Below the pieces are notes generated by a model. The model saw only the letters and a list, made by a program, of their open reading frames with translations. It ran no database searches and was not told where the DNA came from. Below, one piece after another: positions 1-64,000 of a stretch of DNA of 64,000 nt; the first letter of the stretch is position 1, and each line of letters starts with the position of its first letter. The position numbers and the translations under genes are program-made. Origin of the DNA: a virus. Location of the stretch: the IMG/VR virus record IMGVR_UViG_3300045988_100041; one strand, written 5' to 3'.

Positions 1-14
1 CGGCACTAACACGG

Positions 15-257
15 TTGGAACGCGCATATGCCGAAATTCGGGAAATGCCCGCCGCTGACGTTGCGGAGGTGGTGCTTGGGCAGTGGGAAGGTGAGGGCGA
101 CGGTTACGCCGACGGCGCACTTGTCTATGATGTGTGGAACTGCTCAAATTGTGGCTACTGCATTGATGACGGAACGGACGACCCGGAACGTCTGCCGAAA
201 TACTGCCCCAACTGCGGGGCGAAGATGGATGGAGGATTTGACGATGCGACCAGTTGA
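15..257 (+). CDS. hypothetical zinc-ribbon protein (possibly 5'-truncated by the window edge)
   Basis: Frame stays open back to nt 3. Two CxxC pairs (CSNCGYC ... CPNCGAKM). Its stop overlaps the ATG at 244. Confidence 0.45.
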   Translation: MERAYAEIREMPAADVAEVVLGQWEGEGDGYADGALVYDVWNCSNCGYCIDDGTDDPERLPKYCPNCGAKMDGGFDDATS

Positions 258-549
258 CGCGGATGCAATCTACAACAAGGCACTGGAGGACCTCAGAAAG
301 GGAGAAATCGAAGACTGGGAAGCCGACTCAATCATAGATTACTTAGATGGTGCGCATACGATCAACGATGCAGAAATTGTGGTGCGGTGCAAGGACTGCA
401 AGTGGTTTGCGGACAACAACGGTGGAGAGTGGTATGGCTGCAAGATGTTTCATGTCGTTCGGATTACCCCAGAGGACGCACCGAAACCTGACGATTTTTG
501 CAGCTACGGAGAACGGAGGGAAGGAGGTAACGACCATGTTTCAGATTGA
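244..549 (+). CDS. hypothetical early protein
   Basis: Internal ATG of track ORF 28..549 that overlaps the upstream stop. Cys-containing segment CKDCKWF. Confidence 0.5.
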   Translation: MRPVDADAIYNKALEDLRKGEIEDWEADSIIDYLDGAHTINDAEIVVRCKDCKWFADNNGGEWYGCKMFHVVRITPEDAPKPDDFCSYGERREGGNDHVSD

Positions 550-739
550 GCTTTTATCCGGCGGCGTGTTCTGGGTATACGCCGTCGACACAGCGGAGGA
601 TATGTTTTTGATCTACCGAGATTCCAAGTGGAACTGGATTGGAATGGAAAAGTGCAAGCCGTATTACCTCAAGGTGAGTGAATGGGCCAATAAGAAGTTC
701 GTTTCCACATTTTGCAGCTGCGGAGAACGGAAGGAATAG
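536..739 (+). CDS. hypothetical protein
   Basis: ATG 536 lies 8 nt after GGAAGGAGG. Internal start of track ORF 347..739. Confidence 0.5.
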   Translation: MFQIELLSGGVFWVYAVDTAEDMFLIYRDSKWNWIGMEKCKPYYLKVSEWANKKFVSTFCSCGERKE

Positions 740-743
740 ACAC

Positions 744-2147
744 ATGGGGAAAATTGAATATCTTGAATTTTTACGGTCAAAGCAGAACGTGGCGACCGAT
801 GCAGGGTTTGATGCTGACGATCTGAACGAGCATCTTTTTCAATACGAGGCAGATATTGTGAGATGGGCGCTGAAAAAGGGGAAGGCTGCGTTATTTGAAG
901 ATTGCGGACTTGGAAAATCCATTCAGCAGCTGTCTTGGGCAGAAAAGGTATCTGAGCACACGGGGAAAAGCGTTTTGATTGTCGCACCGCTGAGTGTTGC
1001 GCATCAGACCGTGCGTGAGGGAGAAAAGTTCGGCATTGAGGCAATATACGCGCAAGACATGAGCACTGTCAAAGAAACAGGAATCTACACGACAAACTAT
1101 GAACGGCTGGGCGGGTTTGACGCTGCTACGTTCTCTGGCGTTGTCCTTGATGAATCCAGCATCCTGAAAGACTATACAAGCGCAACAAAGCAGGTGCTGA
1201 TCGATATGTTCATGGAAACACCGTATAAGCTTTGCTGTACGGCAACACCGTCTCCGAATGATTATGTAGAGCTTGGAAACCACGCGGAATTTTTAGGCAT
1301 TATGAGCAGAACGGAAATGCTTGCAACTTATTTTGTACACGACGGCGGAGAAACGCAGAAATGGCGGTTGAAGGGACACGCGCAGGACGCCTTTTTCGCT
1401 TGGGTCGCGAGCTGGGCATGCTGCATGACGCATCCTGCAGATCTTGGGTATGAGATGGTTGGATTCAACTTGCCGGATTTAAGGCTGCACGAGATCGAAG
1501 TGAAAACCGGAACGATCGAGGCGGAGGACGGTCAGTTTGGATTATTCCCGCAGGTATCTATGTCTCTCATGGAACGCAGAAAGGCAAGACGGGAGAGCCT
1601 CGGCTCACGCGCGCGTAAGGCGGCGGAGATCGCCATGATGGAGGATACACCGTGCCTTTTGTGGTGCGATTTGAACTCAGAGCAAGACGAGCTGGAAGAA
1701 CTTCTTGGCGACCGTGCGTTTTCTGTGCGCGGCGCAACGCCGAGCGATTTGAAGGTCGAGTATGAAAGAAGATGGCGCGAAGGAGAACGAAATATTCTTA
1801 TCAGTAAGCCGTCAGTTTTTGGGTACGGGATGAACTGGCAGCACTGCTGCCGGGAAATTTTCGTTGGTCTTTCCGACTCTTTTGAGGCTTACTATCAGGC
1901 GGTTCGCCGGTGCTGGCGGTTTGGTCAGACAAATCCGGTTGATGTCTATATCGTCATTTCAGAAGCAGAGGGCGCGGTAAGGGCGAACATCGAACGAAAG
2001 CAGGCGGATGCGATTCGTATGACGCAGGAGCTTGTGAAGTACACAAAGGACATTTTGAAATCGGATGTCCGACATACAACAAGGATCACAGAAACGTATT
2101 TTACCAACGAAAGGATGGATATTCCAAAATGGATGCAACCAGCGTAA
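744..2147 (+). CDS. SNF2/DEAD-like helicase
   Basis: Motif I FEDCGLGKS, motif II VVLDESS, motif VI-like QAVRRCWRFGQTNPVDVYI. ATG 744 chosen inside track ORF 678..2147. Confidence 0.85.
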   Translation: MGKIEYLEFLRSKQNVATDAGFDADDLNEHLFQYEADIVRWALKKGKAALFEDCGLGKSIQQLSWAEKVSEHTGKSVLIVAPLSVAHQTVREGEKFGIEAIYAQDMSTVKETGIYTTNYERLGGFDAATFSGVVLDESSILKDYTSATKQVLIDMFMETPYKLCCTATPSPNDYVELGNHAEFLGIMSRTEMLATYFVHDGGETQKWRLKGHAQDAFFAWVASWACCMTHPADLGYEMVGFNLPDLRLHEIEVKTGTIEAEDGQFGLFPQVSMSLMERRKARRESLGSRARKAAEIAMMEDTPCLLWCDLNSEQDELEELLGDRAFSVRGATPSDLKVEYERRWREGERNILISKPSVFGYGMNWQHCCREIFVGLSDSFEAYYQAVRRCWRFGQTNPVDVYIVISEAEGAVRANIERKQADAIRMTQELVKYTKDILKSDVRHTTRITETYFTNERMDIPKWMQPA

Positions 2148-3010
2148 AAGCACAGGAAATTACAGACCGCTACGCGCTTTACAACGGAGATAGCTGCGAG
2201 ATTCTTCCAGGGCTTCCGGATAACTCGATTCACTTTGAAATCTACAGCCCTCCGTTTGCGTCACTCTACACATACTCGAACAGCGAGCGGGATCTCGGGA
2301 ATTGTAAATCGGACGGTGAATTTTTTGAACATTTCAGTTTCATTATCAAGGAGCTTTACCGGGTGCTGATGCCGGGACGCATTATGGCAGTACACTGCAT
2401 GAACCTGCCGACGAGCAAGGAACGAGACGGATATATTGGGATCAAGGACTTCCGGGGTGAACTGATTCGCGCATTCCAGAAATCCGGCTTTATCTACCAC
2501 TCGGAGGTATGCATCTGGAAAGACCCGGTAATCGCCATGCAGCGCACGAAGGCGCTTGGGCTTTTGCACAAGCAGCTTAAAAAGGACTCCTGCATGTCGA
2601 GACAAGGTATCCCAGATTATCTGGTGGCAATGCGCAAGCCGGGAGAAAACCCAGAACGTGTGGAGCACACGAACGAGACATTCCCCGTGTCCATCTGGCA
2701 GAGATACGCCTCTCCCATCTGGACGGACATCAATCCGTCGGATACCTTGCAGGCTACGTCGTGTCGGGACGAGAACGACGAGCGGCATATTTGTCCCCTT
2801 CAACTCACGGTCATCCGCCGTGCGCTGAATCTCTGGTCAAACCCCGGCGATACGGTGCTCAGCCCATTTATGGGGATCGGTTCTGAGGGTGTTGTGTCCC
2901 TGCAGAATGGCAGAAGATTCGTCGGTGTGGAGCTGAAACCGACGTGGTATGAGCAGAGCGTTAAAAACTGCGCAGCGGTCACAGCGACCGAGCAGCAAAG
3001 CTTGTGGTGA
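2129..3010 (+). CDS. DNA methyltransferase (beta-class N6-adenine or N4-cytosine)
   Basis: SPPF catalytic motif (IYSPPFASLY) lies upstream of the AdoMet motif SPFMGIGSEG. Overlaps the helicase stop. Confidence 0.85.
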   Translation: MDATSVKAQEITDRYALYNGDSCEILPGLPDNSIHFEIYSPPFASLYTYSNSERDLGNCKSDGEFFEHFSFIIKELYRVLMPGRIMAVHCMNLPTSKERDGYIGIKDFRGELIRAFQKSGFIYHSEVCIWKDPVIAMQRTKALGLLHKQLKKDSCMSRQGIPDYLVAMRKPGENPERVEHTNETFPVSIWQRYASPIWTDINPSDTLQATSCRDENDERHICPLQLTVIRRALNLWSNPGDTVLSPFMGIGSEGVVSLQNGRRFVGVELKPTWYEQSVKNCAAVTATEQQSLW

Positions 3011-3070
3011 TGGTATGTTGCAGGTTCGCTTTTTCCATTTGCTATGATCGAATTGAGGGGAGGCTATGAA

Positions 3071-3277
3071 ATGAGCATCAAGCAGACAGAAATCAGACTC
3101 CGGTACATCGGGAAAACCGGATACCACGGATTGAAACACTGGAAGGTGTATGCGGTCAGCATCGTGAGCATGTATGGGAAACTCTGGGTGGAAGTTGGAG
3201 AGGAAAGCATTTCATATCCAAGCCTGGCATATCTATGCAGGAATTGGGCAGACCCGAATGGAGGGAAGCTTGCATGA
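3071..3277 (+). CDS. hypothetical protein
   Basis: In-frame ATG 8 nt after GAGGGGAGG, inside track ORF 3044..3277. Confidence 0.45.
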   Translation: MSIKQTEIRLRYIGKTGYHGLKHWKVYAVSIVSMYGKLWVEVGEESISYPSLAYLCRNWADPNGGKLA

Positions 3278-3498
3278 ATGACTGTGAACGTGTTGTTTCG
3301 TACTGCAAACAGCATGGGTCTATCACGCAGATGGAAGCGACGCTTGCATTTGGATGCACGAGACTTGGCGCTCGAATCTGGGATTTGAAGCACGGGAACT
3401 ACGGCGTCACGGTAACGGATGTTTGGGAAGAGAAACCTGACAGATTTGGCGTTATGTCGCGGTACAAAAGATATTTTGTGGAGGACATGGAGAAATGA
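3274..3498 (+). CDS. small winged-helix/HTH DNA-binding protein
   Basis: TQMEATLAFGCTRLGARIWDLKHGNYGV resembles the phage HTH 'RIxDLRxxG' type. ATG overlaps the upstream stop. Confidence 0.5.
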   Translation: MNDCERVVSYCKQHGSITQMEATLAFGCTRLGARIWDLKHGNYGVTVTDVWEEKPDRFGVMSRYKRYFVEDMEK

Positions 3499-3797
3499 AG
3501 ATAAGGGAAAGCACAGCGCCCACGCTCAACGAGTACATGAATCAGGACTGCGATCTCAAAGATGTTGGTGCGGTGGTACATCCGCCGCACTACAATGCCG
3601 GATCTATCGAGTGCATAGACGCACTCAATGCCATGGTTGAGAGCTGGCACGATCCGGTTGCTGCCGTGCTGGCGTGGCAGGCGGTCAAGTACATCTGGCG
3701 TTCGCCTTTCAAGGGAAACCCGGCGCAGGACATCCGCAAAGCACAGTTCTATCTCAGCCGGCTTCTGGAACAATATGAGCGTAAGACGGAAAACTGA
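3495..3797 (+). CDS. DUF3310-like phage protein
   Basis: PPHYNAGSIECIDALNAM ... AVKYIWRSPFKG ... KAQFYLSRL matches the remembered DUF3310 pattern. Confidence 0.6.
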   Translation: MKIRESTAPTLNEYMNQDCDLKDVGAVVHPPHYNAGSIECIDALNAMVESWHDPVAAVLAWQAVKYIWRSPFKGNPAQDIRKAQFYLSRLLEQYERKTEN

Positions 3798-4182
3798 CAG
3801 GCGCTTGACGCTCATCCGACCGTGCGGAACATGCGGACAGATGGTCGTTACATCTGCCGCATCTCCGTTCATGCGGATGGTTGCGCGAGACGGAAAACAG
3901 CAGGCAATCACATATTACTGCAGCGAAAGTTGCAAAAAAGCAAGCTATAAGCACATCGGATGCGTGGATGGCAAGGCAGATGAGCGGCGGAAAGAGCGCG
4001 AACAAAAAAGAGACGTTACAGAGAAAAATCGCAGATATTACGAGGCTCACGCCGAAGAAATTAAAGCAAAGAGACGGGCGTATTATGCCGAACATCCCGG
4101 TCTTGCGGCAGAAAACAGCAGGTATTGGAGAGAAAAGCAAAGATTGCTTGAGCAGGGGAAGGAAGGCAGACAAAATGCGTAA
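3778..4182 (+). CDS. hypothetical basic protein with zinc-ribbon-like N-terminus
   Basis: CGTCG ... CSESC, followed by a Lys/Arg/Glu-rich helical tail. Internal ATG of track ORF 3628..4182. Confidence 0.5.
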   Translation, partial: SVRRKTDRRLTLIRPCGTCGQMVVTSAASPFMRMVARDGKQQAITYYCSESCKKASYKHIGCVDGKADERRKEREQKRDVTEKNRRYYEAHAEEIKAKRRAYYAEHPGLAAENSRYWREKQRLLEQGKEGRQNA

Positions 4183-4861
4183 ACGGCTATTGGGCGTGGT
4201 GACAGTCTTACTGTGTGTTACGGCTTTGATGTCCATTGCTGTGAGTGTATATACGCTTGTGATTACGGCAAGGAGCATCGCGGAGAAGGGTGCGGAGCAA
4301 GAAGCCGTTACCGAGACACAAGTGGAACAGACAGAACCGGAGAGAATCGTCAAAGAAAAACCTGCGGGCGCATATGATCTGCCTGTCATATACATGCAGG
4401 CGGTTGTGACGATAATTGAAGAAGAACAACCCGTTTCGGTTCAGCCGCTTTTAAATGGAAACTGCGGCAAGGGCGGATTCATCACGGACGGAAAGAACGA
4501 TCTGGAACTTGTTGCAATCGCCATCTACAAAGAAGCTGGCGGAGATGACTGCAGCGACGAGACAAGGATTATGGTAGGGAACGTAATTATAAACCGGACA
4601 AACCACGAGGAATATCCAGACACAGTGGAAGGCGTTTTGCTGCAGCGCAGACAGTACAACACGTTTTACTGGACGGGGGTTGTCTGGCCGGAGAGGGCAA
4701 GCCTTGCATCGGAGCAGAAAGCGGTTGAACGCGCGTATGCTTGCGCGGAACGGGTGCTGCTGGGAGAAAAGTTGCTGGAAGATGATGTTATCTATCAGGC
4801 GGAGTTCTTTCAGGGGACAGAGCTGGTCTGTTATCAAGATGGCATTTATTTTTGCAGATGA
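4175..4861 (+). CDS. SleB/CwlJ-type cell-wall hydrolase with N-terminal membrane anchor
   Basis: N-terminal anchor LLGVVTVLLCVTALMSIAVSVY. Hydrolase_2-like core VAIAIYKEAGGDDCSDETRIMVGNVIINRTNHEEYPDTVEGVLLQRRQYNTF. Confidence 0.75.
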   Translation: MRKRLLGVVTVLLCVTALMSIAVSVYTLVITARSIAEKGAEQEAVTETQVEQTEPERIVKEKPAGAYDLPVIYMQAVVTIIEEEQPVSVQPLLNGNCGKGGFITDGKNDLELVAIAIYKEAGGDDCSDETRIMVGNVIINRTNHEEYPDTVEGVLLQRRQYNTFYWTGVVWPERASLASEQKAVERAYACAERVLLGEKLLEDDVIYQAEFFQGTELVCYQDGIYFCR

Positions 4862-4875
4862 AAAGGAGTGCGAGC

Positions 4876-5079
4876 GTGAAACGGTACAAAACATCGCCGT
4901 GTAAGGATTGCGGATTCAGACGGCTCGGGTGTCACAGTTCCTGCAAGCCATATATCGATTTTCAGGAATACTTGGCAGAAGTCAAAGCCATTAAAAAAGA
5001 AGCGCAGGAACGTGCGTGCGTAACATCCAGCTATCAGAAACGGAAGGATCGGGCAATTCGGAGAGGGGAGAAATGCTAG
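4876..5079 (+). CDS. hypothetical Cys-rich protein
   Basis: GTG 7 nt after AAAGGAG, inside track ORF 4852..5079. Contains CKDCGFRRLGCHSSC. Confidence 0.4.
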   Translation: MKRYKTSPCKDCGFRRLGCHSSCKPYIDFQEYLAEVKAIKKEAQERACVTSSYQKRKDRAIRRGEKC

Positions 5080-5270
5080 TGAGAATGATTTATTTGGCAA
5101 TCAACTGGATGATCGTCTTGGTGATGACCGGCGGCGGCATCGTATTTCTCGTAGAAGCGTTCCGGAAGGACCTGTTTAAGACATTCAGCGAGGCGGCAAC
5201 ATTTGGGTCAATCGGAACCTTGTGCGTTATGATCGGGATGCTGTTTCTTTTGAACATCGTCTTTGTATGA
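5073..5270 (+). CDS. small membrane protein
   Basis: Two hydrophobic spans (IYLAINWMIVLVMTGGGIVFLV, FGSIGTLCVMIGMLFLLNIVF). Confidence 0.5.
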   Translation: MLVRMIYLAINWMIVLVMTGGGIVFLVEAFRKDLFKTFSEAATFGSIGTLCVMIGMLFLLNIVFV

Positions 5271-5392
5271 CGCTCAGAGGCGCATCATGCGGAATTGAAA
5301 TCCAGAAGGGTTGGATACCAAGGAAGCATAAACAGGGCGCAGGCAGCCACTGGCGGCTTGACGCGCGCGAATAAATGGGGCGGGAGAAGAAA

Positions 5393-5827
5393 ATGCTTAA
5401 CAGAATCACAATTCAGGGCAGAATGGTCAAAAATCCGGAGATGCGGATGACGCAGAGCGGAACGCCGGTCACGTCCTTCACGCTTGCCGTTGAAAGAGAC
5501 TTTGCAAACGGGACGGGAGCAAAAGAAACGGACTTTATTGACTGCGTTTCGTTCAGAAGCACAGCAGAGTTTGCGTCGAAGTATTTCCGGAAGGGAAGTC
5601 TGACGGTTGCCTCCGGGCGGCTGCAGATCAGAAATTGGGAGGACAAGGACGGAAACAAGCGAAGAAACGCAGAGGTCGTTGTGGATGCAATATATTTTGC
5701 AGAGCGAAAGCGCGATGACGCTGCGCCGGAAGATCACGCATCGCCTTCGTATCCGGAAAGCACGCAGCCTTCGTTTTCCGGCGGGTTTACGGAACTGACG
5801 GATTCGGATGATGAACTGCCGTTTTGA
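5393..5827 (+). CDS. ssb: single-stranded DNA-binding protein
   Basis: OB-fold N-terminus MLNRITIQGRMVKNPEMRMTQSG and GRLQIRNWEDKDGNKRRNAEVVVD. Acidic tip DSDDELPF. Confidence 0.9.
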   Translation: MLNRITIQGRMVKNPEMRMTQSGTPVTSFTLAVERDFANGTGAKETDFIDCVSFRSTAEFASKYFRKGSLTVASGRLQIRNWEDKDGNKRRNAEVVVDAIYFAERKRDDAAPEDHASPSYPESTQPSFSGGFTELTDSDDELPF

Positions 5828-5851
5828 CTTTTGCGGAGGTAGAACGACTAT

Positions 5852-6076
5852 ATGAAGGTCAAGAAATGTCCGTTTTGTGGAGAAGAACAAGATATTCACA
5901 TGAGAGCAAACTACTCCCCAAAAATGCGAGTATGGCTAGTTTTTATCAAGTGTGAAGTATGCGGAGGCCAAACAAAGGTATTTCCGTGCGAAGAAGATCC
6001 GGAATCGGAAGAGTGGGAGAACGATGCCTGTGTAAAAGCACTCAGGGCGTGGAACAAAAGAAATGGGAGAAATTGA
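5852..6076 (+). CDS. Lar-family-like zinc-ribbon protein (possible restriction alleviation)
   Basis: KCPFCG ... CEVCG ... ALRAWNKRNG resembles the Lar family signature. Confidence 0.6.
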   Translation: MKVKKCPFCGEEQDIHMRANYSPKMRVWLVFIKCEVCGGQTKVFPCEEDPESEEWENDACVKALRAWNKRNGRN

Positions 6077-6078
6077 GC

Positions 6079-6954
6079 ATGGCAGAAAAGAGAATGTTTA
6101 CGAAATCGATTATTGACAGCGACGCTTTTCTTGAAATGCCACTTTCGGCGCAAGCGCTTTATTTTCACCTGAACATGAGAGCCGATGACGACGGATTCAT
6201 AAAAAACCCAAACCGAATCACAAGCTACGTTGGCGCATCGATCGATGATTTGCGGATATTGCTTGTTAAGCGATTTGTTATCCGTTTCGACTCTGGCGTG
6301 ATCGTAATAAAACACTGGCGTATGCACAATACGCTGAAAAGCGACCGCTATCATCCGACAGAATATCAAGATGAACTTGCGCTTCTCTGCGTCAAGCCTA
6401 ATAAGGCATATACAGAGAAAATTCCGGAACAAGATGACATTCCGGAATTGCAAGAATCAAGTGAAAATTCCAGTGGAACCAAATTGGAACCAGAACGGAA
6501 CCAGAATGGAACCTCAGACTTAGGTTTAGGTTTAGACTTAGATTTAGGTTTAGGTTTAGGTTTAGAAAAGAGTTTAACAGTATCTAATGATACTGTTTGT
6601 TGGACAAAAGATGTCCAACGGGTACTGGATGTGTGGAACTCGCTGGGATTAAACAAGATTCAGAAGATCTCAAAGGACACAAACCGAGGAAAAATGCTAA
6701 ATGCACGGTTAAAAGAATACGGAGCGGATACGGTCGTCAATGCAATCGAGCGTATTAAGAAAAGTTCTTTCCTCAAGGGACAGAACCGGAGCGGATGGAC
6801 AATCGTCTTTGACTGGTTCATAAAGCCGAACAACTTCATCAAGGTCATGGAAGGGAATTACGATGACAACACCGGATCAACACAACCGCCACTCAATCCG
6901 AACAAGAACCAGGTGCAGACAGACTACGGTTCACCGGAGGACTTTTACAGATGA
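6079..6954 (+). CDS. phage replisome organizer (DnaD-like C-terminal domain)
   Basis: N-terminus MFTKSIIDSDAFLEMPLSAQALYFHLNMRADDDGFI. C-terminal part resembles a DnaD-type domain. Sits upstream of the DnaC-like loader. Confidence 0.7.
   Translation: MAEKRMFTKSIIDSDAFLEMPLSAQALYFHLNMRADDDGFIKNPNRITSYVGASIDDLRILLVKRFVIRFDSGVIVIKHWRMHNTLKSDRYHPTEYQDELALLCVKPNKAYTEKIPEQDDIPELQESSENSSGTKLEPERNQNGTSDLGLGLDLDLGLGLGLEKSLTVSNDTVCWTKDVQRVLDVWNSLGLNKIQKISKDTNRGKMLNARLKEYGADTVVNAIERIKKSSFLKGQNRSGWTIVFDWFIKPNNFIKVMEGNYDDNTGSTQPPLNPNKNQVQTDYGSPEDFYR
6475..6567. repeat. ori-like repeat block inside the replisome-organizer gene
   Basis: Four GGAACC boxes start at 6475, 6486, 6497 and 6508, exactly 11 bp apart. 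Eight tandem hexamers TTAGGT/TTAGAC/TTAGAT/TTAGAA follow at 6520-6567. Confidence 0.55.
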
Positions 6955-7880
6955 GTGATATGCAGGAGCTGCTGGACATGGCGGCAAAAAAACGGCAGCC
7001 GGCGAAGACAGACGAAAGCGAAGCGCTTGAAAAGGCAGAGGGCTTTGCCGGGATTGCGGCAAAAAACGTCGTGAGGGACACTGCGACAGAGGCGGCAGGA
7101 GACGATGGGCTTCTGCGCTGCACAAGATGCGGCGGAAAGCGGCAGGCGAGAATCACAATATGCGACGAGAAAACCGGAAGGACAAAGGAACTGATCGTTC
7201 CTTGCATATGCCGGTGCATGCAGGAGGAAGATGCCAAAAAACAGGCGGATAACGCGGAGAAAGAGGAATCTGAACGGATCTCACGTCTGAAAAGAGCTGC
7301 GTTTGCAGAACAAACAATGCTGGATTATACGTTTGCGCGCGATGATCGGGCAAACCCGAAGATCTCGGCAGCGCTTAGAACATACTGTGACAATTTCCCC
7401 AGATTTCGCCGGGAAGGGAAGGGAATCATCCTGTATGGCTCTGTCGGGACAGGAAAAAGCTTTCTGGCGGCTTGCGTTGTAAATGAGCTGGTCAGCAAGG
7501 GCTATGCGTGCCAGATGACAACTTTTTCAAGGCTCACAAACCAGATCGGGGCAATCTGGAACGGAAAGCAGGAATACATTGACCAGATTGCGAGGCTTTC
7601 TTTGATTGCGATAGACGATCTTGGCGTGGAACGGGACACGGAGTACATGAACGAAAACATTACGACGATTTTAGATTCCCTCTACGCGGCAAAGGTTCCC
7701 ATGATTATCACGAGCAATTACAGCCCGAAGCAGATGACCGCAGAGACAGACATTCGCAGGAAACGGATATTTGACCGCATTCTGGAACGGTGCCATCCGA
7801 TTGAGATGACCGGGGAAAGCCGAAGAAAAAAGATAGGAAGAAATGACTATCTGGAAATGAAGGCTATATTGGGGGTGTGA
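6951..7880 (+). CDS. DnaC/IstB-like AAA+ helicase loader
   Basis: Walker A LYGSVGTGKSFLA, Walker B LIAIDDLGVE. N-terminal CxxC...C.C cluster. Confidence 0.8.
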   Translation: MSDMQELLDMAAKKRQPAKTDESEALEKAEGFAGIAAKNVVRDTATEAAGDDGLLRCTRCGGKRQARITICDEKTGRTKELIVPCICRCMQEEDAKKQADNAEKEESERISRLKRAAFAEQTMLDYTFARDDRANPKISAALRTYCDNFPRFRREGKGIILYGSVGTGKSFLAACVVNELVSKGYACQMTTFSRLTNQIGAIWNGKQEYIDQIARLSLIAIDDLGVERDTEYMNENITTILDSLYAAKVPMIITSNYSPKQMTAETDIRRKRIFDRILERCHPIEMTGESRRKKIGRNDYLEMKAILGV

Positions 7881-8098
7881 ACCGGGTGAAATATGAAATC
7901 CGGCGCGCAATCGACGGAAAAACCATCATGGGAACGGATTATGAAGAATGCTTTTACGACGACGAGACAATACGGAGCATGATGAAAGCCGGACTCAAGG
8001 CATACAAAGACGGAAAGGTTTACAGACCGAAGAACGGAGATGCGAAGCATGGTAAAGATCGGGGACAAAATTTCAAGCAGCTTGAGCTGTGTATTTGA
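7877..8098 (+). CDS. hypothetical protein
   Basis: GTG start overlaps the upstream TGA. Its 3' end overlaps the next ORF by 50 nt. Confidence 0.4.
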   Translation: MNRVKYEIRRAIDGKTIMGTDYEECFYDDETIRSMMKAGLKAYKDGKVYRPKNGDAKHGKDRGQNFKQLELCI

Positions 8099-8255
8099 TG
8101 AAAAAGCAGGAAGCGCAGGCAGACCGAGAAACGAAAAATACAAATTTCAGGGAACCGTCATATGGGTACACCCGGAGTGGCGGTTCTTTGTGGCAGAATT
8201 TAAGCTTCGGGACGGAAGCACGATTCGTTCATGCTTCCGGGAGGGGGAAACGTGA
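8049..8255 (+). CDS. hypothetical protein
   Basis: ATG about 9 nt after GGAG, inside track ORF 8040..8255. Confidence 0.4.
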   Translation: MVKIGDKISSSLSCVFDEKAGSAGRPRNEKYKFQGTVIWVHPEWRFFVAEFKLRDGSTIRSCFREGET

Positions 8256-8596
8256 TGGGAAAAGGTCTTAATTATGCGCAAAAACGTCAAATTGCGAGAG
8301 ACACAGAACTGAAAATCGGTGTACTTACTGGATTTCAGAAAGCTTGTGATTTTTGGGGAATTTCGCTCTACGAAGAAGGGTTCGGAGAAGTCCGGCTGGA
8401 AAGACTTGCACGGCGCGTGATGCAGCTTGACGACGAGCTGGGAGATGCGTGGACAAAAAGCGAAGAAGCAGACTATATGCAGGAGCAGGTGGACAGGATT
8501 CTAAAAAAAGCATACGGAAAAAACTTTTCACCGTTTGCAGAACGGAATCCATACATTGCAAAATTCGATTATAAATCCGGAGGAACTAGGAAATGA
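8255..8596 (+). CDS. hypothetical protein
   Basis: Internal ATG of track ORF 8231..8596, directly after the upstream stop. Confidence 0.5.
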   Translation: MGKGLNYAQKRQIARDTELKIGVLTGFQKACDFWGISLYEEGFGEVRLERLARRVMQLDDELGDAWTKSEEADYMQEQVDRILKKAYGKNFSPFAERNPYIAKFDYKSGGTRK

Positions 8597-9186
8597 ACGT
8601 AATTGAGATGGCAAACAAGATGGTAGCAGAGAAAGGAAATGGTTCCGGGAAATCCTCGGATTACTGGAATGGCTTCCAGTGCGGCGCACTGATGCAGAAA
8701 GACGAGGATTACTGCGATTTAAGAGACGCAGTTGTATCTCGGATTTTAAAGGGAGCAAAGGTTGAGGACGGTAGAATCAAGATCGTTCTTGAAGAAGGCG
8801 CAACGATGCCTGCATATGCGCACGAGGATGATGCCGGCATGGATTTAATCTCCATGGAAATGAATATGATCCCGGCACATGGAAGGGAAACATTCAAAAC
8901 GGGCGTTCATATGGCGATTCCATCCGGATATTTTGGAGCGATTCGCGCAAAGAGTGGGCTTCTGCGCAAGCATGGCATTATCTGCTCCGGGACGGTCGAC
9001 TGCTCCTACACGGGAGAGATCATGGTCACGCTGGTCAACACGAGCAGCAAAAATTATCAGGTTTTTAAGGGTGATAAGATCGCACAGATGATCTTGATTC
9101 CGTACCACCATGCAGAGTTTGTGCAGGTGGAAAAACTCGATGAAACCGAGCGTGGAGATAACGGTTTCGGGAGCACTGGGCGATGA
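8593..9186 (+). CDS. dut: dUTP diphosphatase (trimeric type)
   Basis: Motifs DDAGMDL, IRAKSGL, GTVDCSYTGEI and ERGDNGFGSTGR. Confidence 0.85.
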   Translation: MNVIEMANKMVAEKGNGSGKSSDYWNGFQCGALMQKDEDYCDLRDAVVSRILKGAKVEDGRIKIVLEEGATMPAYAHEDDAGMDLISMEMNMIPAHGRETFKTGVHMAIPSGYFGAIRAKSGLLRKHGIICSGTVDCSYTGEIMVTLVNTSSKNYQVFKGDKIAQMILIPYHHAEFVQVEKLDETERGDNGFGSTGR

Positions 9187-9422
9187 GCGTTCAAAAGATG
9201 ACCCCGGAAGAGTTTTCAAGGTTTCGGAGGTTGTTTATTGAAGCACTTGGAACGTATACAGGAAAAGATCTTGTGCCTGTAGATCGGATTGACTTTGGGG
9301 AAAAGGCGCCGTTTAAAGAAAGAATAGACGTCCGGCAGGTAGCCGGCGGACAGGGAACAACATTCAAAGAGATTCCGCGCGGAGAGTGGAGTTTGATTCA
9401 GACGATGCAAGGGGGAAGATGA
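9183..9422 (+). CDS. hypothetical protein
   Basis: Track ORF. ATG overlaps the dut stop. Confidence 0.5.
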   Translation: MSVQKMTPEEFSRFRRLFIEALGTYTGKDLVPVDRIDFGEKAPFKERIDVRQVAGGQGTTFKEIPRGEWSLIQTMQGGR

Positions 9423-9587
9423 ATGGAAGAATCGAAGCAGCGAGACGAAATTGTGTTGGAGGCGCTGGAACGGAACATCAAGGAAGCACCGAGGTATGGG
9501 GTATGCTGCGACGTGTTTGTGGCGCTGCTTTCTGAGTTTCAACGGGTTATGGACGAGCGGGACGCGCTGATTGCGAAGGGAGCTTGA
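9423..9587 (+). CDS. small hypothetical protein (54 aa, below the track cutoff)
   Basis: Hand-translated as MEESKQRDEIVLEALERNIKEAPRYGVCCDVFVALLSEFQRVMDERDALIAKGA. It fills the gap exactly between neighbouring genes. Confidence 0.35.
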   Translation: MEESKQRDEIVLEALERNIKEAPRYGVCCDVFVALLSEFQRVMDERDALIAKGA

Positions 9588-9588
9588 G

Positions 9589-9801
9589 ATGGACTACGCC
9601 GAACGTGTGACAGCGTTTTTTGAAAGCTTCCTTGATATTCCGAAGGAGCCGTATTACTATATTTCAGGGAAAAAACTGCGCCGTGAAACATATATGGAAT
9701 TTGTTTCACAGCTACTGCAGGAGCATGTGTTTGAAAGCTACGACGATATGCGGAAAGACGCACTGATGGAGTATGACGTTGTGCTTCCAGCGATATTATA
9801 A
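9589..9801 (+). CDS. hypothetical protein
   Basis: Internal ATG of track ORF 9571..9801. Last gene before the att region. Confidence 0.45.
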   Translation: MDYAERVTAFFESFLDIPKEPYYYISGKKLRRETYMEFVSQLLQEHVFESYDDMRKDALMEYDVVLPAIL

Positions 9802-9868
9802 ATCGGCACGAAAATCGACACGTATGAAAAACGCTAGTGTTTTCAATGGATTTGCGTTTTTGTGTGAA

Positions 9869-9893
9869 GGTTCAAGTCCCGCCTCGCGCACCA
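9869..9893 (+). other. tRNA 3'-end fragment (att core candidate)
   Basis: GGTTCAAGTCCCGCCTCGCGCACCA reads as T-loop, 3' T-stem, 3' acceptor strand, discriminator A and CCA. The bases upstream cannot form the T-stem or an acceptor 5' strand. Confidence 0.7.
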
Positions 9894-9901
9894 GAAAAAG
9901 G

Positions 9902-9936
9902 AAGCCCACAATCCGTTGAGATTGCGGGCTTTTCTT
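9902..9936 (+). terminator. hairpin plus T-rich tail after the tRNA fragment
   Basis: AAGCCCACAATC/GATTGCGGGCTT stem (11 of 12 bp) followed by TTCTTG. Confidence 0.5.
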
Positions 9937-10063
9937 GTATTATCAATGGTTTCAGGGATTTTTGAGCAGAAAATATATTTTCTTTTTCGTAAAGAAATTT
10001 TCTCTTTAGAAAGCGTTTTTTGCACGAAAATCGGCACAAAAATCGGCACGGATTTTCAGAGCC

Positions 10064-11188
10064 TTATTCGGCATCCACGTTGTATATTCCCTCATAGAAC
10101 CGCTCCATTTCCATAGAATGAATGTCTCGTTCCTTTTGAGATTCTTGGATGTAGTAATCGTGAACGATATTCACATCATCCCATCCGCCAATCTCCATAG
10201 TCCGCTGCTCAGTCCAGCCGAGATGATAGGCGAGGGAAGCAAAAGACCTGCGCAGACCATGCACGCCCACTTTTGGAAGATCATTTTCTTGGCAGACACG
10301 GTTTATCTGACTCCATATCGTATTGGGGTTGCAGGTAACAAGCTTGGTCCGATCCTTTGGGATGATCTCAAGAAGCCTCGGAATGATAATAGGAACGCTT
10401 CTGGTTGAGGTCTGCGTCTTGTTTGTTTCCTTGTGAACAAGCTGGTTGTTTTCGTCGTATACGGTTGCTCCGGATACGCGAATGTAGCTGATTTTTCCAC
10501 TTGGAGATATAATGATGTCGCTTCGATCTAAGTCTATGATTTCTGAGCGGCGAAGAGAATGCAGACCAAGAAGCGCAGGGAGTTCACACGGCTTTCCTTT
10601 GATTGCTTTGATGAATAGCGGAATCTGCTCATAATCCAAGTATGGCTGCCCGCCTTTTTTGAACTTCGGAAGTTGGACATTTGGCGGGTCTACGCCGGCA
10701 AAACGCATTGCAGTTGAAACAACTGTCCAGCGGTTGCAAACTGTCTTTGGGGCGACAATGGATGTCTCGCGGCTGATCGCCATCTGCCAATCGATAGGCT
10801 TTGAAAGATCGCAGTCCATATATTCTTTAAATGCGTTGCGCTGAACCGTTCCGTATTCCCGTATTGTAGATGGGGAGACAATGCCTTTCTTTTCTTCCAT
10901 CATCTTTGAGATGGCTTGTCGGCAGGTTATCTTTGGCAAGCTCTTCTTTGATTCAATAAATCCTGCGCGTATGGCCTTTGCTTTTGATATGCAAAGGTCT
11001 TTTGTTTTTTCGGTGATACTTTGCTTCTCTGCGTCCAGATAAATCCGCCAGCTGCCGCTTGGAAGCTTCTTTGGGGTTGGAACCTTGATTTCGTCTTTCT
11101 TCTTTCGCTCTTTGAGAAGCTTTTCCCCACACCAGTTGCAGAAGATGGAGTTTTCCGGGACAGTTCTGCCACAAAACTTACATTCCAT
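10064..11188 (-). CDS. int: tyrosine integrase with N-terminal zinc ribbon
   Basis: CKFCG...CNWCG at the N-terminus. C-terminal HSLRRSE, HGLRRSFASLA and VHDYY recombinase-like residues. ATG chosen inside track ORF 10064..11326. Confidence 0.9.
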   Translation of the reverse strand: MECKFCGRTVPENSIFCNWCGEKLLKERKKKDEIKVPTPKKLPSGSWRIYLDAEKQSITEKTKDLCISKAKAIRAGFIESKKSLPKITCRQAISKMMEEKKGIVSPSTIREYGTVQRNAFKEYMDCDLSKPIDWQMAISRETSIVAPKTVCNRWTVVSTAMRFAGVDPPNVQLPKFKKGGQPYLDYEQIPLFIKAIKGKPCELPALLGLHSLRRSEIIDLDRSDIIISPSGKISYIRVSGATVYDENNQLVHKETNKTQTSTRSVPIIIPRLLEIIPKDRTKLVTCNPNTIWSQINRVCQENDLPKVGVHGLRRSFASLAYHLGWTEQRTMEIGGWDDVNIVHDYYIQESQKERDIHSMEMERFYEGIYNVDAE

Positions 11189-11360
11189 TTTGAAGCTCCT
11201 CCAACGCGCAGATCGCGGCGTCGCGCTCTTGCATAATACGAAGAAATTCCTGCTTGAGAACATAGAACTGCTCGGCGCAGAGTCCGAACTGCGGCGCGAG
11301 CTTGATATTTTCGTCCAGCGCGTCAAGAACGACCTGATCGCGCTCAGTTGGTGATTTCAT
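11178..11360 (-). CDS. small hypothetical protein (possible excisionase or regulator)
   Basis: ATG follows CAGGAGAAAAATT. Overlaps the integrase start by 11 nt. 60 aa. Confidence 0.4.
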   Translation of the reverse strand: MKSPTERDQVVLDALDENIKLAPQFGLCAEQFYVLKQEFLRIMQERDAAICALEELQNGM

Positions 11361-11401
11361 AATTTTTCTCCTGAAAATTTGAGTATGTGCGCAGAAAAAG
11401 C

Positions 11402-12037
11402 CTATGGCTTTGGTGTTGATTTTCGATAGCGGATAAGAACTCTGGCAATGATAACCGTGACAGTTATAGCAGATAGGATCAGAAGCAAAACGAAGATCCA
11501 TGCAAAAAAGCCTAGGTTTCCGAACTGGATCAAGCCGGCGTTCCGGATATCGGAGTCAATAATCAGGTAAACGACGAGCGAAAAGGAAAGAACAGCGCAT
11601 AGCGCGATCAGGACATAGATGACTGGGGTTTTGATGGACAGCTGCTGATAAAGAAGATCAGACTTTTCTTTCTGATGCGCGGCTTCGTCCTGCGCAAGAT
11701 GAAGATCACCGCGAAGTCGGTTCAACTCTGCGTCCTTCTTCGCAGAGGAAAGCTCAATGCTGTGGATGGATTCTTGAAGGACAGAGGAATCTTCTGCGTC
11801 AGGAGAAAGCCCCATCAGCTCGTTCAGGGACATGCCCATTGTGTCGGCAAAGGCTGCGGCGTTGAAAAGAAGTGGGTTTGACTGAGAACCGGAATTGACA
11901 CGGCTGGTGTTGGAGTAAGGAACGCCGGAACGTTCGGAAAGTTCATTTACGGTAAGACCGAGTTCAAGTCGTCTCTGCTTGATGCGCCCACAATAGGCTT
12001 CAAAATATGGCGATAGTTTTTCCATTGATGTCTGCAT
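11402..12037 (-). CDS. membrane-anchored XRE-family HTH protein
   Basis: N-terminal HTH LGLTVNELSERSGVPYSNTSRVNSG, a central coiled segment and two C-terminal hydrophobic spans. ATG 7 nt after GGAGG. Confidence 0.7.
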   Translation of the reverse strand: MQTSMEKLSPYFEAYCGRIKQRRLELGLTVNELSERSGVPYSNTSRVNSGSQSNPLLFNAAAFADTMGMSLNELMGLSPDAEDSSVLQESIHSIELSSAKKDAELNRLRGDLHLAQDEAAHQKEKSDLLYQQLSIKTPVIYVLIALCAVLSFSLVVYLIIDSDIRNAGLIQFGNLGFFAWIFVLLLILSAITVTVIIARVLIRYRKSTPKP

Positions 12038-12485
12038 GATACGCCTCCATAAAAAAATGTTCGATTCAGGTCTGAAAAATGCGATTTGAGATAGGCATTT
12101 CGCAAAACAGGGGAGAGATTCGCAAACTGGAAAGTGGACTGCTCAAAAAGATTCTGCTACGATGGAAGCGCAGCAGATGGGCAGTATAAGGGTGCTTCTG
12201 CTATGGGTTTTGTCGTCTCTGGCACAGGCGGCAGAACCGTTTCACAAACGTTGTGTCCAATAACAAGTCCTAATTGGGTTGGAATGGCGTAGAAAAATGA
12301 AAGAAAAATTTGTGAAAGATTCGGAATTGAATTTATCGAACATAAGTTCTAAGATAAATAAGCTACGAAACACAGCGGAACACGAAAACATAGGAGGGAT
12401 GAAAAAGTGGGAAATCCGGTAATGCGAAAAGAAGTTGACCAGGAGTTTGCAGAGATTTTGAAGAAGATGACGCAAAGCCAGAAAG

Positions 12486-12833
12486 TTAGTCTTCGGAAGA
12501 AGCTAAAAGACCTCTTGCAAAATCCTTTATACGCTGACGACCGAGATCGTTGAGCCGCAGGTAAAGCTCAATCAGCTCCGGATCGTCGATTGCCCCGGCA
12601 TTGGAAACAGTGCCGGGGTTATTTTTTTGCGCATTTTGCGGGCGGCACATGAGTTCGTCCTCTGAGACACCGAAATAATCGCAAAGAAGCAGGACGGTTC
12701 GCGGCTGTGGCATGGAAAGACCGGAAAGCCAGTTTCGGACGGTTGTCTGAGAACAATGGATGTCGTTTGCGACTTTGTAAGCAGATAGTTTCCTTTCCTT
12801 CATAAGTTGATCTAATTTTTGTGAAAATTCCAT
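12486..12833 (-). CDS. cI-like XRE-family repressor
   Basis: KLSAYKVANDIHCSQTTVRNWLSG HTH. Divergent from the Cro-like gene. Confidence 0.75.
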   Translation of the reverse strand: MEFSQKLDQLMKERKLSAYKVANDIHCSQTTVRNWLSGLSMPQPRTVLLLCDYFGVSEDELMCRPQNAQKNNPGTVSNAGAIDDPELIELYLRLNDLGRQRIKDFARGLLASSED

Positions 12834-12878
12834 AAAAAGACACCTCCAATTTTGGTTACAGGAATTACATCAGAACTG

Positions 12879-12907
12879 TTGCAAATACGCCATAAATGGT
12901 GTAAGAT
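12879..12907 (+). promoter_or_regulatory. candidate rightward early promoter
   Basis: TTGCAA (12879-12884), 17-nt spacer, TAAGAT (12902-12907). It overlaps operator-like repeat 1. Confidence 0.45.
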
Positions 12908-12965
12908 ATGGAGTATAAGCAACGCAAAGCAGAGGCGTAAACAACGAAAAATACGCCCGAAATGG
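12884..12965. repeat. two operator-like direct repeats in the switch region
   Basis: AATACGCCATAAATGG (12884-12899) and AATACGCCCGAAATGG (12950-12965). Confidence 0.45.
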
Positions 12966-13043
12966 ATGAATAAAATTCAATACTGTACGTTAAAATTTTA
13001 CTACTCCACTTTGCGCTTGTCAAGCTGTTTAAGGGGTGAAATT

Positions 13044-13262
13044 GTGAACATTTCGAGAAAATTGAAGGACTTAATGGAAATCAAGGGGGTTACGGCATAC
13101 AAGCTCGCAAAAGACATCGGGTGCTCGCAGACGTCCGTGCGAAATTGGCTGGACGGAAACGACCCGCATCCTTTCATGCTGGATAAGATCTCGTCGTACT
13201 TTGGCTGCTCAACATCTTCTCTGGAAGATACGGGAAGAGAACGCAGCCGGGGAAAGGGATGA
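13044..13262 (+). CDS. Cro-like XRE-family HTH protein
   Basis: GTG follows AAGGGGTGAAATT. GVTAYKLAKDIGCSQTSVRNWLDG is nearly a paralogue of the cI-like HTH. Confidence 0.7.
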   Translation: MNISRKLKDLMEIKGVTAYKLAKDIGCSQTSVRNWLDGNDPHPFMLDKISSYFGCSTSSLEDTGRERSRGKG

Positions 13263-13266
13263 TGGC

Positions 13267-13485
13267 ATGCCGTACATCAAAAAGAAAAACGAGTTCGACA
13301 AGGTTTCCAAATTGATTCGCGGATATGCAACGCCGCCGAAGATTGCGGAAATGATCGGATGCTCTGCGCCAACGGCAAGGAAGAAGCTGAACAATCCGCG
13401 GGAGTTTACGCTTGGAGAAATCCGGACGATCTGCTTGCGGGCGCATATTCCGGTTGAGGATATGAGAGGGGCGATGACGATATGA
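13267..13485 (+). CDS. small HTH-like protein
   Basis: PKIAEMIGCSAPTARKKLNNP. Internal ATG of track ORF 13201..13485. Confidence 0.5.
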   Translation: MPYIKKKNEFDKVSKLIRGYATPPKIAEMIGCSAPTARKKLNNPREFTLGEIRTICLRAHIPVEDMRGAMTI

Positions 13486-14126
13486 GTCTGGTCCGGGAAG
13501 AATTTCACGACCGGGAAAGCTGGCTGGAAGGGCGGCAGAGAATCGGAATCGGAGCAAGCGAAGCGGCGGCGGTATGCGGCATATCTTCCTGGATGACGCC
13601 AGTTGAACTCTGGAAGATCAAAACGGGGCAGAAAAAACCGAAGGACCTTTCCGGAAATCCGGCACCGGAAAGAGGACACAGATTAGAGCCGGCAGTTCGG
13701 GAGATCTTCGCGGCGCAGCATCCGGAACTCACGGTGGATTATCACGAGTTCGACATTTTGCATCAGGAGGAACGACCGTGGCTATTTGCAACGCTGGACG
13801 GAGAACTTCTGAAAGAAAACCGGGAGCGCGGCATTCTTGAAATCAAGACATCAGCGCCGGCGAACGCGGCAAAGTTTGCAGAGTGGAAGAATCAGATTCC
13901 ACCAGCTTATTACTGTCAGGTTTGTCATCAGATGGCGGCAACGGGATTTTCCTTTGTGATTCTCGCAGCGTGGCTGATGCTCTACTCGGGAGACAGAATC
14001 TACCGAGAATATGAGTTTAGGCGCGAGGACTGCGAAGAGGACGTTCAGTGGCTGATTGGGGAAGAAGAAAAATTCATGGGGTTTGTTGACAGAAGGCAGA
14101 TGCCGCCCATGAAAATAAGACTTTGA
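13482..14126 (+). CDS. YqaJ/lambda-Exo-like recombination exonuclease
   Basis: WLEGRQRIGIGASEAAAVCGISSWMTPVELWKIKTG ... LEIKT. Lies upstream of RecT. Confidence 0.8.
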   Translation: MSLVREEFHDRESWLEGRQRIGIGASEAAAVCGISSWMTPVELWKIKTGQKKPKDLSGNPAPERGHRLEPAVREIFAAQHPELTVDYHEFDILHQEERPWLFATLDGELLKENRERGILEIKTSAPANAAKFAEWKNQIPPAYYCQVCHQMAATGFSFVILAAWLMLYSGDRIYREYEFRREDCEEDVQWLIGEEEKFMGFVDRRQMPPMKIRL

Positions 14127-14141
14127 TACGGAGGTAAGAAA

Positions 14142-14384
14142 ATGTACGTAAAAGTAAAGTTTTTCAGAAAAAGCGCGAACGGTTACGTCGGAAATGCGTA
14201 TACCTACGAAACGGATCTGCCGCTTCGGGTGATGGACAGGGTAACAGTTCCGGCAGGAACGGGAAAGAACCGGGCAATTGTGACGGAGGTCAATGTGCCG
14301 CAGAGCGAGATTGACCCTGCGTATTTCCCGCTCAAGCGTATCACGGAATATGACAAGGAGGCGGCGGAAGATGGAAACAACTGA
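14142..14384 (+). CDS. hypothetical protein
   Basis: Track ORF in an operon context. Confidence 0.5.
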   Translation: MYVKVKFFRKSANGYVGNAYTYETDLPLRVMDRVTVPAGTGKNRAIVTEVNVPQSEIDPAYFPLKRITEYDKEAAEDGNN

Positions 14385-15279
14385 AATCCGCATGATTACA
14401 GACCTCGACAAAGCCGTGCCGCAGAGCATTGATTTTAACTTTGAGGAAGTCAAAGCATGGCTGTCTGAAAATCTGGCAGTATACCGGAACATGGTTGTCA
14501 CGGAAGATGCAATTGCCGCAGCCAAAACGGACAAGGCGAAAATCCGCAAAATCTCAAGCGCGATCTCTGAGCAGCGCATTGCAGTTAAGAAGCGGTATTT
14601 AGAACCGTATCAGGTTTTCGAGGCGAACATGAAAGAACTGTCCGGTATGTGCGACGAGGCGTCCAAGAATATCGACGACCAGCTCAAGAAATTCGAGGAA
14701 CAGCGCAAGGCGCAGAAACGAAATGATCTGCTTGCGTTTTATCAGACGCAGAACGCGCCGGCATGGCTGACGTTTGAGCGGATCGAGAACCCGAGATGGA
14801 TGAACGTGACGTTCTCGATGGATGAAGCACAGAAGGAAATCACGGAGAAAGTAAACGCCGTCAACGCGGACGTCGAGAGCATTTCCGGATTTGACGCGGA
14901 GTTTGCAGACGAGATGCTTCTGGAATACCGCAAGACGCTGAATGTATCCGGCGCGATTCAGCGCGGCAATGAACTGCGGCGCATGAAGCAGGAGAGAGAA
15001 CGCCGCAGAGCCGAGCAGGAAGCCGCAGAAAAGGCAAGAACGGCAGAACGGGAAGAAGCGGAACGCAGACGCGCAGAAGCGGCTATCGCGGCGAAGCAGG
15101 CGCGTGAGGCGGCTGAGATGGCAGAACAGGCAGAAGAACTGACGCAGGAGCCGGCAGAAGAACCGGTTCAGATTCTCGACTTCCGCGTCTATGTGACGCA
15201 GGAGCAGAAGATTGCGCTGCGTGACTGGCTGAAAGAGAACAAAATCCGTGTGACGCGGGTTCCGAGATATGAAGATTGA
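14371..15279 (+). CDS. DUF1351-like phage protein
   Basis: SIDFNFEEVKAWLSENLAVYRNMVVTEDAIAAAKTDKAKIRKI, followed by an ERRRAE-rich coil. Confidence 0.55.
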   Translation: METTEIRMITDLDKAVPQSIDFNFEEVKAWLSENLAVYRNMVVTEDAIAAAKTDKAKIRKISSAISEQRIAVKKRYLEPYQVFEANMKELSGMCDEASKNIDDQLKKFEEQRKAQKRNDLLAFYQTQNAPAWLTFERIENPRWMNVTFSMDEAQKEITEKVNAVNADVESISGFDAEFADEMLLEYRKTLNVSGAIQRGNELRRMKQERERRRAEQEAAEKARTAEREEAERRRAEAAIAAKQAREAAEMAEQAEELTQEPAEEPVQILDFRVYVTQEQKIALRDWLKENKIRVTRVPRYED

Positions 15280-15294
15280 CGGAGGGTATAACAG

Positions 15295-16314
15295 ATGAAT
15301 GCAAACAATCGGCTTGCACCGCAGGCAAAGAAAATGAGCTTTTCACAGGTCATCACATCAGACTCCATGCAGAAGATGATTGCAAAGTCCGTGCCAGACC
15401 AGAGAGCGGCGGCGCGGTTCACCGCAACACTGATTTCCGTTGTGAACTCGTCGGAAAAACTGAAAGAATGCGAGCCGCAGAGCGTTGTTGCAGCGGCGCT
15501 GCGCGGAGAAGGATACGGCCTGATTCTTGGACACGGCTACAGCATTGTGCCGTATGGGAGTGTGGCAACGTTTGTACTGCAGTACAAGGGCTACATTCAG
15601 CTTGCTATGAGCACAGGATTTTATGCGGACATTGACTGCAAGGAAGTTCGCGAAGGCGAGTACAAGGGAAGAAACAGACGAACCGGAAATGTCGAGGTGG
15701 ATTTCTCGGTCTACGAGACGGACGAAGAACGAGAGCAGCACCCGGTCGTCGGCTATTATGCTTATTTTGAACTCAAAGACGGGTATTTCCGCGCAGAGTA
15801 TATGAGCATCGATGCGCTTTTGAAGCATGCAGACCATTACTCGCCGGCATTTTCTCTGGAAACCTACAATAAGTTCATGGCGGGCGAACTGGACGAGAAG
15901 GAAGCGGCAAAGCTGAGAAAATCCTCGCCGTGGTATGACGTTTCCGGCGGTCAGGACGCCATGTTTAAGAAAACGGTGCTTCGCCGGATTCTTAACAGCG
16001 GCTACGCTCCGCTTGCAAATGAAGTAAGAGGCATGCTTGCGACAGATGATGACAGCGGCGTAGTTGCGAATATGCCTGTCATTGACGTGGATCGTGCAAC
16101 GGGAGAGGTTGTTGACGCGCCGAAGCTGGAAGAGGCGGCGCAGGACAATGATTTCTTTGAAAGCGCAGACGCGGTGGACGAAGAACTCAAAAAGCGCGAC
16201 GAGGCAAAAGCACCTGCATCGAAGGAAAAGAAGCAGAAAAAGAAAGCAGAAACCGCAAGGGAAGAACTGCCGATGGATGATACGGATTCCTTTTTTGGAG
16301 TGGATGAGGTATGA
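15295..16314 (+). CDS. recT: RecT-family single-strand annealing protein
   Basis: FTATLISVVNSSEKLKECEPQSVVAAALRGEGYGL ... QYKGYIQLAMSTG. Acidic/basic tail. Confidence 0.8.
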   Translation: MNANNRLAPQAKKMSFSQVITSDSMQKMIAKSVPDQRAAARFTATLISVVNSSEKLKECEPQSVVAAALRGEGYGLILGHGYSIVPYGSVATFVLQYKGYIQLAMSTGFYADIDCKEVREGEYKGRNRRTGNVEVDFSVYETDEEREQHPVVGYYAYFELKDGYFRAEYMSIDALLKHADHYSPAFSLETYNKFMAGELDEKEAAKLRKSSPWYDVSGGQDAMFKKTVLRRILNSGYAPLANEVRGMLATDDDSGVVANMPVIDVDRATGEVVDAPKLEEAAQDNDFFESADAVDEELKKRDEAKAPASKEKKQKKKAETAREELPMDDTDSFFGVDEV

Positions 16315-16883
16315 GACCGATCACAAGCAAGATTGTAAAAGACCCGAAAGACCCGAAGCGCGAGGTTTGCGAGACGATGGTGATTTGGGGCAAGGCGTCC
16401 AGAGATATGAAGCTGGAATATACCAAAGGCTCCGAGACATCTCCGCCAAAACCGAAGGTGACATTCGGCGTTTGCTACGAGGACAAGCGATTTATGAACG
16501 TCATATCCGTCGGGGAATGCCAACAGACCAATATCGCGCAGCGGGTAAAAAAGGGAGATTACGTCCTGATCGCCGGGAGATGGTCCAGCAAGGCATACAC
16601 GAACAAAAACGGGGAAAGCAAAACGTGGGACGAGCTGCGCATCGACTACATCGAAATTCTGAAAGACGGATTCCGGGAGGCAGTTTCTGACGCGATGGCA
16701 GACGCGCTTGCCAGCACGATGGAGCAGGGCTACTTCAAGGAAAAAGCGGATTTTACAAGAGCGTTCAACCGGGCATTCGTCGGCGCGTTCTGGGATCTGT
16801 GCCAGTCGATGCAGGCAGAGGAAGAACCGGAACCTGCAGAGGAAGAAACAGGGGAAGGCGCGGACTATGAACTGAGCATATGA
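16311..16883 (+). CDS. SSB-like OB-fold protein
   Basis: GDYVLIAGRWSSKAYTNKNGESKTWDELRIDYIEIL plus an acidic C-terminus EEEPEPAEEETGEGADYELSI. Confidence 0.45.
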   Translation: MRPITSKIVKDPKDPKREVCETMVIWGKASRDMKLEYTKGSETSPPKPKVTFGVCYEDKRFMNVISVGECQQTNIAQRVKKGDYVLIAGRWSSKAYTNKNGESKTWDELRIDYIEILKDGFREAVSDAMADALASTMEQGYFKEKADFTRAFNRAFVGAFWDLCQSMQAEEEPEPAEEETGEGADYELSI

Positions 16884-17272
16884 CGGAGGAAAGCATGGAA
16901 GAAATTAAAATCATCCTCCAAACAGCACCGAGAACGAAGAAAAATTCGCAGCAGATTTTCTTCAACAAGGCGACAGGGAAGCGAATGATCGTTCCATCCA
17001 AGCAGTACAAGGAGTATGAGCAGGCGTGCCTTTGGCAGATCCGCAGACCAAAAGAGCCGATCAGCCGGGCGGTCAACGTGAAATGCGTTTATTATATGCC
17101 GACACGCAGGAAGGTCGATTTATCCAACCTGATTGAAGCATCGCTTGATATTCTGGTACGCGCCGGCGTGCTGGAAGACGACAACTGCGACGTTGCGGCA
17201 GCGCACGACGGAAGCCGCGTCTACTACGACAAAGAGAACCCGAGAGCAGAAATTACGATCACGGAACTTTAG
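16880..17272 (+). CDS. rusA: RusA-family Holliday-junction resolvase
   Basis: PRTKKNSQQIF ... PSKQYKEYEQ ... DLSNLIEASLDILVRAGVLEDDN. Confidence 0.7.
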   Translation: MTEESMEEIKIILQTAPRTKKNSQQIFFNKATGKRMIVPSKQYKEYEQACLWQIRRPKEPISRAVNVKCVYYMPTRRKVDLSNLIEASLDILVRAGVLEDDNCDVAAAHDGSRVYYDKENPRAEITITEL

Positions 17273-17296
17273 AAATTGATTTTGGAGGCAGAAGTC

Positions 17297-17611
17297 ATGG
17301 AACGAACGATTCAGAGCATGGTCATTACAGCCGTTGTGCCTTGGAAAAGCATTTACAGGGAGGACACGGCGGCAGAAAAACATACGACGGATACGCAAGA
17401 AGAGATTGACTTCTGCCTCAACCACTGCCCGTATGCGAACACGGAATGCTGCAACTGCCTGTCCGGAGGAAAACCGGACACCCGGAAGAAGATTGACCTT
17501 GACCGGCTCAAAGAGATGCTTACGCTCAAAAGACCGAACGCGGAGATCTGCAAAGAACTGGGCGTTGACCGGGCGACCGTGTATCGCAACAGGAAGAAAC
17601 TTGGAATTTAA
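17297..17611 (+). CDS. small C-terminal HTH protein (possible regulator)
   Basis: Cys cluster CLNHCPYANTECCNC, then RPNAEICKELGVDRATVYRNRKKLG. Confidence 0.5.
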   Translation: MERTIQSMVITAVVPWKSIYREDTAAEKHTTDTQEEIDFCLNHCPYANTECCNCLSGGKPDTRKKIDLDRLKEMLTLKRPNAEICKELGVDRATVYRNRKKLGI

Positions 17612-17666
17612 GAGAAGAATATATCTTAGCTGCGTATAAAAGAAATAATTTAGGAGAATGAAACGC

Positions 17667-18287
17667 ATGAAGACGCAGATTGTAAAAATCAAGGGTGACT
17701 GGGAAGAAGTCGTATCGGATTGCCGCGCAACGGTCGGAAAGCCGCCGCTCGGGCACGAACCCAGCACGGAGTTCAAGCGGAAGATCCTGATTTCGGAGCA
17801 CAGTCCGATTCGGGATATTTCGGTCAAGTGGAAGTGGCACAACATCAAAAGCTGGGTTGCGACGCACTGGGTACGGCACAAGTGGGAGTGCTTCGTTAAG
17901 ACGCAGCGCACAGACCGGACTGGCATTGACCGGGACAAGCTGCCACAGGACGCGCCAGTTGACTTCACGGGCGACGCAAACGCACAGGCACTGATTGATA
18001 CCATGCGGAAGCGTTTGTGCCATACAGCCGCGCCAGAGACGCGGGAGTATGCGGAGGACTTTAAACGTGCGCTACGCGCAATCGAACCGGAACTATCAGA
18101 TGTGCTGGTCCCTAATTGCTGCTACCGTGGATTTTGCCCGGAGATGCAGTCGTGCGGCATGTGGGAGAACATTGCAAAAAACCTCACGAAAGAGGATCTT
18201 CTGAGTTGGGAGAAACGATATGGAGCATACAACGAACGGCTCTGGTACAGAAAGAAGCGGGACGACGGACAGAATACTTGTCTGTGA
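17667..18287 (+). CDS. divergent ThyX-like protein (uncertain)
   Basis: ILISEHSPIRDISVKW...WVATHWVRHKWECFVKTQRTDR loosely matches the ThyX 'RHR..S....S.R' region. ATG 10 nt after AGGAG. Confidence 0.35.
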   Translation: MKTQIVKIKGDWEEVVSDCRATVGKPPLGHEPSTEFKRKILISEHSPIRDISVKWKWHNIKSWVATHWVRHKWECFVKTQRTDRTGIDRDKLPQDAPVDFTGDANAQALIDTMRKRLCHTAAPETREYAEDFKRALRAIEPELSDVLVPNCCYRGFCPEMQSCGMWENIAKNLTKEDLLSWEKRYGAYNERLWYRKKRDDGQNTCL

Positions 18288-18612
18288 CAACTGCGGAAGG
18301 GAATTTATCCGGAACGGCTCACACGCGCGGAATGCAAACTTCTGCAATCGGGCGTGTTATCGGGCGGCTATGAGAAGCGGGAAATTTCTGCCGCTGACAA
18401 GAGCAAATGAGCCTCTGGGAATCCCGCACAAGAACGTTTTCATCAGAGTTACGCAGATTCTGGACGTGTATGAGGATTACAGACCGGATGTAGGAAGGAT
18501 CTATCCGGCGGAGAAGTACGAAAACCAGAAGATTCCGGGATATGTCGTTGTCGTGAACGGACACCGGGTATGCGTCCGGTACGGAGAGTGTGAAGAGGTG
18601 GAGCATGAGTAA
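18220..18612 (+). CDS. hypothetical zinc-ribbon protein
   Basis: CDNCG ... CNRAC. Track ORF. Confidence 0.45.
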   Translation: MEHTTNGSGTERSGTTDRILVCDNCGREFIRNGSHARNANFCNRACYRAAMRSGKFLPLTRANEPLGIPHKNVFIRVTQILDVYEDYRPDVGRIYPAEKYENQKIPGYVVVVNGHRVCVRYGECEEVEHE

Positions 18613-19078
18613 AGCAGTTTTAATTAGCATCCGCCCAAAGTGGTGCGAGAAGATCATAAGCGGAGAGAAAACGGTCGAGGTGCGCAAGACGCGCCCGAGG
18701 CTGAACCTGCCGTTTAAGTGCTACATCTACCAGACGGGGCAGGGCGGGGTTATCGGCGAGTTTGTGTGCGATGACATCTTTGAGCGAATCGTGCAGGTAG
18801 GGACGAGCTGCGAGACGCCGAAGTATTGCCTTTGCGACTGGAACATGGACTGCACACCGCTTGATAGGATTCTTTCGGACGCTTGCTTGACGCTGGACGA
18901 GCTGGAAAAGTATCTGGACGGCGGCGCAGGCTACGGCTGGCACATCTCCAATCTCAAAATTTACGATACGCCGCGCGAACTAAACGAATTTTTCGTCCTG
19001 CTGGAGACAAGATTTGGTGCAGAGCCTGTGCCGATCACGCGCCCGCCGCAGAGTTGGCGCTATGTGGAGGAAATGTAA
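18605..19078 (+). CDS. ASCH-domain protein
   Basis: AVLISIRPKWCEKIISGEKTVEVRKTRP is a typical ASCH N-terminus. Confidence 0.65.
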   Translation: MSKAVLISIRPKWCEKIISGEKTVEVRKTRPRLNLPFKCYIYQTGQGGVIGEFVCDDIFERIVQVGTSCETPKYCLCDWNMDCTPLDRILSDACLTLDELEKYLDGGAGYGWHISNLKIYDTPRELNEFFVLLETRFGAEPVPITRPPQSWRYVEEM

Positions 19079-19362
19079 TGGACTACATTGAGAAAATCGT
19101 ATGGCATGAGGTGACGACCAGACCACCTACGGAGGAAGAAAACGAGGAATATAAGCGCATATGGGACGATGACCTATGTTTTGTGTTTGACTGCACCATG
19201 CCGGAAGATGGGCAGGAAATCCTTGTTAAAACCAAATATGGAGTAGACACGGACGTTTGTTGCATTGATGGAGGAACATATCTCGAAGATCGCGGCGATT
19301 GGGAAGATGTGCTTGCTTGGGCAGAAATGCCGAAGGGAAAAGGAGATGAAGCGGATGGCTGA
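19078..19362 (+). CDS. hypothetical acidic protein
   Basis: ATG overlaps the upstream TAA. Internal start of track ORF 18883..19362. Confidence 0.5.
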   Translation: MDYIEKIVWHEVTTRPPTEEENEEYKRIWDDDLCFVFDCTMPEDGQEILVKTKYGVDTDVCCIDGGTYLEDRGDWEDVLAWAEMPKGKGDEADG

Positions 19363-19594
19363 AATTGCTGCGTCGATCGGGTACTGGTTCATGCTTATTG
19401 GAGGGTGGCTGATTGCTGCTGCGTTGCTTGGATTCCTTGGATGGACGGTGTGCAAAGCGTGGAGAGCATTCAGTAATATGTTCCGCAACGTCTGCCGTGT
19501 GGAAAGCCTGATCTATGAGTATAAGTTCCACAAGCAGGAGTTTTTGGAATGGAAAGCGGAAAGAGAAAGGGGCGAAAACGATGGACGCTGTTGA
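19346..19594 (+). CDS. small membrane protein
   Basis: Hydrophobic IGYWFMLIGGWLIAAALLGFLGW. Confidence 0.5.
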   Translation: MKRMAEIAASIGYWFMLIGGWLIAAALLGFLGWTVCKAWRAFSNMFRNVCRVESLIYEYKFHKQEFLEWKAERERGENDGRC

Positions 19595-19967
19595 ATTTTT
19601 GAAAGAAGCGAAAAGATATTGCAAGTGGTGCAAAAACACCACGCAAGATGGCAAGAAACGATTGTGCGAGGTTTGCTATTTCGAGAAGCTGAATGACCTA
19701 TTCAACCTTCCCCCAATGGCATATCGTAAATTCGTTGAGACAGTCGAAGAATGGTCAAAAGAGAATCCTGTAAAGACAAGACAGAGTGAATTTTTGAAGA
19801 TGTTTCCAAACGCAAGAATCGAGAGTGATGGGATGCCTTCCATTTGTCCAATTGTCGTAGATAAACGATGCCACAATAAAGACGCCGATGCTCTCTTCTG
19901 CCTTGAGAGAGACGAGGAAGAATGCAGAAAATGTCGCCTTGACTATTGGTTGCAGGAGGTGGAATGA
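19581..19967 (+). CDS. hypothetical Cys-rich protein
   Basis: CKWCK...CEVC and further Cys pairs. Internal ATG of track ORF 19515..19967. Confidence 0.5.
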   Translation: MDAVEFLKEAKRYCKWCKNTTQDGKKRLCEVCYFEKLNDLFNLPPMAYRKFVETVEEWSKENPVKTRQSEFLKMFPNARIESDGMPSICPIVVDKRCHNKDADALFCLERDEEECRKCRLDYWLQEVE

Positions 19968-20146
19968 TGGGTGAAATCACATATATGGACTGCTGGCATT
20001 ATATTGCGCCCTTGATTCCCGTGAAAGCAGACACATTTTCGATAGATGTTTATGTGATGGTGTATCAGGCGCTCAAAGAGGCGGAAGAACGCCGTGTGGG
20101 AACGCCTGATAAGAGGCAAAAAGATGCCGGCATTTCGGAGGGATAG
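19964..20146 (+). CDS. hypothetical protein
   Basis: Internal ATG of track ORF 19946..20146, overlapping the upstream stop. Confidence 0.4.
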   Translation: MMGEITYMDCWHYIAPLIPVKADTFSIDVYVMVYQALKEAEERRVGTPDKRQKDAGISEG

Positions 20147-20148
20147 AC

Positions 20149-20346
20149 GTGACGGGACTGGTTCGCTGCCCGAAGGGGCATATTGTCGGAGAATGCCGGG
20201 ATGGGGCGTTTGTTGTGCAGATGAGAAGGCGGCGCGTTGTTTATCGGGCGGAAAAAGCGGAAATTGAGATCGTATGCGAGCAGTGCGGGGATAAAATACG
20301 GCTTTCTATGCGGAACGGAGTGATTGAGGTGACAGCAGATGACTAA
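20149..20346 (+). CDS. hypothetical zinc-ribbon protein
   Basis: CPKGH ... CEQCG. Non-ATG start according to the track. Confidence 0.4.
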   Translation: MTGLVRCPKGHIVGECRDGAFVVQMRRRRVVYRAEKAEIEIVCEQCGDKIRLSMRNGVIEVTADD

Positions 20347-20656
20347 AATATATGCAGGTGAACGGCAAAGCGGGAAAACAAACATGCTCATCGAAAAATC
20401 CGCAGAAACAGGAGCAATCATTGTGGCACCGACGCTCAAAATGGCGAGGTACATTCAAGATATTGCTAAGAAAATGGAAAAGAAGATCCCAAACCCCATC
20501 TCAACACTATGCTTTATCCGCATTCTTTCGGACGAGAATATGGGAAAACACAAGAAGTTTCTCATCGATGAGGTTCAAATGGTTCTTGACCAAATGAATG
20601 TTGAGATCGCTACGGCTGATAACGATTGCGTTAAGCAGGTGACACGCTATGGCTGA
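20339..20656 (+). CDS. miniature P-loop protein
   Basis: Walker A-like GERQSGKT and Walker B-like FLIDEV within 105 aa. Confidence 0.5.
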   Translation: MTKIYAGERQSGKTNMLIEKSAETGAIIVAPTLKMARYIQDIAKKMEKKIPNPISTLCFIRILSDENMGKHKKFLIDEVQMVLDQMNVEIATADNDCVKQVTRYG

Positions 20657-20960
20657 CTATGTAAACATGATCGATTTTCTCAATTTTCTGACAGATAGAA
20701 GAGAATCAGCCGATGACGCCATGATGGGAATATACAGGAAAATGGTGCTTCTGGAACTGTCTCGTGACCTCATTCAGATGAAACCACACCACTTTGTACC
20801 GATGGATACAATTCCTTTTGTCGGAGAATGTAATGGATGCAAGTGGAAATTGGTGCGGCCGCAGAAATGCTCTTGTTGCAGGCGAAACCGCAATTTGAAG
20901 GACTGCTACGAGATGGAAGAGACGGAGGACGACGAAGATGACATGGACGAATACTGCTAG
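20649..20960 (+). CDS. hypothetical protein with acidic tail
   Basis: Track ORF. CNGCKW...CSCC, then EETEDDEDDMDE. Confidence 0.5.
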   Translation: MADYVNMIDFLNFLTDRRESADDAMMGIYRKMVLLELSRDLIQMKPHHFVPMDTIPFVGECNGCKWKLVRPQKCSCCRRNRNLKDCYEMEETEDDEDDMDEYC

Positions 20961-20971
20961 GTGGTAAGAAC

Positions 20972-21175
20972 ATGAAAATGGAATGGCCAGAAAATGAGGA
21001 GTTCAGACCGAACGATATGATTCCTGTTACACACAATGGCAAGGTGATCGGACTTTTGAAGGCAATCCATGAGTACGGCGTGGAAGTCGTAGTATGGAGA
21101 GGAAACGCCGGACTTGAGTTTATCGATGGAAAAGTTGTTGCCTGCGAGATTCTGGACGAACCGCATGGTTACTGA
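20972..21175 (+). CDS. hypothetical protein
   Basis: Track ORF. Confidence 0.45.
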   Translation: MKMEWPENEEFRPNDMIPVTHNGKVIGLLKAIHEYGVEVVVWRGNAGLEFIDGKVVACEILDEPHGY

Positions 21176-21188
21176 GGAAGGTGTGAGC

Positions 21189-21662
21189 ATGACAGTTAGC
21201 GAATACAGAAAGTGGCTTTCCGAGCAACAGAAGAAAAGCGACTCGGACGCGCTGGAACATGGAGACTATAAACGGAACATCGGAAGAAGGGACGCATTTC
21301 GTGAAGCGCTGAAAAAACTGCCAGATTCCTTTGACCCTGAGAAAGAACCGGAAAAAGAGGGGTTCGACTGGACAAAGGTTACGATGAACACAATCGTAAA
21401 ACACAAGAAATACGGGTATGGAATTGTTGAATTTGTAAATGTGGTTGATGTCGGAATAGCCGGAGAATACCACTTTTTAGAAATGAAGAACAATGACATA
21501 ACCAGGTACAAGCCGGCACTCATATGGAGAACAGAGGCTGGGGAACGCAAAGGCGTGCTTCTGACCGCAGACACACTCAAAGATTTTGAAAAAATCGGGA
21601 AATGGGGGCCAGATGATTTCCCGAAAGATGCAGAAAGATCATTTTGGAGGCGAGAAATATGA
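21189..21662 (+). CDS. hypothetical protein (paralogous N-terminus with the next gene)
   Basis: MTVSEYRKWLSEQ...RRDAFREALKKLPDSF, compared with MTVKEYKEWLTDR...KAVAFEECFDKCPDSF in the next ORF. Confidence 0.5.
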   Translation: MTVSEYRKWLSEQQKKSDSDALEHGDYKRNIGRRDAFREALKKLPDSFDPEKEPEKEGFDWTKVTMNTIVKHKKYGYGIVEFVNVVDVGIAGEYHFLEMKNNDITRYKPALIWRTEAGERKGVLLTADTLKDFEKIGKWGPDDFPKDAERSFWRREI

Positions 21663-22435
21663 CCGTTAAAGAGTACAAGGAATGGTTGACTGACAGAAAA
21701 GAACATTGCCTTGCGAGACTCAGCCGCTATGAAAATGGCAAAGACCGCAATATGGGGAAAGCGGTTGCATTTGAGGAATGCTTTGATAAGTGCCCGGATT
21801 CCTTTGAAGATGACGCAAGATCACAAGCCGATAGTAGTTCCATTGCGGCGGAGACTGCTTACACAATGGAAAAAATCAAAGAATTGCGCGAGGATATGGC
21901 TTCCAAAATCCAGTCTAACACAGACAAAATGGAAAATCTCAAGAAGCAGCTCAAGGAATCGAAGGAACGAGCTGACAACGGCTGGGAGCGGGTTCATTAT
22001 CTGGAACGAAAACTTAGGAATACAGAGGCGTTGAACGATCAACTGCTACTGGAACTTGCACGCAGACAGAATGCGGATGAATCTGGAAAAGTGAAGTATA
22101 TTACAGTCGGAAAGCCGGAAATCTATATCGGCGGTGAAAAGGCTGGAAATTGTACCGTGACATTGCTTGACCTGAAACAAACAATTCCGCTGATGCAAAG
22201 CGAGGACTATAAGGAGCGGTTCATTGCGGAGTGGGCGCAGACGAAAATTCGGCTCAGTAAGCTGAACCGGATGCTCTTACGGTACTATGATGGGACACTT
22301 GATTTCGCGCCGACGTGTCCGACGCTTTTGCTTGAGAAGCAGTCTCTTGCAATGCAACAGTATCTCGATATGCTGGAAATCCGTGCAGCGATTGAGAATG
22401 TTGAACTTCCGACTGGTAAGCTGATGGACTGCTGA
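21659..22435 (+). CDS. hypothetical coiled-coil protein (paralogous N-terminus)
   Basis: Shared N-terminal module and a central coil. Last gene before the late promoter. Confidence 0.5.
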   Translation: MTVKEYKEWLTDRKEHCLARLSRYENGKDRNMGKAVAFEECFDKCPDSFEDDARSQADSSSIAAETAYTMEKIKELREDMASKIQSNTDKMENLKKQLKESKERADNGWERVHYLERKLRNTEALNDQLLLELARRQNADESGKVKYITVGKPEIYIGGEKAGNCTVTLLDLKQTIPLMQSEDYKERFIAEWAQTKIRLSKLNRMLLRYYDGTLDFAPTCPTLLLEKQSLAMQQYLDMLEIRAAIENVELPTGKLMDC

Positions 22436-22505
22436 TAAACTCAGCACTGGAAGGAAAGAACCTGACCGGTTTAGCTGGCATCAAAGCATAAAAATACAAT
22501 TTCTA

Positions 22506-22534
22506 TTGCAATTTCATAAAAAGTGTGGTATAAT
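22506..22534 (+). promoter_or_regulatory. candidate late-operon promoter (extended -10)
   Basis: TTGCAA (22506-22511), 17-nt spacer, TGGTATAAT (22526-22534). Confidence 0.55.
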
Positions 22535-22561
22535 CCAGTAAAAGAAAAAGTATGACCACAC

Positions 22562-22610
22562 GCCGTTTCGGTGTTTTCCCGTATGGGAGGACTACCGGAA
22601 CGGCTTTTTT
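22562..22610 (+). terminator. intrinsic terminator in the leader of the late operon
   Basis: GCCGTTTCGG ... CCGGAACGGC stem with an inner CCC-GTAT-GGG hairpin, followed by TTTTTT. Ends 18 nt before the ATG at 22629. Confidence 0.6.
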
Positions 22611-22628
22611 GTTTGTCAGGAGGTACAA

Positions 22629-23603
22629 ATGGCGCAGGATAACAACGAGTTTGAACAGCAGGAGTATTATAACGAGCTTGCGAAAAAAACGTCGGAAAGT
22701 CTTGCGTATTTTTATTGCTGCGTCAAGTATGACGTTCCGTTCGCAAGAGACTGCGTACCGCGCGACGAAAGCAGGGACCGATGGCTTTCGTATATTGACA
22801 ATCTGCATCTGAAAAAGCGGGATGTCAACAAGGCAGGACAGCCGCTTGGCTTCCTCGACGGGCTGACGGACATCACAAAGATATTTGGAGAAGGACTGAA
22901 AGACGGGGAGTTTACAAAGGCGGTATACGCAGAAAAGAACGCGCAGAGCGCAAAAGCCGGAACGGTGCGGCAGCGCAAGGACTGGGGACTGGGAAGCGAA
23001 AGCAACCCGTATACGAACGAGGATTACGCAGAGTTTGACCGGATTTACACGATTCTCGTAACTGACCTCGGCGGCGAGGACGCAGTGAGCGCGAAGCAGG
23101 AGCTGATTCTGCGGAACGTTGCAAGGTGGACAAAGCAGATGAATGATGCTTCCGCAGCCGGGAAATTCGACGCGGCAAAGAAGCTTTCGACTTTAATTCA
23201 GGAGAACCTTGCAAGCGACAATCTTCGAAAAAAGGACATCCGGCCGGCAGATATTATCCGAATCGACGAGATTACGGATAAGCTGGAAAAAGCGGGGCTT
23301 TTGAAAAACGGAAAGCAGTGCAGCCCGGATGAAATGTTTGCGTTTTTCTTCGGCAGACCGCCGAAGTATCCGTATACGGCAGACGCGGTTGACCAGATGA
23401 TCTTGATTAACGAAAACCGGATGCGGCAAAATGATGGAATGCCGGAGCTTTCCATGCTGCCGGATGAAATGCGGATTCACGACGATCTGGGAGAGTTTGC
23501 AGAAGAACCGAACAAGGAAGAGCAGGAAGCCTATGATAAGCTTGGGCTGATCCGGATGCCGCCGGTCAAAGAGGGCGGAAAGAAAAAGAACGGAGATCAA
23601 TAA
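22629..23603 (+). CDS. putative terminase small subunit (by position only)
   Basis: First gene of the late operon, directly upstream of the terminase large subunit. No motif recognised. Confidence 0.4.
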   Translation: MAQDNNEFEQQEYYNELAKKTSESLAYFYCCVKYDVPFARDCVPRDESRDRWLSYIDNLHLKKRDVNKAGQPLGFLDGLTDITKIFGEGLKDGEFTKAVYAEKNAQSAKAGTVRQRKDWGLGSESNPYTNEDYAEFDRIYTILVTDLGGEDAVSAKQELILRNVARWTKQMNDASAAGKFDAAKKLSTLIQENLASDNLRKKDIRPADIIRIDEITDKLEKAGLLKNGKQCSPDEMFAFFFGRPPKYPYTADAVDQMILINENRMRQNDGMPELSMLPDEMRIHDDLGEFAEEPNKEEQEAYDKLGLIRMPPVKEGGKKKNGDQ

Positions 23604-23605
23604 TT

Positions 23606-25456
23606 ATGGCACGACGGGCAGGAAAAGTATGGTCGCCCGGCGTCGGCTGGGTTTCCAAACGGGAAGTTGAACAGAGAGACTATTCTTCGTTTGAATCAGA
23701 ATGGTGGGCGTTTCTGGTCTGGGTGATTCGGTGGTATCCGGATAAAGGATGTGACCTTTTCCGGGACGAATACGCAGATTACGCAAACGAAGAAATCATG
23801 CAGCGGCTTATGATGCGGGCGTATGCGCGGTACGCGGACGTCGCATTTACAGGAACGCGAGGCATCACAAAGACAAACACGAAATTCAAATATGAGCTGC
23901 TGGATGGTTTGGTATGGCCGGGAACGCAGAGCGCGTATTACGGACCGTCGTACAAGCAAATGGCAGCGATTGGAAGCAAACAGTTCAAGCAAATCGCACA
24001 TGACTATCCATCCCTTACAAAAGGATGGCGGATCACGGCAGAGAGTAAGGACGATTTTAAGATCGAGACGGATTTAGGGAGTGCATTTTACATCTCCGCA
24101 TTTCGTGGTGATAACATCCACTGCGTAACGGCGGAAGAATTTGCGCAGGAAGAAAACCCACCGTTTGATTTTACGGAATACTCCACGATTGTTTTGCCGG
24201 CAGTTCGTTTGCGGCACAACGTAAACGGAAAACCGGATGAAAACTTCGTATCCTACAAAAACCATTCTATCACAAGCGCAGGAAGAAAGCAGCACCCGTC
24301 GTTCCAGGTACGCTGTGAAACAATGAAAGAAATGCAGCGCGGCGAAAGCGCGTTCGCATACGACATGAGCTGGGAATGCGTTGTTTTACAGCAAATGCGT
24401 CCTTATTCGTGGGCACAGAAGCTGCGGACGAAGCTGACACCGGAGCGATGGATGCGGGAAATGGAATCGCGCTATACCGGCGCGGACGAATATCCGATCA
24501 TCTCGGACGAAACGCTTTCGGAGAGCTGCTGCTTGCAGACGATGGAGCGGCAGCACATCTGCAAATATCCGGGATACAAGACAGACCCGAAGGACGTTAT
24601 TTACGTTGTCTGCTACGACGTATCATATGAGGACGCGAAGAAGAACGCAAAGTGCGCGTGCGGCGTGTGGAAGCTCACGAAGCAGACGGACTTTCTAAAG
24701 CGCGACAGGTACTTAAAACAGCTCGTGTGGCTCGATGACTGGCCGCCACCGGACAACGCCATGAAGCAGGCAAGGCGGCTGAAAGACGTATGGTATCGGT
24801 TCTGCTTTGACGGCGGAAATACGACGTATATCGCAATCGACGGATGGCAGTACGGCAAGGCGGTTATTGAGGACTTGATGAAGGATCTCGGAGATGGACT
24901 TCCGCCGCTTTGCGTGTTAGACCACGCGGAATATACGGCGCTGGAACTCGACGGGGCGCTTCCGGTCATTTACCCCATCAAGGCGGGCGGCACGGGCGTT
25001 ACTGACCCGGACGCGGAGATGATCCGGTACGCGCAGATCCAGTTTGACAACCATAATGTGCAGCTTCTGACGATGAACACCAGAGAGGGCGTTGAAAGTT
25101 ACAAACGCATGCACAGAATCAAAGACGATGACATGGACTATCAGATCGCGAGACCGTATCAGAAAACGCGGGAGCTTTCCGGACAGATTCAGAACCTGAA
25201 AGCGGTTCCATCCGGCTCGGGCGTCAGCGAGAAACGGATTTCGAAGTCGATACAGCGAGATAGCTGGTCGGCAATCAAATACGGCTTGCGGCTGGCGCAG
25301 AGGCTCGAACGGGCGCTTGCTATCAGCGCGGCGAGAAAGAAAAGCGACTGGGACGAAGAACTCGAAAAGTTCAGAGGGCAAAGCGCAACGGCGACCGCCG
25401 CACCGCACGGAACAGGCCGGATGGTCACGACACGTCGGGGAGGACGATTGTACTGA
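23606..25456 (+). CDS. terL: terminase large subunit
   Basis: 616 aa. Walker-A-like FTGTRGITKTNTKF. Followed by a portal-sized gene. Confidence 0.75.
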   Translation: MARRAGKVWSPGVGWVSKREVEQRDYSSFESEWWAFLVWVIRWYPDKGCDLFRDEYADYANEEIMQRLMMRAYARYADVAFTGTRGITKTNTKFKYELLDGLVWPGTQSAYYGPSYKQMAAIGSKQFKQIAHDYPSLTKGWRITAESKDDFKIETDLGSAFYISAFRGDNIHCVTAEEFAQEENPPFDFTEYSTIVLPAVRLRHNVNGKPDENFVSYKNHSITSAGRKQHPSFQVRCETMKEMQRGESAFAYDMSWECVVLQQMRPYSWAQKLRTKLTPERWMREMESRYTGADEYPIISDETLSESCCLQTMERQHICKYPGYKTDPKDVIYVVCYDVSYEDAKKNAKCACGVWKLTKQTDFLKRDRYLKQLVWLDDWPPPDNAMKQARRLKDVWYRFCFDGGNTTYIAIDGWQYGKAVIEDLMKDLGDGLPPLCVLDHAEYTALELDGALPVIYPIKAGGTGVTDPDAEMIRYAQIQFDNHNVQLLTMNTREGVESYKRMHRIKDDDMDYQIARPYQKTRELSGQIQNLKAVPSGSGVSEKRISKSIQRDSWSAIKYGLRLAQRLERALAISAARKKSDWDEELEKFRGQSATATAAPHGTGRMVTTRRGGRLY

Positions 25457-25848
25457 TGGGAGATTCAGAGAAGAGAGCTTACAGGCTGTATGCGCTTGCG
25501 GTGTCGAAGCAAGCCGTGGACGAGGCGATGAAGCAGCGGTTCAGCCGGATTTTACCGGAATATATTCTGATTTATACGCAGGAAGATGCGCGGAACGGCT
25601 GGGTAGAGGTTGGAGAAGAAAACCTTTACCGGCTGACAAAAGAGGACTCGGATTGGGTCATGCAGTGCGCGGCTGCGCTTTTCTTGGAGCGGCTGAAACA
25701 GTCTGGCTTCGAGGTATCAAAGCGGCTTGGAGAAATGGTTGATAAGCTTTCTGCCGCGTTGGACGAAGAGCGCAAAAAACTATCCAGCAACAAGGAGGAA
25801 AAGGCACATGGCGATACCGAAAGAGGAACTGAACAAGGTCCAGTATGA
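25456..25848 (+). CDS. hypothetical protein
   Basis: Track ORF. Overlaps the portal start by 41 nt. Confidence 0.45.
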   Translation: MGDSEKRAYRLYALAVSKQAVDEAMKQRFSRILPEYILIYTQEDARNGWVEVGEENLYRLTKEDSDWVMQCAAALFLERLKQSGFEVSKRLGEMVDKLSAALDEERKKLSSNKEEKAHGDTERGTEQGPV

Positions 25849-27556
25849 GTCTTTTCCGGAGATTTTCGGTCGATTTCGGAAACTGGCGGCAGAGAATCAG
25901 GGAATGCCGATGGCAAGCATTGTATCGGCGTTTGCAGGCATCAACTCCGGGCGCTACGGCATGGCGAACCCGTATATCCAGAACCGCCGCGTAAAGCAGA
26001 TTTCTTCGCTTCCCGCAAACTACACAAAAGACAAGGTTGCGGAAATGCTGACAAGCCCGTATGAGAATGAAAAGCCGCTTCGTCAGGTGGGGCATATTCT
26101 GGAATATACGGCGTATCCGCTGTTTCATATCCGCAAGACCTATCAGAATCTTTTGACCTACCACAGCTATATCGCGCCGAACTTTGTATCGGAAAGCGAT
26201 ATGAAGAAGGACGATTTCTGGCGGGAATACAAGTTGGCAGAAAAGCTCCGGCAGGAGTTTTGCCCGAAGGAAACGGCACATCAGATCGTTGGGCAGGTCG
26301 GAACGGAAGGGAAGGTATTTTACTATCCCAGATACAGCGTAGACAAGAGCCACAACAAGGTTGACTACGCATTTTTGCAGCAGCTGCCGTCTGACTGGAC
26401 GAAGATTACGGGATTCAACAATATTTCGAAGTACACGGTTGCCTTTAACATGATGTACTTCTTACAGCCGGGATGTGTGCCTGAACAGTTTGGAGATCTG
26501 TTTACACCGTATCTCTATGACTTCGCGCAGGTTGTGGAAGCGCCCAAAAAGGCGGACAAGTCGCTTGTTTTTGCGCAGAAGCGCATTGACATCGGAAAGT
26601 TCCGCGCGATTCAGCAGGGACGAGACTTGGTTGGAACGCCGGATGTCTACTATCAGAACGGAAGATGGTATTATTGGGTGTATCTGCCGCCTGAAAAGGT
26701 GTTTACCTTTGAGGCAGACGATGCAAGCAGGACGGCAATCTCGCCGTTTGCAGGACTTTTCCTGAACATGATACAGCTGGCGCAGATGGAGCAGATCCAG
26801 TTGGAGTTGATTCAAAATCCCCTCGTCAGCCTTCTGCATGGAGAAATCCCGTACAGAGATGAAAAGGTCGCAACGGACGATGACCAATACAGACTCAGCA
26901 ACGCAGGGCGGCTTCTTTTTGAAACGCTATGGTATCAGATGCTGTTTGAAAACAACACAAGCGGTATCGGGCTGTATCTTGCGCCGGTTGAAAACATGAA
27001 GCTGGAAAGTCTGTCCGAAGCGCCGTCTGCCATGGATATTGTGAAGCAGGGCTATTCCGATACGATGTCGCAGGCCGGCATGGGCGCTATTATCCCACTG
27101 GGAGACGATACAAGAGCCGCAACGGCACAGATCTCCTTGCAGATTGAAAGCAAGTTCATGGAATGCGTTTACCGCGACTATGAGCGGATGATGAACGCGA
27201 TTCTCAAGAGCCTCAACCTCAAGTATGACTTCCGGTTCCGGATGTTTGGAAATCTTGCAGAGGACGAAAAGACGATGGAACGCGCGATGAAGGGCATGGA
27301 GCACGGGATTCTGCCGGATACCTTCTTATACAATGCGCTGCTGGACCGGTCGGTGCTGGATGACATCTGCTTGTCTGACGCAGTATTTGCAAGCGGCGTG
27401 ATGGATAAGCGGCTTCCGCTCGTCACATCGTACAGCGCAAAGCAGGACACTTCCAATCTTCCACCGCAAAAGCAGGGCAGACCCAAAGGGGACGGAGCGG
27501 TAACGACAGACGGCTCGGAGGGCGTGATTGACCAATATGGAGCGACAAATGACTGA
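25808..27556 (+). CDS. putative portal protein
   Basis: 583 aa directly after terL. ATG 8 nt after AAGGAGG. Confidence 0.65.
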   Translation: MAIPKEELNKVQYESFPEIFGRFRKLAAENQGMPMASIVSAFAGINSGRYGMANPYIQNRRVKQISSLPANYTKDKVAEMLTSPYENEKPLRQVGHILEYTAYPLFHIRKTYQNLLTYHSYIAPNFVSESDMKKDDFWREYKLAEKLRQEFCPKETAHQIVGQVGTEGKVFYYPRYSVDKSHNKVDYAFLQQLPSDWTKITGFNNISKYTVAFNMMYFLQPGCVPEQFGDLFTPYLYDFAQVVEAPKKADKSLVFAQKRIDIGKFRAIQQGRDLVGTPDVYYQNGRWYYWVYLPPEKVFTFEADDASRTAISPFAGLFLNMIQLAQMEQIQLELIQNPLVSLLHGEIPYRDEKVATDDDQYRLSNAGRLLFETLWYQMLFENNTSGIGLYLAPVENMKLESLSEAPSAMDIVKQGYSDTMSQAGMGAIIPLGDDTRAATAQISLQIESKFMECVYRDYERMMNAILKSLNLKYDFRFRMFGNLAEDEKTMERAMKGMEHGILPDTFLYNALLDRSVLDDICLSDAVFASGVMDKRLPLVTSYSAKQDTSNLPPQKQGRPKGDGAVTTDGSEGVIDQYGATND

Positions 27557-27701
27557 GTATGTCAAAAAAGAGGATCTTTTTCTGATTAACCGCGCACTGA
27601 ATGACGATAAGGACGTTCGGATTCAGCGAACGAAGGACGGCTACCGCATCGTTGAGGACAGCGTGAAGGTGATTTTAAAGGCAGTCGTTGAGAAACGGTA
27701 A
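27549..27701 (+). CDS. small hypothetical protein (50 aa, below the track cutoff)
   Basis: Hand-translated as MTEYVKKEDLFLINRALNDDKDVRIQRTKDGYRIVEDSVKVILKAVVEKR. Overlaps the portal stop. Confidence 0.35.
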   Translation: MTEYVKKEDLFLINRALNDDKDVRIQRTKDGYRIVEDSVKVILKAVVEKR

Positions 27702-27812
27702 AAAATCATAGAGAACACCCGCACCGAAATGGCGGAGCGGAAGAGCTAACGGAGCTGACGACACAGAAATGTGCCGTTGGCTCCTTTTCTTTTTGGAAAG
27801 GAGATGCCTGCA

Positions 27813-28346
27813 ATGGCCCGACTGAAAGAGAAGTTTAATTTTGAAAGCGGCGCGTTTGCCCGTATCCGGGACGCGGCGAAGGAAGCGACCGGCGCGTATC
27901 AGGACGCGGCGCGCAAGCTCGACACACTCAAGGAGTGGGTACTGATCGAGTTTGGAATGCCCAAGACGGCAGACGTGATTCACAAGCTCGCGCATGCGCA
28001 GCCCGTTCGGTTTGACGTGATTGGCGATCTTCTTCACCAGAGGCACATCCTGCAGATCTACCCGGCGACCGAGGAATACCGGGGCGAACCGGAGACGCTT
28101 GACGATGTGTTTGAGGAAATCATCGACGCGCTGCAGAAGATTGAAAACGCGCTGCATGAATGTGTGAAGGTATGCGATGAAAGCGGCGTATATCCACTGG
28201 GACGCGGATTTGAGAATTTGCAGATGGAAAACAGCGCGAGCTACGAAAAGTTTTTGTATGCGTGGCAGATGTATTCCGAGCATGAAATGGGCGCGACGAG
28301 CTTTGAGAACTGGATCGAGGATCTTTTTGAGGAAGAGGGTGCGTGA
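27813..28346 (+). CDS. hypothetical head-module protein
   Basis: Internal ATG of track ORF 27771..28346. Confidence 0.5.
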   Translation: MARLKEKFNFESGAFARIRDAAKEATGAYQDAARKLDTLKEWVLIEFGMPKTADVIHKLAHAQPVRFDVIGDLLHQRHILQIYPATEEYRGEPETLDDVFEEIIDALQKIENALHECVKVCDESGVYPLGRGFENLQMENSASYEKFLYAWQMYSEHEMGATSFENWIEDLFEEEGA

Positions 28347-28348
28347 CG

Positions 28349-29752
28349 ATGCCGCTTACAAAAACAAAGCCTTCCAAGTCTTTTGGTCAGATCAGGGTTT
28401 TGCAAAAACTCAATGAGTATGAGTTTGGCGTGGAACTCACGATGATGCGAGACGGGCTGAACGAAAACAGATGGGAATACCGGAATATCAAAGACCATTA
28501 TCGGTCGTTTGTCGGTCAACCGATTCTGATTGCCTACGTAATGGGGAAAATCGGAGACGGGCATAACAGCTCGGAGAAGGTAGACCCTAGGACACGGGAG
28601 AAATACTACTCCTACACGGACGGTACAGCGGAGCGGATTGTCGGAACGCTGTCGGATGACATCAATGATTTTTCCCTTGTGGAGAGGGATGGTCATACAT
28701 GGGTTGTGGCGAAGGGAAAGCTGTTTGCATTTTACGCGAAGGAGCTTGTCGACAAGATTGTGCGAACAGGGCGCATGAGCGTGTCGGTGGAGACCTTGAT
28801 TCACGAAATGCACAAGGACGGAGATACGGAAGTTTTCACGTCCTGGAGCGGCATCGGTGTCACGATTCTGGGAGAGGGCGTTGCTCCGGCGATTCCGGGA
28901 GCCAACATCGCCCGGTTGTCTGCGATGCAGGATGAATTTAAGACATTGAAACTGCGCGCGGCATCTTTGCAGAAGTCCCCGGAGAACAACGCCCCCAAGG
29001 AAGGGGTAACAACTCGAAAAGGAGTGAAGAAATTGAACACTTATAGCAAGAGACAGCTTACGGAGCTTTCCGCAAGATTCGAAGGCTACAAGGTTCTGGC
29101 TGCCGGAGAGCAGGACGGCAAGGTATATGTTGCACTGCTTTCCAAGGACGGCGCTTTTAAGAGCTACGTCATGGAAAATGCAGCGGAAACCGTTGTGCCG
29201 GAGAAATTTGTAAGCCTGTCTGCAAAAACCGTGGTTCCGTTCGGCGAGGACGCGGAGCTGCGTGTGGATGCGATGGACTTTACGGATGCGACAAGCGGAG
29301 AGCTGCAAAGCAGACTGAACCACGCAGAAGCAGAACTCAAGACGCTTGGAAAGCAGCTGGAAGATGCGACGAAAAAGGTTTCTGACATGGAAACATTTGA
29401 AAGCGCACGCCGGCTGAACGCAGCGAAGCAGGCAGCCAAGAACACACTTGCGGCGTTCAACGCGAACCGCGCAGAAAAGGTTCCCGACAGCGCCATCGAC
29501 GGCATTCTCAAGGACGTGGAAAGCGGTCTTTATGCCAACTGCATGAAAGACGGCGCTTGGACCGGCGAGGCAGAGGTCACAAAGTCTGTCTACGCGGTAT
29601 GCGGCGAGGAAGTTGCAAAGCTGGACGCTGCCGCTGCGCAGAAAAACCGCACGGTATTTGCTTGGGAAAAGTTCGGTCAGAACGCCCAGCATGACGGCGG
29701 CACGATTGGCGACATGCTCAATGGCTGGGGCATCGAGACTGCCAAGGAATAA
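28349..29752 (+). CDS. putative scaffolding (or protease-scaffold) protein
   Basis: Lies upstream of the capsid gene. Long C-terminal coil AELKTLGKQLEDATKKVSDMETFESARRLNAAKQAAKN. Confidence 0.45.
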   Translation: MPLTKTKPSKSFGQIRVLQKLNEYEFGVELTMMRDGLNENRWEYRNIKDHYRSFVGQPILIAYVMGKIGDGHNSSEKVDPRTREKYYSYTDGTAERIVGTLSDDINDFSLVERDGHTWVVAKGKLFAFYAKELVDKIVRTGRMSVSVETLIHEMHKDGDTEVFTSWSGIGVTILGEGVAPAIPGANIARLSAMQDEFKTLKLRAASLQKSPENNAPKEGVTTRKGVKKLNTYSKRQLTELSARFEGYKVLAAGEQDGKVYVALLSKDGAFKSYVMENAAETVVPEKFVSLSAKTVVPFGEDAELRVDAMDFTDATSGELQSRLNHAEAELKTLGKQLEDATKKVSDMETFESARRLNAAKQAAKNTLAAFNANRAEKVPDSAIDGILKDVESGLYANCMKDGAWTGEAEVTKSVYAVCGEEVAKLDAAAAQKNRTVFAWEKFGQNAQHDGGTIGDMLNGWGIETAKE

Positions 29753-29769
29753 GAAAGGAGTGAGACAAG

Positions 29770-30366
29770 ATGTCTTTTACTGCAAAAACCGCGTTTGAAG
29801 CGCGTGTAACAAACAACAGAAACAATGACCTCATCAACGTCACCGGTCGGTATCAGGTTTCCCAGAAGGATGCAGACTGCGACGCCGGCAGACTTGTCAT
29901 CAGAAACGACAATCTTCCGTGCGCCGGATTTGCGAACGTGAAGAATGAAAACGCATGGTACATGAACGACGCGACCTCTACTACGAACGCCGGTGACGTT
30001 GTGTACGCGGCGAACACCTATGAGGTTCCGCTTCTTGCAGGCAAGAACGGTCAGCTCTATGCCGTTGGCACGGAGACGCTCGGTCTTGGCATTCCCGCAG
30101 GACGCGACGGCACGTTTACGCAGATCGTCTTTGACGGCACGCATGCGTACCGCTTCGGTATCGGCAACGTGACCGGGGAACTCAGCACCAATAAGTTTTT
30201 CACCATTGACGCAGGTCAGCTGAAACCTGCCAATGCCGCACCGACCGCGACGGGCGCACTGTACTTCAAGCTCAGAGGCGAACCCGGCAAGTTCACCGAG
30301 GGAACGACTGCCAGCTTTGAATACATCGATGTCATCGCGTTTACGGCTGTTGCCGCAGGCGGCTAA
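29770..30366 (+). CDS. hypothetical head protein (decoration?)
   Basis: Track ORF between the scaffold-like and capsid-like genes. Confidence 0.45.
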   Translation: MSFTAKTAFEARVTNNRNNDLINVTGRYQVSQKDADCDAGRLVIRNDNLPCAGFANVKNENAWYMNDATSTTNAGDVVYAANTYEVPLLAGKNGQLYAVGTETLGLGIPAGRDGTFTQIVFDGTHAYRFGIGNVTGELSTNKFFTIDAGQLKPANAAPTATGALYFKLRGEPGKFTEGTTASFEYIDVIAFTAVAAGG

Positions 30367-30386
30367 TCAGGAAGGAGTGAAACAAC

Positions 30387-31625
30387 ATGTCTAAACTGAC
30401 GCTTAACAGCATTTCCCCGTCTGTGTTTGTTGTGAATGCAGCAGACGGCTCTGGCATCGAACGGCAGCGCGCCGACATTGTGGCAAAGGGCAGAGTCCTT
30501 GCCTATGAGCACGCGGTCAAGGGCAAGAACGCCATGCTCGCGGCAAACGGCAAGGCGGAGTCGGCACATTCGATGCTCACCCAGACCGGCTACAGACAGC
30601 TCAACGAGAAGTTCCAGCAGGAACACCTTCTGTATGCCGCAAGAATCACCTGCCAGCAGACCGGCGAGGCGGCTCCGACCGACTTTGACGATTTCCGCCG
30701 CAACGGTCAGAGATTTTTCAGAAACAGAAGCTTCTACCGCGTTCTGCAGGGTATCTATCAGGAGATCGTGACCCCGATCATCCCGGCTGTCTATTCTGAG
30801 GCTGTGGATATGTTCGCAGAGACCGTTGAGGTGGGCTTCGGCGAGACGCATATGGTTTCGGTCGGCTCCAACGACATTCCTGTTTTCCAGGATTCGAGCT
30901 GGGGCGCAAGCCGCTCTGTGCCGCGCAACCGCTTCTACAGCAAGGACTACACGCTCAACCCGCAGCCCAAGACTGCGCAGATCAACGCAAAGTGGTTCCA
31001 GCTGGTCGGCAACAATCAGGACTTTGGCGCATTCTTTGCAAACATCGTCGCCGGCATGTATGCAAAGACCATGGGCATGTGGAATGCAGCACTGAATGTT
31101 GCGAAGGAAGATACAACGCTGATTCCGTCCAACCTGACGTTCTCGTTCGACTCTACGAACTGGATGACCGCTGCAAACCGTCTGTCGGCGCTCAACAACA
31201 CCGGCATCGGCGGCATTTTCGCCACCGGCTCTATGGTTGCGCTGTCGAAAGTTCTGCCGACACAGGCAAGCGGCTCTTCCAACGTGAACATGGACGCGGC
31301 TCTGGCAACGCTTCTTGGCGGCGCTTATAACTCGCGCGGCTATCTGGGCGAGTTTATGAGCATTCCGCTGCTTCCGCTGCGCGATGTGATCGTTCCCGGT
31401 ACGCAGAACACCAATCCGGAAACGCTTCTGAGCAACACGGACATCTGGATGATGGCATCGTCCGGCAGAAAGCCCATGACCATTGCGTACAACGCGGCAA
31501 CGCCGATCACCATCGAAATCGACCCCGTGATGGACGCGAGCGACTTTGAGATTGCACTCAATCTCACGATTGCTCTGGATACTGTTGCAGTATTTTCCAG
31601 CAAGATTGCCCACATCACCATCTGA
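30387..31625 (+). CDS. putative major capsid protein
   Basis: 412 aa, by position in the head module. A strong hairpin follows directly downstream. Confidence 0.6.
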   Translation: MSKLTLNSISPSVFVVNAADGSGIERQRADIVAKGRVLAYEHAVKGKNAMLAANGKAESAHSMLTQTGYRQLNEKFQQEHLLYAARITCQQTGEAAPTDFDDFRRNGQRFFRNRSFYRVLQGIYQEIVTPIIPAVYSEAVDMFAETVEVGFGETHMVSVGSNDIPVFQDSSWGASRSVPRNRFYSKDYTLNPQPKTAQINAKWFQLVGNNQDFGAFFANIVAGMYAKTMGMWNAALNVAKEDTTLIPSNLTFSFDSTNWMTAANRLSALNNTGIGGIFATGSMVALSKVLPTQASGSSNVNMDAALATLLGGAYNSRGYLGEFMSIPLLPLRDVIVPGTQNTNPETLLSNTDIWMMASSGRKPMTIAYNAATPITIEIDPVMDASDFEIALNLTIALDTVAVFSSKIAHITI

Positions 31626-31635
31626 TGCGGGCATC

Positions 31636-31668
31636 GTGGGGAGGGTTCATACCTCCGACCCTCCCCAC
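31636..31668 (+). terminator. strong hairpin after the capsid gene
   Basis: GTGGGGAGGGT ... ACCCTCCCCAC (11 bp) followed by ACTTTATAT. Weak T-tract, so probably a partial terminator. Confidence 0.45.
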
Positions 31669-31766
31669 ACTTTATATGGCTTGGCAAAGTGCAAGAAGGC
31701 GGTGCAAGTCCGCCGAAAGCCGATACGATAACGACAGTGCCATGAAATCTGAAAGGAGTATGAAAG

Positions 31767-32558
31767 ATGGCTGAAACGAAGAAAAAGACGGGAGAAACGG
31801 CAAAAAAAGGCGGCAGACCGCGCAAGGCTGCGGTCGTTCCGGAAACGGCTGCAGAGGATGATTTTTTCCAGATCGCAGAAGAAGAGGAAAAAATCGAAGT
31901 CGACGCGAAGCAGGCAGAAGAAAAAACACCTGAGAAGGAAGCGGAACAGAAAACCTATACCGAAGAGGATGTGCAGCGCATGATCTCGATGGCGGTTGCA
32001 AAGGCGATGCAGAGCGTTCCCACGCAGCCGGCAGCGCCGCAGATCATTCAGGTTGCAGCGGATACGGAGAAGGTACATTTTCTTTGGCAGGCAGAGGTTG
32101 CAGACGACAACATTGTGCGCTTCGGAGAGGGCGGCATGTATGGGCAGATCGTTGGAAAGACGGGAAGCTTCTATGTGCCGAAGAGCGAGCTTTCCAGAGT
32201 TCTGACAGAGCGCAACCGCGTATTTTTAAAGCGCAGATGGCTGATTGTCGTGTCTGGGCTTGACAAAGAGGAACGAGAGGCGCTTGGCGTTGATTATCAG
32301 GACGGGGAAATTCTCGACCAGAAGGCATTTCAGAAGATGGTAGAGCTTGGAGACGAGCTGCTTGACATTTATCCGAAGCTCTGCGAGGGGCATAGAAAGA
32401 TGGTTGCAAAGAGATGGGCAGAAGCCTATGAGCAAGGAAACCGGAATGTCACAAGACAGCGCACGGTCAAGCTCAATGATATGAGCAAGGCGCTCGGCGG
32501 CGGACGCGGAGATTTTGTCGGAATTATCGAGAAAATGAACGCGCAGGACGCGCAGTAA
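31767..32558 (+). CDS. hypothetical structural-module protein
   Basis: Track ORF. Lys/Glu-rich N-terminus. Confidence 0.5.
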   Translation: MAETKKKTGETAKKGGRPRKAAVVPETAAEDDFFQIAEEEEKIEVDAKQAEEKTPEKEAEQKTYTEEDVQRMISMAVAKAMQSVPTQPAAPQIIQVAADTEKVHFLWQAEVADDNIVRFGEGGMYGQIVGKTGSFYVPKSELSRVLTERNRVFLKRRWLIVVSGLDKEEREALGVDYQDGEILDQKAFQKMVELGDELLDIYPKLCEGHRKMVAKRWAEAYEQGNRNVTRQRTVKLNDMSKALGGGRGDFVGIIEKMNAQDAQ

Positions 32559-32588
32559 CAGGAAATATGGAAGGGCGGCGGTTTTGTA

Positions 32589-32741
32589 ATGAATGACAAG
32601 GAAAAGATCGAGGCGCTATGTGCGGTAATCGAAGAGATTCTTGAGCTGGTTCAGGACGAAACCGCCGCAGAATGTTACAGGGAGAAATATCGGCAGGCGG
32701 TTGCTTGCGAGGATGCGTTTGAGGACGAGAGGTGGAACTGA
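32589..32741 (+). CDS. small hypothetical protein (50 aa)
   Basis: Hand-translated as MNDKEKIEALCAVIEEILELVQDETAAECYREKYRQAVACEDAFEDERWN. Its TGA overlaps the next ATG. Confidence 0.35.
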   Translation: MNDKEKIEALCAVIEEILELVQDETAAECYREKYRQAVACEDAFEDERWN

Positions 32742-33454
32742 TGGGAACGCCGTGGAGTGAAATTATCACAGATTATGCAATGGTCGTGATCGGCGACACA
32801 AGGATGCGAGAGGATCTTGCAACGAACCCGGCACTTTTCTTCCGGAGGATGGCAGGGTGGATGCAGATGTCGATTCCGATGTTAAAGTCTCCACCGGAGC
32901 TTCTGGTCTATCTGACGCAAGGACTGATACCGCCAGAGTTTTCGGACTTTTCCTGGCAGAGCACGCAGGAAAGCACGGTGACGGAAACGAGCGTTGAAAC
33001 GGGGAAAACAGGATTTGAGCTATGCTCGTGCGTGCAGGTGATTCGGCAGAGAAACGGCGATGCGGTGTATGCGCCGTACGCGGATTTTACTTACAACGCG
33101 GAGACTGGCGTTGTGACGTTTCCGCAGCAGGACAACGCTGGAACGGAATACAGTCTGGATTTTTACACAGACGGACAGTTTTTACACGAACTGAGCTTAA
33201 AACAGAAGCGGCTTCTGGCGCTGGCAGTTGCGGTGAATTGGGACAACCGATTCAACCGCGAATGGCTGAATATTCAGCCGAAAATTCACGACAGGAGTTT
33301 TAACCCGCCGAACGAGAACACGACGATGAAGGAATCTACGGCGCGGTATGAAAAAAATGCACAGCTATTTTATGCAGAGCTGCGCGGATATGAGCAGGAA
33401 TGCGCGTATATGCGGACGGTAAATCCGGCGCGGCGCGTTTTCCAACTGCTTTGA
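32741..33454 (+). CDS. hypothetical head-tail joining region protein
   Basis: Internal ATG of track ORF 32732..33454. Confidence 0.5.
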   Translation: MGTPWSEIITDYAMVVIGDTRMREDLATNPALFFRRMAGWMQMSIPMLKSPPELLVYLTQGLIPPEFSDFSWQSTQESTVTETSVETGKTGFELCSCVQVIRQRNGDAVYAPYADFTYNAETGVVTFPQQDNAGTEYSLDFYTDGQFLHELSLKQKRLLALAVAVNWDNRFNREWLNIQPKIHDRSFNPPNENTTMKESTARYEKNAQLFYAELRGYEQECAYMRTVNPARRVFQLL

Positions 33455-33483
33455 GAGGAAGAAAACAGGGGGGGTGATACCGC

Positions 33484-34803
33484 TTGGCAATTACAGACAG
33501 CATCAAAAACGGCATGATTTCGGAAGGGAAACTGCATCAGGCGGCAAAAAACACCCCGTCAGAATATGCAGACAGAAAACGGCAGTATCTTTCAGATCCA
33601 ACGACACAGTTTGTGCATGAGTACGCAAAGTACGCAGCGAACTTCTTCGAGGCAAGGGTGCAGGGGCTGAATCCGGATGACCCATACGAATGGGAGACGG
33701 TACTGATTCGGATGGCAGACATCGCGCCCGACTCTGCCTCGACGCTTCGGAAAAAGGACGATTACAAGATCGTTTTGTTTGCTGACGCGAGCATCGATTA
33801 TGTCCCAGAGGGGGCAAAGATCGAGTGTATTGGTTCAACGTGGCTGGTTATCAATCCGCAGAACATTTCAAGCGAAACGGCAAACGCAGTGGTTCAGCGG
33901 TGCAGGTCGGTATGGAACCATCTGGACTGGTACGGAAATCTTCTTTCCGAACCGCTTTGTGTGGATAAGGCACTGCTTTTGTCGAACGATTCAGACATGC
34001 AGGACTACGCGCTGATCTCGAAGGGATATGTAAACGTTTCGTGCCAATGCAACGAGCAGACAAGAAAGCTTGGAACGAACAGCAGAATTATTTTGGGGTC
34101 CGGGGCATACCGGATCACGGGATTCAGCGATTATTCGATGGAGTTTACGGGGGACTACAGCTCGGTACGGATGCTGGAATTTTCCGCGCGGTATGAACCT
34201 GCGAACATGGAAATAGACGATATGGAGCGGCACGTGGCAGGCGGCAAGGCGTTTTCCTGGGAAATCCGGATTACGGGAAACACGGTTATCAAAACGGGCG
34301 CAGCAAGCCTCCTCGCGGCGCAGAGCATCCGTATGGGAAAGACGGTAGAGACAAGCTGCGAACGGGCAATCGGCTATCTTTGGAAGAGCAGCAACCCGGA
34401 TGTTTTGGAGGTTGGGCTTGACGGGAGCATCTTCGGTATTTCAGAAGGCGAGAGCGTTGTTACATGCACGCTGGCGCAGAACAGGGAAATTCAGCAGAGC
34501 GTGAGGGTTACGGTTGTGCCGGCAGAGGGAGAAAACGAGGTCGCTTTCCTCGGAAACATTCCGAAGAGCATCCGCGCGTATGAGTCTTTGACGCTGGAAG
34601 CGGCGTATTTTGAAGGCGGAGAGCAGCGGCTTGATCGGGTCTCGTATTCCCTGTCCGGCGCAGAGCGCATGAGCTATTCCTTCGAGGTTTTTGAAAACCG
34701 TCTGACTGTAAACTGCTGGGGAGACAGCAAAACGCCGCTTGAGATTACAGCGACGGTTGGAGACTACTCCACAAGCGTAAAACTCGGATTGGAGGGGCTT
34801 TAA
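33484..34803 (+). CDS. structural protein with C-terminal Ig-like (Big_2-type) domain
   Basis: TTG start after GGGGGGTG. WKSSNPDVLEVGLDGSIFGISEGESVVTCTLAQNREIQQSVRVTVV. Confidence 0.55.
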   Translation: MAITDSIKNGMISEGKLHQAAKNTPSEYADRKRQYLSDPTTQFVHEYAKYAANFFEARVQGLNPDDPYEWETVLIRMADIAPDSASTLRKKDDYKIVLFADASIDYVPEGAKIECIGSTWLVINPQNISSETANAVVQRCRSVWNHLDWYGNLLSEPLCVDKALLLSNDSDMQDYALISKGYVNVSCQCNEQTRKLGTNSRIILGSGAYRITGFSDYSMEFTGDYSSVRMLEFSARYEPANMEIDDMERHVAGGKAFSWEIRITGNTVIKTGAASLLAAQSIRMGKTVETSCERAIGYLWKSSNPDVLEVGLDGSIFGISEGESVVTCTLAQNREIQQSVRVTVVPAEGENEVAFLGNIPKSIRAYESLTLEAAYFEGGEQRLDRVSYSLSGAERMSYSFEVFENRLTVNCWGDSKTPLEITATVGDYSTSVKLGLEGL

Positions 34804-34805
34804 GT

Positions 34806-35513
34806 ATGGCAATTTCGCTCATGCAGGGTGACAGCTACCCGCTGCCGTTTGTGCTTCGGATGATGGACGGGACGTTAATCACGGAGGACTTGGTTGAGAT
34901 CGTGGTTTTGAATCTCGGCGGCATGTCTCGGCAGTATCCGGGCGATGTGGAGTACCGGGACGGGAAATGGCTGTTTCCGGTGACGCAGAAGCAGAGCTTT
35001 TCGCTCAAGGGAAGCGTGGAGCCGCAGGCAAGAGTCCAGTTTAAGGGCGGCAATATCTTTGGAGGAATCGGAAGAGCGATTGACGTTTTTTCGTCTCTGA
35101 GCAAGGGCGTTCTTCCGCAGAGCGGCGCGGCAGGCGGCGAGTCCGGGACGCAGGACGTGCCGGTGGATATTCCGGCAGTCTGCGGAAATGTCCATGTGAC
35201 GGTCATGGCGGCGAGCGCGAATATTGCGCTTGGCGCAGTCCGTTATGATATTGCGCAGAATCTGACACCGGAGCAGAAGCAGCAGGCGAAGGAAAACCTT
35301 GGCATCGGTTCCGGCGATGACCGGCACTTTACATTCACGCAGAGAACTGCGTCTGATCTTTGGATGATCCAACATGACCTTGGAAAATATCCTTCTGTGT
35401 CGGTGGCGGACAGCGGAGGAAACGAGGTCGTTGGTGAGGTCACATACCTGACAAAAAATAAACTGAGCATCGCATTTACAGCACCATTTTCCGGAGAAGC
35501 GTATCTCAACTGA
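34806..35513 (+). CDS. hypothetical structural protein
   Basis: Track ORF. Confidence 0.5.
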   Translation: MAISLMQGDSYPLPFVLRMMDGTLITEDLVEIVVLNLGGMSRQYPGDVEYRDGKWLFPVTQKQSFSLKGSVEPQARVQFKGGNIFGGIGRAIDVFSSLSKGVLPQSGAAGGESGTQDVPVDIPAVCGNVHVTVMAASANIALGAVRYDIAQNLTPEQKQQAKENLGIGSGDDRHFTFTQRTASDLWMIQHDLGKYPSVSVADSGGNEVVGEVTYLTKNKLSIAFTAPFSGEAYLN

Positions 35514-35540
35514 TTTTAACCCGAAAGAGAGGAATTTCAC

Positions 35541-37070
35541 ATGAGCAGAAAAGTTCTTACAAACCTTGATTTAAGCAAAAACGAGATCCAAAACGCCGTC
35601 ATTCAGCCGCTGGCTTCGCCCCCTGCAAACCCGAAGCTTGGGCAGATCTACACAAACTCTGCCGATAAGGTCATTTACCAGTATGACGGGGAGAAGTGGA
35701 AGCCGGTCGGCGTTGTGTATCAGCAGGAAGGAAGCACCGGGGCGGTAATCGTTGGGCTGGACAGCAGCGGAAACGTTACGACCAAGAAGGTTATTGAGCT
35801 GACGCTGACGGGCTATCAGCCGGTAGAGGGCGGATATATTGCAGACGGCGATACGCTCCAAAAAGCGCTTTCTGCGCTCGATACCGCCATCAAAAACGCG
35901 GTTGCAGGAGGCGGCGAGGTAAACCAGAACGCCTTTTCCAATGTTACCGTTCCGCAGCAGAGCACGAACGACACCGCCGAAGTTGCAGGTCAGAATGCAG
36001 CGGCAACGGTTTCTGCAACCAGCAAGACGGATACCTTCTCGCTGGCTTCCGGCGACAAGTGGATTCATGTCAATGCGGATGGAACGACAAAGGTTATTAC
36101 GTTTGGACATGCGTTCTCCGGTGCAGATGCGAAGAAATACGGCGATGGAACACATGTGGTTTCCTTCACGATAGACAAGGCAGGACACGTTGTAGCGGCA
36201 GAAGTTGTGGAGATCGCCGGGGCGCAGTATATTGCCGGGCTGACTTCCGACGCGCAGGAACAGCTTAATTCCAAGATTCCAGCATCGGAAAAGGGAAAGG
36301 CAAACGGCGTCGCAACCCTTGGTGCAGACGGTCTTGTTCCGTCTGGCCAGCTGCCCAGCTATGTCGATGATGTCGTTGAGGCGTATATCGTTGGGTCTAC
36401 GCCGCTTGCAAATGACTGGCTTTCTTTGACGGCAGGGGGCGCGGCACTTACGCCGGAGACCGGAAAGATCTACGTCGTTATGACGGAGGGCGCGTATCAG
36501 AACAAGCAGTACCGCTGGGGCGGAACAACCTACGTTCTTTGCAATCCTTCGGACGTAAACTCGGTCAACGGAAAAACCGGTGTTGTTGTGCTGACACAGG
36601 ACGATATCGGCGAGGGCGAAACCTATACGCAGTTCAGCAAAGAGGACAAGACAAAGCTGGGTGCCGTTGCCGAGGGTGCAACCAAGAATACCATTACACA
36701 GAACGGTACAGAAACGGCGAATCCGACGTTCTATGCACCGACGACAGGCGGAGAAGTTGGTCAGGTTCTGACCTCTAACGGCGAGGGACAAGCACCGACA
36801 TGGCAAGCAGCACCGGAGAATCTTCACAAGTATACCGCGACAAACCCGACGATCACAGCAAATGGAGGTGCTTTTACATGGACCATCGACGCGCAGGCGA
36901 ACGGTCCGAAGTATCCGATGCTGGTGCAGGTGTATGAGGCGGCGACAAACGCGATGGTGCTTGCGGATGTGGTCACAAACGCAAGCGGAAGCATCGTTAT
37001 CACGATCAATGACACGGAAAACGCCGGTTCTCTTACAGCCGGAACATATCGGGCGGTTGCAATCGGCTGA
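35541..37070 (+). CDS. fibre-like protein
   Basis: N-terminus LTNLDLSKNEIQNAVIQPLASPPANPKLGQIYTNSADKVIYQYDGEKW is typical of phage fibre proteins. Confidence 0.6.
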   Translation: MSRKVLTNLDLSKNEIQNAVIQPLASPPANPKLGQIYTNSADKVIYQYDGEKWKPVGVVYQQEGSTGAVIVGLDSSGNVTTKKVIELTLTGYQPVEGGYIADGDTLQKALSALDTAIKNAVAGGGEVNQNAFSNVTVPQQSTNDTAEVAGQNAAATVSATSKTDTFSLASGDKWIHVNADGTTKVITFGHAFSGADAKKYGDGTHVVSFTIDKAGHVVAAEVVEIAGAQYIAGLTSDAQEQLNSKIPASEKGKANGVATLGADGLVPSGQLPSYVDDVVEAYIVGSTPLANDWLSLTAGGAALTPETGKIYVVMTEGAYQNKQYRWGGTTYVLCNPSDVNSVNGKTGVVVLTQDDIGEGETYTQFSKEDKTKLGAVAEGATKNTITQNGTETANPTFYAPTTGGEVGQVLTSNGEGQAPTWQAAPENLHKYTATNPTITANGGAFTWTIDAQANGPKYPMLVQVYEAATNAMVLADVVTNASGSIVITINDTENAGSLTAGTYRAVAIG

Positions 37071-37129
37071 GAAAACGAGGGTTCACCATCTCAAAACGAT
37101 GGTGAACCTATAAGCAGGAGGCAGAGGGT

Positions 37130-37573
37130 ATGAAGAACTTAGGCGTATACGACAACAATTTATCCACGCCACGGAAAAAGGACGTTGACGAGCGGCAGGA
37201 GAAAATTCCTGTTACGGCGGCTGACAACGGCAAGGTTATGATGGTTGTTGACGGAAGGTGGACAAAGAGCGATGCTTCGTCCGGAACGAAGGTTACGCAG
37301 TATTCGGGAACTCTGCTGGCAAATAGCTGGGCAGAGGATGCATACGGCTACCAGGCGCAGACGATCGTGATCACGGGACTGAAAGCGTCCTACGATGTCG
37401 ACCCGCAGTGGGACGTGGCGCTCTCGGGCACGGACCCGGACGCGGACGCTGCACTTTTGGAGGGCTTCGCACTCATCCACAACTACGTAACTGGCGCGAA
37501 CTCTTTGACCGCGCAGTGCATCGGCAAAGCGCCGACGGTGAATATCCCCGTGAAGGTGGTGGTCTTCGGATGA
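37130..37573 (+). CDS. hypothetical protein (fibre cluster)
   Basis: Track ORF. Confidence 0.5.
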   Translation: MKNLGVYDNNLSTPRKKDVDERQEKIPVTAADNGKVMMVVDGRWTKSDASSGTKVTQYSGTLLANSWAEDAYGYQAQTIVITGLKASYDVDPQWDVALSGTDPDADAALLEGFALIHNYVTGANSLTAQCIGKAPTVNIPVKVVVFG

Positions 37574-38253
37574 GCGGAAGGAGCCCAAGATGGTTTACTG
37601 GAATTAAGCCTTCATATGAGGCAAATTTTTCGGATAATACCTGGGAACAGATCATTGCTATCTGCCAGAAAAAGGTTGTCCCCTCAACGTGGAAGATTGG
37701 AGATCAGAAGGCGATGATGATTGGCTCCACGGACTATCTGGTTGACATTATCGGTATCAATCACGATGACTATTCCGACGGCTCGGGAAAAGCCCCGTTT
37801 ACCTTCCAGCTGCACGACTGCTACGGCGAACTGAAGAACATGAACAGCTCCAGAACAAACAACGGCGGCTGGACGAGCTGTGTCATGCGGCAAACGCACC
37901 TGCCTGCCATTCTCTCCAAGATGCCGACAGAGGTGAGGAATAACATCCGCGAGGTGAACAAGCTTACTTCAGCGGGCAACCAGAGTGCTACCATCAACAC
38001 CACGGCGGACAAACTGTTTCTGCTGAGCGAGATCGAGATTTTCGGCAGCGTCAGCCATTCCAAGAGCGGAGAGGGCACGCAGTACGACTACTACAAGGCG
38101 GGAAACAGCCGGGCGAAGGACGGTGCGGACTCCTGGTGGGAGCGCGGTCCGAATGGCAACGACTCCACGCATTTCTGCTTTGTCCTCCGTGGCAACGCCA
38201 GCAGCTCCAACGCGAACTATGCAACTGGCGTGGCTTTCGGCTTCTGCTTCTAG
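37570..38253 (+). CDS. hypothetical protein (fibre cluster)
   Basis: Internal ATG of track ORF 37408..38253, overlapping the upstream stop. Confidence 0.5.
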   Translation: MSGRSPRWFTGIKPSYEANFSDNTWEQIIAICQKKVVPSTWKIGDQKAMMIGSTDYLVDIIGINHDDYSDGSGKAPFTFQLHDCYGELKNMNSSRTNNGGWTSCVMRQTHLPAILSKMPTEVRNNIREVNKLTSAGNQSATINTTADKLFLLSEIEIFGSVSHSKSGEGTQYDYYKAGNSRAKDGADSWWERGPNGNDSTHFCFVLRGNASSSNANYATGVAFGFCF

Positions 38254-38265
38254 GGGGTGTGGCTC

Positions 38266-38628
38266 ATGGGAATGTTTTTACGAAGAGGTCCGGCGGAAAA
38301 GCCAGTGCAAACAGTAGATGTTATAATTTCAGGAGACACGCACGCGAGCTACGCTTACGTCGAAATTGATGGAACGAAATATACTGCAAAAGGTACATAT
38401 ACAATCCCCGTCGGGGTTACTGCTATTGTACACTGTTATAACTTGTTTGGAACATCTGGGGAAATTGTTAGCAAAATTACGCTTAATGGGAAGACAGTTA
38501 AAACAGCAAAGGAGAGTAATTCAACGATAACATATTCTTTTTCTGTCGAATCCAGCACAGCTTTTGCGTTTAGTATTAAATCTGTATATGGAGCTGCAAA
38601 CTATTTCTGCGACATCACGACGAGCTAG
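38266..38628 (+). CDS. hypothetical protein in a visibly AT-richer segment
   Basis: ATG after GGGGG. Base composition shifts by eye relative to both neighbours. Confidence 0.45.
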   Translation: MGMFLRRGPAEKPVQTVDVIISGDTHASYAYVEIDGTKYTAKGTYTIPVGVTAIVHCYNLFGTSGEIVSKITLNGKTVKTAKESNSTITYSFSVESSTAFAFSIKSVYGAANYFCDITTS

Positions 38629-38636
38629 GAGGGACT

Positions 38637-39305
38637 ATGTACATCACACACGACAATCAAACCTACGCGAACGTCCGGGTATACAGCACCTCCGGCTCGG
38701 TCCGGTTTACGGGCGATTCTCTTTCGGTGACAGAACTGACCGGTCCGGTCACGGTCTATGCGGACAATGATTTTGAGCTGCGCGTCTACACGCCGGGCAA
38801 CTTTCTACGGCAAGAGATCACGGACGGCAGCTGGCTACTGACGAATATCCCGCTGCCGGAGCCGCAGCCGGTTGTTGCAACGCCTGTTGTCTATGATCTG
38901 CTGCCATCCACGGCGAATATGGTGCGGATGCTGATGAAGGGCGAGAAGCCAAAGACGGCAGATGAAATCATCATGTGCTCAGCACTCTACGATGAATGGA
39001 CTCCGGGCAAACACGTTGTCGGAGACATTTTCTCTGTCGGAGGAGACATATGGGAATGCTTCCAGAATTATGATAATGCTGTATATCCCGATATCGTCCC
39101 CGGCAACGCGGCGTGGTTCACGTTCAACAGACCCTACCACGGCACGTCACGCGAGACGGCGCGGAATTTCGTACACCCAACGGGCGCGCACGACCTGTAC
39201 AAAGCAGGGGAATGGGCCGTGCAAGACGGTAAGTTCACCAAAGCGAACCAGGATACAGCATATAGTCTAGCAGAATACCCGCAGGCGTGGGATGTGGAAG
39301 AGTAA
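38637..39305 (+). CDS. hypothetical protein with possible carbohydrate-binding C-terminal repeats
   Basis: Aromatic-rich segments DEWTPGKHVVGDIFSVGGDIWECFQNY and YKAGEWAVQDGKFTKANQD. Confidence 0.45.
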   Translation: MYITHDNQTYANVRVYSTSGSVRFTGDSLSVTELTGPVTVYADNDFELRVYTPGNFLRQEITDGSWLLTNIPLPEPQPVVATPVVYDLLPSTANMVRMLMKGEKPKTADEIIMCSALYDEWTPGKHVVGDIFSVGGDIWECFQNYDNAVYPDIVPGNAAWFTFNRPYHGTSRETARNFVHPTGAHDLYKAGEWAVQDGKFTKANQDTAYSLAEYPQAWDVEE

Positions 39306-39402
39306 CCGCCAGAGGGAGAGAAAGGAGAACACATATGGCGGACGGGCAGAAGAAGCGGAAGGTTCGGGAGACTTATCCCGACGAAGAAAAGGAAGCGGAA
39401 GG

Positions 39403-39588
39403 ATGAACGGGAAGTGCGAGTACGCTTACCGGAAAAACGGGGACGTTAGCCTTCACTGCCGGTATCTGACGCAGAACGGAGCGCGGCACGACTGGTGCGC
39501 GCATCAGTATCTTTGTGGCAGAACGAGGCGGTGGGAGGTTTCCGAGGGGGCATACGGGTGCGATGTCCGAAAGGAAAAGAAGAAGTAA
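39403..39588 (+). CDS. small Cys-rich hypothetical protein
   Basis: Internal ATG of track ORF 39292..39588. Confidence 0.35.
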   Translation: MNGKCEYAYRKNGDVSLHCRYLTQNGARHDWCAHQYLCGRTRRWEVSEGAYGCDVRKEKKK

Positions 39589-39628
39589 GCACAAGACCAT
39601 GAGAAAATCTGAAAGGAATGGGGAAATC

Positions 39629-40210
39629 ATGGAAAAATTCACGATGACAAAGGAACACTTGATGCAGATGCGGGACTATGTGCCTCTGGAAGAGAAGATG
39701 AGGTTTATCAAGGAGGCGGCAGACGGCTGCTTTGACCGGATGGAGCTTCGAATTTCCGGCGGCGCAGAGAGCCTTCCAATGCCTCCCATGTACAAGGACA
39801 ACACGTCGATCAAAAGCAGGATGCTGATGGGTGCGTTTTCCAGACTGTATCTTGGACTTTCATATGAGCAGGAGGGGGAAAACCCGTGGCTGATGAGCGT
39901 TTGCGACTATGACGCGCTGGCAGGAAGCCATATTTTCAACCAGATTGAACGGCTCAAGGCAGAAGGGGGCGCGGTGCGCGACAAGGCATTTGACGTGCTT
40001 TCCGACTGGCGAGATCTTGAAAAGCGGTTTAACACCGAGGTCTACAATATGATGCAGGTGATGAATGAGCCGGTGAGCCGGATTATGATGGCGATGCAGA
40101 TGCAGACGACACCGGAGACCATGCAGGGGCTAAAGGAAGAGCTGGAAAGCGTCAAGAAGGAAATTGACAATTATGCCGCGCAGAAGAAAGCGACGGTGAA
40201 AGTAAAATGA
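39629..40210 (+). CDS. hypothetical tail-module protein
   Basis: Internal ATG of track ORF 39515..40210. Confidence 0.5.
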   Translation: MEKFTMTKEHLMQMRDYVPLEEKMRFIKEAADGCFDRMELRISGGAESLPMPPMYKDNTSIKSRMLMGAFSRLYLGLSYEQEGENPWLMSVCDYDALAGSHIFNQIERLKAEGGAVRDKAFDVLSDWRDLEKRFNTEVYNMMQVMNEPVSRIMMAMQMQTTPETMQGLKEELESVKKEIDNYAAQKKATVKVK

Positions 40211-40896
40211 GCATGGTTTCGGTCAACTCCGACACATATCCCTATGAGAGAGTGCAGACGGGGTTTAACCGGCTCAAGGGTTCGGAGGAAATCCCACTGA
40301 AAATTCTGCGGTATCTGATGGACCTGCCGAGCGAAGGGTATACGCCGAAGGACGACAACAGCCGCGCACGGGTGAGGCTGATGAAATATCTCTGGCACGA
40401 CGGGGCAAGACCTCTTGAGCAGCCGCTTCCGACGGCGAAGGAAAAGCTCTCGATGCTGTTTGACGGAGAACACCCGGCACTCAACACGCAGGAGGAAAAG
40501 GCGGCGCATCCGAAGGGGTATCGCATTTATCCGCAGAGGGTGTGGGGGCAGAGCGACACGGAAGCCGGGGTCACGCTGAAACTCTACATGGGAAGAAGCA
40601 TTGCGCGGGATAATTTCCACACGATGCTTGGGCTGCAGTTTGAGATTCTTGTGAATGTCAACCTGGAAAACACGACGAGGACAGATGCGTATGCAAGAAG
40701 CTATGACATTGAGCAGTGCATCATTGAGGCTTTGCATGGGGTAAATATTACGGGAATCGGCGTTGTGGATTTTTCGAGGATTTCCCACGCAGACAACGGA
40801 AGCACAAGCATTTTTGACTACGGCACGCACTGCGGAAGAAAGCTCCATATGAGCGTGATGTGGTGTGATTCTGAAATGGATGTGCCGGTGGAGTAA
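40207..40896 (+). CDS. hypothetical tail-module protein
   Basis: Track ORF overlapping the upstream stop. Confidence 0.5.
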   Translation: MSMVSVNSDTYPYERVQTGFNRLKGSEEIPLKILRYLMDLPSEGYTPKDDNSRARVRLMKYLWHDGARPLEQPLPTAKEKLSMLFDGEHPALNTQEEKAAHPKGYRIYPQRVWGQSDTEAGVTLKLYMGRSIARDNFHTMLGLQFEILVNVNLENTTRTDAYARSYDIEQCIIEALHGVNITGIGVVDFSRISHADNGSTSIFDYGTHCGRKLHMSVMWCDSEMDVPVE

Positions 40897-40946
40897 AAAG
40901 AGAAGAACAGATTCTTCCGCGAAACGGCGCGGAGGAAACAGCTGGG

Positions 40947-40990
40947 AGAGCTGACAGGGCATGGGTTCATGCACTGCCGGCTCTTTTTTG
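40947..40990 (+). terminator. intrinsic terminator
   Basis: Imperfect long hairpin (AGAGC/GCTCT and GCATG/CATGC) followed by TTTTTTG. Confidence 0.5.
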
Positions 40991-41017
40991 TTGGCTATCG
41001 GAAAGGAAAACAAAAAT

Positions 41018-41854
41018 ATGAACGACCTTTCTTACAGCATGGTTCGGGCAATCGACCGATACCAGACGATAGAGGTTGAGGGCTTGCACCTATATCCAAT
41101 CCGCGTCATGGAACTCGACGAGTTTATGCTGGCGCGACCTGCGATTGAGTTTTTGCAGCAAAGTCTCCCTGTGACTTTGATCTCCAAACCTCTTTTGCAG
41201 GCGTTTTACCAGATGGATTTTGACGCGGCGGCAAAGGGAGAGCCGGGGACGGGCCTTTTCTTCCGGAGCTTGCTTTTCCTGCTGCTTGCGCTGCGGGCAG
41301 GGGAGGGGCAAAGCGCGGAGGAACGGCTTGGACTTGTCTCCATTTTACCGGACGAAAGAAACCAAAAAAAGCTGAAAAGTGTCCGCATTCAGACCGGAAG
41401 CAGAACGTTTGCAGACATTACGCCGATTCAATTTCAAAGGCTTCGCCCAATTTTGGCGGCTCAGAACGGAATAGAGCTTGTGTCGGAGAGCGCCAACCCT
41501 GAACTTGTGCAGGCTGAGAAGGACTTGGCGGAAATGAAAGCGCCGAAGCTTCGGTATGAGGCAGCGTCTGTGAAAGCGTCTATTTCGCTCATCAGCGGAA
41601 TATCGGACGTGGAGATGGACGAATGGCCGGTGCTGCGGTTTCAGCGGCAGAAGGACGCTGTGGTGCGGATGATGGGGTATCTCAACTGCGGCATGGCGGA
41701 GGCGCAGGGGGCAAAATGGCCGCACGGCAACCCGTATCCAAGCCCCCTTTATGACCGGGAAATCGACTACTGCGGCGGTGTGATCGATATGGCGTCGTTT
41801 GCAGGCGGAGCCGGTATGCGCGCGGTAAAAAATGCGGGCAGCAAGACAACATGA
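41018..41854 (+). CDS. hypothetical tail-module protein
   Basis: Internal ATG of track ORF 40961..41854. Confidence 0.5.
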   Translation: MNDLSYSMVRAIDRYQTIEVEGLHLYPIRVMELDEFMLARPAIEFLQQSLPVTLISKPLLQAFYQMDFDAAAKGEPGTGLFFRSLLFLLLALRAGEGQSAEERLGLVSILPDERNQKKLKSVRIQTGSRTFADITPIQFQRLRPILAAQNGIELVSESANPELVQAEKDLAEMKAPKLRYEAASVKASISLISGISDVEMDEWPVLRFQRQKDAVVRMMGYLNCGMAEAQGAKWPHGNPYPSPLYDREIDYCGGVIDMASFAGGAGMRAVKNAGSKTT

Positions 41855-41886
41855 CACTTTAAATCTTCAAAAGGAGTGAACAAAGA

Positions 41887-43011
41887 ATGATTCAGTTTAC
41901 CGACAAGAGACTTTACCTCAAGGGTACTTCCGAAGCGATCTGTACCGATAAAGTTACCGGTGACATCGTGTATTTCTCCAACAAGTTCCAGAGCGGCAAC
42001 GTGACCACGAGCGTCACCATGGGCGAAATCCGCGCGGGTCTTGGCAACGCTGTTGCGGCGATCATCCCGTCTGATGCGACGGTCAACGTGGAGTTTGTGG
42101 CGGCGGACTTCTCGCTGTTTGCAAAGTCTGCACAGCTCGGCGCAACGCTCAAGTATTCTGCGCCCGTTATGACGTGCCAGAATGTCACGGCGGACGGCAC
42201 TTCCCTCACCATCGACGTCACCAAGGGCACACCGGTTGCGCAGCTCGGCATGGCAAAGCCGCAGTGCTATGTGCAGGAGATCGGCGCGGCAAGCCCCATC
42301 GCCGTTGGCGGCAAGGCGTATGACATTTCCGCAGCAGGAGAGGTCGCAGGATTTACGGCAGTGTCCGGAAAGACCTATAAGGTCTGGTATTTTGCAAGCC
42401 GCGCGGACGCACAGCTGGCAACCGTTACCACGATGCTTGACCCGAAGGTTGTGCATTTTACGGCGGCAATGGCAGTGTATGCAAACGAGTCCGGTTCTGC
42501 GCAGAATGAAGGCACCCGTCAGGGTACGCTTTATGTGATTATCCCGTCGCTCAAGTTCGGCGCGAACGGCGGCGTGACCGGCGATCAGGGCAACAATGAC
42601 ACCACGTCCCTTTCCGGTCAGGCGGTCATCAACGACTCGACCATCATTGGCGATTCCTGCGACGAATGCTCCGGCGGCGGCGCAGAGCTGGCGTACTACC
42701 TGTATGTGCCGTGCAGCTCGGACGCAGAGAGCGTGGAGGGCATTGTTGCAAATGTCGGCAGCATTTCCGTTGCACAGTCCGGCAAGTATCAGATGCAGCC
42801 GAGAATCGTGATGATGAACGGCGAACTGGTCAAGGGCGACGCCAACACCTTTACCTACACGGCGACCGGCGCTCCGACCGGCACGACTGTCGGTGCAAGC
42901 ACCGGCCTGATTACCGCCGGCACGACTGCTGGCGATTTCGAGGTCGAGGTTTCCTACACGGTGGGCGAAAAGACCTTCAAGGACAGCTGCGATGTCAGCG
43001 TGACCGCGTAA
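41887..43011 (+). CDS. putative major tail protein with C-terminal Ig-like domain
   Basis: By position upstream of the tape measure. C-terminal TAGDFEVEVSYTVGEKTFKDSCDVSVTA. Hairpins lie downstream at 43023-43094. Confidence 0.5.
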   Translation: MIQFTDKRLYLKGTSEAICTDKVTGDIVYFSNKFQSGNVTTSVTMGEIRAGLGNAVAAIIPSDATVNVEFVAADFSLFAKSAQLGATLKYSAPVMTCQNVTADGTSLTIDVTKGTPVAQLGMAKPQCYVQEIGAASPIAVGGKAYDISAAGEVAGFTAVSGKTYKVWYFASRADAQLATVTTMLDPKVVHFTAAMAVYANESGSAQNEGTRQGTLYVIIPSLKFGANGGVTGDQGNNDTTSLSGQAVINDSTIIGDSCDECSGGGAELAYYLYVPCSSDAESVEGIVANVGSISVAQSGKYQMQPRIVMMNGELVKGDANTFTYTATGAPTGTTVGASTGLITAGTTAGDFEVEVSYTVGEKTFKDSCDVSVTA

Positions 43012-43118
43012 ACAGGAAAAATCCCGGAGGGCATAACCCTCCGGGAAATGCGCAAGCGTATCAAGGGATAAAGCGTTGGTGCGTTTGCGCATTTCTTTTG
43101 AATGAAAGGCGGCTTTCT

Positions 43119-43559
43119 ATGGCAATCGAGGATATTGTGGCGCGGTTCAACACGGAGCTGGACGCGGCAATCGGGCGAGTGATGGAAAACGATGTTGCGG
43201 TCATTGTGCGCGTGGCGATGGCGAATGCGGTAGAGACAGAGGTTTATGACGCTTATACGCCGGTTGCTTATTGGAGGCGCGGAGATTACGGCGGATTGAT
43301 CGATCAAAGCCCGGAGAATATGGTTGCGGAGTATGACCCGGAGAATATGCTTTTGACCGTTCAGAACATGAACAGGGACGATGACACGGGGAGACTGGTC
43401 GCGCCGGTCGTTGAGAGCGGAAAAGGGTATCAGTATCGGTGGTCAGGGCAAAAGCCGCGTCCGTTTCACAACGTTGCACAGAAGAATGTTGTAGAGGACG
43501 GATGGTTTGAAGGGGCGCTTTTGTCCGGGCTTCGCACGGAAGGGTTCAATGTCGAATGA
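43119..43559 (+). CDS. hypothetical tail protein
   Basis: ATG 43119 inside track ORF 42666..43559. It is the only ORF between the tail tube candidate and the tape measure. Confidence 0.5.
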   Translation: MAIEDIVARFNTELDAAIGRVMENDVAVIVRVAMANAVETEVYDAYTPVAYWRRGDYGGLIDQSPENMVAEYDPENMLLTVQNMNRDDDTGRLVAPVVESGKGYQYRWSGQKPRPFHNVAQKNVVEDGWFEGALLSGLRTEGFNVE

Positions 43560-43576
43560 TGGGAGGATTCTGAAAG

Positions 43577-46500
43577 ATGGCTGGAAATATTGATAAGGTT
43601 CAACTACAGGTAGAGGTCGTTCGCAATCAGCTCGACACGCTGATTAAGGACGTAAACAACCTGAAAAGCCAGAAGCTTTCCATCACGGTAGATTCTACCG
43701 GCATGGACGCAATCAACAAATTCAATGCGTCTATGCGGACGCTGACGCAGAATGCGGACGGATTGGGCGGAAAGTTCACGCAGGTTTGGAACGGCATTGC
43801 AGAGGGCGCGCCGGTTCGGACGATTGAGACGGTCAATCAGGGGATTGGAAGAACGACCGAGATCATCCGGACGCTGAACGAGGAAACGCAGTCGTATTCT
43901 GAGGTTCAGACAAAGACGACAACCAACTATGACGCGATTGCAAAAGCCGCGCAGAAGGCGGCAGAAGCCAACCAGAAGGCGTTTTCTGCGGCGCAGAAGG
44001 GGATGCCGACGCTTCAAAAGCAGTTTGCAGATCTGGAACGGCAGATTGGAAGCGCGGTAAGCAAATATCCAAGCGGAACATTTGACAAGCTTTCCGGAGA
44101 GGTCAAGGGCGCAAGGGCAACTCTTGCTACGCTGGACAGCGATCTTGCAGAGGGGAAAATCGGATACGAAGCGTATACGAGCGGTGTAGACAGTGCGAAG
44201 GCGAGTCTCAAGGAGCTTCAAAGCGAGTTTTCCCAGACGCAGACCGACACAGAAAAGCTCAAAAACTCCACGAACGTGCTTGGAGACAGCCTTGGCAATA
44301 TCGTAAAGAAAATCGTTGCATGGCAGGTTATCAACGCCTCGGTTGCAACGGTCATTCGGTCGTTCCGGGAAGCGGTAAAGACCATGAAAGAGGTCGACAC
44401 GGAGCTGACCGCCATTCAGAAGGTCACGAACAACACCGACGCGGAGATGGAAAAGCTCAGCCAGCACGCCTATGAGGTCGCTTCGCAGTATGGCGTGGCG
44501 GTGACGGACTATTTGGAATCGACGGGAACGTTCGCAAAAGCCGGCTACAAAGAACTGTCGGAAGACATGGCGGAGCTTGCAACAAAGACGCAGCTGGTCG
44601 GTGATGTGAACGCGGAGACGGCAAATCAGTTCCTTCTTGCTGCGGACGCAGCGTTCAAGATGAAGGGCAATGTCACGGAGCTGTCCACAGTTCTCGATAA
44701 AGCCAACGTCATTGAGAACAAATACGCAACGTCCATCGAGAAGATTTCAGAGGGATTCCCAATCGTTGCAAATGTGGCGTCGATGGCGAATATGTCCATT
44801 GACCAGCTGATGGCGATGCTCGGAACGATCACGGCTGTGACCCAGGAGTCAGGCACCAAAGCCGCGACCGCTGCTCGCGCTCTCATCTTGAATATTATGG
44901 GAGATACCGAGACGGAGCTTGAAAACGGCGTTACATGGACGAAGGATGAAATCGAAAGTCTGACGCAGGTTCTTTGGACGTATTCCGAGGAAGCCATGAA
45001 AGCGGCGCAGGCAACTGGAACCATCGTAAACCCGATGGAAGCGGTAGCGGGACTTGCAAAGGCGTATAAAGAGGGCGTTCTGACGCAGGCAGAGCTTGCG
45101 AAAATCGAGTCTGACCTCGGCGGCAAGCTGCGGACGAACCAGTTGGACGCGCTCATCAAGAACTTTGACATGTATAGCGATATGCTGGACAAAGTCAAGG
45201 ATTCTGCCGGCAGCGCCGATCAGGAAGTCAGCATTATGCTCACGAGCTGGGAGAGCAAGGCAAATATCCTACAGAATACGTGGACGGAGTTCATCTCCAA
45301 GACAATCGACACGAGCTGGGCAAAGGGGAGTCTCGATGCGGTCACATGGCTGATTGAGGGGTTCGGCGATCTAGGCACTGCAATTACGATTTTCGGCGGT
45401 GCGCTTGCTACGGTAAAGTGGAACGAAATCACAACTGGATTTGGAACACTGAAATCTGTTATTTCGGCTCTCCCAATGCTATTCAGCAAGGCAAAGGGCG
45501 GCGCGGAAGGATTCAACAACGGCATGAAGTCGATGAATCTGACGCTCACCAGCACGCAGCTGATTGTTGGCAGCGTGGTTGCGGTTATTTCGGCGCTTAC
45601 CATCGCTTATAACCACTACAAGCAGAAGCAGGAAGAATCGTGGAAGGCGTCGATTGAAGCCGGAAATGCAGCAGTGGAGGAAGCAAGGTCTCTTGAAGAA
45701 CTCTACGGCGCGTATCAGGGCGCAGACAAGGCAATTTCCGACGGAACAGGCTCTAAAAAGGAATTTGAATCTGCAACCTACGATTTACTGAATGCAATCG
45801 GATATGAAACGACCGCGCTTGACGAGCAGATCACGCGGTACGGTTCTCTCAAGGCGGCAATCGATGCGAATAAGGGCGCTGTCACAGAGCTTTTGCAGGC
45901 AAAAATCGAGTCTGCGCTATATGACGCGAAAGCGGGCGTAACGGCGGCAGGAGAGCAGCTGAGCAGCGCAAGCGGAAAAGTCGGACTTGCGGCAGGTTCC
46001 AGCGCTGGAACGGTTCTCGATTATTATAACGACCTGGTTCGCCGCAGAAACGAGATGCTGGACAGCGGAGACGAAGGCACATACCTGTATAAGGAAATTG
46101 CAGACAAAATCTCAACGCTTACACCGCTTGTCGAGGAATACAATGCGGCGCTTGAGAACCAGACGTATCTTGAAAACCTTGCGGAAGACGCGAAGGACGG
46201 CGTGATTGAGAGCTATGAGCGGGAAAACGAGGCGATTTCCGACAACACGGACGCGCTGGATGAGAACGCGGATGCGGCTTCGAAAAACGCAGAAAAAATA
46301 GCGGAAGCAGCAAAAACGCTCAAGCAGCAGGAATCAGACCTTCGGACGGTATCGAAGGCGCTTGCGGAGTATCAGGCAACTGGACGTATTTCCTCGGCAA
46401 CGATGAAGTCCTTGCTTGGAATCAGCAGCCAATATATTAACCTTCTGACGGACGAAAACGGAAAGCTCCGGATGACGGAAGATGGGCTTCGCGGCGTTGC

Positions 46501-48589
46501 AGAGGCGATCATGGCAGACGTGGATGCAACGGAAGATCTTGTTGGCATCACGAAATCGTCCAGCGGAGCGATGGACAGCTTTGTTGCAGGACTGATTGAC
46601 GCGGCAAAGCAGGCAGGCGCGACAGACAGCGAAATCAACAGCCTTGTTGCGCGCATGATTATCTTCAATAACACGGGGCTTGATGTGCGCGGGAAAATCG
46701 CCGCATTGCAGGCGCTTGCTTTGCAGGCAGGCGTTACAAACTCCGCCATCGCCGGAATCAGCCTGGATGCCATCGGTAAAGACGCCGGAATGACGGTTGC
46801 GGATGCGCAGAAGAAATACGGCATGCCTTTAAAGGAGGCAGAGCGGTATGTGGCAAGCCAGAAGAAAAAGGCGCAGAACAACGATCAGGCGCTTTTGGAC
46901 TACTGGAACACGCTGGCAGACAAAATTCCAGAGCCGAGCGGAACAAGCTCCGGCGGAGGCGGCGGAGGACGCGCTTCTGACGAGATACTTGATTCGCACA
47001 AGGAAAGAGTATCGCTTCTTAAATCCGAGCTTACACTCATGGAAAAGCAAGGGGCAAGCGAGGAAGATCAGAAGAACAAGATGCGGCAGATCCAGCAGGC
47101 GCTTCACGCGCAGGCGGAGTATCTTCGTTCCATTGGCGCAAGTCAGGCGGATATTAACGGACTTTCCGCAGAATGGTGGGAATGGCAGGAGAAGATCAAC
47201 GGAGAGCTTAAAAGCGCGGACGATCTTCTGAGCGAGCTGAAAAGCGCATTGCAGGAGTCCTTAGACCGGCAGTCGGATGCGCTGGATGATGAAATCGCGG
47301 CAATCGACGCGCAGATCGAGGCGCTGAAAAAGCGCAAGGAGTCGAAAGACGAAGAGCTGACGCTGGAAGAGAAGATTCTCGCAGTGCAGCAGGCGCAGAA
47401 AAATCTTGCAGACGCGCAGAATGAGCGGACAATCCGGCAGTATAACGCAAGAGCCGGTCAGTGGGAATGGGTCGCAGACCAGAAGGAAATCAAGTCGGCA
47501 GAGGATGCACTCGACAAGGCGAAAGATGACTTGGAGGACTACAGGGAAAAACTCCAATACAACGCAGAACTGGCGGCTTTGGAAGCGCGGAAGGACGCAA
47601 TCAAAGCCCAGCAGGACGCACTTGACCGGCAGTATAAAAATTTCCTCAACTCCCTCAAGGAAAAGACGCGCGGCATCGGGGAGATCCTACAGGACATCTG
47701 GAAGAACGCAACGCCGGAACTCAAGGCAATCATCTTAGAAAACGCAGAGCTATTCAGGGCGCTTGGCGTGGATGTGACGAAGCTTGCAGACAGCATCGTA
47801 GCGGCATCGAACCGGATTGTGAAGGTTGGAGCGGACGGAAAGGCACCGTCCGGGCTTGCCGTTGGAGACAGAGTTGTTACAGGCGGCGGCACTTACGAAA
47901 TTACAGGCGTCAATCCGGACGGAACGTATGAATCGAAGCTTGTTGATAAGAATCAGACAACCTACAACTATACCGGAGGGTATGACAATGCGCCGGGCGG
48001 CGGTTCGGGTGGTTCAGGTTCTGGCGGCGGCTCTGGCGGAGGCGGCGGAAACCGATACAGCGGAACCGTGTATGCAGAGCCGGACGACGGAAAGGGCGGA
48101 TACTACAAAATTTCCAGCGCGAACGGTCTGAACTTTTTGAACAACGCCGGCGCAGGAGACACGATGCGAGGCGGAGACGGGTCTTATTGGGTGAAGAACC
48201 GGAACGGCACGACATCGATCACGGACGGATACGGACGGAAATTCACGGTATATGACGAGGGCGGTATCCTTCGGGGGCTTGGCGGTATCAAGGCGACGAG
48301 CGCGGACGAGATGGTTTTGCCGCCGGAGATCACAAAGAAGATGCTCGCGCCGATGGCAGACGCGCGGTTTGAGCAGAGAATCCGGGAGCTGGGTCTTTTG
48401 TACGGGGCGAGAAACGATATGCCGCTTGCAGGTGGGGCAAGGTTTGACAACCATGCAATCGGCACGCAGCACAACGGAAATGTGTATCGGCTCGGCGGAA
48501 TTTCCATCAGCGAGGGAAAGGCAAGAACGACAAGCGTATATGAGCTTGCGCGGATGGCGCAGACGCTCACCATTTCAAGCGGCTCCTGA
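43577..48589 (+). CDS. tail tape measure protein
   Basis: 1670 aa and highly helical. Tape-measure core VAWQVINASVATVIRSFREAVKTMKEVDTELTAIQKVT. Gly-rich runs near the C-terminus. Confidence 0.9.
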   Translation: MAGNIDKVQLQVEVVRNQLDTLIKDVNNLKSQKLSITVDSTGMDAINKFNASMRTLTQNADGLGGKFTQVWNGIAEGAPVRTIETVNQGIGRTTEIIRTLNEETQSYSEVQTKTTTNYDAIAKAAQKAAEANQKAFSAAQKGMPTLQKQFADLERQIGSAVSKYPSGTFDKLSGEVKGARATLATLDSDLAEGKIGYEAYTSGVDSAKASLKELQSEFSQTQTDTEKLKNSTNVLGDSLGNIVKKIVAWQVINASVATVIRSFREAVKTMKEVDTELTAIQKVTNNTDAEMEKLSQHAYEVASQYGVAVTDYLESTGTFAKAGYKELSEDMAELATKTQLVGDVNAETANQFLLAADAAFKMKGNVTELSTVLDKANVIENKYATSIEKISEGFPIVANVASMANMSIDQLMAMLGTITAVTQESGTKAATAARALILNIMGDTETELENGVTWTKDEIESLTQVLWTYSEEAMKAAQATGTIVNPMEAVAGLAKAYKEGVLTQAELAKIESDLGGKLRTNQLDALIKNFDMYSDMLDKVKDSAGSADQEVSIMLTSWESKANILQNTWTEFISKTIDTSWAKGSLDAVTWLIEGFGDLGTAITIFGGALATVKWNEITTGFGTLKSVISALPMLFSKAKGGAEGFNNGMKSMNLTLTSTQLIVGSVVAVISALTIAYNHYKQKQEESWKASIEAGNAAVEEARSLEELYGAYQGADKAISDGTGSKKEFESATYDLLNAIGYETTALDEQITRYGSLKAAIDANKGAVTELLQAKIESALYDAKAGVTAAGEQLSSASGKVGLAAGSSAGTVLDYYNDLVRRRNEMLDSGDEGTYLYKEIADKISTLTPLVEEYNAALENQTYLENLAEDAKDGVIESYERENEAISDNTDALDENADAASKNAEKIAEAAKTLKQQESDLRTVSKALAEYQATGRISSATMKSLLGISSQYINLLTDENGKLRMTEDGLRGVAEAIMADVDATEDLVGITKSSSGAMDSFVAGLIDAAKQAGATDSEINSLVARMIIFNNTGLDVRGKIAALQALALQAGVTNSAIAGISLDAIGKDAGMTVADAQKKYGMPLKEAERYVASQKKKAQNNDQALLDYWNTLADKIPEPSGTSSGGGGGGRASDEILDSHKERVSLLKSELTLMEKQGASEEDQKNKMRQIQQALHAQAEYLRSIGASQADINGLSAEWWEWQEKINGELKSADDLLSELKSALQESLDRQSDALDDEIAAIDAQIEALKKRKESKDEELTLEEKILAVQQAQKNLADAQNERTIRQYNARAGQWEWVADQKEIKSAEDALDKAKDDLEDYREKLQYNAELAALEARKDAIKAQQDALDRQYKNFLNSLKEKTRGIGEILQDIWKNATPELKAIILENAELFRALGVDVTKLADSIVAASNRIVKVGADGKAPSGLAVGDRVVTGGGTYEITGVNPDGTYESKLVDKNQTTYNYTGGYDNAPGGGSGGSGSGGGSGGGGGNRYSGTVYAEPDDGKGGYYKISSANGLNFLNNAGAGDTMRGGDGSYWVKNRNGTTSITDGYGRKFTVYDEGGILRGLGGIKATSADEMVLPPEITKKMLAPMADARFEQRIRELGLLYGARNDMPLAGGARFDNHAIGTQHNGNVYRLGGISISEGKARTTSVYELARMAQTLTISSGS

Positions 48590-48613
48590 GACGGGAGAGA
48601 AAGGAAGAAAACT

Positions 48614-51565
48614 ATGCTTTATCAGCCGACAAACATTTCTCCAAGCATGCTGGGGCCGCTTGGAAACGGTGTCATTGACGCGAACGAGGATTTTGTGCTC
48701 AGTTTTCAGGTAAACGGCAACTCTCCGCTGGTGAGGTTTGGGCTTTTTATCGTAGGGGCTGACGAACCCTCGCAGATTGTTTTGGGCAGAACGCTGGAAC
48801 AACCGTTTTATGGGACAGACTACGCAGGAAACGTGCAGATGTTCCACGCGAATCTTGAATCACTCAGTATCACAAACGGGAAAAGCTACAAGCTGCGCAT
48901 CCGGCAGTATTGGAGTGAAACGGAGTATGTTGACCAGCAGAGCCAGAGCACATTTATTACAAGAGACCGTCCGACCATTTCTTTTCTTGGAGACTTCTAC
49001 GACGGAAGTTCTTTCAACCAAAAATCCGTTACGTTCCGAGCAAAGTACACGCAGAAGCAGGGAGACGGAATCAACTGGGTCCGATGGAGAATCGCGGAAG
49101 AACCGGAGAATTATAACTACGAGACTGAGCCGGAGAACATCATCCGAGACACAGGCAATATTTACGGAACTGCACAGCTACAATACACGTTTGATGGAAT
49201 TTTCCCCGGAAAAAGGTATCTTGTGCAGTGTATTGTCCAGTCTGAGACGGGAATGGAGAACATACCGGAATGGTTTTCTTTCAGTGGGGACGACTACCAG
49301 GAAGAAATGTTTGAGGCATCCGTCACGGCATGCACGGACGCAAAGAGCAATGGCGTTCGGCTGATTCTTCCGGAGGCAAGCAGCATAGAACCCAGCGTTT
49401 TTGGAACGCTTCCGAGCGAGCTGAACGGAGAACTTTTTGTCGATATAAACGGGAAAACAAAAGACGTTTCCTGGTATACCGGACAAGGATACAGTGAGAG
49501 CGCGAAGGCACCATTTAACTTTGCGTGGTGCGGCAGCACGGATGTGGATTCTGCTCCAATTCATCTTATTTGCGAGACGAGCGACCGAAAAAGAACGCAA
49601 TCGTATTTCTCGCTTTCTTCCAATATGGCATGTGAGGGAACTTATCCGATCTCCGGAAGCGGGACATGGAGAACGGTTGTTTGCGGCTACGGAGAAGGCA
49701 AGTTGTATATGGCGCTTGGGGATGCCGGCGTTGCGTATTCGCGCGATGCAAAGACATGGACAATGGCGACAATCCCGGCGGAGCTTTCAAGGAATCTATC
49801 TGCGCTTTCTCTTTGCGAGGGATACATCGAAAACGCAAGTCAGTTTTTCCTTGTTTCAAGCGCGACGACAGCCGCTGCGTACACAGAAGACGGCGTAACC
49901 TGGACCAGCGTTACGATGGACAAGCCGGTAAAGAATGTCTTTTTTAGCTACGGCAGATTCTTTGCAAACTATGTGTCCGGCGGCATTTCGTATTCCGAAA
50001 ATCTGCGCAGATGGTATGAATGCAAGATTGAAGGATACGGCGGAACGGAAGAGATCACCGGAGTTGTGTATGGAAATGAGATCTGGGTGTGTCTGTACGG
50101 AAACGGGAAATGCGCGACGACCGACGATCTTAACAACTGGGAATCCTCCACCGTTGCAGAAGATTCGACAACGCCGTTTTACGGGCTTTGCTTTTTGAAG
50201 GGAAAGTTTTTTGCAAGGGACAATGGCGGAGAAATCTATGTATCGGAAAACGGAAGCTTTTGGTCCATACGAACAAGCGCTCTGTTTCAGAGTAATGCAA
50301 GCGGAAGCAACACGGTAACAAACGATATGATCCTTGCGGTTGGAAGCCAAAACCAGATTCTTATCAGCGCGGACGGCGGAATATGGAAGGCTGCGGCGGA
50401 GGGAACAACCGGAGACTGGAAAAGCGGATGCTTTGACGGGGAAAACTTCGTGTTTGTTGGAGGCGGCGGAAAGGCGGCAATTTTCCACCTCTGCGTCGAT
50501 TTTCAGCTGACAAGCGGTCGCACGGAGCTTTGCAGCGGGAAAATTTATGCAAACGAAAGATTCACACTGATTTTGGACGGAAAGAAGCTCTATACCAGCT
50601 CCGGATACGGAAAGCGGAAGGAAGAATATGCAGCGGATTTTCAATGGACGGACGATGTAAGACTGCGTGAAGTTTTGCTTGCAAACCGACAGACCTGCTA
50701 CTGGATGCTGGTAAGCAACGGGAATTTGACGGAAAACGAAAGAGACGAGCTTTTGAACGGCACATCGTATACAGCGCTTAATTTCCCGACGTATCTTTAC
50801 ACAAACTTCTGGGGAACGGCAAACGCCGGGCAGTACGGAAGAACGGGATACAGCAAGCTCGCGATCTACCGGCAGGAGGGAGAAGAGGAAGCCATCCAGC
50901 ATGTCGGGGACATTACCGTAGATCAAGGGAATGTTTTTGTTGACGCTTCGGCGGTCAATGGAAGGAAATACACGTATTACGCATACGGGATTGGAGAGTC
51001 GTATTCCGCCGCCATCGTCAGCGGTCAGATTCAAACCTGCGGCTGGGACTGGCATCTGCTGGCTTGCACGAAGGATGACGCGGGCGCGTATCATGTGCAA
51101 AAAATTTACAGGTTTGGAAAGAATCTTTCCAGCGGTTCTGTCAGCAACAACGCGGTTCCTAGCGTGCTTCAAAATTTCACGAGGTATCCGGTTGTTCAAA
51201 ATTCGCCTTGGAACTACAGAAGCGGGATGCTGACAAGCATGATCGGATACACAGAAAACGGCGTGTATTTTGACAACACGAAACTCCGAGACGAAATTGC
51301 GGCGCTTACCACAAGCGGATACGCACTTTTCCTCAAAAACCGAAAAGGAGACGTTATCCACATTGCAATCTCCGGCGCAATCGAAATGGAGACGATGGAC
51401 AATTCCGCGCAGCAGGCGCAGACGGTGAAGCTGCCTTGGGTGGAGATTGCGGACGCAAGCAGCGCGCAGATCATCATTACCAAAAACGACGGCGCATTTT
51501 TGCAGGAGATTCCGTCTTTGGCTTCTGAACATGGAATCGACACTGCTGCGGTGTACTTTGGCTGA
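48614..51565 (+). CDS. large distal tail/baseplate protein with Asp-box-like repeats
   Basis: 983 aa directly after the tape measure. Six SxDxGxTW-like boxes (see finding at 49650-50480). Confidence 0.6.
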   Translation: MLYQPTNISPSMLGPLGNGVIDANEDFVLSFQVNGNSPLVRFGLFIVGADEPSQIVLGRTLEQPFYGTDYAGNVQMFHANLESLSITNGKSYKLRIRQYWSETEYVDQQSQSTFITRDRPTISFLGDFYDGSSFNQKSVTFRAKYTQKQGDGINWVRWRIAEEPENYNYETEPENIIRDTGNIYGTAQLQYTFDGIFPGKRYLVQCIVQSETGMENIPEWFSFSGDDYQEEMFEASVTACTDAKSNGVRLILPEASSIEPSVFGTLPSELNGELFVDINGKTKDVSWYTGQGYSESAKAPFNFAWCGSTDVDSAPIHLICETSDRKRTQSYFSLSSNMACEGTYPISGSGTWRTVVCGYGEGKLYMALGDAGVAYSRDAKTWTMATIPAELSRNLSALSLCEGYIENASQFFLVSSATTAAAYTEDGVTWTSVTMDKPVKNVFFSYGRFFANYVSGGISYSENLRRWYECKIEGYGGTEEITGVVYGNEIWVCLYGNGKCATTDDLNNWESSTVAEDSTTPFYGLCFLKGKFFARDNGGEIYVSENGSFWSIRTSALFQSNASGSNTVTNDMILAVGSQNQILISADGGIWKAAAEGTTGDWKSGCFDGENFVFVGGGGKAAIFHLCVDFQLTSGRTELCSGKIYANERFTLILDGKKLYTSSGYGKRKEEYAADFQWTDDVRLREVLLANRQTCYWMLVSNGNLTENERDELLNGTSYTALNFPTYLYTNFWGTANAGQYGRTGYSKLAIYRQEGEEEAIQHVGDITVDQGNVFVDASAVNGRKYTYYAYGIGESYSAAIVSGQIQTCGWDWHLLACTKDDAGAYHVQKIYRFGKNLSSGSVSNNAVPSVLQNFTRYPVVQNSPWNYRSGMLTSMIGYTENGVYFDNTKLRDEIAALTTSGYALFLKNRKGDVIHIAISGAIEMETMDNSAQQAQTVKLPWVEIADASSAQIIITKNDGAFLQEIPSLASEHGIDTAAVYFG

Positions 51566-51582
51566 GAAGGGAGGCGCGGACG

Positions 51583-52848
51583 ATGGCGTTTACGACATAT
51601 GCAGAGCGGACGCAGGATTATTTCCGGATGCTCCGAAAGCCGTTTACAAAAATATGCCGGCTGCGATTTTTGCAGCCGGACGGCTCGACGGCGTTTGCCC
51701 TCGACAATAACCCTCTGAACCGGAGGAGCGGCGCTTTTTTGCAGGACGGCAGCATCAGCGTGAACCTTCAAAACGGGCAGAGACGGACGGCAAGCGTGAC
51801 GCTTTCCAACATTGACGCGGCGTTTGACTACAATGTGAACAAGGTCTGGTTCGGGCAGCAGATTGCCATTGACGAAGGGCTGATTTTGTCAGATGGGTCG
51901 GAGTATTATCTTCCGCAGGGAATTTTCTACATTGCAGAGCCGCAGGAGACCTTGCAGCCGAATCTTCGGACGATCACATATCCGCTGGTTGACAAGTGGG
52001 CGTATCTGGACGGGACGCTTTTTGGGCGGCTGGAAGGGACGTATGAGGTTCCGGTCGGGACGAATATTTTTGAGCCGATGCAGGCAATCTTAGACCTTGA
52101 CCGGGGAAACGGCATGAAGGTTGATGCGGTTCGCCCAATCTTTACGGAGTATTACAACGAAAAGAAGCAGAAGCTTCCGGACGGAACGACGGTTAGCCTT
52201 GTGAAGTCTCCGTATACGCTGCGGGTAGATTCTGACGATGGAACGTATGCAGACGTTATTCTGGGACTTTCGGAGATGGTAAACGGGCTGGTTGGGTATG
52301 ACCAATCGGGCGCGCTTCGCATTGACCCGTCTCAAGATGACGTTCTGGACGCGCAGAAGGCGGTTCTCTGGCGGTTTTCCACAAAGGAAGCACAGCTGCT
52401 GGGCGCGACGTATACCGTCAAAAACACAGAGGTATACAACGACTATATTGTGCTCGGAGAACAGACCTCAGAATATGCACAGGCGGCAGGACGGGCGCAG
52501 AATCTTGACCCGGCGAGCGATACGAACGTGTATATCATCGGAAGAAAAACCTACAGAGAGACGGCAAGCGGATATTACACGCAGACGCAGTGCAAGGATC
52601 TTGCAGAGTGGAAACTCAAGCGGACGGCAGTTTTGCAAAAGGCAGTTTCTATTTCCTGCACGCAGATGTTCCACATTGTTGAAAACAATCTGATTGAGCT
52701 GACAAGGACGGATAAGCCCGGTTCTCCCACGGAGCGGCATTTGATTCAGGGCTTTACAAGACCGCTTACCTCGACGGGAGAAATGACAATATCGGCGGTA
52801 TCTGTCGCAGACTTCCCGATTGCGACGATCACCGGATGGCCGGAATAA
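51583..52848 (+). CDS. tail/baseplate protein
   Basis: 421 aa, by position after the distal tail protein. Confidence 0.5.
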   Translation: MAFTTYAERTQDYFRMLRKPFTKICRLRFLQPDGSTAFALDNNPLNRRSGAFLQDGSISVNLQNGQRRTASVTLSNIDAAFDYNVNKVWFGQQIAIDEGLILSDGSEYYLPQGIFYIAEPQETLQPNLRTITYPLVDKWAYLDGTLFGRLEGTYEVPVGTNIFEPMQAILDLDRGNGMKVDAVRPIFTEYYNEKKQKLPDGTTVSLVKSPYTLRVDSDDGTYADVILGLSEMVNGLVGYDQSGALRIDPSQDDVLDAQKAVLWRFSTKEAQLLGATYTVKNTEVYNDYIVLGEQTSEYAQAAGRAQNLDPASDTNVYIIGRKTYRETASGYYTQTQCKDLAEWKLKRTAVLQKAVSISCTQMFHIVENNLIELTRTDKPGSPTERHLIQGFTRPLTSTGEMTISAVSVADFPIATITGWPE

Positions 52849-52869
52849 TCAAGAGGAAGGGGGAACAGC

Positions 52870-53058
52870 ATGGACGAGGCAAAGAAGAAGGTCAAGCGCC
52901 GCGTGAAGCTCACGTTTTTAAACGGAGATACGCGGTACGCAGTCAAAGAGGACTGGAAATACTGGTATTGTGAGGGCGCGCGGTATCGGAAAAATAACCC
53001 AGCAATCGTATCGGCAGAAAAAGAGGCGATGCAGAGAAAGGAGAAAGAAGATGCGTAA
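52870..53058 (+). CDS. small basic hypothetical protein
   Basis: Track ORF. Confidence 0.4.
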   Translation: MDEAKKKVKRRVKLTFLNGDTRYAVKEDWKYWYCEGARYRKNNPAIVSAEKEAMQRKEKEDA

Positions 53059-53197
53059 TTTTTCAAAGCTTGCATGGTGGTCTTTTTACCGGAAGGATGC
53101 AAAGGCATGGTTTTTCCCGCTGAAATGGCTGCACCCTCCCGAGTATTTGCAGATCTGAGGAAGAAGAAGGACATGAGGACGCATGGGAGAAAGAGAT

Positions 53198-53620
53198 ATG
53201 AGTGATGCAATGACCGTTTTGGTCGCGGTTCTTGGAAGTTCGGCGTTTTCCATCGTTGTCAAGGAAATCATAGACAGCCGGAAGGCAAAGAAGCGCGGCG
53301 TGAGCACTGTGGGAGAGAAGCTTGAGCAGCTGTCAAGAAAGATCGACGAGCGGGAAAGAATATTCTCGGAAAAAATCGACGAGATCTGGGACCGGCTCGA
53401 CGGCAGAATTGAAAAGCTGGATAAAAAGCTGGACGTTCAGAAGGAGGCTGTTGAAAAACAGCATCTGGACATTTTGCGGCTGACAATTATGAGTCCGAAT
53501 ATGCCGGTATCAGAGCGGTTGATTGCCGGGTCTGAGTATATCAAAAAGGGCGGAAACGGGGACGTGAAGAAATACGTTCATACGCTGGAAGAGCGATGTC
53601 AGAACGGGATGGAAAAATGA
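53198..53620 (+). CDS. membrane-anchored coiled-coil protein (lysis module?)
   Basis: N-terminal hydrophobic span TVLVAVLGSSAFSIVV, then a coil. Internal ATG of track ORF 53183..53620. Confidence 0.45.
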   Translation: MSDAMTVLVAVLGSSAFSIVVKEIIDSRKAKKRGVSTVGEKLEQLSRKIDERERIFSEKIDEIWDRLDGRIEKLDKKLDVQKEAVEKQHLDILRLTIMSPNMPVSERLIAGSEYIKKGGNGDVKKYVHTLEERCQNGMEK

Positions 53621-53901
53621 AACGGATCAGGGAAATGGAGTGCAGCAAAAAACTGCTGATTTTTTCCTATACGGTGCTCTTGTTTCTGATCCTTGTTTTC
53701 CTGCTTGCAAGCGACAAATCCTCTGCGGCGACGGTTCTTTGCGCGTGGATTGCGGAGTGCGGCGTTGCAACGGGGTTTTATTTCTGGAAGGCGAAGAACG
53801 AGAACAGGAGCAAGTACGCGCTGCAATTTGTGCAGGAGCTTGCACAGACGTATGGCATTGACGCGACGGCGCGGATTATTGAGACAGTTTTAAAAGATTG
53901 A
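53617..53901 (+). CDS. holin-like two-TM protein
   Basis: Hydrophobic spans LLIFSYTVLLFLILVFLLA and VLCAWIAECGVATGFYFW, upstream of the endolysin. Confidence 0.5.
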   Translation: MKRIREMECSKKLLIFSYTVLLFLILVFLLASDKSSAATVLCAWIAECGVATGFYFWKAKNENRSKYALQFVQELAQTYGIDATARIIETVLKD

Positions 53902-53915
53902 GAGGGGTAGAGAAT

Positions 53916-54143
53916 ATGAACAACAAATGGTGGCAGGTGCTGATTTCGAATCTTTTCAAGGTGAAGTCGCTCGTGACGATCATGCTGACATCGGCTTTCG
54001 TTGCGATGTCTTTGCGTGGGAAGGTTGAGCCGAAGGATTTCTATTCCATCATTGTGATGGTCCTGACGTTCTATTTCGGCTATCAGAGCGCGAAAACGGA
54101 AGACCAGACGGGAGGTGGCAGCGATGGCAAAGCTGGTAATTGA
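53916..54143 (+). CDS. holin-like two-TM protein
   Basis: Hydrophobic spans LVTIMLTSAFVAMSL and FYSIIVMVLTFYFGY. Overlaps the endolysin start. Confidence 0.5.
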   Translation: MNNKWWQVLISNLFKVKSLVTIMLTSAFVAMSLRGKVEPKDFYSIIVMVLTFYFGYQSAKTEDQTGGGSDGKAGN

Positions 54144-54807
54144 CAAAAGCATTCGGGCAAGCAGAATTGGCGGCAAGCGCCCTGTTTCGGCAGTTAAGGC
54201 AATCGTATTCCATTACACGGCGAACACTGGGAAAAGCGCGACTGCGAAGGGAAATGCCAGGTATTTTGCCGCAGGAAGCGAAGGACGCGCCGCCAGCGCC
54301 CATTACTGTGTTGACGAGGGTAACGTAGTATATGAGTGCGTTCCGCTCGATACGGTGGCGTGGAGCGTCGGAGACGGGAAGTCCGGAAAGTACGGAAGCC
54401 TATACAGCAACTACAACACAGTCTCCATCGAGATGGTCAGCCACACAGACGCATCAGGGACGTATTACATCCCGGAAAAGACGATGGAAAACGCGGCAAG
54501 GCTGTATCAGATGCTTTTGCCGCAGCTGCCGAACGTTCAGGCGGCAATCCGGCACTATGATGTGAGCGGAAAGCTGTGTCCGCTGCCGCTGATTAACGAG
54601 GAAAAATGGGAGAAGTTCCAGAAGCTTTTGAAGGAGGTAGATGAAGTGGTTGAAAAGAGCAAGATCATTGTAGACGGAAAGGAAGTTGCCGTTGATCGGA
54701 TTTTGAAGGACGGCACAAACTATGTAAAGGTACGCGATATTGCGGCGGCGCTCGATCTCAAGGTATCGAACAAGGGAAATATCGCGGTGCTTGAAACGAA
54801 GAAGTAA
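54124..54807 (+). CDS. endolysin: N-acetylmuramoyl-L-alanine amidase with C-terminal wall-binding domain
   Basis: Amidase_2-like IVFHYTANTG ... ASAHYCVDEGNVVYECVPLDTVAWSVGD. C-terminal VDGKEVAVDRILKDGTNYVKVRDIAAALDLKV. Confidence 0.85.
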   Translation: MAKLVIDKSIRASRIGGKRPVSAVKAIVFHYTANTGKSATAKGNARYFAAGSEGRAASAHYCVDEGNVVYECVPLDTVAWSVGDGKSGKYGSLYSNYNTVSIEMVSHTDASGTYYIPEKTMENAARLYQMLLPQLPNVQAAIRHYDVSGKLCPLPLINEEKWEKFQKLLKEVDEVVEKSKIIVDGKEVAVDRILKDGTNYVKVRDIAAALDLKVSNKGNIAVLETKK

Positions 54808-54813
54808 GAGCAC

Positions 54814-54848
54814 AAAAAGCCGGGGGATCGACAATCCCTCGGCTTTTT
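54814..54848. terminator. bidirectional intrinsic terminator between convergent operons
   Basis: AAAAA-GCCGGGGGA ... TCCCTCGGC-TTTTT, a 9-bp stem with one G-U pair. Confidence 0.7.
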
Positions 54849-54862
54849 GCATATATTGGAGG

Positions 54863-55153
54863 TTATAGGTTTGAAAGCGTTCCGTCACCGATGACGACGG
54901 CGTTTGTGAGGTCGCTGCCAAGGACAAAGACTGTGACCTGAGAGCCGACAGGCGCACTTGCGATGCTCGAAACATAGGGAAGGGCGATTTCTTTGTCGAA
55001 GGGGCGCTGGACGGTGAGCTTGCCGCCGGAGGCTCTTTTTGTGACCTCGGCGCGGAAGAACCAGACATTTGAATGCGTCAGCTCTTCGACCTTTGGCTTA
55101 AAATAATCCCAGAGCCTGTCTGCAAAGCGTTTCATTTCCAGATTTTCATCCAT
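54863..55153 (-). CDS. small OB-fold-like protein (gpV/Gp138-N-like pattern, uncertain)
   Basis: ATG after CAGGAGGAACTTCCA. GGKLTVQRPFDKEIALPYVSSIASAPVGSQVTVFVLGSDLTNAVVIGDG. Confidence 0.45.
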   Translation of the reverse strand: MDENLEMKRFADRLWDYFKPKVEELTHSNVWFFRAEVTKRASGGKLTVQRPFDKEIALPYVSSIASAPVGSQVTVFVLGSDLTNAVVIGDGTLSNL

Positions 55154-55349
55154 TGGAAGTTCCTCCTGTTCTGGATTCTTCAATCAGTATCGTAAAGAAT
55201 CGATCTTCCGGCAGTTTCAGCGCCGCAGAATCAACGCTTTCGGCTTCAACGGTGATGATTTCGTTCGGTCTGTCATCACGGTAAACGACTTCGAAGGTGT
55301 ATTTTTGTTTTACTACGTTTGATCTGAGATCCAGCGTCATTCTTTCCAC
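55146..55349 (-). CDS. hypothetical protein
   Basis: Track ORF. Overlaps both neighbours. Confidence 0.45.
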   Translation of the reverse strand: MERMTLDLRSNVVKQKYTFEVVYRDDRPNEIITVEAESVDSAALKLPEDRFFTILIEESRTGGTSNG

Positions 55350-55687
55350 ACTCCCTGAACGCCGAAGGTGATGCGCAGGGTTTCTCCGGACGGCGCGGCA
55401 AAACTCACATCGTCGGCACTTGCAATGAGGGCAGATAGTCTTTTGCGGACGCTTTCGTTGAAAATTCCAACAGGAAGGGGAATGTCCAGCATGACCATAG
55501 CGTTTCGCGCGGTGTTTTCCGGGGGACGGACGGTAACGGCTGCGTGCATGAGGTGCGCGAGTTCTTCTGCCTGACGGCGAAGGTCTGCAAAGAGGTTCAT
55601 TTTCTCTTCATCAACAGAGGTTCCACGGAAGTTTTCATTTCGTTCGAGCATGGCTTCTACCATGGCGGCGGTTTTGGGATCTGTCAT
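55337..55687 (-). CDS. hypothetical protein
   Basis: ATG after AAAAGGAGAACTTATT. Confidence 0.5.
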   Translation of the reverse strand: MTDPKTAAMVEAMLERNENFRGTSVDEEKMNLFADLRRQAEELAHLMHAAVTVRPPENTARNAMVMLDIPLPVGIFNESVRKRLSALIASADDVSFAAPSGETLRITFGVQGVWKE

Positions 55688-55749
55688 AATAAGTTCTCCT
55701 TTTCAAATTGAGTTTTGATCGTCTACATATTGGATTCTACCGGGAATTT

Positions 55750-56859
55750 TCAGTTGTCCCGCTTTGCGGAAAGATTTTTCAGTTCTTTCACACACTGCGC
55801 AGTGATTTTCACTGCTTCATCGATCTTGGCAAAGTCTTTTTCCTGTTCGGCTCCGAATCTTGGCTGATATTCGTCCATCGGAAGCCGGAGCGTATAGTCA
55901 AAAGAAAACCGGACGGCGCTTCGGGCGCGTTCTTCCTGGTATCCAGCGGCAAGCAGGACTCTCGACGGCTTATTGTCTCCGCTGGAACACGCCGCACCGC
56001 CAGACACCATGACATTCTCAGAAGAAAGTCTCAGGACAAGGGCGGTATTTTCAACGCCTGGGAACGAGATATTTGCGATATAGGGAGACTGCGAAGATTT
56101 GTTTCCTTCGTAGACGCTGCCGTTTAATTTTGCGTCCGGGATCTCGTTCATCATACCATCAATGAGCCGGTCGTGCAAGCGGCCTGCCATTTCTGCAAAC
56201 TCCGCAAGATGCTGTGTCCGGAACCAGAGCGCCTGAGAAAACGCCGCAGCGAGTGCGACAGAAGGGGTTGCGAAATGTTCCAGTTCATAGATGCTTTCCG
56301 GATCTTTTGCAATCAGAACACCGATGCCGACGGGCGCGCCGAATTTATGGCCGCCGCCTGCAATGTAGTCGATTCCGTCCGACTTGTAATTGAGCTGGAA
56401 TTTTCCCATGGCTGCGGTGCAGTCGGAAAAGCATACATTCCACGCGCCTGTGTTTTCTAGGTCGTAAATGAATCCGGTTTCGTTGCAGGTGTGGATATGC
56501 GCAAGAGCGGCTTCTTTTTTGCGGGACCTGCTGTGAATCTTACCGTAATCGGGAAGTCTTTTATAGACTGCGTCGTGTTCGTAGGAAGAACAAAGCGCGT
56601 CTCGATAATCGTTCAGGAGGCGAAGCGCTGCAAGGCGGCAGCTTTCGGTGGCGCTGGATGTGAAGATGACCTGCTCCGGTTCGCAGTTTATGCACGCTGC
56701 GACGATTTTTTTCTGTTCCTGCAAAAAGGCGTTGTTTCTTGTCCCGCTTGCGTGGATGCTGTTTGGATTCCCGACTTCACCACGGCATACCCTTGCAAAT
56801 TCGCGCATGGATGAGGAAAGCACCGGCGATGTGGCTGCGTAGTCGAGGTAGATCAGCAT
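55750..56859 (-). CDS. class-V aminotransferase / cysteine desulfurase (NifS/IscS-like)
   Basis: YLDYAATSP, GNPNSIH, SSYEHDAV, FSDCTAA, GGGHKFGAPVGIGVL (PLP lysine) and VSGGAACSSG (active-site Cys loop). Confidence 0.8.
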   Translation of the reverse strand: MLIYLDYAATSPVLSSSMREFARVCRGEVGNPNSIHASGTRNNAFLQEQKKIVAACINCEPEQVIFTSSATESCRLAALRLLNDYRDALCSSYEHDAVYKRLPDYGKIHSRSRKKEAALAHIHTCNETGFIYDLENTGAWNVCFSDCTAAMGKFQLNYKSDGIDYIAGGGHKFGAPVGIGVLIAKDPESIYELEHFATPSVALAAAFSQALWFRTQHLAEFAEMAGRLHDRLIDGMMNEIPDAKLNGSVYEGNKSSQSPYIANISFPGVENTALVLRLSSENVMVSGGAACSSGDNKPSRVLLAAGYQEERARSAVRFSFDYTLRLPMDEYQPRFGAEQEKDFAKIDEAVKITAQCVKELKNLSAKRDN

Positions 56860-57368
56860 GGCGCGGTCCCTCCGAAGTTTGGAACGAAGGAAGAAAGAAG
56901 CTGATGATAGAACTTATTTTGCGCCTGCAGCTCAATGCACCGCTCTTTCAGCGAGGATAGTTCTGCGTCCGGTTCTTTGGAAACGGGAAGCACGCCGGAA
57001 GGCCCCGGATTTTTGGGTTCATTTGCGCCGCTCAGACCGATGGACACCAGAAGGGCGCTGTCTACGAGCTGCATTTCATGCTGCTCCAAGGTCGAGATAT
57101 AGCTTCCAAGGCGTTCTTTGCTGACGGTATAGATGTTTTCACACAGGACGGTATTTTTCACGCCTTTCATTGTGATTTCCACGTGCGTCGGAAGGGGCTT
57201 TTTCTTCTCTGCGGTCGTTAAGTAGCAGATCTCTATGTTCGGAGAAAATAGGTTATTTTTCTCGTTTGAAACGACAACGGCAGGTCTTGACTTGCGAATT
57301 TCACTTCCAAGCCCGTCTTTCCAGTTATCTACCCAGAAAATATCGCCGCGATGGATGCTACGTTCCAT
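56853..57368 (-). CDS. MazF/PemK-fold toxin-like protein with C-terminal extension
   Basis: IHRGDIFWVDNWKDGLGSEIRKSRPAVVVSNEKNN ... ICYLTTAEKKKPLPTHVEI ... LCENIYTVSKERL, plus a roughly 60-aa tail. Its stop overlaps the desulfurase start by 7 nt. Confidence 0.7.
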   Translation of the reverse strand: MERSIHRGDIFWVDNWKDGLGSEIRKSRPAVVVSNEKNNLFSPNIEICYLTTAEKKKPLPTHVEITMKGVKNTVLCENIYTVSKERLGSYISTLEQHEMQLVDSALLVSIGLSGANEPKNPGPSGVLPVSKEPDAELSSLKERCIELQAQNKFYHQLLSSFVPNFGGTAPC

Positions 57369-57469
57369 TTCTTTCGTCCTTTCTTTCACATTTTTCTATG
57401 TACGGCGGCACGTCCGCACGATATGCCGCCTATTCAGTTTAATTGCGTTTGAACTGAATATTGAGGGTG

Positions 57470-57742
57470 TTATCTCACTGCGTCTTTCAGCGCCTTTGCG
57501 GGGCTGAAACGAACGACGAAGTGCTGGGGAACGTCGATGGTTTTGCCGGTATTCGGATTTCTCGACTGCTTGCTGGCGCAGTATTTCGCGGCGAATTTGC
57601 CGAAGCCCGGAACGTTCACGGTGTCATGCACGATGAGCGCTTCCTGCACCGCATCGAACACGGCATTTACTGCGCAGATCGCCTGCGTCTTCGGAACGTC
57701 CATCCGGTTCGCTACGGCGGTTACGAGTTCGTCTTTGTTCAT
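57470..57742 (-). CDS. hup: HU/IHF-family DNA-binding protein
   Basis: MNKDELVTAVANRMDV ... VPGFGKFAAKYCASKQSRNPNTGKTIDVPQHFVVRFSPAKALKDAV. Confidence 0.9.
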   Translation of the reverse strand: MNKDELVTAVANRMDVPKTQAICAVNAVFDAVQEALIVHDTVNVPGFGKFAAKYCASKQSRNPNTGKTIDVPQHFVVRFSPAKALKDAVR

Positions 57743-57769
57743 GATTTTCCTCCTTTCCCGAAAATTTCA

Positions 57770-57845
57770 TGGTGAGCCGTCCCGGAGTCGAACCGAGATT
57801 TTACCAGTTATGAGCTGGTCGCTCTAGCCTTTGAGATAACGGCCC
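57770..57845 (-). tRNA. tRNA-Met or tRNA-Ile2 (anticodon CAU)
   Basis: Hand-folded cloverleaf. Acceptor GGGCCGU/ACGGCUC, anticodon arm ACCAG-CUCAUAA-CUGGU, T-arm CUCGG-UUCGACU-CCGGG, encoded ACCA. The D-stem has one mismatch. Confidence 0.8.
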
Positions 57846-58221
57846 ATCGATTCCGGCTTGACGTACCGGCCGCGAGGTCTTGTGCACAGACCAACGGCAA
57901 ATCAGGTGATTGCACACCGTCTCCACCTTGTTATCCTCATGATGGACGATCTGAGTGGGGAGTTCCCATTTCGCTTGTTTACTCCCAAACTTCGCTATCG
58001 GCTATATCAACCCGACGACACCGCTGCCAGATGCGGAGGTTTCATTCCATCGGGGGAAGTCATCCGATGGCGGGCATGGGCGGCTTGGCAGAATCGAACT
58101 GCCTCGGGTCAGTTGCTCGTCGCTTCCCTTTACCAAATGCCGCGTGTTGCCACACTGACGCAGTGGCCGCGGAGGGTTGGCTTTATTTATAACGCGCCAC
58201 GACTCCCACAAGAGGGCGCTT
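57846..58221 (-). ncRNA. non-coding GC-rich spacer with T-loop-like hairpin; candidate part of a large structured RNA
   Basis: No credible ORF. Hairpins include GGCAG-TTCGATT-CTGCC (58087-58103, minus sense), CATCGG/CCGATG, GGTCT/AGACC and GCGCC/GGCGC. Strand is inferred from the neighbouring genes. Confidence 0.3.
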
Positions 58222-58380
58222 TGGCGGATGCGGCGGGGATTTGAACCCCGCATGGTGCAGACAGTATGCGACGAGCTTTATTCCCGTCCGAGGTGGCTGC
58301 TTGAACCCCAATAGGTTTGAGTGTGCCGCGCTTTCCTGCACCGCATACCCTTGCTACCTTTTCCATTCGGCCACGCATCC
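58222..58380 (-). ncRNA. 159-nt tRNA-like RNA with greatly extended central arm
   Basis: Nested perfect 7-bp helices 58226-58232/58374-58380 and 58264-58270/58342-58348. T-arm CGGGG-UUCAAAU-CCCCG. Class-II-like D-arm UGGCCGAAUGGAAAAGGU. 3' end is G-CCA. Confidence 0.45.
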
Positions 58381-58389
58381 ATATTTTGC

Positions 58390-58713
58390 TCAGATTTTTG
58401 CGGTACAGCGGTATTTGCAGGTTTTCCAGTCCGCGAGGCTGCACGACTCGAAGATGCAGGGTGATCCGGCGTACTCCGGCTTGTCGCAGAATTCGTGGAT
58501 CAGCTCCGGATACAGGGCGTTCATTGCAAAAAGGTTTCTTGCCGAATCCGGCCCGACAAACATCGGCTTTCCTTTCGGTGCGTAGTCACGGATCTGATAG
58601 GGGATTTCGTCCCGTTCGCTGTAGAAATGGACCGCGACCGGCGTCACGTCCTTCTCTACGACGACGTAGACATTTTTCGTGCCGTTGGTGAGATAGCGAA
58701 TGTCCAAGCTCAT
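58390..58713 (-). CDS. hypothetical protein embedded in the RNA locus
   Basis: ATG after AAGGAGGAAAACAA, inside track ORF 58390..58827. 107 aa, no motif recognised. Confidence 0.55.
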   Translation of the reverse strand: MSLDIRYLTNGTKNVYVVVEKDVTPVAVHFYSERDEIPYQIRDYAPKGKPMFVGPDSARNLFAMNALYPELIHEFCDKPEYAGSPCIFESCSLADWKTCKYRCTAKI

Positions 58714-59081
58714 TTGTTTTCCTCCTTGCTTTGTTTTCTTGGTTTTGTACAGCCTGCCTCCCGGCTCCGGAGCCGCCGTTACTCGACGCCTAGACGCTCC
58801 CGTGCAGAAGTTGGTCTGCGTCGCCACGCCGGTTTTTCTTCCATCCTTTACGCCTCACAGCGGACTGTCGGAAGGCCGGGAGGGTAAGCCACGGAACTTT
58901 TCAGCCCTGCGCCGGTGCATCGGTCGCATCCGTTTTTTCACACATTAAGCCGGAGCCAGCTAATTAAATTCGCAATCTGTCGTACTTGCACTACCTACAG
59001 ATTGAGCGGATGGCCGGATATATCGTTTCACCAAGCCTTTGGAACCTCAAAACTTTCCCTGAGTCCGCCGCAATACCCATG

Positions 59082-59155
59082 TGGAGTGCGTGAGGAGAAT
59101 CGAACTCCCACCATCAGATTGGAAGTCTGATGTTCTGCCATTAAACTACACGCAC
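59082..59155 (-). tRNA. tRNA-Gly (anticodon UCC), copy 1
   Basis: Acceptor GUGCGUG/CACGCAC, anticodon arm UCAGA-CUUCCAA-UCUGA, T-arm GGGAG-UUCGAUU-CUCCU, U73 and CCA encoded. Confidence 0.9.
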
Positions 59156-59162
59156 ATAAATG

Positions 59163-59287
59163 GCTCCCCGTTTTACTCCGGTGCGGGAGCGTTCTTCCCG
59201 AAAACCCATAGCCAGGCTTCCCAGCTTGGAGCACCGGAATCTCTGAAATGTTCCGGTGAGCGCCTTCGCTTACATGGGTGACGCTTT
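59163..59287 (-). ncRNA. structured RNA repeat, copy A (125-nt core)
   Basis: Fills the gap between the two tRNA-Gly genes. Shares its fold with copy B, with compensatory substitutions (see finding at 59163-59610). Confidence 0.55.
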
Positions 59288-59295
59288 AAAGAGTA

Positions 59296-59369
59296 TGGAG
59301 CGGCATACGGGAGTTGAACCCGCGTTTTCAGATTGGAAGTCTGACGTGCTTCCGCTGCACCAATGCCGC
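59296..59369 (-). tRNA. tRNA-Gly (anticodon UCC), copy 2
   Basis: Acceptor GCGGCAU/AUGCCGC, D-stem GUGC/GCAC, anticodon arm UCAGA-CUUCCAA-UCUGA, T-arm GCGGG-UUCAACU-CCCGU, U73 and CCA encoded. Confidence 0.9.
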
Positions 59370-59493
59370 ATAAGGCGCGCATAGGATGGAAGAGGTACAA
59401 GACCATCCCATGCACTTCCGGTCTTTCCCGGCTGCCAGAACAATCCCTATGGAGGGGCAGGCGGGAGGCTCGTGAACCACTGCCTGCATAGAA

Positions 59494-59610
59494 GCTCCCC
59501 ATTTTACTTGGGTGCGGGAGCGCTCCTACCCAAAACCAACAGCCAAGCTTCCCATCTTGGAGCGCCGGACGATTCCGGCGAGCGCCTGCGCTTACGTTGG
59601 CGGTCGCTTT
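59494..59610 (-). ncRNA. structured RNA repeat, copy B (117-nt core)
   Basis: Aligns with copy A from AAAGCG to GGGGAGC. All helices are conserved through paired changes. Confidence 0.55.
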
Positions 59611-59668
59611 TCTGCACAGAAAGGAGACATTACGCCTCGCCGCAGCAGCACAGAAGGGAGCTGCGGCA

Positions 59669-59739
59669 TGGTGGGAAAATGCGGAATTGAACCGCAGCAT
59701 GAAGGCTTTATGTTCCTCCCTAGCGCACCTGCTTTTCCC
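59669..59739 (-). ncRNA. aberrant tRNA-like element
   Basis: Canonical acceptor GGGAAAA/UUUUCCC, T-arm UGCGG-UUCAAUU-CCGCA and ACCA. There is no foldable D-arm, and the anticodon-like arm GGAGG/CCUUC carries a 9-nt loop AACAUAAAG. Confidence 0.4.
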
Positions 59740-59768
59740 GCATGGCGTGACGGGTCACGCCTTGTTTT

Positions 59769-60869
59769 CTATGCGATCTCCGACCGGCTTTTTTTGACGG
59801 TAGGCTGCGGCCGGAGGTTTGAGAAAAAATCATCGCCCTGCATTTCAAGATACCGCTTGTTGCGGTCTGCCTGACGGTCTTTTTCTTCCTGCACAAGAAG
59901 CGTCTGGCGGCGTTTCCTGCGGCTGGTGAGTTTGCCGGAATAGATCTGCGTGACTTCTGCCGATTCATGCCCGAGCTTTGCTTGCAGTTCTTCCAGAGGC
60001 ATGCCGCCGTTGAGATCGAGCCGCGCGCCGACGTGCCGCAGGTCGTGGGACCGGACATTATCTACACCTGTCACGCGCTTTACATGGCGGCGGACAAGCT
60101 CTGTCAGCCATTGACGGCTGCCGGCGTGCCAGGATTCTGCGTTGAAGTTTCTGGACGTTCTGACTTTTTCTGCGCAGGTTCCAAAGAGCGGGTCATCGTC
60201 TTTTGCATAGGAAGGGCGGATGCCGCTTTTAAGATAGAGCCTTACGGCGGTCTGCGCGATGGGCGGGAAGTCTACAACGCGGTATTTGTTGCCCTTGCCG
60301 TGCTCTACGGTCAGCTCTTCGTTTTCCCAGTCCAAGTCGGCAGGCGTGAGGGCGAGAAGTTCGCAGTTTCTGATCTCTGTGGACAGAAACAGGACGGCGA
60401 TTGCATAGTTTCGCTCCCATTCCGGAACGCCGCTTGATTTTGGGGAGTTGTTCCGCCACAAAAGTGCCGCCTGTTCGTCGGTCAGAATCTGGTCATAGGG
60501 TCTTGCATCTTCCTGACGGGTGTCCGGCATGAGGAATTTGGAGACGGGGTTTTTGTCATAAAAGCGGTAGTCTCCAAGCTGGGGAGACGAGGCGTATTCA
60601 TAAAATCCGGAAAGAACTTTCAGATACTGCTTGACGGTGGACGGTTTTCTGCCGGTTGCAAGCAGCATATCACGCCACGCCTGAATGTCTGTGAAGGATA
60701 CCTCGTGGTTCCAGTTGTCCCGATCTTCAATCATAAAGAGGCTGAACAGTTTTATCACGTTGTCGATATTTTCAACCGTATTTTCTGAGCGCCCGATGGC
60801 GATCATGTTTGAACGGTAGGAACGGTAGGCTTCCATGAACTTCTTTTCTTCCTTGATGGGCGGTGCCAT
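59769..60869 (-). CDS. second tyrosine recombinase/integrase (XerC/D-like)
   Basis: N-terminal SAM-like core-binding region, then SHDLRHVGARL and LGHESAEVTQIYSG. ATG after AAAGGAGCAATACAT. Confidence 0.85.
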   Translation of the reverse strand: MAPPIKEEKKFMEAYRSYRSNMIAIGRSENTVENIDNVIKLFSLFMIEDRDNWNHEVSFTDIQAWRDMLLATGRKPSTVKQYLKVLSGFYEYASSPQLGDYRFYDKNPVSKFLMPDTRQEDARPYDQILTDEQAALLWRNNSPKSSGVPEWERNYAIAVLFLSTEIRNCELLALTPADLDWENEELTVEHGKGNKYRVVDFPPIAQTAVRLYLKSGIRPSYAKDDDPLFGTCAEKVRTSRNFNAESWHAGSRQWLTELVRRHVKRVTGVDNVRSHDLRHVGARLDLNGGMPLEELQAKLGHESAEVTQIYSGKLTSRRKRRQTLLVQEEKDRQADRNKRYLEMQGDDFFSNLRPQPTVKKSRSEIA

Positions 60870-60914
60870 ATGTATTGCTCCTTTCTGTTTTCACTATATC
60901 AAATGGAAAAAGCG

Positions 60915-60930
60915 AATGTGCAACATGGGA
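60915..60930 (-). promoter_or_regulatory. repeated promoter/operator box, copy 1 (upstream of integrase 2)
   Basis: Minus-sense TCCCATGTTGCACATT contains a TTGCAC -35-like hexamer, with GATATA/TATAGT downstream. Near-identical to the box at 61704-61720. Confidence 0.4.
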
Positions 60931-60958
60931 ATTTATTATCTTCCGGCTATCTTTTCTT

Positions 60959-60992
60959 CTGCCGGGGAGCGGGAGTTTGTCCCGCCCGGCAG
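60959..60992. repeat. GC-rich hairpin repeat, copy 1
   Basis: CTGCCGG-GGAGCGGGA-GTTTG-TCCCGC-CCGGCAG, preceded by ATCTTTTCTT. Directly after the stop of ORF 61001..61168. Confidence 0.5.
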
Positions 60993-61000
60993 GAAAATAT

Positions 61001-61168
61001 TTAATACGTCCAGTTCTTTAAGATCTCAGAGCCAAACTGAATGCGCGGACGGAAGCGACCGCAGGTATTTTCGTTCATGCGCCGCGCGGCGGCTCTTGCT
61101 TCTTCCAGGGTCTGGTAGGTTCCGACGAGAATCGGAGTATCGAAAAATGTATCGTAAAGGAAATACAT
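61001..61168 (-). CDS. small hypothetical protein (55 aa)
   Basis: ATG shares its A with the upstream TGA (TGATG). MYFLYDTFFDTPILVGTYQTLEEARAAARRMNE... Confidence 0.4.
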   Translation of the reverse strand: MYFLYDTFFDTPILVGTYQTLEEARAAARRMNENTCGRFRPRIQFGSEILKNWTY

Positions 61169-61398
61169 CACAGAACCCCCACACTCTTTGTAATAGCGCA
61201 GCAGGCGGCGATTGCGAGGATACAGGCGGCGGCGAGAACGAGGGCAATGAATCTGCGTTCTTTGATTTTGCGGCGCTTGTTGGCGGCGTAGGCGTTTCTG
61301 GCGCGCACCTGATCGGCGTGGTGACAGACGATGTGGCTGAAAACATCCTCGGGAAGAAGCTCCGGGACGCAGGCGATGGCGGTACATTTCTTTTTCAT
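61168..61398 (-). CDS. small tail-anchored membrane protein
   Basis: Internal ATG of track ORF 61168..61446. C-terminal hydrophobic FIALVLAAACILAIAACCAI. Confidence 0.4.
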   Translation of the reverse strand: MKKKCTAIACVPELLPEDVFSHIVCHHADQVRARNAYAANKRRKIKERRFIALVLAAACILAIAACCAITKSVGVL

Positions 61399-61456
61399 TG
61401 GTATGGTCTCCTTTTTGAATTTTCTACAGGCGCGGACGCCCGGCATCTTTTCTTCT

Positions 61457-61490
61457 GCCGGGGAAGCGGGATTTGTCCCGCTTCCCCCGG
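61457..61490. repeat. GC-rich hairpin repeat, copy 2
   Basis: CCGGGGAAGCGGGA-TTTG-TCCCGCTTCCCCCGG, preceded by the same ATCTTTTCTTCTG. Directly after the stop of the 40-aa ORF. Confidence 0.5.
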
Positions 61491-61500
61491 AGAAATTGGG

Positions 61501-61623
61501 TCATTTTTTGTTTTCCTGTTCGCGAAGAAGCTCCTGTATCTTTTCTTCGAGAAGCTTTTTCTGCTCGTCGGTCAGTCGTGAAACAATTTTCAAAAGTTCC
61601 ACGGTTTCGTTTTCGTTTTTCAT
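61501..61623 (-). CDS. small hypothetical protein (40 aa, below the track cutoff)
   Basis: ATG after GTCAGGAGGTACGCAG. Hand-translated as MKNENETVELLKIVSRLTDEQKKLLEEKIQELLREQENKK. Confidence 0.35.
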   Translation of the reverse strand: MKNENETVELLKIVSRLTDEQKKLLEEKIQELLREQENKK

Positions 61624-61703
61624 CTGCGTACCTCCTGACTTAATCGTTCCTTTTTGTTTGGGGATTCATCATCCTATTATTAGGATACCAATCGCAAAAA
61701 GGA

Positions 61704-61720
61704 AATGTGCAACATAGGGA
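61704..61720 (-). promoter_or_regulatory. repeated promoter/operator box, copy 2
   Basis: Minus-sense TCCCTATGTTGCACATT. About 80 nt upstream of the 40-aa ORF. Confidence 0.4.
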
Positions 61721-61721
61721 G

Positions 61722-61928
61722 CTACGCGGTGACGATTTCGGTCAGTACGTCGATGGATGCGTCTACGTGACCGTCAACGATGTTGAAGTAGACGGTTTTT
61801 ATGACGAAGTTTCCGATGCCTTTCATAATGACGGGGCTTGCCAGATCGACATTGTTAGAGCCGCCGTCCACGCAGACGTGCCAGCGGGTCACATTTAGAG
61901 ATGTTTCGTATAGTTCTTTGATGGTCAT
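61722..61928 (-). CDS. hypothetical protein
   Basis: Internal ATG of track ORF 61722..61943. Confidence 0.4.
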   Translation of the reverse strand: MTIKELYETSLNVTRWHVCVDGGSNNVDLASPVIMKGIGNFVIKTVYFNIVDGHVDASIDVLTEIVTA

Positions 61929-61949
61929 TGTGATTCCTCCCATATAAAA

Positions 61950-62747
61950 TCAGGCAATTTTTGCTGCCGCGAGGCTCGCGGCTTTACGCTGGACGATGCT
62001 TGTGAAGATCTCGCAGAGTTTTACATCCTGAGAAATGACGGCGAGTTTGCTGACTGCCTGACACTCGGCATATTTTGCGCCGCCCTGCTTCATGCGTTTG
62101 CGCAGGTTGTTCAGGCGCGTGTCAATGTTGCAGTGAGCGGATTCTTCCAGTTCTTTGTAGAGCTGACCGGTGAAGGTCTGGAAGTTCAGCTCGTATTCCA
62201 TGCAGAGCTGACGGATTTTATTTCGCATGGCATCCTGCCAGCTGTTCCGGTCTACGGATGGGGCGGCCAGTTCGGAGAATGCGGTCTGCATGGCACTGTG
62301 GATCTGTTTCTGCCCAGATTCCAAAGCGGTCAGGCGGCGTTCCTGTTCTACCATGATTTGCGCTTGCGCAAGAAGCTGCTCCGCTGGGGTTGATGCTCGC
62401 GCCTGTTCCTTGGCGCGGAAGTATCCCTTGACAAGTTCACGCTGCACTCTCCACGCCAGATCGTCCGTGAAAGACTTTACCAGCATGAGGTATCCGGATT
62501 CTGTGATGAGCGTCACGTCTTCCGTAGCCTTTGCCGGAATGTCGTTCCAGTGCGTCCGAAATTCGGACGCGCAAATTTTGAAGTAATCTTCTCCGTCAAC
62601 GAACCGCTCCCGGTTGTCGTTGAAGCGCTTTCTTGCCGTTCCGTCAGGTCTGCCATGCACGGCGTCAATGTCCTTGAACGTCACGACACGCTGTCCTTGA
62701 TATTCCTTCACGGAAATGTCTGTATTGTTGATGGTCTGCAATTTCAT
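61950..62747 (-). CDS. ORF6N-domain antirepressor-like protein (Ant-like)
   Basis: VKEYQGQRVVTFKDIDAVHGRPDGTARKRFNDNRERFVDGEDYFKI ... LITESGYLMLVKSF. Confidence 0.7.
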   Translation of the reverse strand: MKLQTINNTDISVKEYQGQRVVTFKDIDAVHGRPDGTARKRFNDNRERFVDGEDYFKICASEFRTHWNDIPAKATEDVTLITESGYLMLVKSFTDDLAWRVQRELVKGYFRAKEQARASTPAEQLLAQAQIMVEQERRLTALESGQKQIHSAMQTAFSELAAPSVDRNSWQDAMRNKIRQLCMEYELNFQTFTGQLYKELEESAHCNIDTRLNNLRKRMKQGGAKYAECQAVSKLAVISQDVKLCEIFTSIVQRKAASLAAAKIA

Positions 62748-62800
62748 TTCAAAAATTCCTCCTGTCACTTAAAAAAGGGTATAAAAATCCCACGCATGAC

Positions 62801-62830
62801 TTGACATCCGCGCGGCGCTTCGTCTATAAT
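62801..62830 (+). promoter_or_regulatory. consensus sigma-70-type promoter facing rightward inside the leftward RHH-ant intercistronic region
   Basis: TTGACA (62801-62806), 18-nt spacer, TATAAT (62825-62830). Confidence 0.55.
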
Positions 62831-62836
62831 TGGGTA

Positions 62837-62925
62837 GACAAAGCCCTTGCGGTTTTGGCACAAGAGCAATCGTAGTGGGTCGCCAAACTTAGCTACGGTT
62901 GCTCATTTCGTTATTTATCTCTTGT
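62837..62925 (+). ncRNA. candidate antisense small RNA
   Basis: Starts just after the consensus promoter. 12-bp hairpin 62864-62875/62893-62904 followed by a U-rich ATTTCGTTATTTATCTCTTGTTT. No ORF. Antisense to the 3' end of the RHH gene. Confidence 0.4.
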
Positions 62926-63069
62926 TTGGTTGAGATATTCGAGGACTGCAAAGCGAATATAGCCGCTTACTGTCATTCCGCGCCGCTTCGCTTCTTCCTT
63001 CATTTTCTCAATCGCATCCGGCGGGAAAAACACGGTTATTCGCTCTGTGTTCTCTTTCGGTCGTGCCAT
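62911..63069 (-). CDS. ribbon-helix-helix (CopG/Arc-like) protein
   Basis: ATG after AAAGGAGGGCAGAAT. RITVFFPPDAIEKMKEEAKRRGMTVSGYIRFAVLEYL. Confidence 0.6.
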   Translation of the reverse strand: MARPKENTERITVFFPPDAIEKMKEEAKRRGMTVSGYIRFAVLEYLNQTRDK

Positions 63070-63092
63070 ATTCTGCCCTCCTTTCTGGTATA

Positions 63093-63121
63093 ATAATAGC
63101 ACCATTTTATTATGCTGTCAA
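63093..63121 (-). promoter_or_regulatory. candidate leftward promoter of the RHH-ant operon
   Basis: Minus-sense TTGACA (63116-63121), 17-nt spacer, TATTAT (63093-63098). Confidence 0.5.
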
Positions 63122-63192
63122 TATCAATTTAAGCAACTTATAGAAATTTCTGATGGGCATCTTTTGATCTACACATTTTTTCGGTTTGTCCC

Positions 63193-63221
63193 GCTGGGGG
63201 GATATTCGCCCCCGCTTTTTT
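63193..63221 (+). terminator. intrinsic terminator in the divergent intergenic region
   Basis: GC(T)GGGGG ... CCCCCGC stem followed by TTTTTT. No upstream plus-strand ORF. Confidence 0.5.
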
Positions 63222-63299
63222 ACAATATCACGTTTGGAAAGCGAAACATAGCGCAAAGAGGCGAAAGCGTTTCATAATTGATCGTTGGAGGTATTATTT

Positions 63300-64000
63300 A
63301 TGCGTGAATCGGAAAGCATTATTATGCAGATTGACATTGTTGATTCCCTGATTCATTTTATTAAGTCAAAATACGGAGTTAGAACGAAAGCTATCTTAAT
63401 GTACGAGCGAACCGAACAAATACCTTTGGAACTACTTGAACCATATGTTGACCTTCTGAATAAGAATGAGATGAAATTCATAGAAATTTTAAGCCGAACT
63501 GATGATATGGTTATTATCCGGTATGTTGATAACGCACTCTTGCAAAAAAAACCGTTTTATTTCGCCAGAAACGACCTGTTCAATAAGTATAAAGAGGAAA
63601 ATGATTATTTCCAGCTTTCAATAAAAAACAACGTTTGGGGAAACATGTGGGAAAACGAAAAATCCATTCCATATGTCAGGAAACTAACGTCTGGCTATTC
63701 CTATATTTGCTTTGAAAAGAAGTATTCAACCATTGTTGCGTATAATGTATCTCAACAATTTCACTTTACCCCGGAAATTATTGACGTGGATGACATCCCA
63801 GAAGTTTGTTATATGGTTGAAGAAATTCCTTCCTCACCAATGCCTAGATACTGCAAAGATAACAATGCGCGTCTCGGAATTTGGTCATATATTACTCAAA
63901 ATCTTATGATCCCCGCTGTTCAAATAGATGACATCAAAGGGGAAATCAAATTACAGCACAGATCAGCGGTTTCGGATGAGATCATACAATACAGACAAGG
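63300..64000 (+). CDS. hypothetical protein, 3'-truncated by the window edge, AT-richer than the rest
   Basis: ATG 9 nt after GGAGG. Hand translation (MRESESIIMQIDIVDSLIHFIKSKYG...) stays open to nt 64000. Absent from the track because it has no stop. Confidence 0.55.
   Translation, partial: MRESESIIMQIDIVDSLIHFIKSKYGVRTKAILMYERTEQIPLELLEPYVDLLNKNEMKFIEILSRTDDMVIIRYVDNALLQKKPFYFARNDLFNKYKEENDYFQLSIKNNVWGNMWENEKSIPYVRKLTSGYSYICFEKKYSTIVAYNVSQQFHFTPEIIDVDDIPEVCYMVEEIPSSPMPRYCKDNNARLGIWSYITQNLMIPAVQIDDIKGEIKLQHRSAVSDEIIQYRQ

What the first reader, a model, noticed from the sequence alone, without database searches (positions are those of the whole stretch)
58222..58380. 159-nt tRNA-like RNA: acceptor, D- and T-arms intact but the anticodon arm is replaced by a long insertion
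On the minus strand, GGAUGCG (58380-58374) pairs perfectly with CGCAUCC (58232-58226), followed by G and CCA. A canonical T-arm CGGGG-UUCAAAU-CCCCG lies next to the 3' strand. A class-II-style D-arm UGGCCGAAUGGAAAAGGU follows the 5' strand.

Where the anticodon arm should be there is GCA/UGC plus a second perfect 7-bp helix, GUAUGCG (58348-58342) with CGCAUAC (58270-58264). This helix encloses about 71 nt.

The ends resemble a tRNA-Ser-type molecule with a G discriminator, but no standard anticodon loop can be drawn. Possible readings are an intron-containing or insertion-disrupted tRNA, a tRNA mimic, or one domain of a bigger RNA.
Basis: seen in the sequence. Interest (0 to 1): 0.65.

Follow-up and report, generated by a model that had tools for sequence, protein, structure and literature searches.

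The report
Phage tRNA look-alike without an anticodon
A gut-phage gene encodes a 159-base RNA that keeps every part of a transfer RNA except the part that reads codons, which is replaced by a conserved ~100-base folded insert, so it is most likely a tRNA mimic and not a working or spliced tRNA.

Summary
On the minus strand, 58380..58222 has a perfect 7-bp acceptor stem, a class-II-type D arm, a canonical T loop, a discriminator base and an encoded CCA. There is no anticodon loop. ARAGORN and Rfam do not call it; the Rfam tRNA model aligns only the ends, at 24.4 bits against a threshold of 29.

The same 159-nt unit occurs in 84 fetched loci from human-gut phage and metagenome contigs, as 29 variants. 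D and T stems carry compensatory double changes. Other helix changes are almost all wobble-compatible. Diversity is about three times lower than in the co-inherited spacer.

The unit joins five different 5' flanks and three 3' flanks exactly at G1 and CCA. It is absent from phages whose upstream flank is 98% identical. In some relatives an IS605/TnpB element splits it.

No intron, ribozyme, tmRNA or Sec features were found, and no deletion gives a consistent tRNA.

Best reading: a dispensable, selectively maintained tRNA mimic. A tRNA body serves for processing and stability and carries a conserved structured domain. It may be chargeable by LeuRS (A73) or SerRS (G73 in this window). Function is untested. 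I rate it a new variant of a known kind, of moderate interest.

The parts
58222..58380 (-). Whole 159-nt tRNA-like RNA (E1), from G1 to the encoded CCA
   Evidence: Sequence. RF00005 aligns it end to end at 24.4 bits. Covariance model R1 finds full-length copies at 200-211 bits in related loci. It joins different flanks exactly at these ends.
58374..58380 (-). Acceptor stem, 5' strand GGAUGCG
   Evidence: Pairs perfectly with 58232-58226. Across 29 variants the only change is C6 to U, which keeps a U-G pair.
58226..58232 (-). Acceptor stem, 3' strand CGCAUCC
58222..58225 (-). Discriminator (G here, A in 27 of 29 variants) plus the encoded CCA
58356..58371 (-). Class-II-type D arm: 3-bp stem GCC/GGU and loop GAAUGGAAAA carrying A14, A15 and the G18G19 equivalents
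   Evidence: Compensatory change C11-G24 to A11-U24 in 2 of the 29 variants, carried by the L031 and L113 loci. C25/U25 keeps a G-C or G-U pair.
58233..58251 (-). T arm: 6-bp stem GCGGGG/CCCCGC and loop UUCAAAU
   Evidence: Compensatory change G132-C146 to U-A in L048, wobble changes at three other positions, and one mismatch in L001.
58343..58354 (-). GCA-AGGGUA-UGC. This is either a 3-bp mini hairpin in the anticodon-arm position, or GCA is the start of an anticodon stem that pairs with UGC at 58257-58259
   Evidence: RNAalifold predicts the mini hairpin. The single-sequence MFE and RF00005 give the GCA/UGC long-range pairing. The segment is invariant in 29 variants, so neither reading is tested by covariation.
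58254..58342 (-). Conserved structured insert, element positions 39-127. Read as a giant variable arm (fold A) or, together with 58343-58348, as an extension of the anticodon arm (fold T)
   Evidence: Folds. Pair counts give fold A 99.8% of cells paired and fold T 99.0%. G55A makes an A-U pair in fold A but an A.C mismatch in fold T.
58342..58348 (-).
   Evidence: Perfect and invariant. Mutually exclusive with the helix 58335-58342 / 58254-58261.
58264..58270 (-). CGCAUAC, 3' strand of the inner 7-bp helix
58295..58304 (-). Hypervariable apical loop, element positions 77-86
   Evidence: Variable columns 78, 82, 84, 85 and 86 cluster here. All are unpaired in fold A.
58291..58320 (-). Site where relatives carry an IS605/TnpB element. 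Positions 61-70 are replaced, and positions 71-90 abut the IS right end, so they would be the omega-RNA guide match
   Evidence: There is no IS copy in this window.
58144..58221 (-). Spacer that travels with E1 in most genomes and contains two hairpins
   Evidence: Diversity is 0.080, against 0.028 for E1.

Best explanation
E1 is a real, selectively maintained, accessory phage gene for a tRNA mimic that cannot decode.

**Shown**
- It has an intact tRNA body. This comprises a 7-bp acceptor stem, a discriminator, an encoded CCA, U8, A14, a D loop with GG, a T loop UUCAAAU with G53-C61, and a class-II-type 3-bp D stem.
- It has no 5-bp/7-nt anticodon stem-loop. About 100 conserved, structured nucleotides sit in that place.
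- It is a discrete module whose boundaries are the mature tRNA ends.
- It lies in the same orientation inside a phage array of tRNAs and other aberrant tRNA-like units.
- It is more constrained than the spacer beside it.
- It is dispensable: present or absent between near-identical phages, and split by an IS in some.

**Inferred**
- The array transcript is cut by RNase P at G1 and trimmed to the CCA. The tRNA body therefore works as a processing and stability scaffold, like the engineered 'tRNA scaffold' and like tmRNA or YrlA tRNA-like domains.
- The scaffold displays the conserved insert. The insert is the functional payload, most plausibly a binding platform or decoy for a host or phage protein that handles tRNA.
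- The A73 forms carry the elements reported to suffice for E. coli LeuRS even without an anticodon arm: A73, A14, A15 with U48, and the G18G19/T-loop elbow.
- The window's G73 form carries Ser-type elements: G73, G2-C71, A3-U70, C11-G24, and a long extra arm in fold A. The RNA may therefore be aminoacylated without ever reading a codon.
- The 13-bp (7/6) acceptor/T stack may keep it away from EF-Tu.
For: **tRNA-like ends.** See the sequence. RF00005 aligns acceptor, D arm, variable loop and T arm around a 92-nt insertion at 24.4 bits, E = 0.003 in 176 nt.

**No anticodon arm.** ARAGORN in default, intron and tmRNA modes finds nothing. Rfam finds nothing.

**Conservation and selection**
- 84 loci and 29 variants, all 158-159 nt.
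- Double compensatory changes at 11:24 and 132:146.
- All other single changes in the outer helices are C-to-U opposite G, apart from one mismatch.
- The number of cells with a change on both sides was reached by only 1 of 500 shuffles for fold T and 0 of 500 for fold A. The slid-partner controls pair 32-50% of cells, against 99-99.8% for the structures themselves.
- Diversity is 0.019 in the outer part and 0.033 in the interior, against 0.080 in the spacer, 0.104 in E2 and 0.50 upstream.

**Module boundaries.** Five different 5' flanks and three 3' flanks join exactly at G1 and CCA.

**Accessory nature.** L071 and L072 share 98% identity upstream but lack E1. An IS605/TnpB insertion occurs in some contigs, and the copies in two of those contigs (117763 and 090719) show further damage, CCA to CAA and G96A/G97A.

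**Not a host-tRNA fragment.** A metagenome scan with the T-arm/acceptor 24-mer returned 29 contigs, all E1, and no canonical tRNA.

**Chargeability.** PMC9976931 reports three relevant points. E. coli tRNA-Leu variants lacking the anticodon and variable arms stay active if A73 and the D/T-loop interactions are kept. A73 to G73 switches Leu identity to Ser. Serine identity does not depend on the anticodon.
Against: - No expression data exist. Nobody has shown a 159-nt RNA, RNase P cleavage, modification or charging.
- All copies are at least 96% identical, so part of the conservation reflects recent spread. Only two pairs show double changes.
- The insert's fold is not resolved. Two mutually exclusive perfect helices are both invariant, and a third fold is the MFE for the commonest variant.
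- C67A, present in 10 loci, breaks a pair in both folds.
- One lineage (L001) has a T-stem mismatch.
- The element is dispensable, and no partner protein is consistently linked. The upstream 107-aa ORF also occurs without E1.
- No sigma-70-like promoter was found in 57600-59800.
- No antisense target was found in the window.
- The 13-bp stack could shift or impair RNase P cleavage.
Confidence: 0.55

Rival explanations
1. It is a charged, non-decoding tRNA mimic. In this sharper version of the best reading, aminoacylation is the point of the molecule. E1 is leucylated (A73) or serylated (G73). It then either titrates the synthetase or EF-Tu, or hands the amino acid to a non-ribosomal acceptor such as an aminoacyl-tRNA-dependent transferase.
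For: - A73, A14, A15 with U48, and the G18G19/T-loop elbow are all present.
- Published work summarised in PMC9976931 says these suffice for E. coli LeuRS without an anticodon arm, and that A73/G73 toggles Leu/Ser identity.
- The discriminator is polymorphic: G in 2 variants, A in 27.
- The encoded CCA is kept in all intact copies.
- Fold A gives a class-II architecture with a long extra arm.
Against: - No transferase or synthetase gene is linked. The neighbours are an integrase, a 107-aa Cys-rich ORF, a MazF-like toxin and a NifS-like desulfurase.
- The identity rules come from E. coli, not from the unknown host.
- The 7/6 stack and the huge insert might block synthetases.
- Nothing here tests charging.
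Confidence: 0.2
2. It is a decaying pseudogene. A phage class-II tRNA gene was wrecked by an insertion or rearrangement in its anticodon region. It survives only because the cassette spread recently among related phages.
For: - Very low diversity, with 98% mean column identity.
- Presence or absence between near-identical phages.
- An IS insertion is tolerated.
- L001 has a T-stem mismatch.
- The array also holds other aberrant tRNA-like units.
- Internal near-repeats suggest a past duplication or rearrangement: GGAUGCG and GUAUGCG, CGCAUCC and CGCAUAC, GGGGUUCAAAU and GGGGUUCAAGC.
Against: - E1 is about three times less diverse than the spacer and E2 inherited with it.
- There are two independent double compensatory changes.
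- In the outer helices, every single change but one is C-to-U opposite G, and no G-to-A opposite C is seen.
- Variable columns cluster in predicted loops.
- The length is fixed at 159 nt (one lineage 158) in 84 loci.
- IS-split copies show extra damage that intact copies lack.
Confidence: 0.15
3. It is an intron-containing tRNA. The insert is spliced out to give a functional class-I or class-II tRNA.
For: The insert sits where tRNA introns sit. The two flanking helices would bring the 'exon' ends together.
Against: - No group I, group II or small-ribozyme family matches even at E<=10.
- The enclosed 71 nt (a 92-nt gap in the tRNA alignment) is far below self-splicing intron size.
- There is no bulge-helix-bulge at the junction, and bacteria lack that endonuclease (established knowledge).
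- Removing 33-117 leaves a 3-nt 'loop'.
- The exhaustive deletion scan gives no consistent product.
- No intron-less allele was found in the viral or metagenome scans.
Confidence: 0.04
4. It is one domain of a larger structured RNA that spans the whole non-coding stretch, comprising E1, the spacer, E2 and the conserved downstream RNA.
For: - 58380..57919 is continuous non-coding, conserved, structured sequence.
- The downstream RNA always abuts a CCA end and shows covariation.
Against: - The modules recombine freely. E1 is followed directly by the downstream RNA in 8 loci, and by the spacer plus E2 (with or without a third unit) in others.
- The downstream RNA follows tRNA-Gly in phages without E1.
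- No large-RNA family such as ROOL or GOLLD matches.
Confidence: 0.05
5. It is an attP-type remnant. The tRNA-like 3' half would be a copy of a host tRNA gene end used by the neighbouring integrase.
For: An integrase gene lies 1.4 kb away (59769-60869). Phages often integrate in tRNA genes (established knowledge).
Against: - Both halves of the cloverleaf are present and they co-vary.
- No canonical tRNA with this 3' end turned up in the viral or metagenome scans.
- E1 is absent from phages whose upstream flank (59287-58394) is 98% identical.
Confidence: 0.02

Closest known systems
[quoted passage not shown]
   Same: - 7-bp acceptor stem starting GGA
- U8 and A14
- 3-bp D stem with a long D loop carrying GG
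- Canonical T loop and encoded CCA
- Discriminator A73 (Leu-type) or G73 (Ser-type)
- In fold A, a long extra arm that starts right after the anticodon-arm position and ends 2 nt before the T stem
   Different: - No 5-bp/7-nt anticodon stem-loop and no U33
- The extra arm is 89 nt instead of about 13-21 nt
- The T stem has 6 bp, giving a 13-bp stack
- Below the Rfam tRNA threshold and not called by ARAGORN
tmRNA tRNA-like domain
   Same: The 5' and 3' ends form an acceptor stem with CCA next to a T arm. The anticodon arm is replaced by a long helix that leads into further structure.
   Different: - A3-U70 instead of the G3.U70 alanine determinant
- A full D arm is present
- Only 159 nt, with no tag reading frame or pseudoknot ring
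- ARAGORN's tmRNA mode finds nothing
Bacterial and phage Y RNAs (YrlA), PMC4201824
   Same: - A non-coding RNA with D-arm and T-arm mimicry that is a substrate for tRNA enzymes
- Also phage-encoded
- The tRNA module has been proposed to protect or process the RNA
   Different: - YrlA is permuted. Its ends lie in the Ro60-binding stem, at the anticodon-arm position, and its 'acceptor' is closed.
- YrlA sits next to a Ro60/Rsr gene.
- E1 has open acceptor ends with CCA, no Ro60 gene among the seven flanking ORFs scanned (54863-62768), and no Rfam match.
Engineered 'tRNA scaffold' chimeras (Ponchon and Dardel; PMC3753655)
   Same: The architecture is the same as fold T. An RNA of interest replaces the anticodon loop of a tRNA, so that the cell processes and stabilises it as a tRNA.
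   Different: That is a laboratory design, not a natural family. Whether E1's insert is a payload remains an inference.
Non-canonical natural tRNAs: tRNA-Sec and allo-tRNAs (PMC5389517)
   Same: - Ser-like acceptor and long extra arm
- Unusual acceptor/T geometry, 13 bp as in tRNA-Sec
- Found in phage tRNA clusters and near toxin-antitoxin genes
   Different: - Those are 8/5, 9/4, 8/4 or 9/3 and keep a working anticodon loop.
- E1 is 7/6 with no anticodon loop.
- RF01852 scores 18.9 bits against a threshold of 47.
Viral and cellular tRNA-like processing modules (MHV68 tRNA-miRNA units, MALAT1 mascRNA)
   Same: tRNA-like units that are not used in decoding and serve as RNase P/Z processing signals in longer transcripts. 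RF01684 gives a weak match to the T arm and acceptor (22 bits).
   Different: - Those are eukaryotic systems.
- The match is below threshold (42.5 bits).
- E1 carries its own conserved insert, rather than only flanking another RNA.

Membership tests
Canonical tRNA (Rfam RF00005) | 7-bp acceptor stem, discriminator and 3' CCA | tested here: met
   58380-58374 pairs with 58232-58226, followed by G and CCA. All seven pairs are kept in 29 variants.
Canonical tRNA (Rfam RF00005) | D arm with the conserved GG, T arm with a UUCRANY loop and G53-C61 (elbow) | tested here: met
   Compensatory changes occur in both stems.
Canonical tRNA (Rfam RF00005) | 5-bp anticodon stem with a 7-nt loop and U33 | tested here: not met
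   ARAGORN makes no call in default or intron mode. RF00005 needs a 92-nt insertion in that arm. The only 7-nt loop, AAUAAAG, has A at position 33.
Canonical tRNA (Rfam RF00005) | Score at or above the curated gathering threshold (29 bits) | tested here: not met
   24.4 bits. Not reported in the whole-window or 1.9-kb searches.
Canonical tRNA (Rfam RF00005) | 12-bp acceptor/T stack (7/5) | tested here: not met
   An extra G130-C148 pair gives 7/6 = 13 bp. That pair is invariant, so it is not tested by covariation.
Intron-containing tRNA | A recognisable self-splicing intron core (group I or II) or a bulge-helix-bulge | tested here: not met
   No intron or ribozyme family matches at E<=10. The helix encloses only 71 nt (92-nt gap in the tRNA alignment). 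The junction has 1-nt and 2-nt bulges.
Intron-containing tRNA | Removing one segment restores a canonical anticodon arm, the same in all homologues | tested here: not met
   930 deletion products were tested per sequence. They gave only scattered ARAGORN calls with many different anticodons, and the calls differed between the window and the commonest variant.
Intron-containing tRNA | A spliced RNA product | not testable with these tools
   This needs RNA-seq or a Northern blot.
tmRNA | G3.U70 alanine determinant, tag reading frame and pseudoknots | tested here: not met
   The pair is A3-U70. ARAGORN -m finds nothing. The only tmRNA-family match is 10.2 bits on a neighbouring T arm.
tRNA-Sec (RF01852) | 13-bp acceptor/T stack arranged 8/5, UCA anticodon and long extra arm | tested here: not met
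   The stack is 13 bp but arranged 7/6. There is no UCA loop. The score is 18.9 bits against a threshold of 47.
YrlA / bacterial Y RNA | Ends in a Ro60-binding stem, a closed 'acceptor', and a neighbouring Ro60/Rsr gene | tested here: not met
   The acceptor is open and carries CCA. The seven scanned neighbours in 54863-62768 include an integrase, a 107-aa ORF, a MazF-like toxin, a NifS-like enzyme, an ORF6N anti-repressor and two small ORFs with no family match, and none is Ro60. There is no Rfam match.
allo-tRNA (8/4, 9/3) | 12-bp stack with a lengthened acceptor and shortened T stem, plus a functional anticodon loop | tested here: not met
   The stack is 7/6 and there is no anticodon loop.
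tRNA mimic / tRNA-like non-coding RNA (functional class, not a sequence family) | tRNA elbow and acceptor features kept by selection in an RNA that cannot decode | tested here: met
tRNA mimic / tRNA-like non-coding RNA (functional class, not a sequence family) | Recognition by tRNA enzymes (RNase P, CCA enzyme, modification enzymes, synthetases) | not testable with these tools
   This is inferred from the sequence features and from the module boundaries falling at G1 and CCA.

The most novel reading that the evidence does not exclude
E1 may be the first natural example of an anticodon-less but chargeable class-II tRNA mimic. The phage would make a stable RNA that LeuRS (A73 forms) or SerRS (G73 forms, as in this window) aminoacylates, but that can never enter decoding.

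Such an RNA could be used in phage-host conflict in several ways:
- as a decoy for tRNA-targeting nucleases or toxins;
- as a sink for a synthetase or EF-Tu;
- as an amino-acid donor for a non-ribosomal transferase.

It would be one member of a set of tRNA-like cassettes that gut phages swap exactly at their mature ends, within an array that TnpB elements also target.
Probability: 0.15. Interest if true: 0.8.

Novelty: new variant of a known kind. Interest (0 to 1): 0.55.

Why it matters
Phage tRNA arrays are now seen as counter-defence tools against tRNA-cleaving host systems. This array also carries RNAs that keep the tRNA body but have given up decoding, which standard annotation by ARAGORN and Rfam misses entirely.

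If E1 is processed and stable, it is a natural counterpart of the laboratory tRNA scaffold. It would also be a new tRNA-mimic type alongside tmRNA and YrlA.

If E1 is charged, it would separate aminoacylation from decoding in a natural RNA. A one-base Leu/Ser switch is already polymorphic in the population.

The locus also offers two ready natural experiments. One is presence or absence between near-identical phages. The other is the set of TnpB-disrupted alleles.

Tried and rejected
- **ARAGORN in intron and relaxed modes, and tmRNA mode.** The default intron mode gives no call at E1. Below-threshold runs give only obvious false positives.
- **Rfam at gathering and at E<=10, on the window, 1.9 kb, 176 nt, the 89-nt insert and the downstream 380 nt.** Only sub-threshold matches to tRNA, tRNA-Sec and mascRNA on the tRNA-like ends.
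- **'Cloverleaf inside a cloverleaf'.** In fold T the insert is a four-way junction with a 7-bp closing helix. The tRNA model does not recognise the insert, and fold T fits the variation slightly worse than fold A.
- **Exhaustive in-silico splicing.** No consistent product.
- **Antisense or sRNA target search in the window.** Only chance-level matches. A 14-nt same-strand repeat at 57654-57641 (E = 0.03) was not pursued.
- **Origin from a co-resident tRNA.** blastn-short of E1's ends and insert against 53 distinct tRNAs called in the related loci gave no hits.
- **Host identification.** The genome-contig scan gave one chance hit, inside an unrelated stretch of a Faecousia MAG contig with no tRNA-like element around it.
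- **Coding potential.** A 1-nt indel in the D loop in one lineage and non-periodic variable columns argue against any ORF across E1.
- **Functional link to the upstream 107-aa Cys-rich ORF.** Rejected. The ORF occurs without E1, and E1 occurs about 960 nt away from it.
- **CRISPR-repeat reading of the downstream RNA's AAUGAAAC motif.** The match is only 17 bits, and the 'spacer' is itself conserved and structured.
- **Literature searches.** No description of this RNA was found.
Full report
**1. What is in the sequence**

Read on the minus strand, window 58380..58222 is 159 nt. I number it 1-159, so that window coordinate = 58381 minus position. Its layout is as follows.

- GGAUGCG (1-7), then U8 and G9.
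- A D arm GCC-GAAUGGAAAA-GGU (10-25), then A26.
- GCA (27-29), followed by a long interior.
- UGC (122-124), then ACCAU.
- A T arm G-CGGGG-UUCAAAU-CCCCG-C (130-148).
- CGCAUCC (149-155), then G156 and CCA.

Three refinements apply.

- The T stem has six pairs. An extra C148 pairs with G130, so the acceptor/T stack is 13 bp (7/6).
- A competing perfect helix exists: GGUGCAGG (39-46) with UCUGCACC (120-127).
- The G discriminator is specific to this lineage.

**2. What the detectors say**

ARAGORN calls three ordinary tRNAs in the window: Met at 57770-57845, and Gly-UCC at 59082-59155 and 59296-59369. It calls nothing at E1, even in intron or tmRNA mode. Rfam at curated thresholds finds the same three tRNAs.

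With permissive filters on 176 nt, the tRNA model aligns E1 end to end. It scores 24.4 bits (threshold 29, E = 0.003) by placing a 92-nt insertion in the anticodon arm. tRNA-Sec scores 18.9 against a threshold of 47, and mascRNA scores 22 against 42.5. No intron, ribozyme, tmRNA or Y-RNA family appears.

E1 is therefore tRNA-like at both ends by an independent model, but it fails the curated definition of a tRNA.

**3. Genomic setting**

The window is a temperate phage. The relevant features, all on the minus strand, are listed below.

| Feature | Coordinates |
|---|---|
| Tyrosine integrase | 59769-60869 |
| 107-aa protein with four invariant cysteines and no known family | 58390-58713 |
| MazF/PemK-like toxin | 56853-57389 |
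| NifS/IscS-like cysteine desulfurase | 55750-56859 |

E1 lies in the non-coding stretch between them. It has the same orientation as the tRNAs and starts 9 nt after the stop codon of the small ORF.

Related contigs all come from uncultivated viral or metagenome assemblies; two metagenome records are titled human gut, and the one GenBank relative (MT835520) is from human faeces. The GenBank phage collection has no copy of E1. The host is unknown, because the single genome scan gave only a chance hit.

**4. Comparative evidence that E1 is a real, constrained unit**

Pattern scans and protein-anchored retrieval gave 84 loci with an intact copy and 29 distinct variants. All are 159 nt, except one lineage at 158 nt.

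The outer helices change as follows.

- The D stem shows C11-G24 to A11-U24 in 2 of the 29 variants.
- The T stem shows G132-C146 to U132-A146.
- The other changes are C-to-U opposite G, at positions 6, 25, 131 and 145.
- There is one mismatch, in L001.

The number of cells with a change on both sides was reached by only 1 of 500 shuffles for fold T and 0 of 500 for fold A. Sliding the 3' partners by 1-3 columns drops pairing from 99-99.8% to 32-50%.

Among 31 loci with the same arrangement, pairwise diversity is as follows.

| Region | Diversity |
|---|---|
| E1 overall | 0.028 |
| E1 tRNA-like ends | 0.019 |
| E1 interior | 0.033 |
| 75-nt spacer inherited with E1 | 0.080 |
| Next unit (E2) | 0.104 |
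| Upstream 120 nt | 0.50 |

Because sequences are so close (98% mean column identity), this is moderate rather than overwhelming evidence. It does argue against simple hitch-hiking of a dead gene.

**5. E1 is a discrete, mobile, dispensable module**

It joins five unrelated 5' flanks and three 3' flanks exactly at G1 and at the terminal A of CCA. In eight loci the 3' neighbour is directly a conserved downstream RNA. In most others it is a spacer followed by further tRNA-like units.

Phages L071 and L072 are 98% identical to the window over the 900 nt upstream, yet they lack E1 and its spacer altogether.

In five contigs a 1.33-kb IS605-family element splits E1 after position 60. The element encodes a TnpB with OrfB_IS605, Cas12f1-like TNB and HTH domains. 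The copies in two of those five contigs carry further damage, CCA to CAA and G96A/G97A.

Boundaries that coincide with mature tRNA ends are what one expects if the functional unit is the processed RNA.

**6. The interior**

Two nested folds compete.

- **Fold T.** It extends the anticodon stem (GCAAG with UCUGC, including one A.C mismatch) through GUAUGCG/CGCAUAC into a junction with three hairpins.
- **Fold A.** This is the RNAalifold consensus. It makes a 3-bp mini hairpin (GCA-AGGGUA-UGC) in the anticodon-arm position, then an 89-nt 'variable arm'. The arm opens with the 8-bp helix 39-46/120-127, continues with GCGRC/GUCGC (52-56/109-113), and ends in a hairpin whose 10-nt loop holds the hypervariable columns 78-86.

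On 29 variants, fold A pairs 99.8% of cells and fold T pairs 99.0%. The frequent G55A change makes an A-U pair in fold A but an A.C mismatch in fold T. C95G and G84U are neutral in fold A and disruptive in fold T. A125G gives a U-G pair in fold A.

I therefore lean to fold A, a class-II tRNA body with a stunted anticodon arm and a giant extra arm. The key helices are invariant, so the choice is open. A switch between the two folds cannot be excluded. In neither fold is there a usable anticodon loop.

**7. Readings tested and set aside**

- **Intron.** No intron family matches, the size is too small, there is no bulge-helix-bulge, and no intron-less allele was found. An exhaustive deletion scan gives only scattered, mutually inconsistent ARAGORN calls.
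- **tmRNA.** The pair is A3-U70, there is no tag, and ARAGORN makes no call.
- **tRNA-Sec and allo-tRNA.** The geometry is wrong and there is no anticodon.
- **YrlA.** The topology is permuted and there is no Ro60 neighbour.
- **attP remnant.** Both halves are present, and no canonical tRNA shares the 3' 24-mer among the 29 metagenome and 30 viral hits.
- **Coding.** A 1-nt indel and non-periodic variation argue against it.
- **Antisense regulator of a phage gene.** No target stands above chance.

**8. How it most likely works**

*Shown.* E1 has a selectively maintained tRNA body without a decoding arm. It carries a conserved structured insert and sits as a discrete accessory cassette in a phage tRNA array.

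*Inferred from established tRNA biology.*
- RNase P and 3' trimming need only the acceptor/T minihelix, the elbow and the CCA. The array transcript should therefore release a stable 159-nt RNA.
- The body would serve as a processing and stability scaffold, as in engineered tRNA scaffolds (PMC3753655) and as proposed for YrlA (PMC4201824). The insert would be the working part, most plausibly a protein-binding platform or decoy.

*Possibility of charging.* The A73 forms carry A73, A14, A15 with U48, and the G18G19/T-loop elbow. A review (PMC9976931) reports that E. coli tRNA-Leu lacking both the anticodon and variable arms is still leucylated if A73 and the D/T-loop contacts are kept. It also reports that A73 to G73 switches identity to serine, and that serine identity ignores the anticodon. 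This window's copy has G73 plus G2-C71, A3-U70 and C11-G24. Charging without decoding is therefore a concrete, testable possibility. I give it about 0.2.

*Main rival.* A recently spread pseudogene, at about 0.15.

**9. Comparison with known systems and novelty**

E1 works like a tRNA mimic, as do tmRNA's tRNA-like domain, YrlA and viral tRNA-like processing units. Its layout matches the laboratory tRNA scaffold.

It is not a member of any of these families, nor of tRNA, tRNA-Sec or allo-tRNA. In each case a defining feature was tested and not met (see the membership table). It is absent from Rfam 15, and I found no description of it in the literature searches.

I rate it a new variant of a known kind, with interest 0.55. 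It is a clean, well-delimited candidate with natural knock-outs and a one-base identity polymorphism. However, it has no expression or functional data, and its sequence diversity is narrow.

**10. Other things seen**

The same array holds further unannotated RNAs.

- A 67-nt mini tRNA-like unit (E2).
- A covarying, roughly 158-nt RNA that always starts right after a CCA end.
- In relatives, several other aberrant tRNA-like cassettes occupying interchangeable slots, together with full and miniature TnpB elements.

Details are in the 'noticed in passing' list.

Noticed in passing
window 57919-58076 (minus strand): A conserved structured RNA starts immediately after a CCA end. Its sequence is UGCCCGCC, a variable hairpin, then AAUGAAACCUCCGCAUCUGGCAG and onward.

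It was found in 55 sequences (the window plus 54 loci). It is 99-100% identical among most E1-carrying phages compared with the window, and 86% identical in GenBank MT835520. Two lineages show compensatory changes: UCGG/CCGA to CCGG/CCGG, and GGGAG/CUCCC to GGGCG/CGCCC. The first hairpin is replaced by different hairpins in different phages.

It always abuts the CCA of tRNA-Gly(UCC), E1, E2 or a third tRNA-like unit. No Rfam family matches; the best hit is CRISPR-DR10 at 17 bits.
   Followed up: partly
window 58077-58143 (minus strand): A 67-nt mini tRNA-like unit (E2). Its acceptor is GCGGCAU with AAGCCGC, and its T arm is GGCAG-UUCGAUU-CUGCC. It has no recognisable D or anticodon arms.

The T stem covaries, as GGCCG/CGGUC in L001 and L071, and GAGUG/CACUC in L040. 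In this window the discriminator appears to have been lost through a deletion that also removed a third unit present in most relatives.
   Followed up: partly
L086 4525-5850; also L012/L030, L004/L033, L027, L028, L029 (relatives; insertion point corresponds to window 58311-58320): A 1.33-kb IS605-family element encoding a 367-aa TnpB splits E1 in five contigs. Its right end reads ...GUGUCAA followed by UGGGGUUGAAGCAGCC, so its omega-RNA guide would match E1 positions 71-90.

The insertion replaces 10 nt (UCAAACCUAU) instead of being a clean insertion. Miniature copies holding only the omega-RNA scaffold sit elsewhere in the tRNA arrays, and 38 loci carry the scaffold motif. This window has none.
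   Followed up: partly
L059 4694-4798, L069 1926-2030, L045 1179-1290, L041 12606-12720, L062 372-451 and 598-680, L037 2470-2551: Relatives carry other aberrant tRNA-like cassettes.

- A 105-nt unit starting GGAGAAG, again with a 7/6 stack, a weak anticodon arm and a long extra arm.
- A 112-115-nt unit starting GGAGAUG, with a roughly 10-nt 'anticodon' loop and a complex extra arm.
- 80-83-nt units starting GCAGACG, whose anticodon regions differ between phages.

Identical flanks hold different cassettes, so units are exchanged exactly at their mature ends.
   Followed up: partly
window 58390-58713 (minus strand): A 107-aa protein family with four invariant cysteines (C76, C86, C91, C99). It has 45 clusters at 40-95% identity, all from metagenomes, and no Pfam, PHROG, NCBIfam or PADLOC match. 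It is often but not always next to the tRNA-like array.
   Followed up: partly
window 55750-57389 (minus strand): A MazF/PemK-like toxin with a roughly 60-aa C-terminal extension is followed by a divergent NifS/IscS-like cysteine desulfurase. The desulfurase also hits the SspA and DndA defence models. This pair, preceded by an HU-like gene in some relatives, is the conserved neighbour of the array. A link to tRNA cleavage or tRNA thiolation is possible but untested.
   Followed up: no
window 59082-59155 and 59296-59369 (minus strand): Two different tRNA-Gly(UCC) genes lie 140 nt apart, at 48% and 58% GC. The stretch 58080-59287, which contains the first of these, the small ORF and E1, is 97% identical in a phage that is otherwise 82-86% identical or unalignable (L001).
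   Followed up: no
window 57641-57654 (minus strand): A 14-nt exact same-strand repeat of E1 positions 35-48 (AUGCGGUGCAGGAA) lies downstream of tRNA-Met. At E = 0.03 it may be chance.
   Followed up: no
window 57922-57940; L064 5596-5615 and 5828-5846: The motif AUAACAAGGUGGA recurs at the 3' end of the conserved downstream RNA. In L064 it recurs again after tRNA-Gln. It could be a processing or binding signal, or a ribosome-binding-site-like sequence.
   Followed up: no

Follow-up and report, generated by a model that had tools for sequence, protein, structure and literature searches.

The window, by which we mean the whole stretch of 64,000 nucleotides analyzed from virus record IMGVR_UViG_3300045988_100041, contains a minus-strand non-coding stretch of ~1 kb between a tyrosine integrase gene and a small ORF starting near 58710 (Table 1). 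Two copies of an RNA motif, A and B, alternate there with two tRNA-Gly(UCC) genes, and are preceded by a tRNA-like element, a hairpin and a short leader. Genes for HU, a PemK/MazF-type toxin without an adjacent antitoxin gene, and a class-V aminotransferase are located further downstream of the tRNA-Gly cluster; in one related locus (L245), the HU gene follows within about 40 nt of tRNA-Gly. At default settings, ARAGORN calls only three real tRNAs, i.e., the two tRNA-Gly(UCC) and one tRNA-Met, and the whole window likewise returns only three tRNAs from Rfam 15 at gathering thresholds.

Table 1. Positions of the RNA features and genes at the motif locus of the window.
Feature	Position	Strand	Remarks
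Motif copy A	59163..59287 (59287->59163)	-	AAAGCG to GGGAGC
Copy A P2	59279-59273 / 59210-59204	-	
Copy A P3 hairpin	59270-59259	-	
Copy A P4	59258-59232	-	
Copy A P5	59229-59212	-	
Copy A pseudoknot	59202-59198 + 59181-59177	-	5′ strand UUCGG + CCGGA
Copy A P6	59190-59185 / 59168-59163	-	
Motif copy B	59494..59610 (59610->59494)	-	
Copy B P2	59601-59595 / 59541-59535	-	
Copy B P3	59592-59581	-	
Copy B P4	59580-59563	-	tetraloop form
Copy B P5	59560-59543	-	
Copy B pseudoknot	59533-59529 + 59512-59508	-	UUGGG + CCCAA
Copy B P6	59521-59516 / 59499-59494	-	
tRNA-Gly(UCC) type 1	59082..59155	-	ARAGORN + Rfam; 7 nt 3′ of copy A
tRNA-Gly(UCC) type 2	59296..59369	-	ARAGORN + Rfam; 124 nt 3′ of copy B, 8 nt 5′ of copy A
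Spacer, copy B to tRNA-Gly type 2 (124 nt)	59370..59493	-	several hairpins by eye
Leader CUCCUUUCU	59618..59626	-	7 nt 5′ of copy B
Hairpin GCCGCAGC...GCUGCGGC	59639..59667	-	by eye; between tRNA-like element and leader
tRNA-like element	59669..59739	-	conserved; first nt 29 nt past integrase stop codon
Tyrosine integrase gene	59769..60869	-	directly 5′ of RNA cluster, same strand
tRNA-Met	57770-57845		ARAGORN + Rfam

Alignment of the two copies (83% identity) confirms the coordinates and the conserved blocks given in the original prediction, and places a 9-nt deletion in the P4 loop of copy B. Copy A does lie 8 nt 3′ of the second tRNA-Gly, as had been claimed, and it ends 7 nt short of the first. 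The tRNA-Gly genes themselves had been taken for duplicates, which they are not in any recent sense: they are identical at only 50 of 74 positions, so that the window holds two different motif-tRNA modules in tandem, which did not arise by recent duplication in place. In related phages there is only one module: the copy-A subtype with type-1 tRNA-Gly directly behind it occurs alone, e.g., in L004 and L005, and the copy-B subtype is found directly 5′ of type-1 tRNA in L275.

Homologues were collected by pattern scans of IMG/VR and a metagenome collection, by one integrase-guided protein fetch, and with a covariance model (R1), for which the first 15 distinct sequences served as input. R1 scores copy A at 161.5 bits (E 1e-42) and copy B at 150 bits (E 1e-39), and finds no other match in 9 kb of the window on both strands with filters off. 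The wider search suggested in the original prediction yields a family of about 45 instances and about 25 distinct sequences on gut viral and metagenome contigs, and these homologues support the proposed pairs. Nearly all members come from one IMG/VR sample set (3300045988) and from ENA/GenBank metagenome contigs of 50-110 kb, and among the members found the family is confined to one phage lineage. A BLAST search of 50,697 phage records returned no match to the motif, only tRNAs and an unrelated downstream non-coding stretch, and a scan of genome contigs with a rather unspecific pattern (at least 120 stretches) gave no member among the loci scored with R1 (through L220). In a public assembly collection, 338 indexed blocks contain an integrase protein identical to that of the window, always on contigs <200 kb, which points to a common phage of roughly 80-110 kb that is present mostly as free or episomal DNA.

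The original prediction had failed to match the motif to a riboswitch or ribozyme, and had allowed for a recent duplication of an Rfam family that went unrecognized. Rfam 15 gives zero matches on copy A or copy B at E<=10 on both strands of positions 58600-59900, which agrees with the former and speaks against the latter. Our literature search found nothing relevant on a tRNA-adjacent phage RNA of this kind. As judged from sequence comparison, the interpretation of the motif as an undescribed conserved RNA fold of ~125 nt in a family of large human-gut phages is well supported.

The fold was evaluated in an R1-based alignment of 20 distinct rows. In the nested structure, 94% of the cells are paired and 11 pairs are changed on both sides, and the observed covariation score is reached by none of 500 shuffles; sliding the partners by 1-3 columns as a control lowers pairing to 38-48%. 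The four helices for which compensatory changes had been proposed from the two copies hold across about 25 distinct homologues. Compensatory changes are present in P2, P4, P5, P6 and the 5-bp pseudoknot: P2 occurs as ACCCAUG/CAUGGGU, GCCAAC/GUUGGU, ACCAAA/UUUGGU and ACCCAC/GUGGGU; P4 as CRCCGGAA/UUCCGGYG and, in one lineage, as CGCUGGAG/CUCCGGUG; P5, where five of six pairs covary, as CCAAGC, CCAGGC, CCAUGC, CUGGUC, CCAAAC, CCUGCU and CUGAUU, each with its complement; and P6 as GCUCCC/GGGAGC or GCACCC/GGGUGC. A fifth hairpin, P3 (AGCG-MAGG-CGCU, with an AGCG/CGCU stem), is invariant except for one mismatch, and because of this near-invariance the comparison neither supports nor contradicts its helix. 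Single-sequence folding energies are not better than those of shuffles (z -0.8 and -0.5), and the support for the fold accordingly comes only from the comparison of homologues.

In the pseudoknot, the P6 loop forms five pairs with the segment that immediately follows P2 on its 3′ side: UUCGG/CCGGA, UUGGG/CCCAA, GUUGG/CCAAC and UUGGG/CUCAA. Its cells are paired in 88.6% of cases compared with 65.5% in shuffles, its covariation score is 0.63 compared with 0.25, with none of 500 shuffles reaching the observed value, and one position varies between C-G, G-C and U-A. A hairpin loop that pairs with an outside strand, backed by covariation, corresponds to an H-type pseudoknot, as originally proposed. 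The U-run and the invariant GUAAAA could lengthen it by 3-4 A-U pairs. The proposed minus-strand orientation is also upheld: outside P1, the pairing cells contain 45 G-U and 7 A-C combinations, and since the opposite-strand equivalents of G-U pairs are mismatches, the RNA is made on the tRNA (minus) strand; R1 is silent on the other strand.

Two further pairings were considered and dropped. RNAalifold suggested an outer helix, P1, in which CUUUCUG of the leader would pair with CGGGAAG. Only 83% of its cells are paired, it does not form in subtypes B, L245 and L074, it competes for nucleotides with the pseudoknot, which has better support, and it is missing from copy A and from the shortened forms that contain the junction only; it is not retained as a family feature. 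The second is a long-range GGCGCUC/GARCGCU pairing, whose partner strand changes between A, U and G with no compensating change and is lost from the junction-only forms.

The four helices P2 to P5 meet in a four-way junction whose topology is that of a cloverleaf: the 7-bp P2 is connected by an invariant UA to the 4-bp P3, which P4 abuts without a linker, and CU leads on to the 6-bp P5, from which a single C returns to P2. Coaxial stacking of P3 on P4 and of P5 on P2 is likely. A U-run follows the junction, and then the pseudoknot. Most members have a P4 loop of 11 nt, compared with 12 nt in L245 and 4 nt in subtype B, and the loop contains no conserved triplet. The loops differ from those of tRNA, with UGRGAW in P5 and no UUCRANY T loop, and with MAGG, only 4 nt, in P3; in addition, a 1-nt bulge separates P5 from P2, and the closing stem is followed by UUU without CCA. 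With U at position 1 and A at position 5, we take the UGRGAW loop to be compatible with the T-loop motif, but not with the tRNA T-loop consensus. The Rfam tRNA model RF00005 does not match either copy at E<=10, and true tRNAs score 69-72 bits. When the ARAGORN threshold is lowered to 70-80% of its default, the junction is called with correct boundaries in 6 of 13 members, and some call is made in 15% of shuffles.

Natural variants delimit the parts of the motif. Eight contigs have the junction alone, where 6 nt (AAACAU or AAAUAU) follow P2 before the tRNA begins, which implies that the pseudoknot module is dispensable or accessory. Most members lie 4-7 nt from the tRNA, and three subtypes (window copy B, L001 and L026) are separated from it by about 125-135 nt. 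Upstream, the CUCCUUUCU leader is found 5′ of the motif in every other phage and is missing before copy A, where AAAGCG alone is kept; its absence is explained by the position of copy A directly behind tRNA-Gly type 2.

The order of elements along the strand is the same in all loci for which the upstream region was read: integrase, a short hairpin, the tRNA-like element, a second hairpin, the leader, the motif and tRNA-Gly. In the tRNA-like element, an acceptor stem of 7 bp and a canonical T arm are combined with a long central arm of 9 bp and a reduced D region; the 3′ end reads ACCA (as in the window) or ACAA. All three of its stems covary, so that tRNA-shaped RNAs appear as a theme of the region. 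No sigma-70-like promoter is predicted in 57600-60000, and no convincing same-strand terminator separates the integrase gene from the tRNAs, since both terminator-like calls within the motif correspond to its own P5 hairpin; this fits a single precursor. The leader, over its 9-10 nt, matches the 3′ tail of 16S rRNA of the Firmicutes type exactly, and its reverse complement is a perfect AGAAAGGAGG Shine-Dalgarno sequence. In an unsystematic target search, the leader was the only conserved sequence with strong complementarity, namely to generic Shine-Dalgarno sites; it may be either a Shine-Dalgarno sequence on the plus strand or a copy of the 16S tail on the RNA strand. In several subtypes, the 3′ strand of the pre-leader hairpin ends in GCGGC or GCUGG, which to us is reminiscent of 16S helix 45.

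Every motif instance found, in the family of about 45, has a tRNA-Gly(UCC) on its 3′ side. At least five sequence types of tRNA-Gly occur in this position, with 43-59 of 74 positions identical between types; the motifs are 75-95% identical and are thus more conserved than the adjoining functional tRNA-Gly. The same motif subtype can precede different tRNA types (L074 compared with L041), and a scan of IMG/VR with the type-1 tRNA sequence gave no case of type-1 tRNA-Gly without a motif. Since the family is limited to one phage lineage, the association may be functional or inherited. A T-box-like contact, in which the P5 loop would kiss the anticodon loop of tRNA-Gly, was rejected: GGAAG in the P5 loop is complementary to CUUCC in the tRNAs of the window, but the same P5 loop is kept where the tRNA loop reads CCUCCAA, the anticodon remains UCC beside P5 loops of the UGAGAA and UGAGAU kinds, and the two sites do not covary.

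As the best explanation of these observations we tentatively propose that the motif is a non-coding RNA that would be co-transcribed with tRNA-Gly, freed by tRNA-processing enzymes, and act in trans as a tRNA-shaped molecule. A polycistronic precursor would comprise the integrase, the tRNA-like element, the motif and tRNA-Gly; RNase P cleavage at the 5′ end of the following tRNA-Gly would set the 3′ end of the motif, and its 5′ end would be set either by processing of the upstream tRNA or tRNA-like RNA, or by RNase P acting on the closing stem of the motif itself. The compact RNA thus freed would act in trans on a tRNA-binding factor linked to tRNA-Gly, either as its partner or as a decoy. Several features, read from sequence, fit such a released RNA: (i) the fold, the strand, the constant position before tRNA-Gly(UCC) and the lack of a promoter or terminator between the parts; (ii) the junction-only form, located 6 nt from the tRNA like a member of a tandem tRNA pair; and (iii) the ARAGORN calls at lowered threshold together with the covarying tRNA-like RNA upstream. 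Against it, neither the Rfam tRNA model (E<=10) nor ARAGORN at default settings calls the junction, and recognition by RNase P is uncertain because of the non-tRNA P5 and P3 loops, the P5-P2 bulge, the P4 loop of 4-12 nt and the missing CCA. A purely trans-acting RNA, moreover, would not need to adjoin tRNA-Gly, and in a one-lineage family the constant synteny could reflect inheritance and not function.

The main rival, which we regard as less probable, is a cis-acting leader, i.e., a riboswitch-like sensor or processing module that controls the amount of mature tRNA-Gly(UCC), with the pseudoknot beside the tRNA 5′ end gating RNase P access or precursor stability. Such a leader would account for the strict tie to tRNA-Gly(UCC), which persists although the tRNA sequences are of at least five divergent kinds, for the placement of the pseudoknot end 4-7 nt from the tRNA in most members, and for a conservation pattern of the aptamer type, with invariant junction and pseudoknot nucleotides and a variable peripheral P4 tip. 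It would have to operate, however, across a spacer of about 125-135 nt in three subtypes and without the pseudoknot in the junction-only form. There is also no terminator or other recognizable expression platform between P6 and the tRNA, and no ribosome-binding site to sequester, since it is a tRNA gene that follows. None of the known riboswitch classes gives a match, glycine and T-box included (gathering threshold for the whole window, E<=10 locally), and to our knowledge no riboswitch is known to control a tRNA gene. The junction-only form and the variable spacing also bear on a new class of self-cleaving ribozyme that would trim the tRNA precursor in the manner of HDV-like theta ribozymes, but from the 5′ side: the first persists without the pseudoknot, and with a distance to the tRNA that varies from 4 to about 125-135 nt a ribozyme could not fix the 5′ end of the tRNA with precision. 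A ribozyme would be compatible with the size, the pseudoknot, the phage tRNA context and the unpaired GUA, AAGARC and GUAAAAC, which are invariant, and ribozymes beside gut-phage tRNAs have a precedent (PMC10879173). Yet no Rfam 15 ribozyme model matches at E<=10 (HDV-like/theta, hammerhead, twister, twister-sister, pistol, hatchet, glmS), and the helices could not be threaded by hand onto an HDV, hammerhead or twister topology, so we give this explanation little weight. Slightly less improbable is a candidate signal for retroregulation or processing of the integrase transcript, positioned like lambda sib, in which a structured RNA beyond the attachment site would be co-transcribed with int only in the unintegrated state and would direct cleavage or decay. 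Like int, the cluster is on the minus strand, which has no terminator here, and it begins 29 nt past the int stop codon; this layout is constant in all loci with the upstream region read. An RNase III hairpin, however, would suffice for this purpose, with no need of a four-way junction and a pseudoknot; and neither the link to tRNA-Gly nor the position of copy A, behind another tRNA and far from int, is explained.

Two remaining explanations would deny the motif a function as a minus-strand RNA, and we consider both very improbable. The cloverleaf-like topology and the presence of other aberrant tRNA-like sequences in the region would suit a tRNA pseudogene undergoing decay or a neutral remnant of a duplicated tRNA array, with no function of its own, but such a relic is disfavored by the covariation, with compensatory changes keeping five helices across subtypes, and by the higher conservation of the motif (75-95%) relative to the neighboring functional tRNA-Gly. 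Alternatively, the plus strand could be the functional one, either as the 5′ UTR of a small gene, with a Shine-Dalgarno sequence and ATG about 10 nt from the motif, or at the DNA level, with the inverted repeats as sites such as attP arms. In reverse complement, the leader reads AGAAAGGAG(G), an ATG lies 5-7 nt past the AGAAAGGAG block in four of five leader subtypes and is kept while the spacers differ, and a terminator-like hairpin for the plus strand is located at 59744-59761. The 45:7 ratio of G-U to A-C, however, indicates a minus-strand fold and R1 gives no plus-strand score; window copy B has ACG in place of ATG; and protein-binding sites in DNA would conserve sequence and not complementarity. 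The small opposite-strand ORF was itself rejected as a candidate, the ORFs ranging from 15 to >131 aa with unrelated sequences and no conserved protein.

A more far-reaching proposal, which we regard as unlikely, is that the motif is the founding member of a new functional class of RNA dedicated to one tRNA species, in company with a tRNA-like RNA and a leader that copies the 16S tail. Such an RNA may be a sensor or ribozyme that gates maturation of tRNA-Gly(UCC), or it may be a tRNA-shaped decoy from the tRNA-processing machinery that protects phage translation; in the latter form, it might bind a tRNA-targeting nuclease or the phage's own orphan MazF/PemK-type toxin.

Among known RNAs, the motif resembles tRNA and the tRNA-like small RNAs that tRNA-processing enzymes release, such as mascRNA (from MALAT1) and the bacterial YrlA Y RNAs: they have in common a four-way junction closed by a stem of 7 bp, followed by the 2-nt linker UA and a second stem of 4 bp, with two coaxial stacks likely. 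As in mascRNA, the arm at the anticodon position is variable and unable to decode, and the motif is embedded among real tRNAs. It differs from these tRNA-like RNAs in lacking T-loop and D-loop consensus sequences and CCA, in the 1-nt bulge in the stack that corresponds to acceptor and T arm, and in the additional 3′ H-type pseudoknot, and the Rfam models of tRNA, mascRNA and YrlA do not match over the motif. The RNase P-processed, cloverleaf-like C4 RNA of P1/P7 and CI RNA of P4 are likewise small structured phage RNAs near an integrase, in a control region of temperate phages, and for the motif, too, a tRNA-like processing route is plausible. In contrast to these RNAs, the motif is always joined to tRNA-Gly, comes from a different host group, has no Rfam C4 match, and in the unsystematic target search presented no conserved loop with a complementary target. 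GOLLD and ROOL are orphan structured RNAs of prophages and phages that often adjoin tRNA genes; at 500-800 nt they are of another architecture than the motif, which is about 125 nt and has no Rfam match.

T-box leaders, including glyQS, resemble the motif in being structured RNAs tied to one tRNA species, and the P5 loop of most members contains a GGA that is compatible with a T-loop. The motif, however, shows no T-box sequence, specifier-loop architecture, terminator/antiterminator or Rfam match, two of its subtypes have GAGAA or GAGAU in place of GGA with no change in the UCC of the tRNA, and it precedes a tRNA gene, whereas T-box leaders precede an aminoacyl-tRNA synthetase gene. The HDV-like theta ribozymes also adjoin tRNAs of gut phages (PMC10879173). 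They too are structured, pseudoknotted RNAs immediately beside a phage tRNA gene in human-gut phages, but they are placed 3′ of suppressor tRNAs and adopt the nested double-pseudoknot HDV fold. The motif lies 5′ of tRNA-Gly, is about twice as long, is built on a four-way junction, and matches no HDV family. We found no evidence for a riboswitch or a ribozyme, and the motif is a new RNA family. The original observation is confirmed, and the structural interpretation given to it is supported.

Phage tRNAs are increasingly seen as tools for recoding and for escape from tRNA-cutting host defences, and their expression and processing are largely unknown. In a widespread phage lineage, the motif has stayed before tRNA-Gly(UCC) while the sequence of the tRNA changed greatly. 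Should the RNA prove to control or accompany tRNA-Gly, it would be without precedent in bacteria and their viruses as an RNA partner dedicated to a tRNA gene; should it be a processed tRNA mimic, mascRNA-type RNAs would gain a counterpart in bacterial viruses. Either way, the motif offers a defined 125-nt target for cleavage, probing and binding experiments.

The folded RNA motif and the two tRNA-Gly(UCC) genes interleaved with it on the minus strand lie among several further conserved or unusual elements, whose positions are collected in the table.

Features flanking the RNA motif and tRNA-Gly genes in the window
Feature	Position	Strand	Remarks
Class-V aminotransferase (cysteine-desulfurase-like) gene	55750-56859	-	
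PemK/MazF-type toxin, 178 aa	56853-57389	-	
Third tRNA-like sequence, ~159 nt	58222-58380	-	
GC-rich non-coding stretch, ~370 nt	58711-59081	-	Between tRNA-Gly 1 and a 106-aa ORF
Invariant leader CUCCUUUCU	59618-59626	-	Same position in all other loci
Conserved tRNA-like RNA	59669-59739	-	Just downstream of the integrase gene
Hairpin GGCGUGAC..GUCACGCC	59744-59761	+ only (terminator score)	Just 3' of the stop codon of the integrase gene (59769-59771)

Eight of the homologous loci (L022, L105, L124, L317, L320, L321, L322 and L326) carry a naturally shortened version of the motif, in which the four-way junction alone is followed by AAACAU or AAAUAU and then by tRNA-Gly, and the first pair of P2, the closing stem of the junction, is missing. 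The tRNA-Gly(UCC) partners are themselves unusual in places: four types (L002, 7042-7115; L245, 4388-4461; L001, 4144-4218; L026, 8241-8314) carry the anticodon loop CCUCCAA, which places C at position 33, where U is otherwise near-universal. Public gene calls include a 175-aa ORF spanning both motif copies and tRNA-Gly 2 (59173-59700, minus strand; L312, 7170-7697), which is almost certainly spurious.

The leader upstream of the motif is identical to the 3' tail of Firmicutes-type 16S rRNA; read as the reverse complement, it gives a perfect Shine-Dalgarno sequence. In that orientation, four of the five leader subtypes have an ATG 5-7 nt past the conserved AGAAAGGAG block; the ORFs starting there range from 15 to >131 aa and show no conservation.

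Downstream of tRNA-Gly 1, the GC-rich stretch is kept in related contigs, and its part at ~58883-58967 shares 83-85% identity with two human-faecal phage records (MT835513 and MT835520). It gave no Rfam match within the scanned interval (58600-59900, E<=10), and is a candidate for a further structured RNA or for a long leader. The third tRNA-like sequence combines a canonical T arm and an acceptor stem (GGAUGCG/CGCAUCC) with a tRNA-Ser-like D arm (UGGCCGAAUGG), and it carries GCCA at its 3' end; an insertion brings it to about twice the length of a tRNA. Rfam models match it only weakly (tRNA-Sec, 18.9 bits; mascRNA, 22 bits), and a GC-rich hairpin comes after it. Further along, the toxin bears a ~60-aa C-terminal extension, has no adjacent antitoxin gene, and overlaps the start of the aminotransferase gene; in related phages both genes are kept beside the tRNA cluster.

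On the integrase side, the hairpin scores as a terminator solely for transcription running from the motif toward the integrase gene. The tRNA-like RNA located there, which is not called by ARAGORN, is found just 3' of the integrase genes in L245, L005, L002, L074, L117 and L026 as well. It consists of a 7-bp acceptor stem, a 9-bp central arm and a canonical T arm with the loop UUCAAUU or UUCGAAU, with covariation in all three stems; the D region is reduced (GCAGGUGCG), and the 3' end is ACCA or ACAA. Some phages have a 7-nt central loop in which U33 is present and position 37 is a purine (UUCAUAG, CUCACGA, UUCCCGG). This RNA may represent an atypical tRNA, the attachment-site region, or both.
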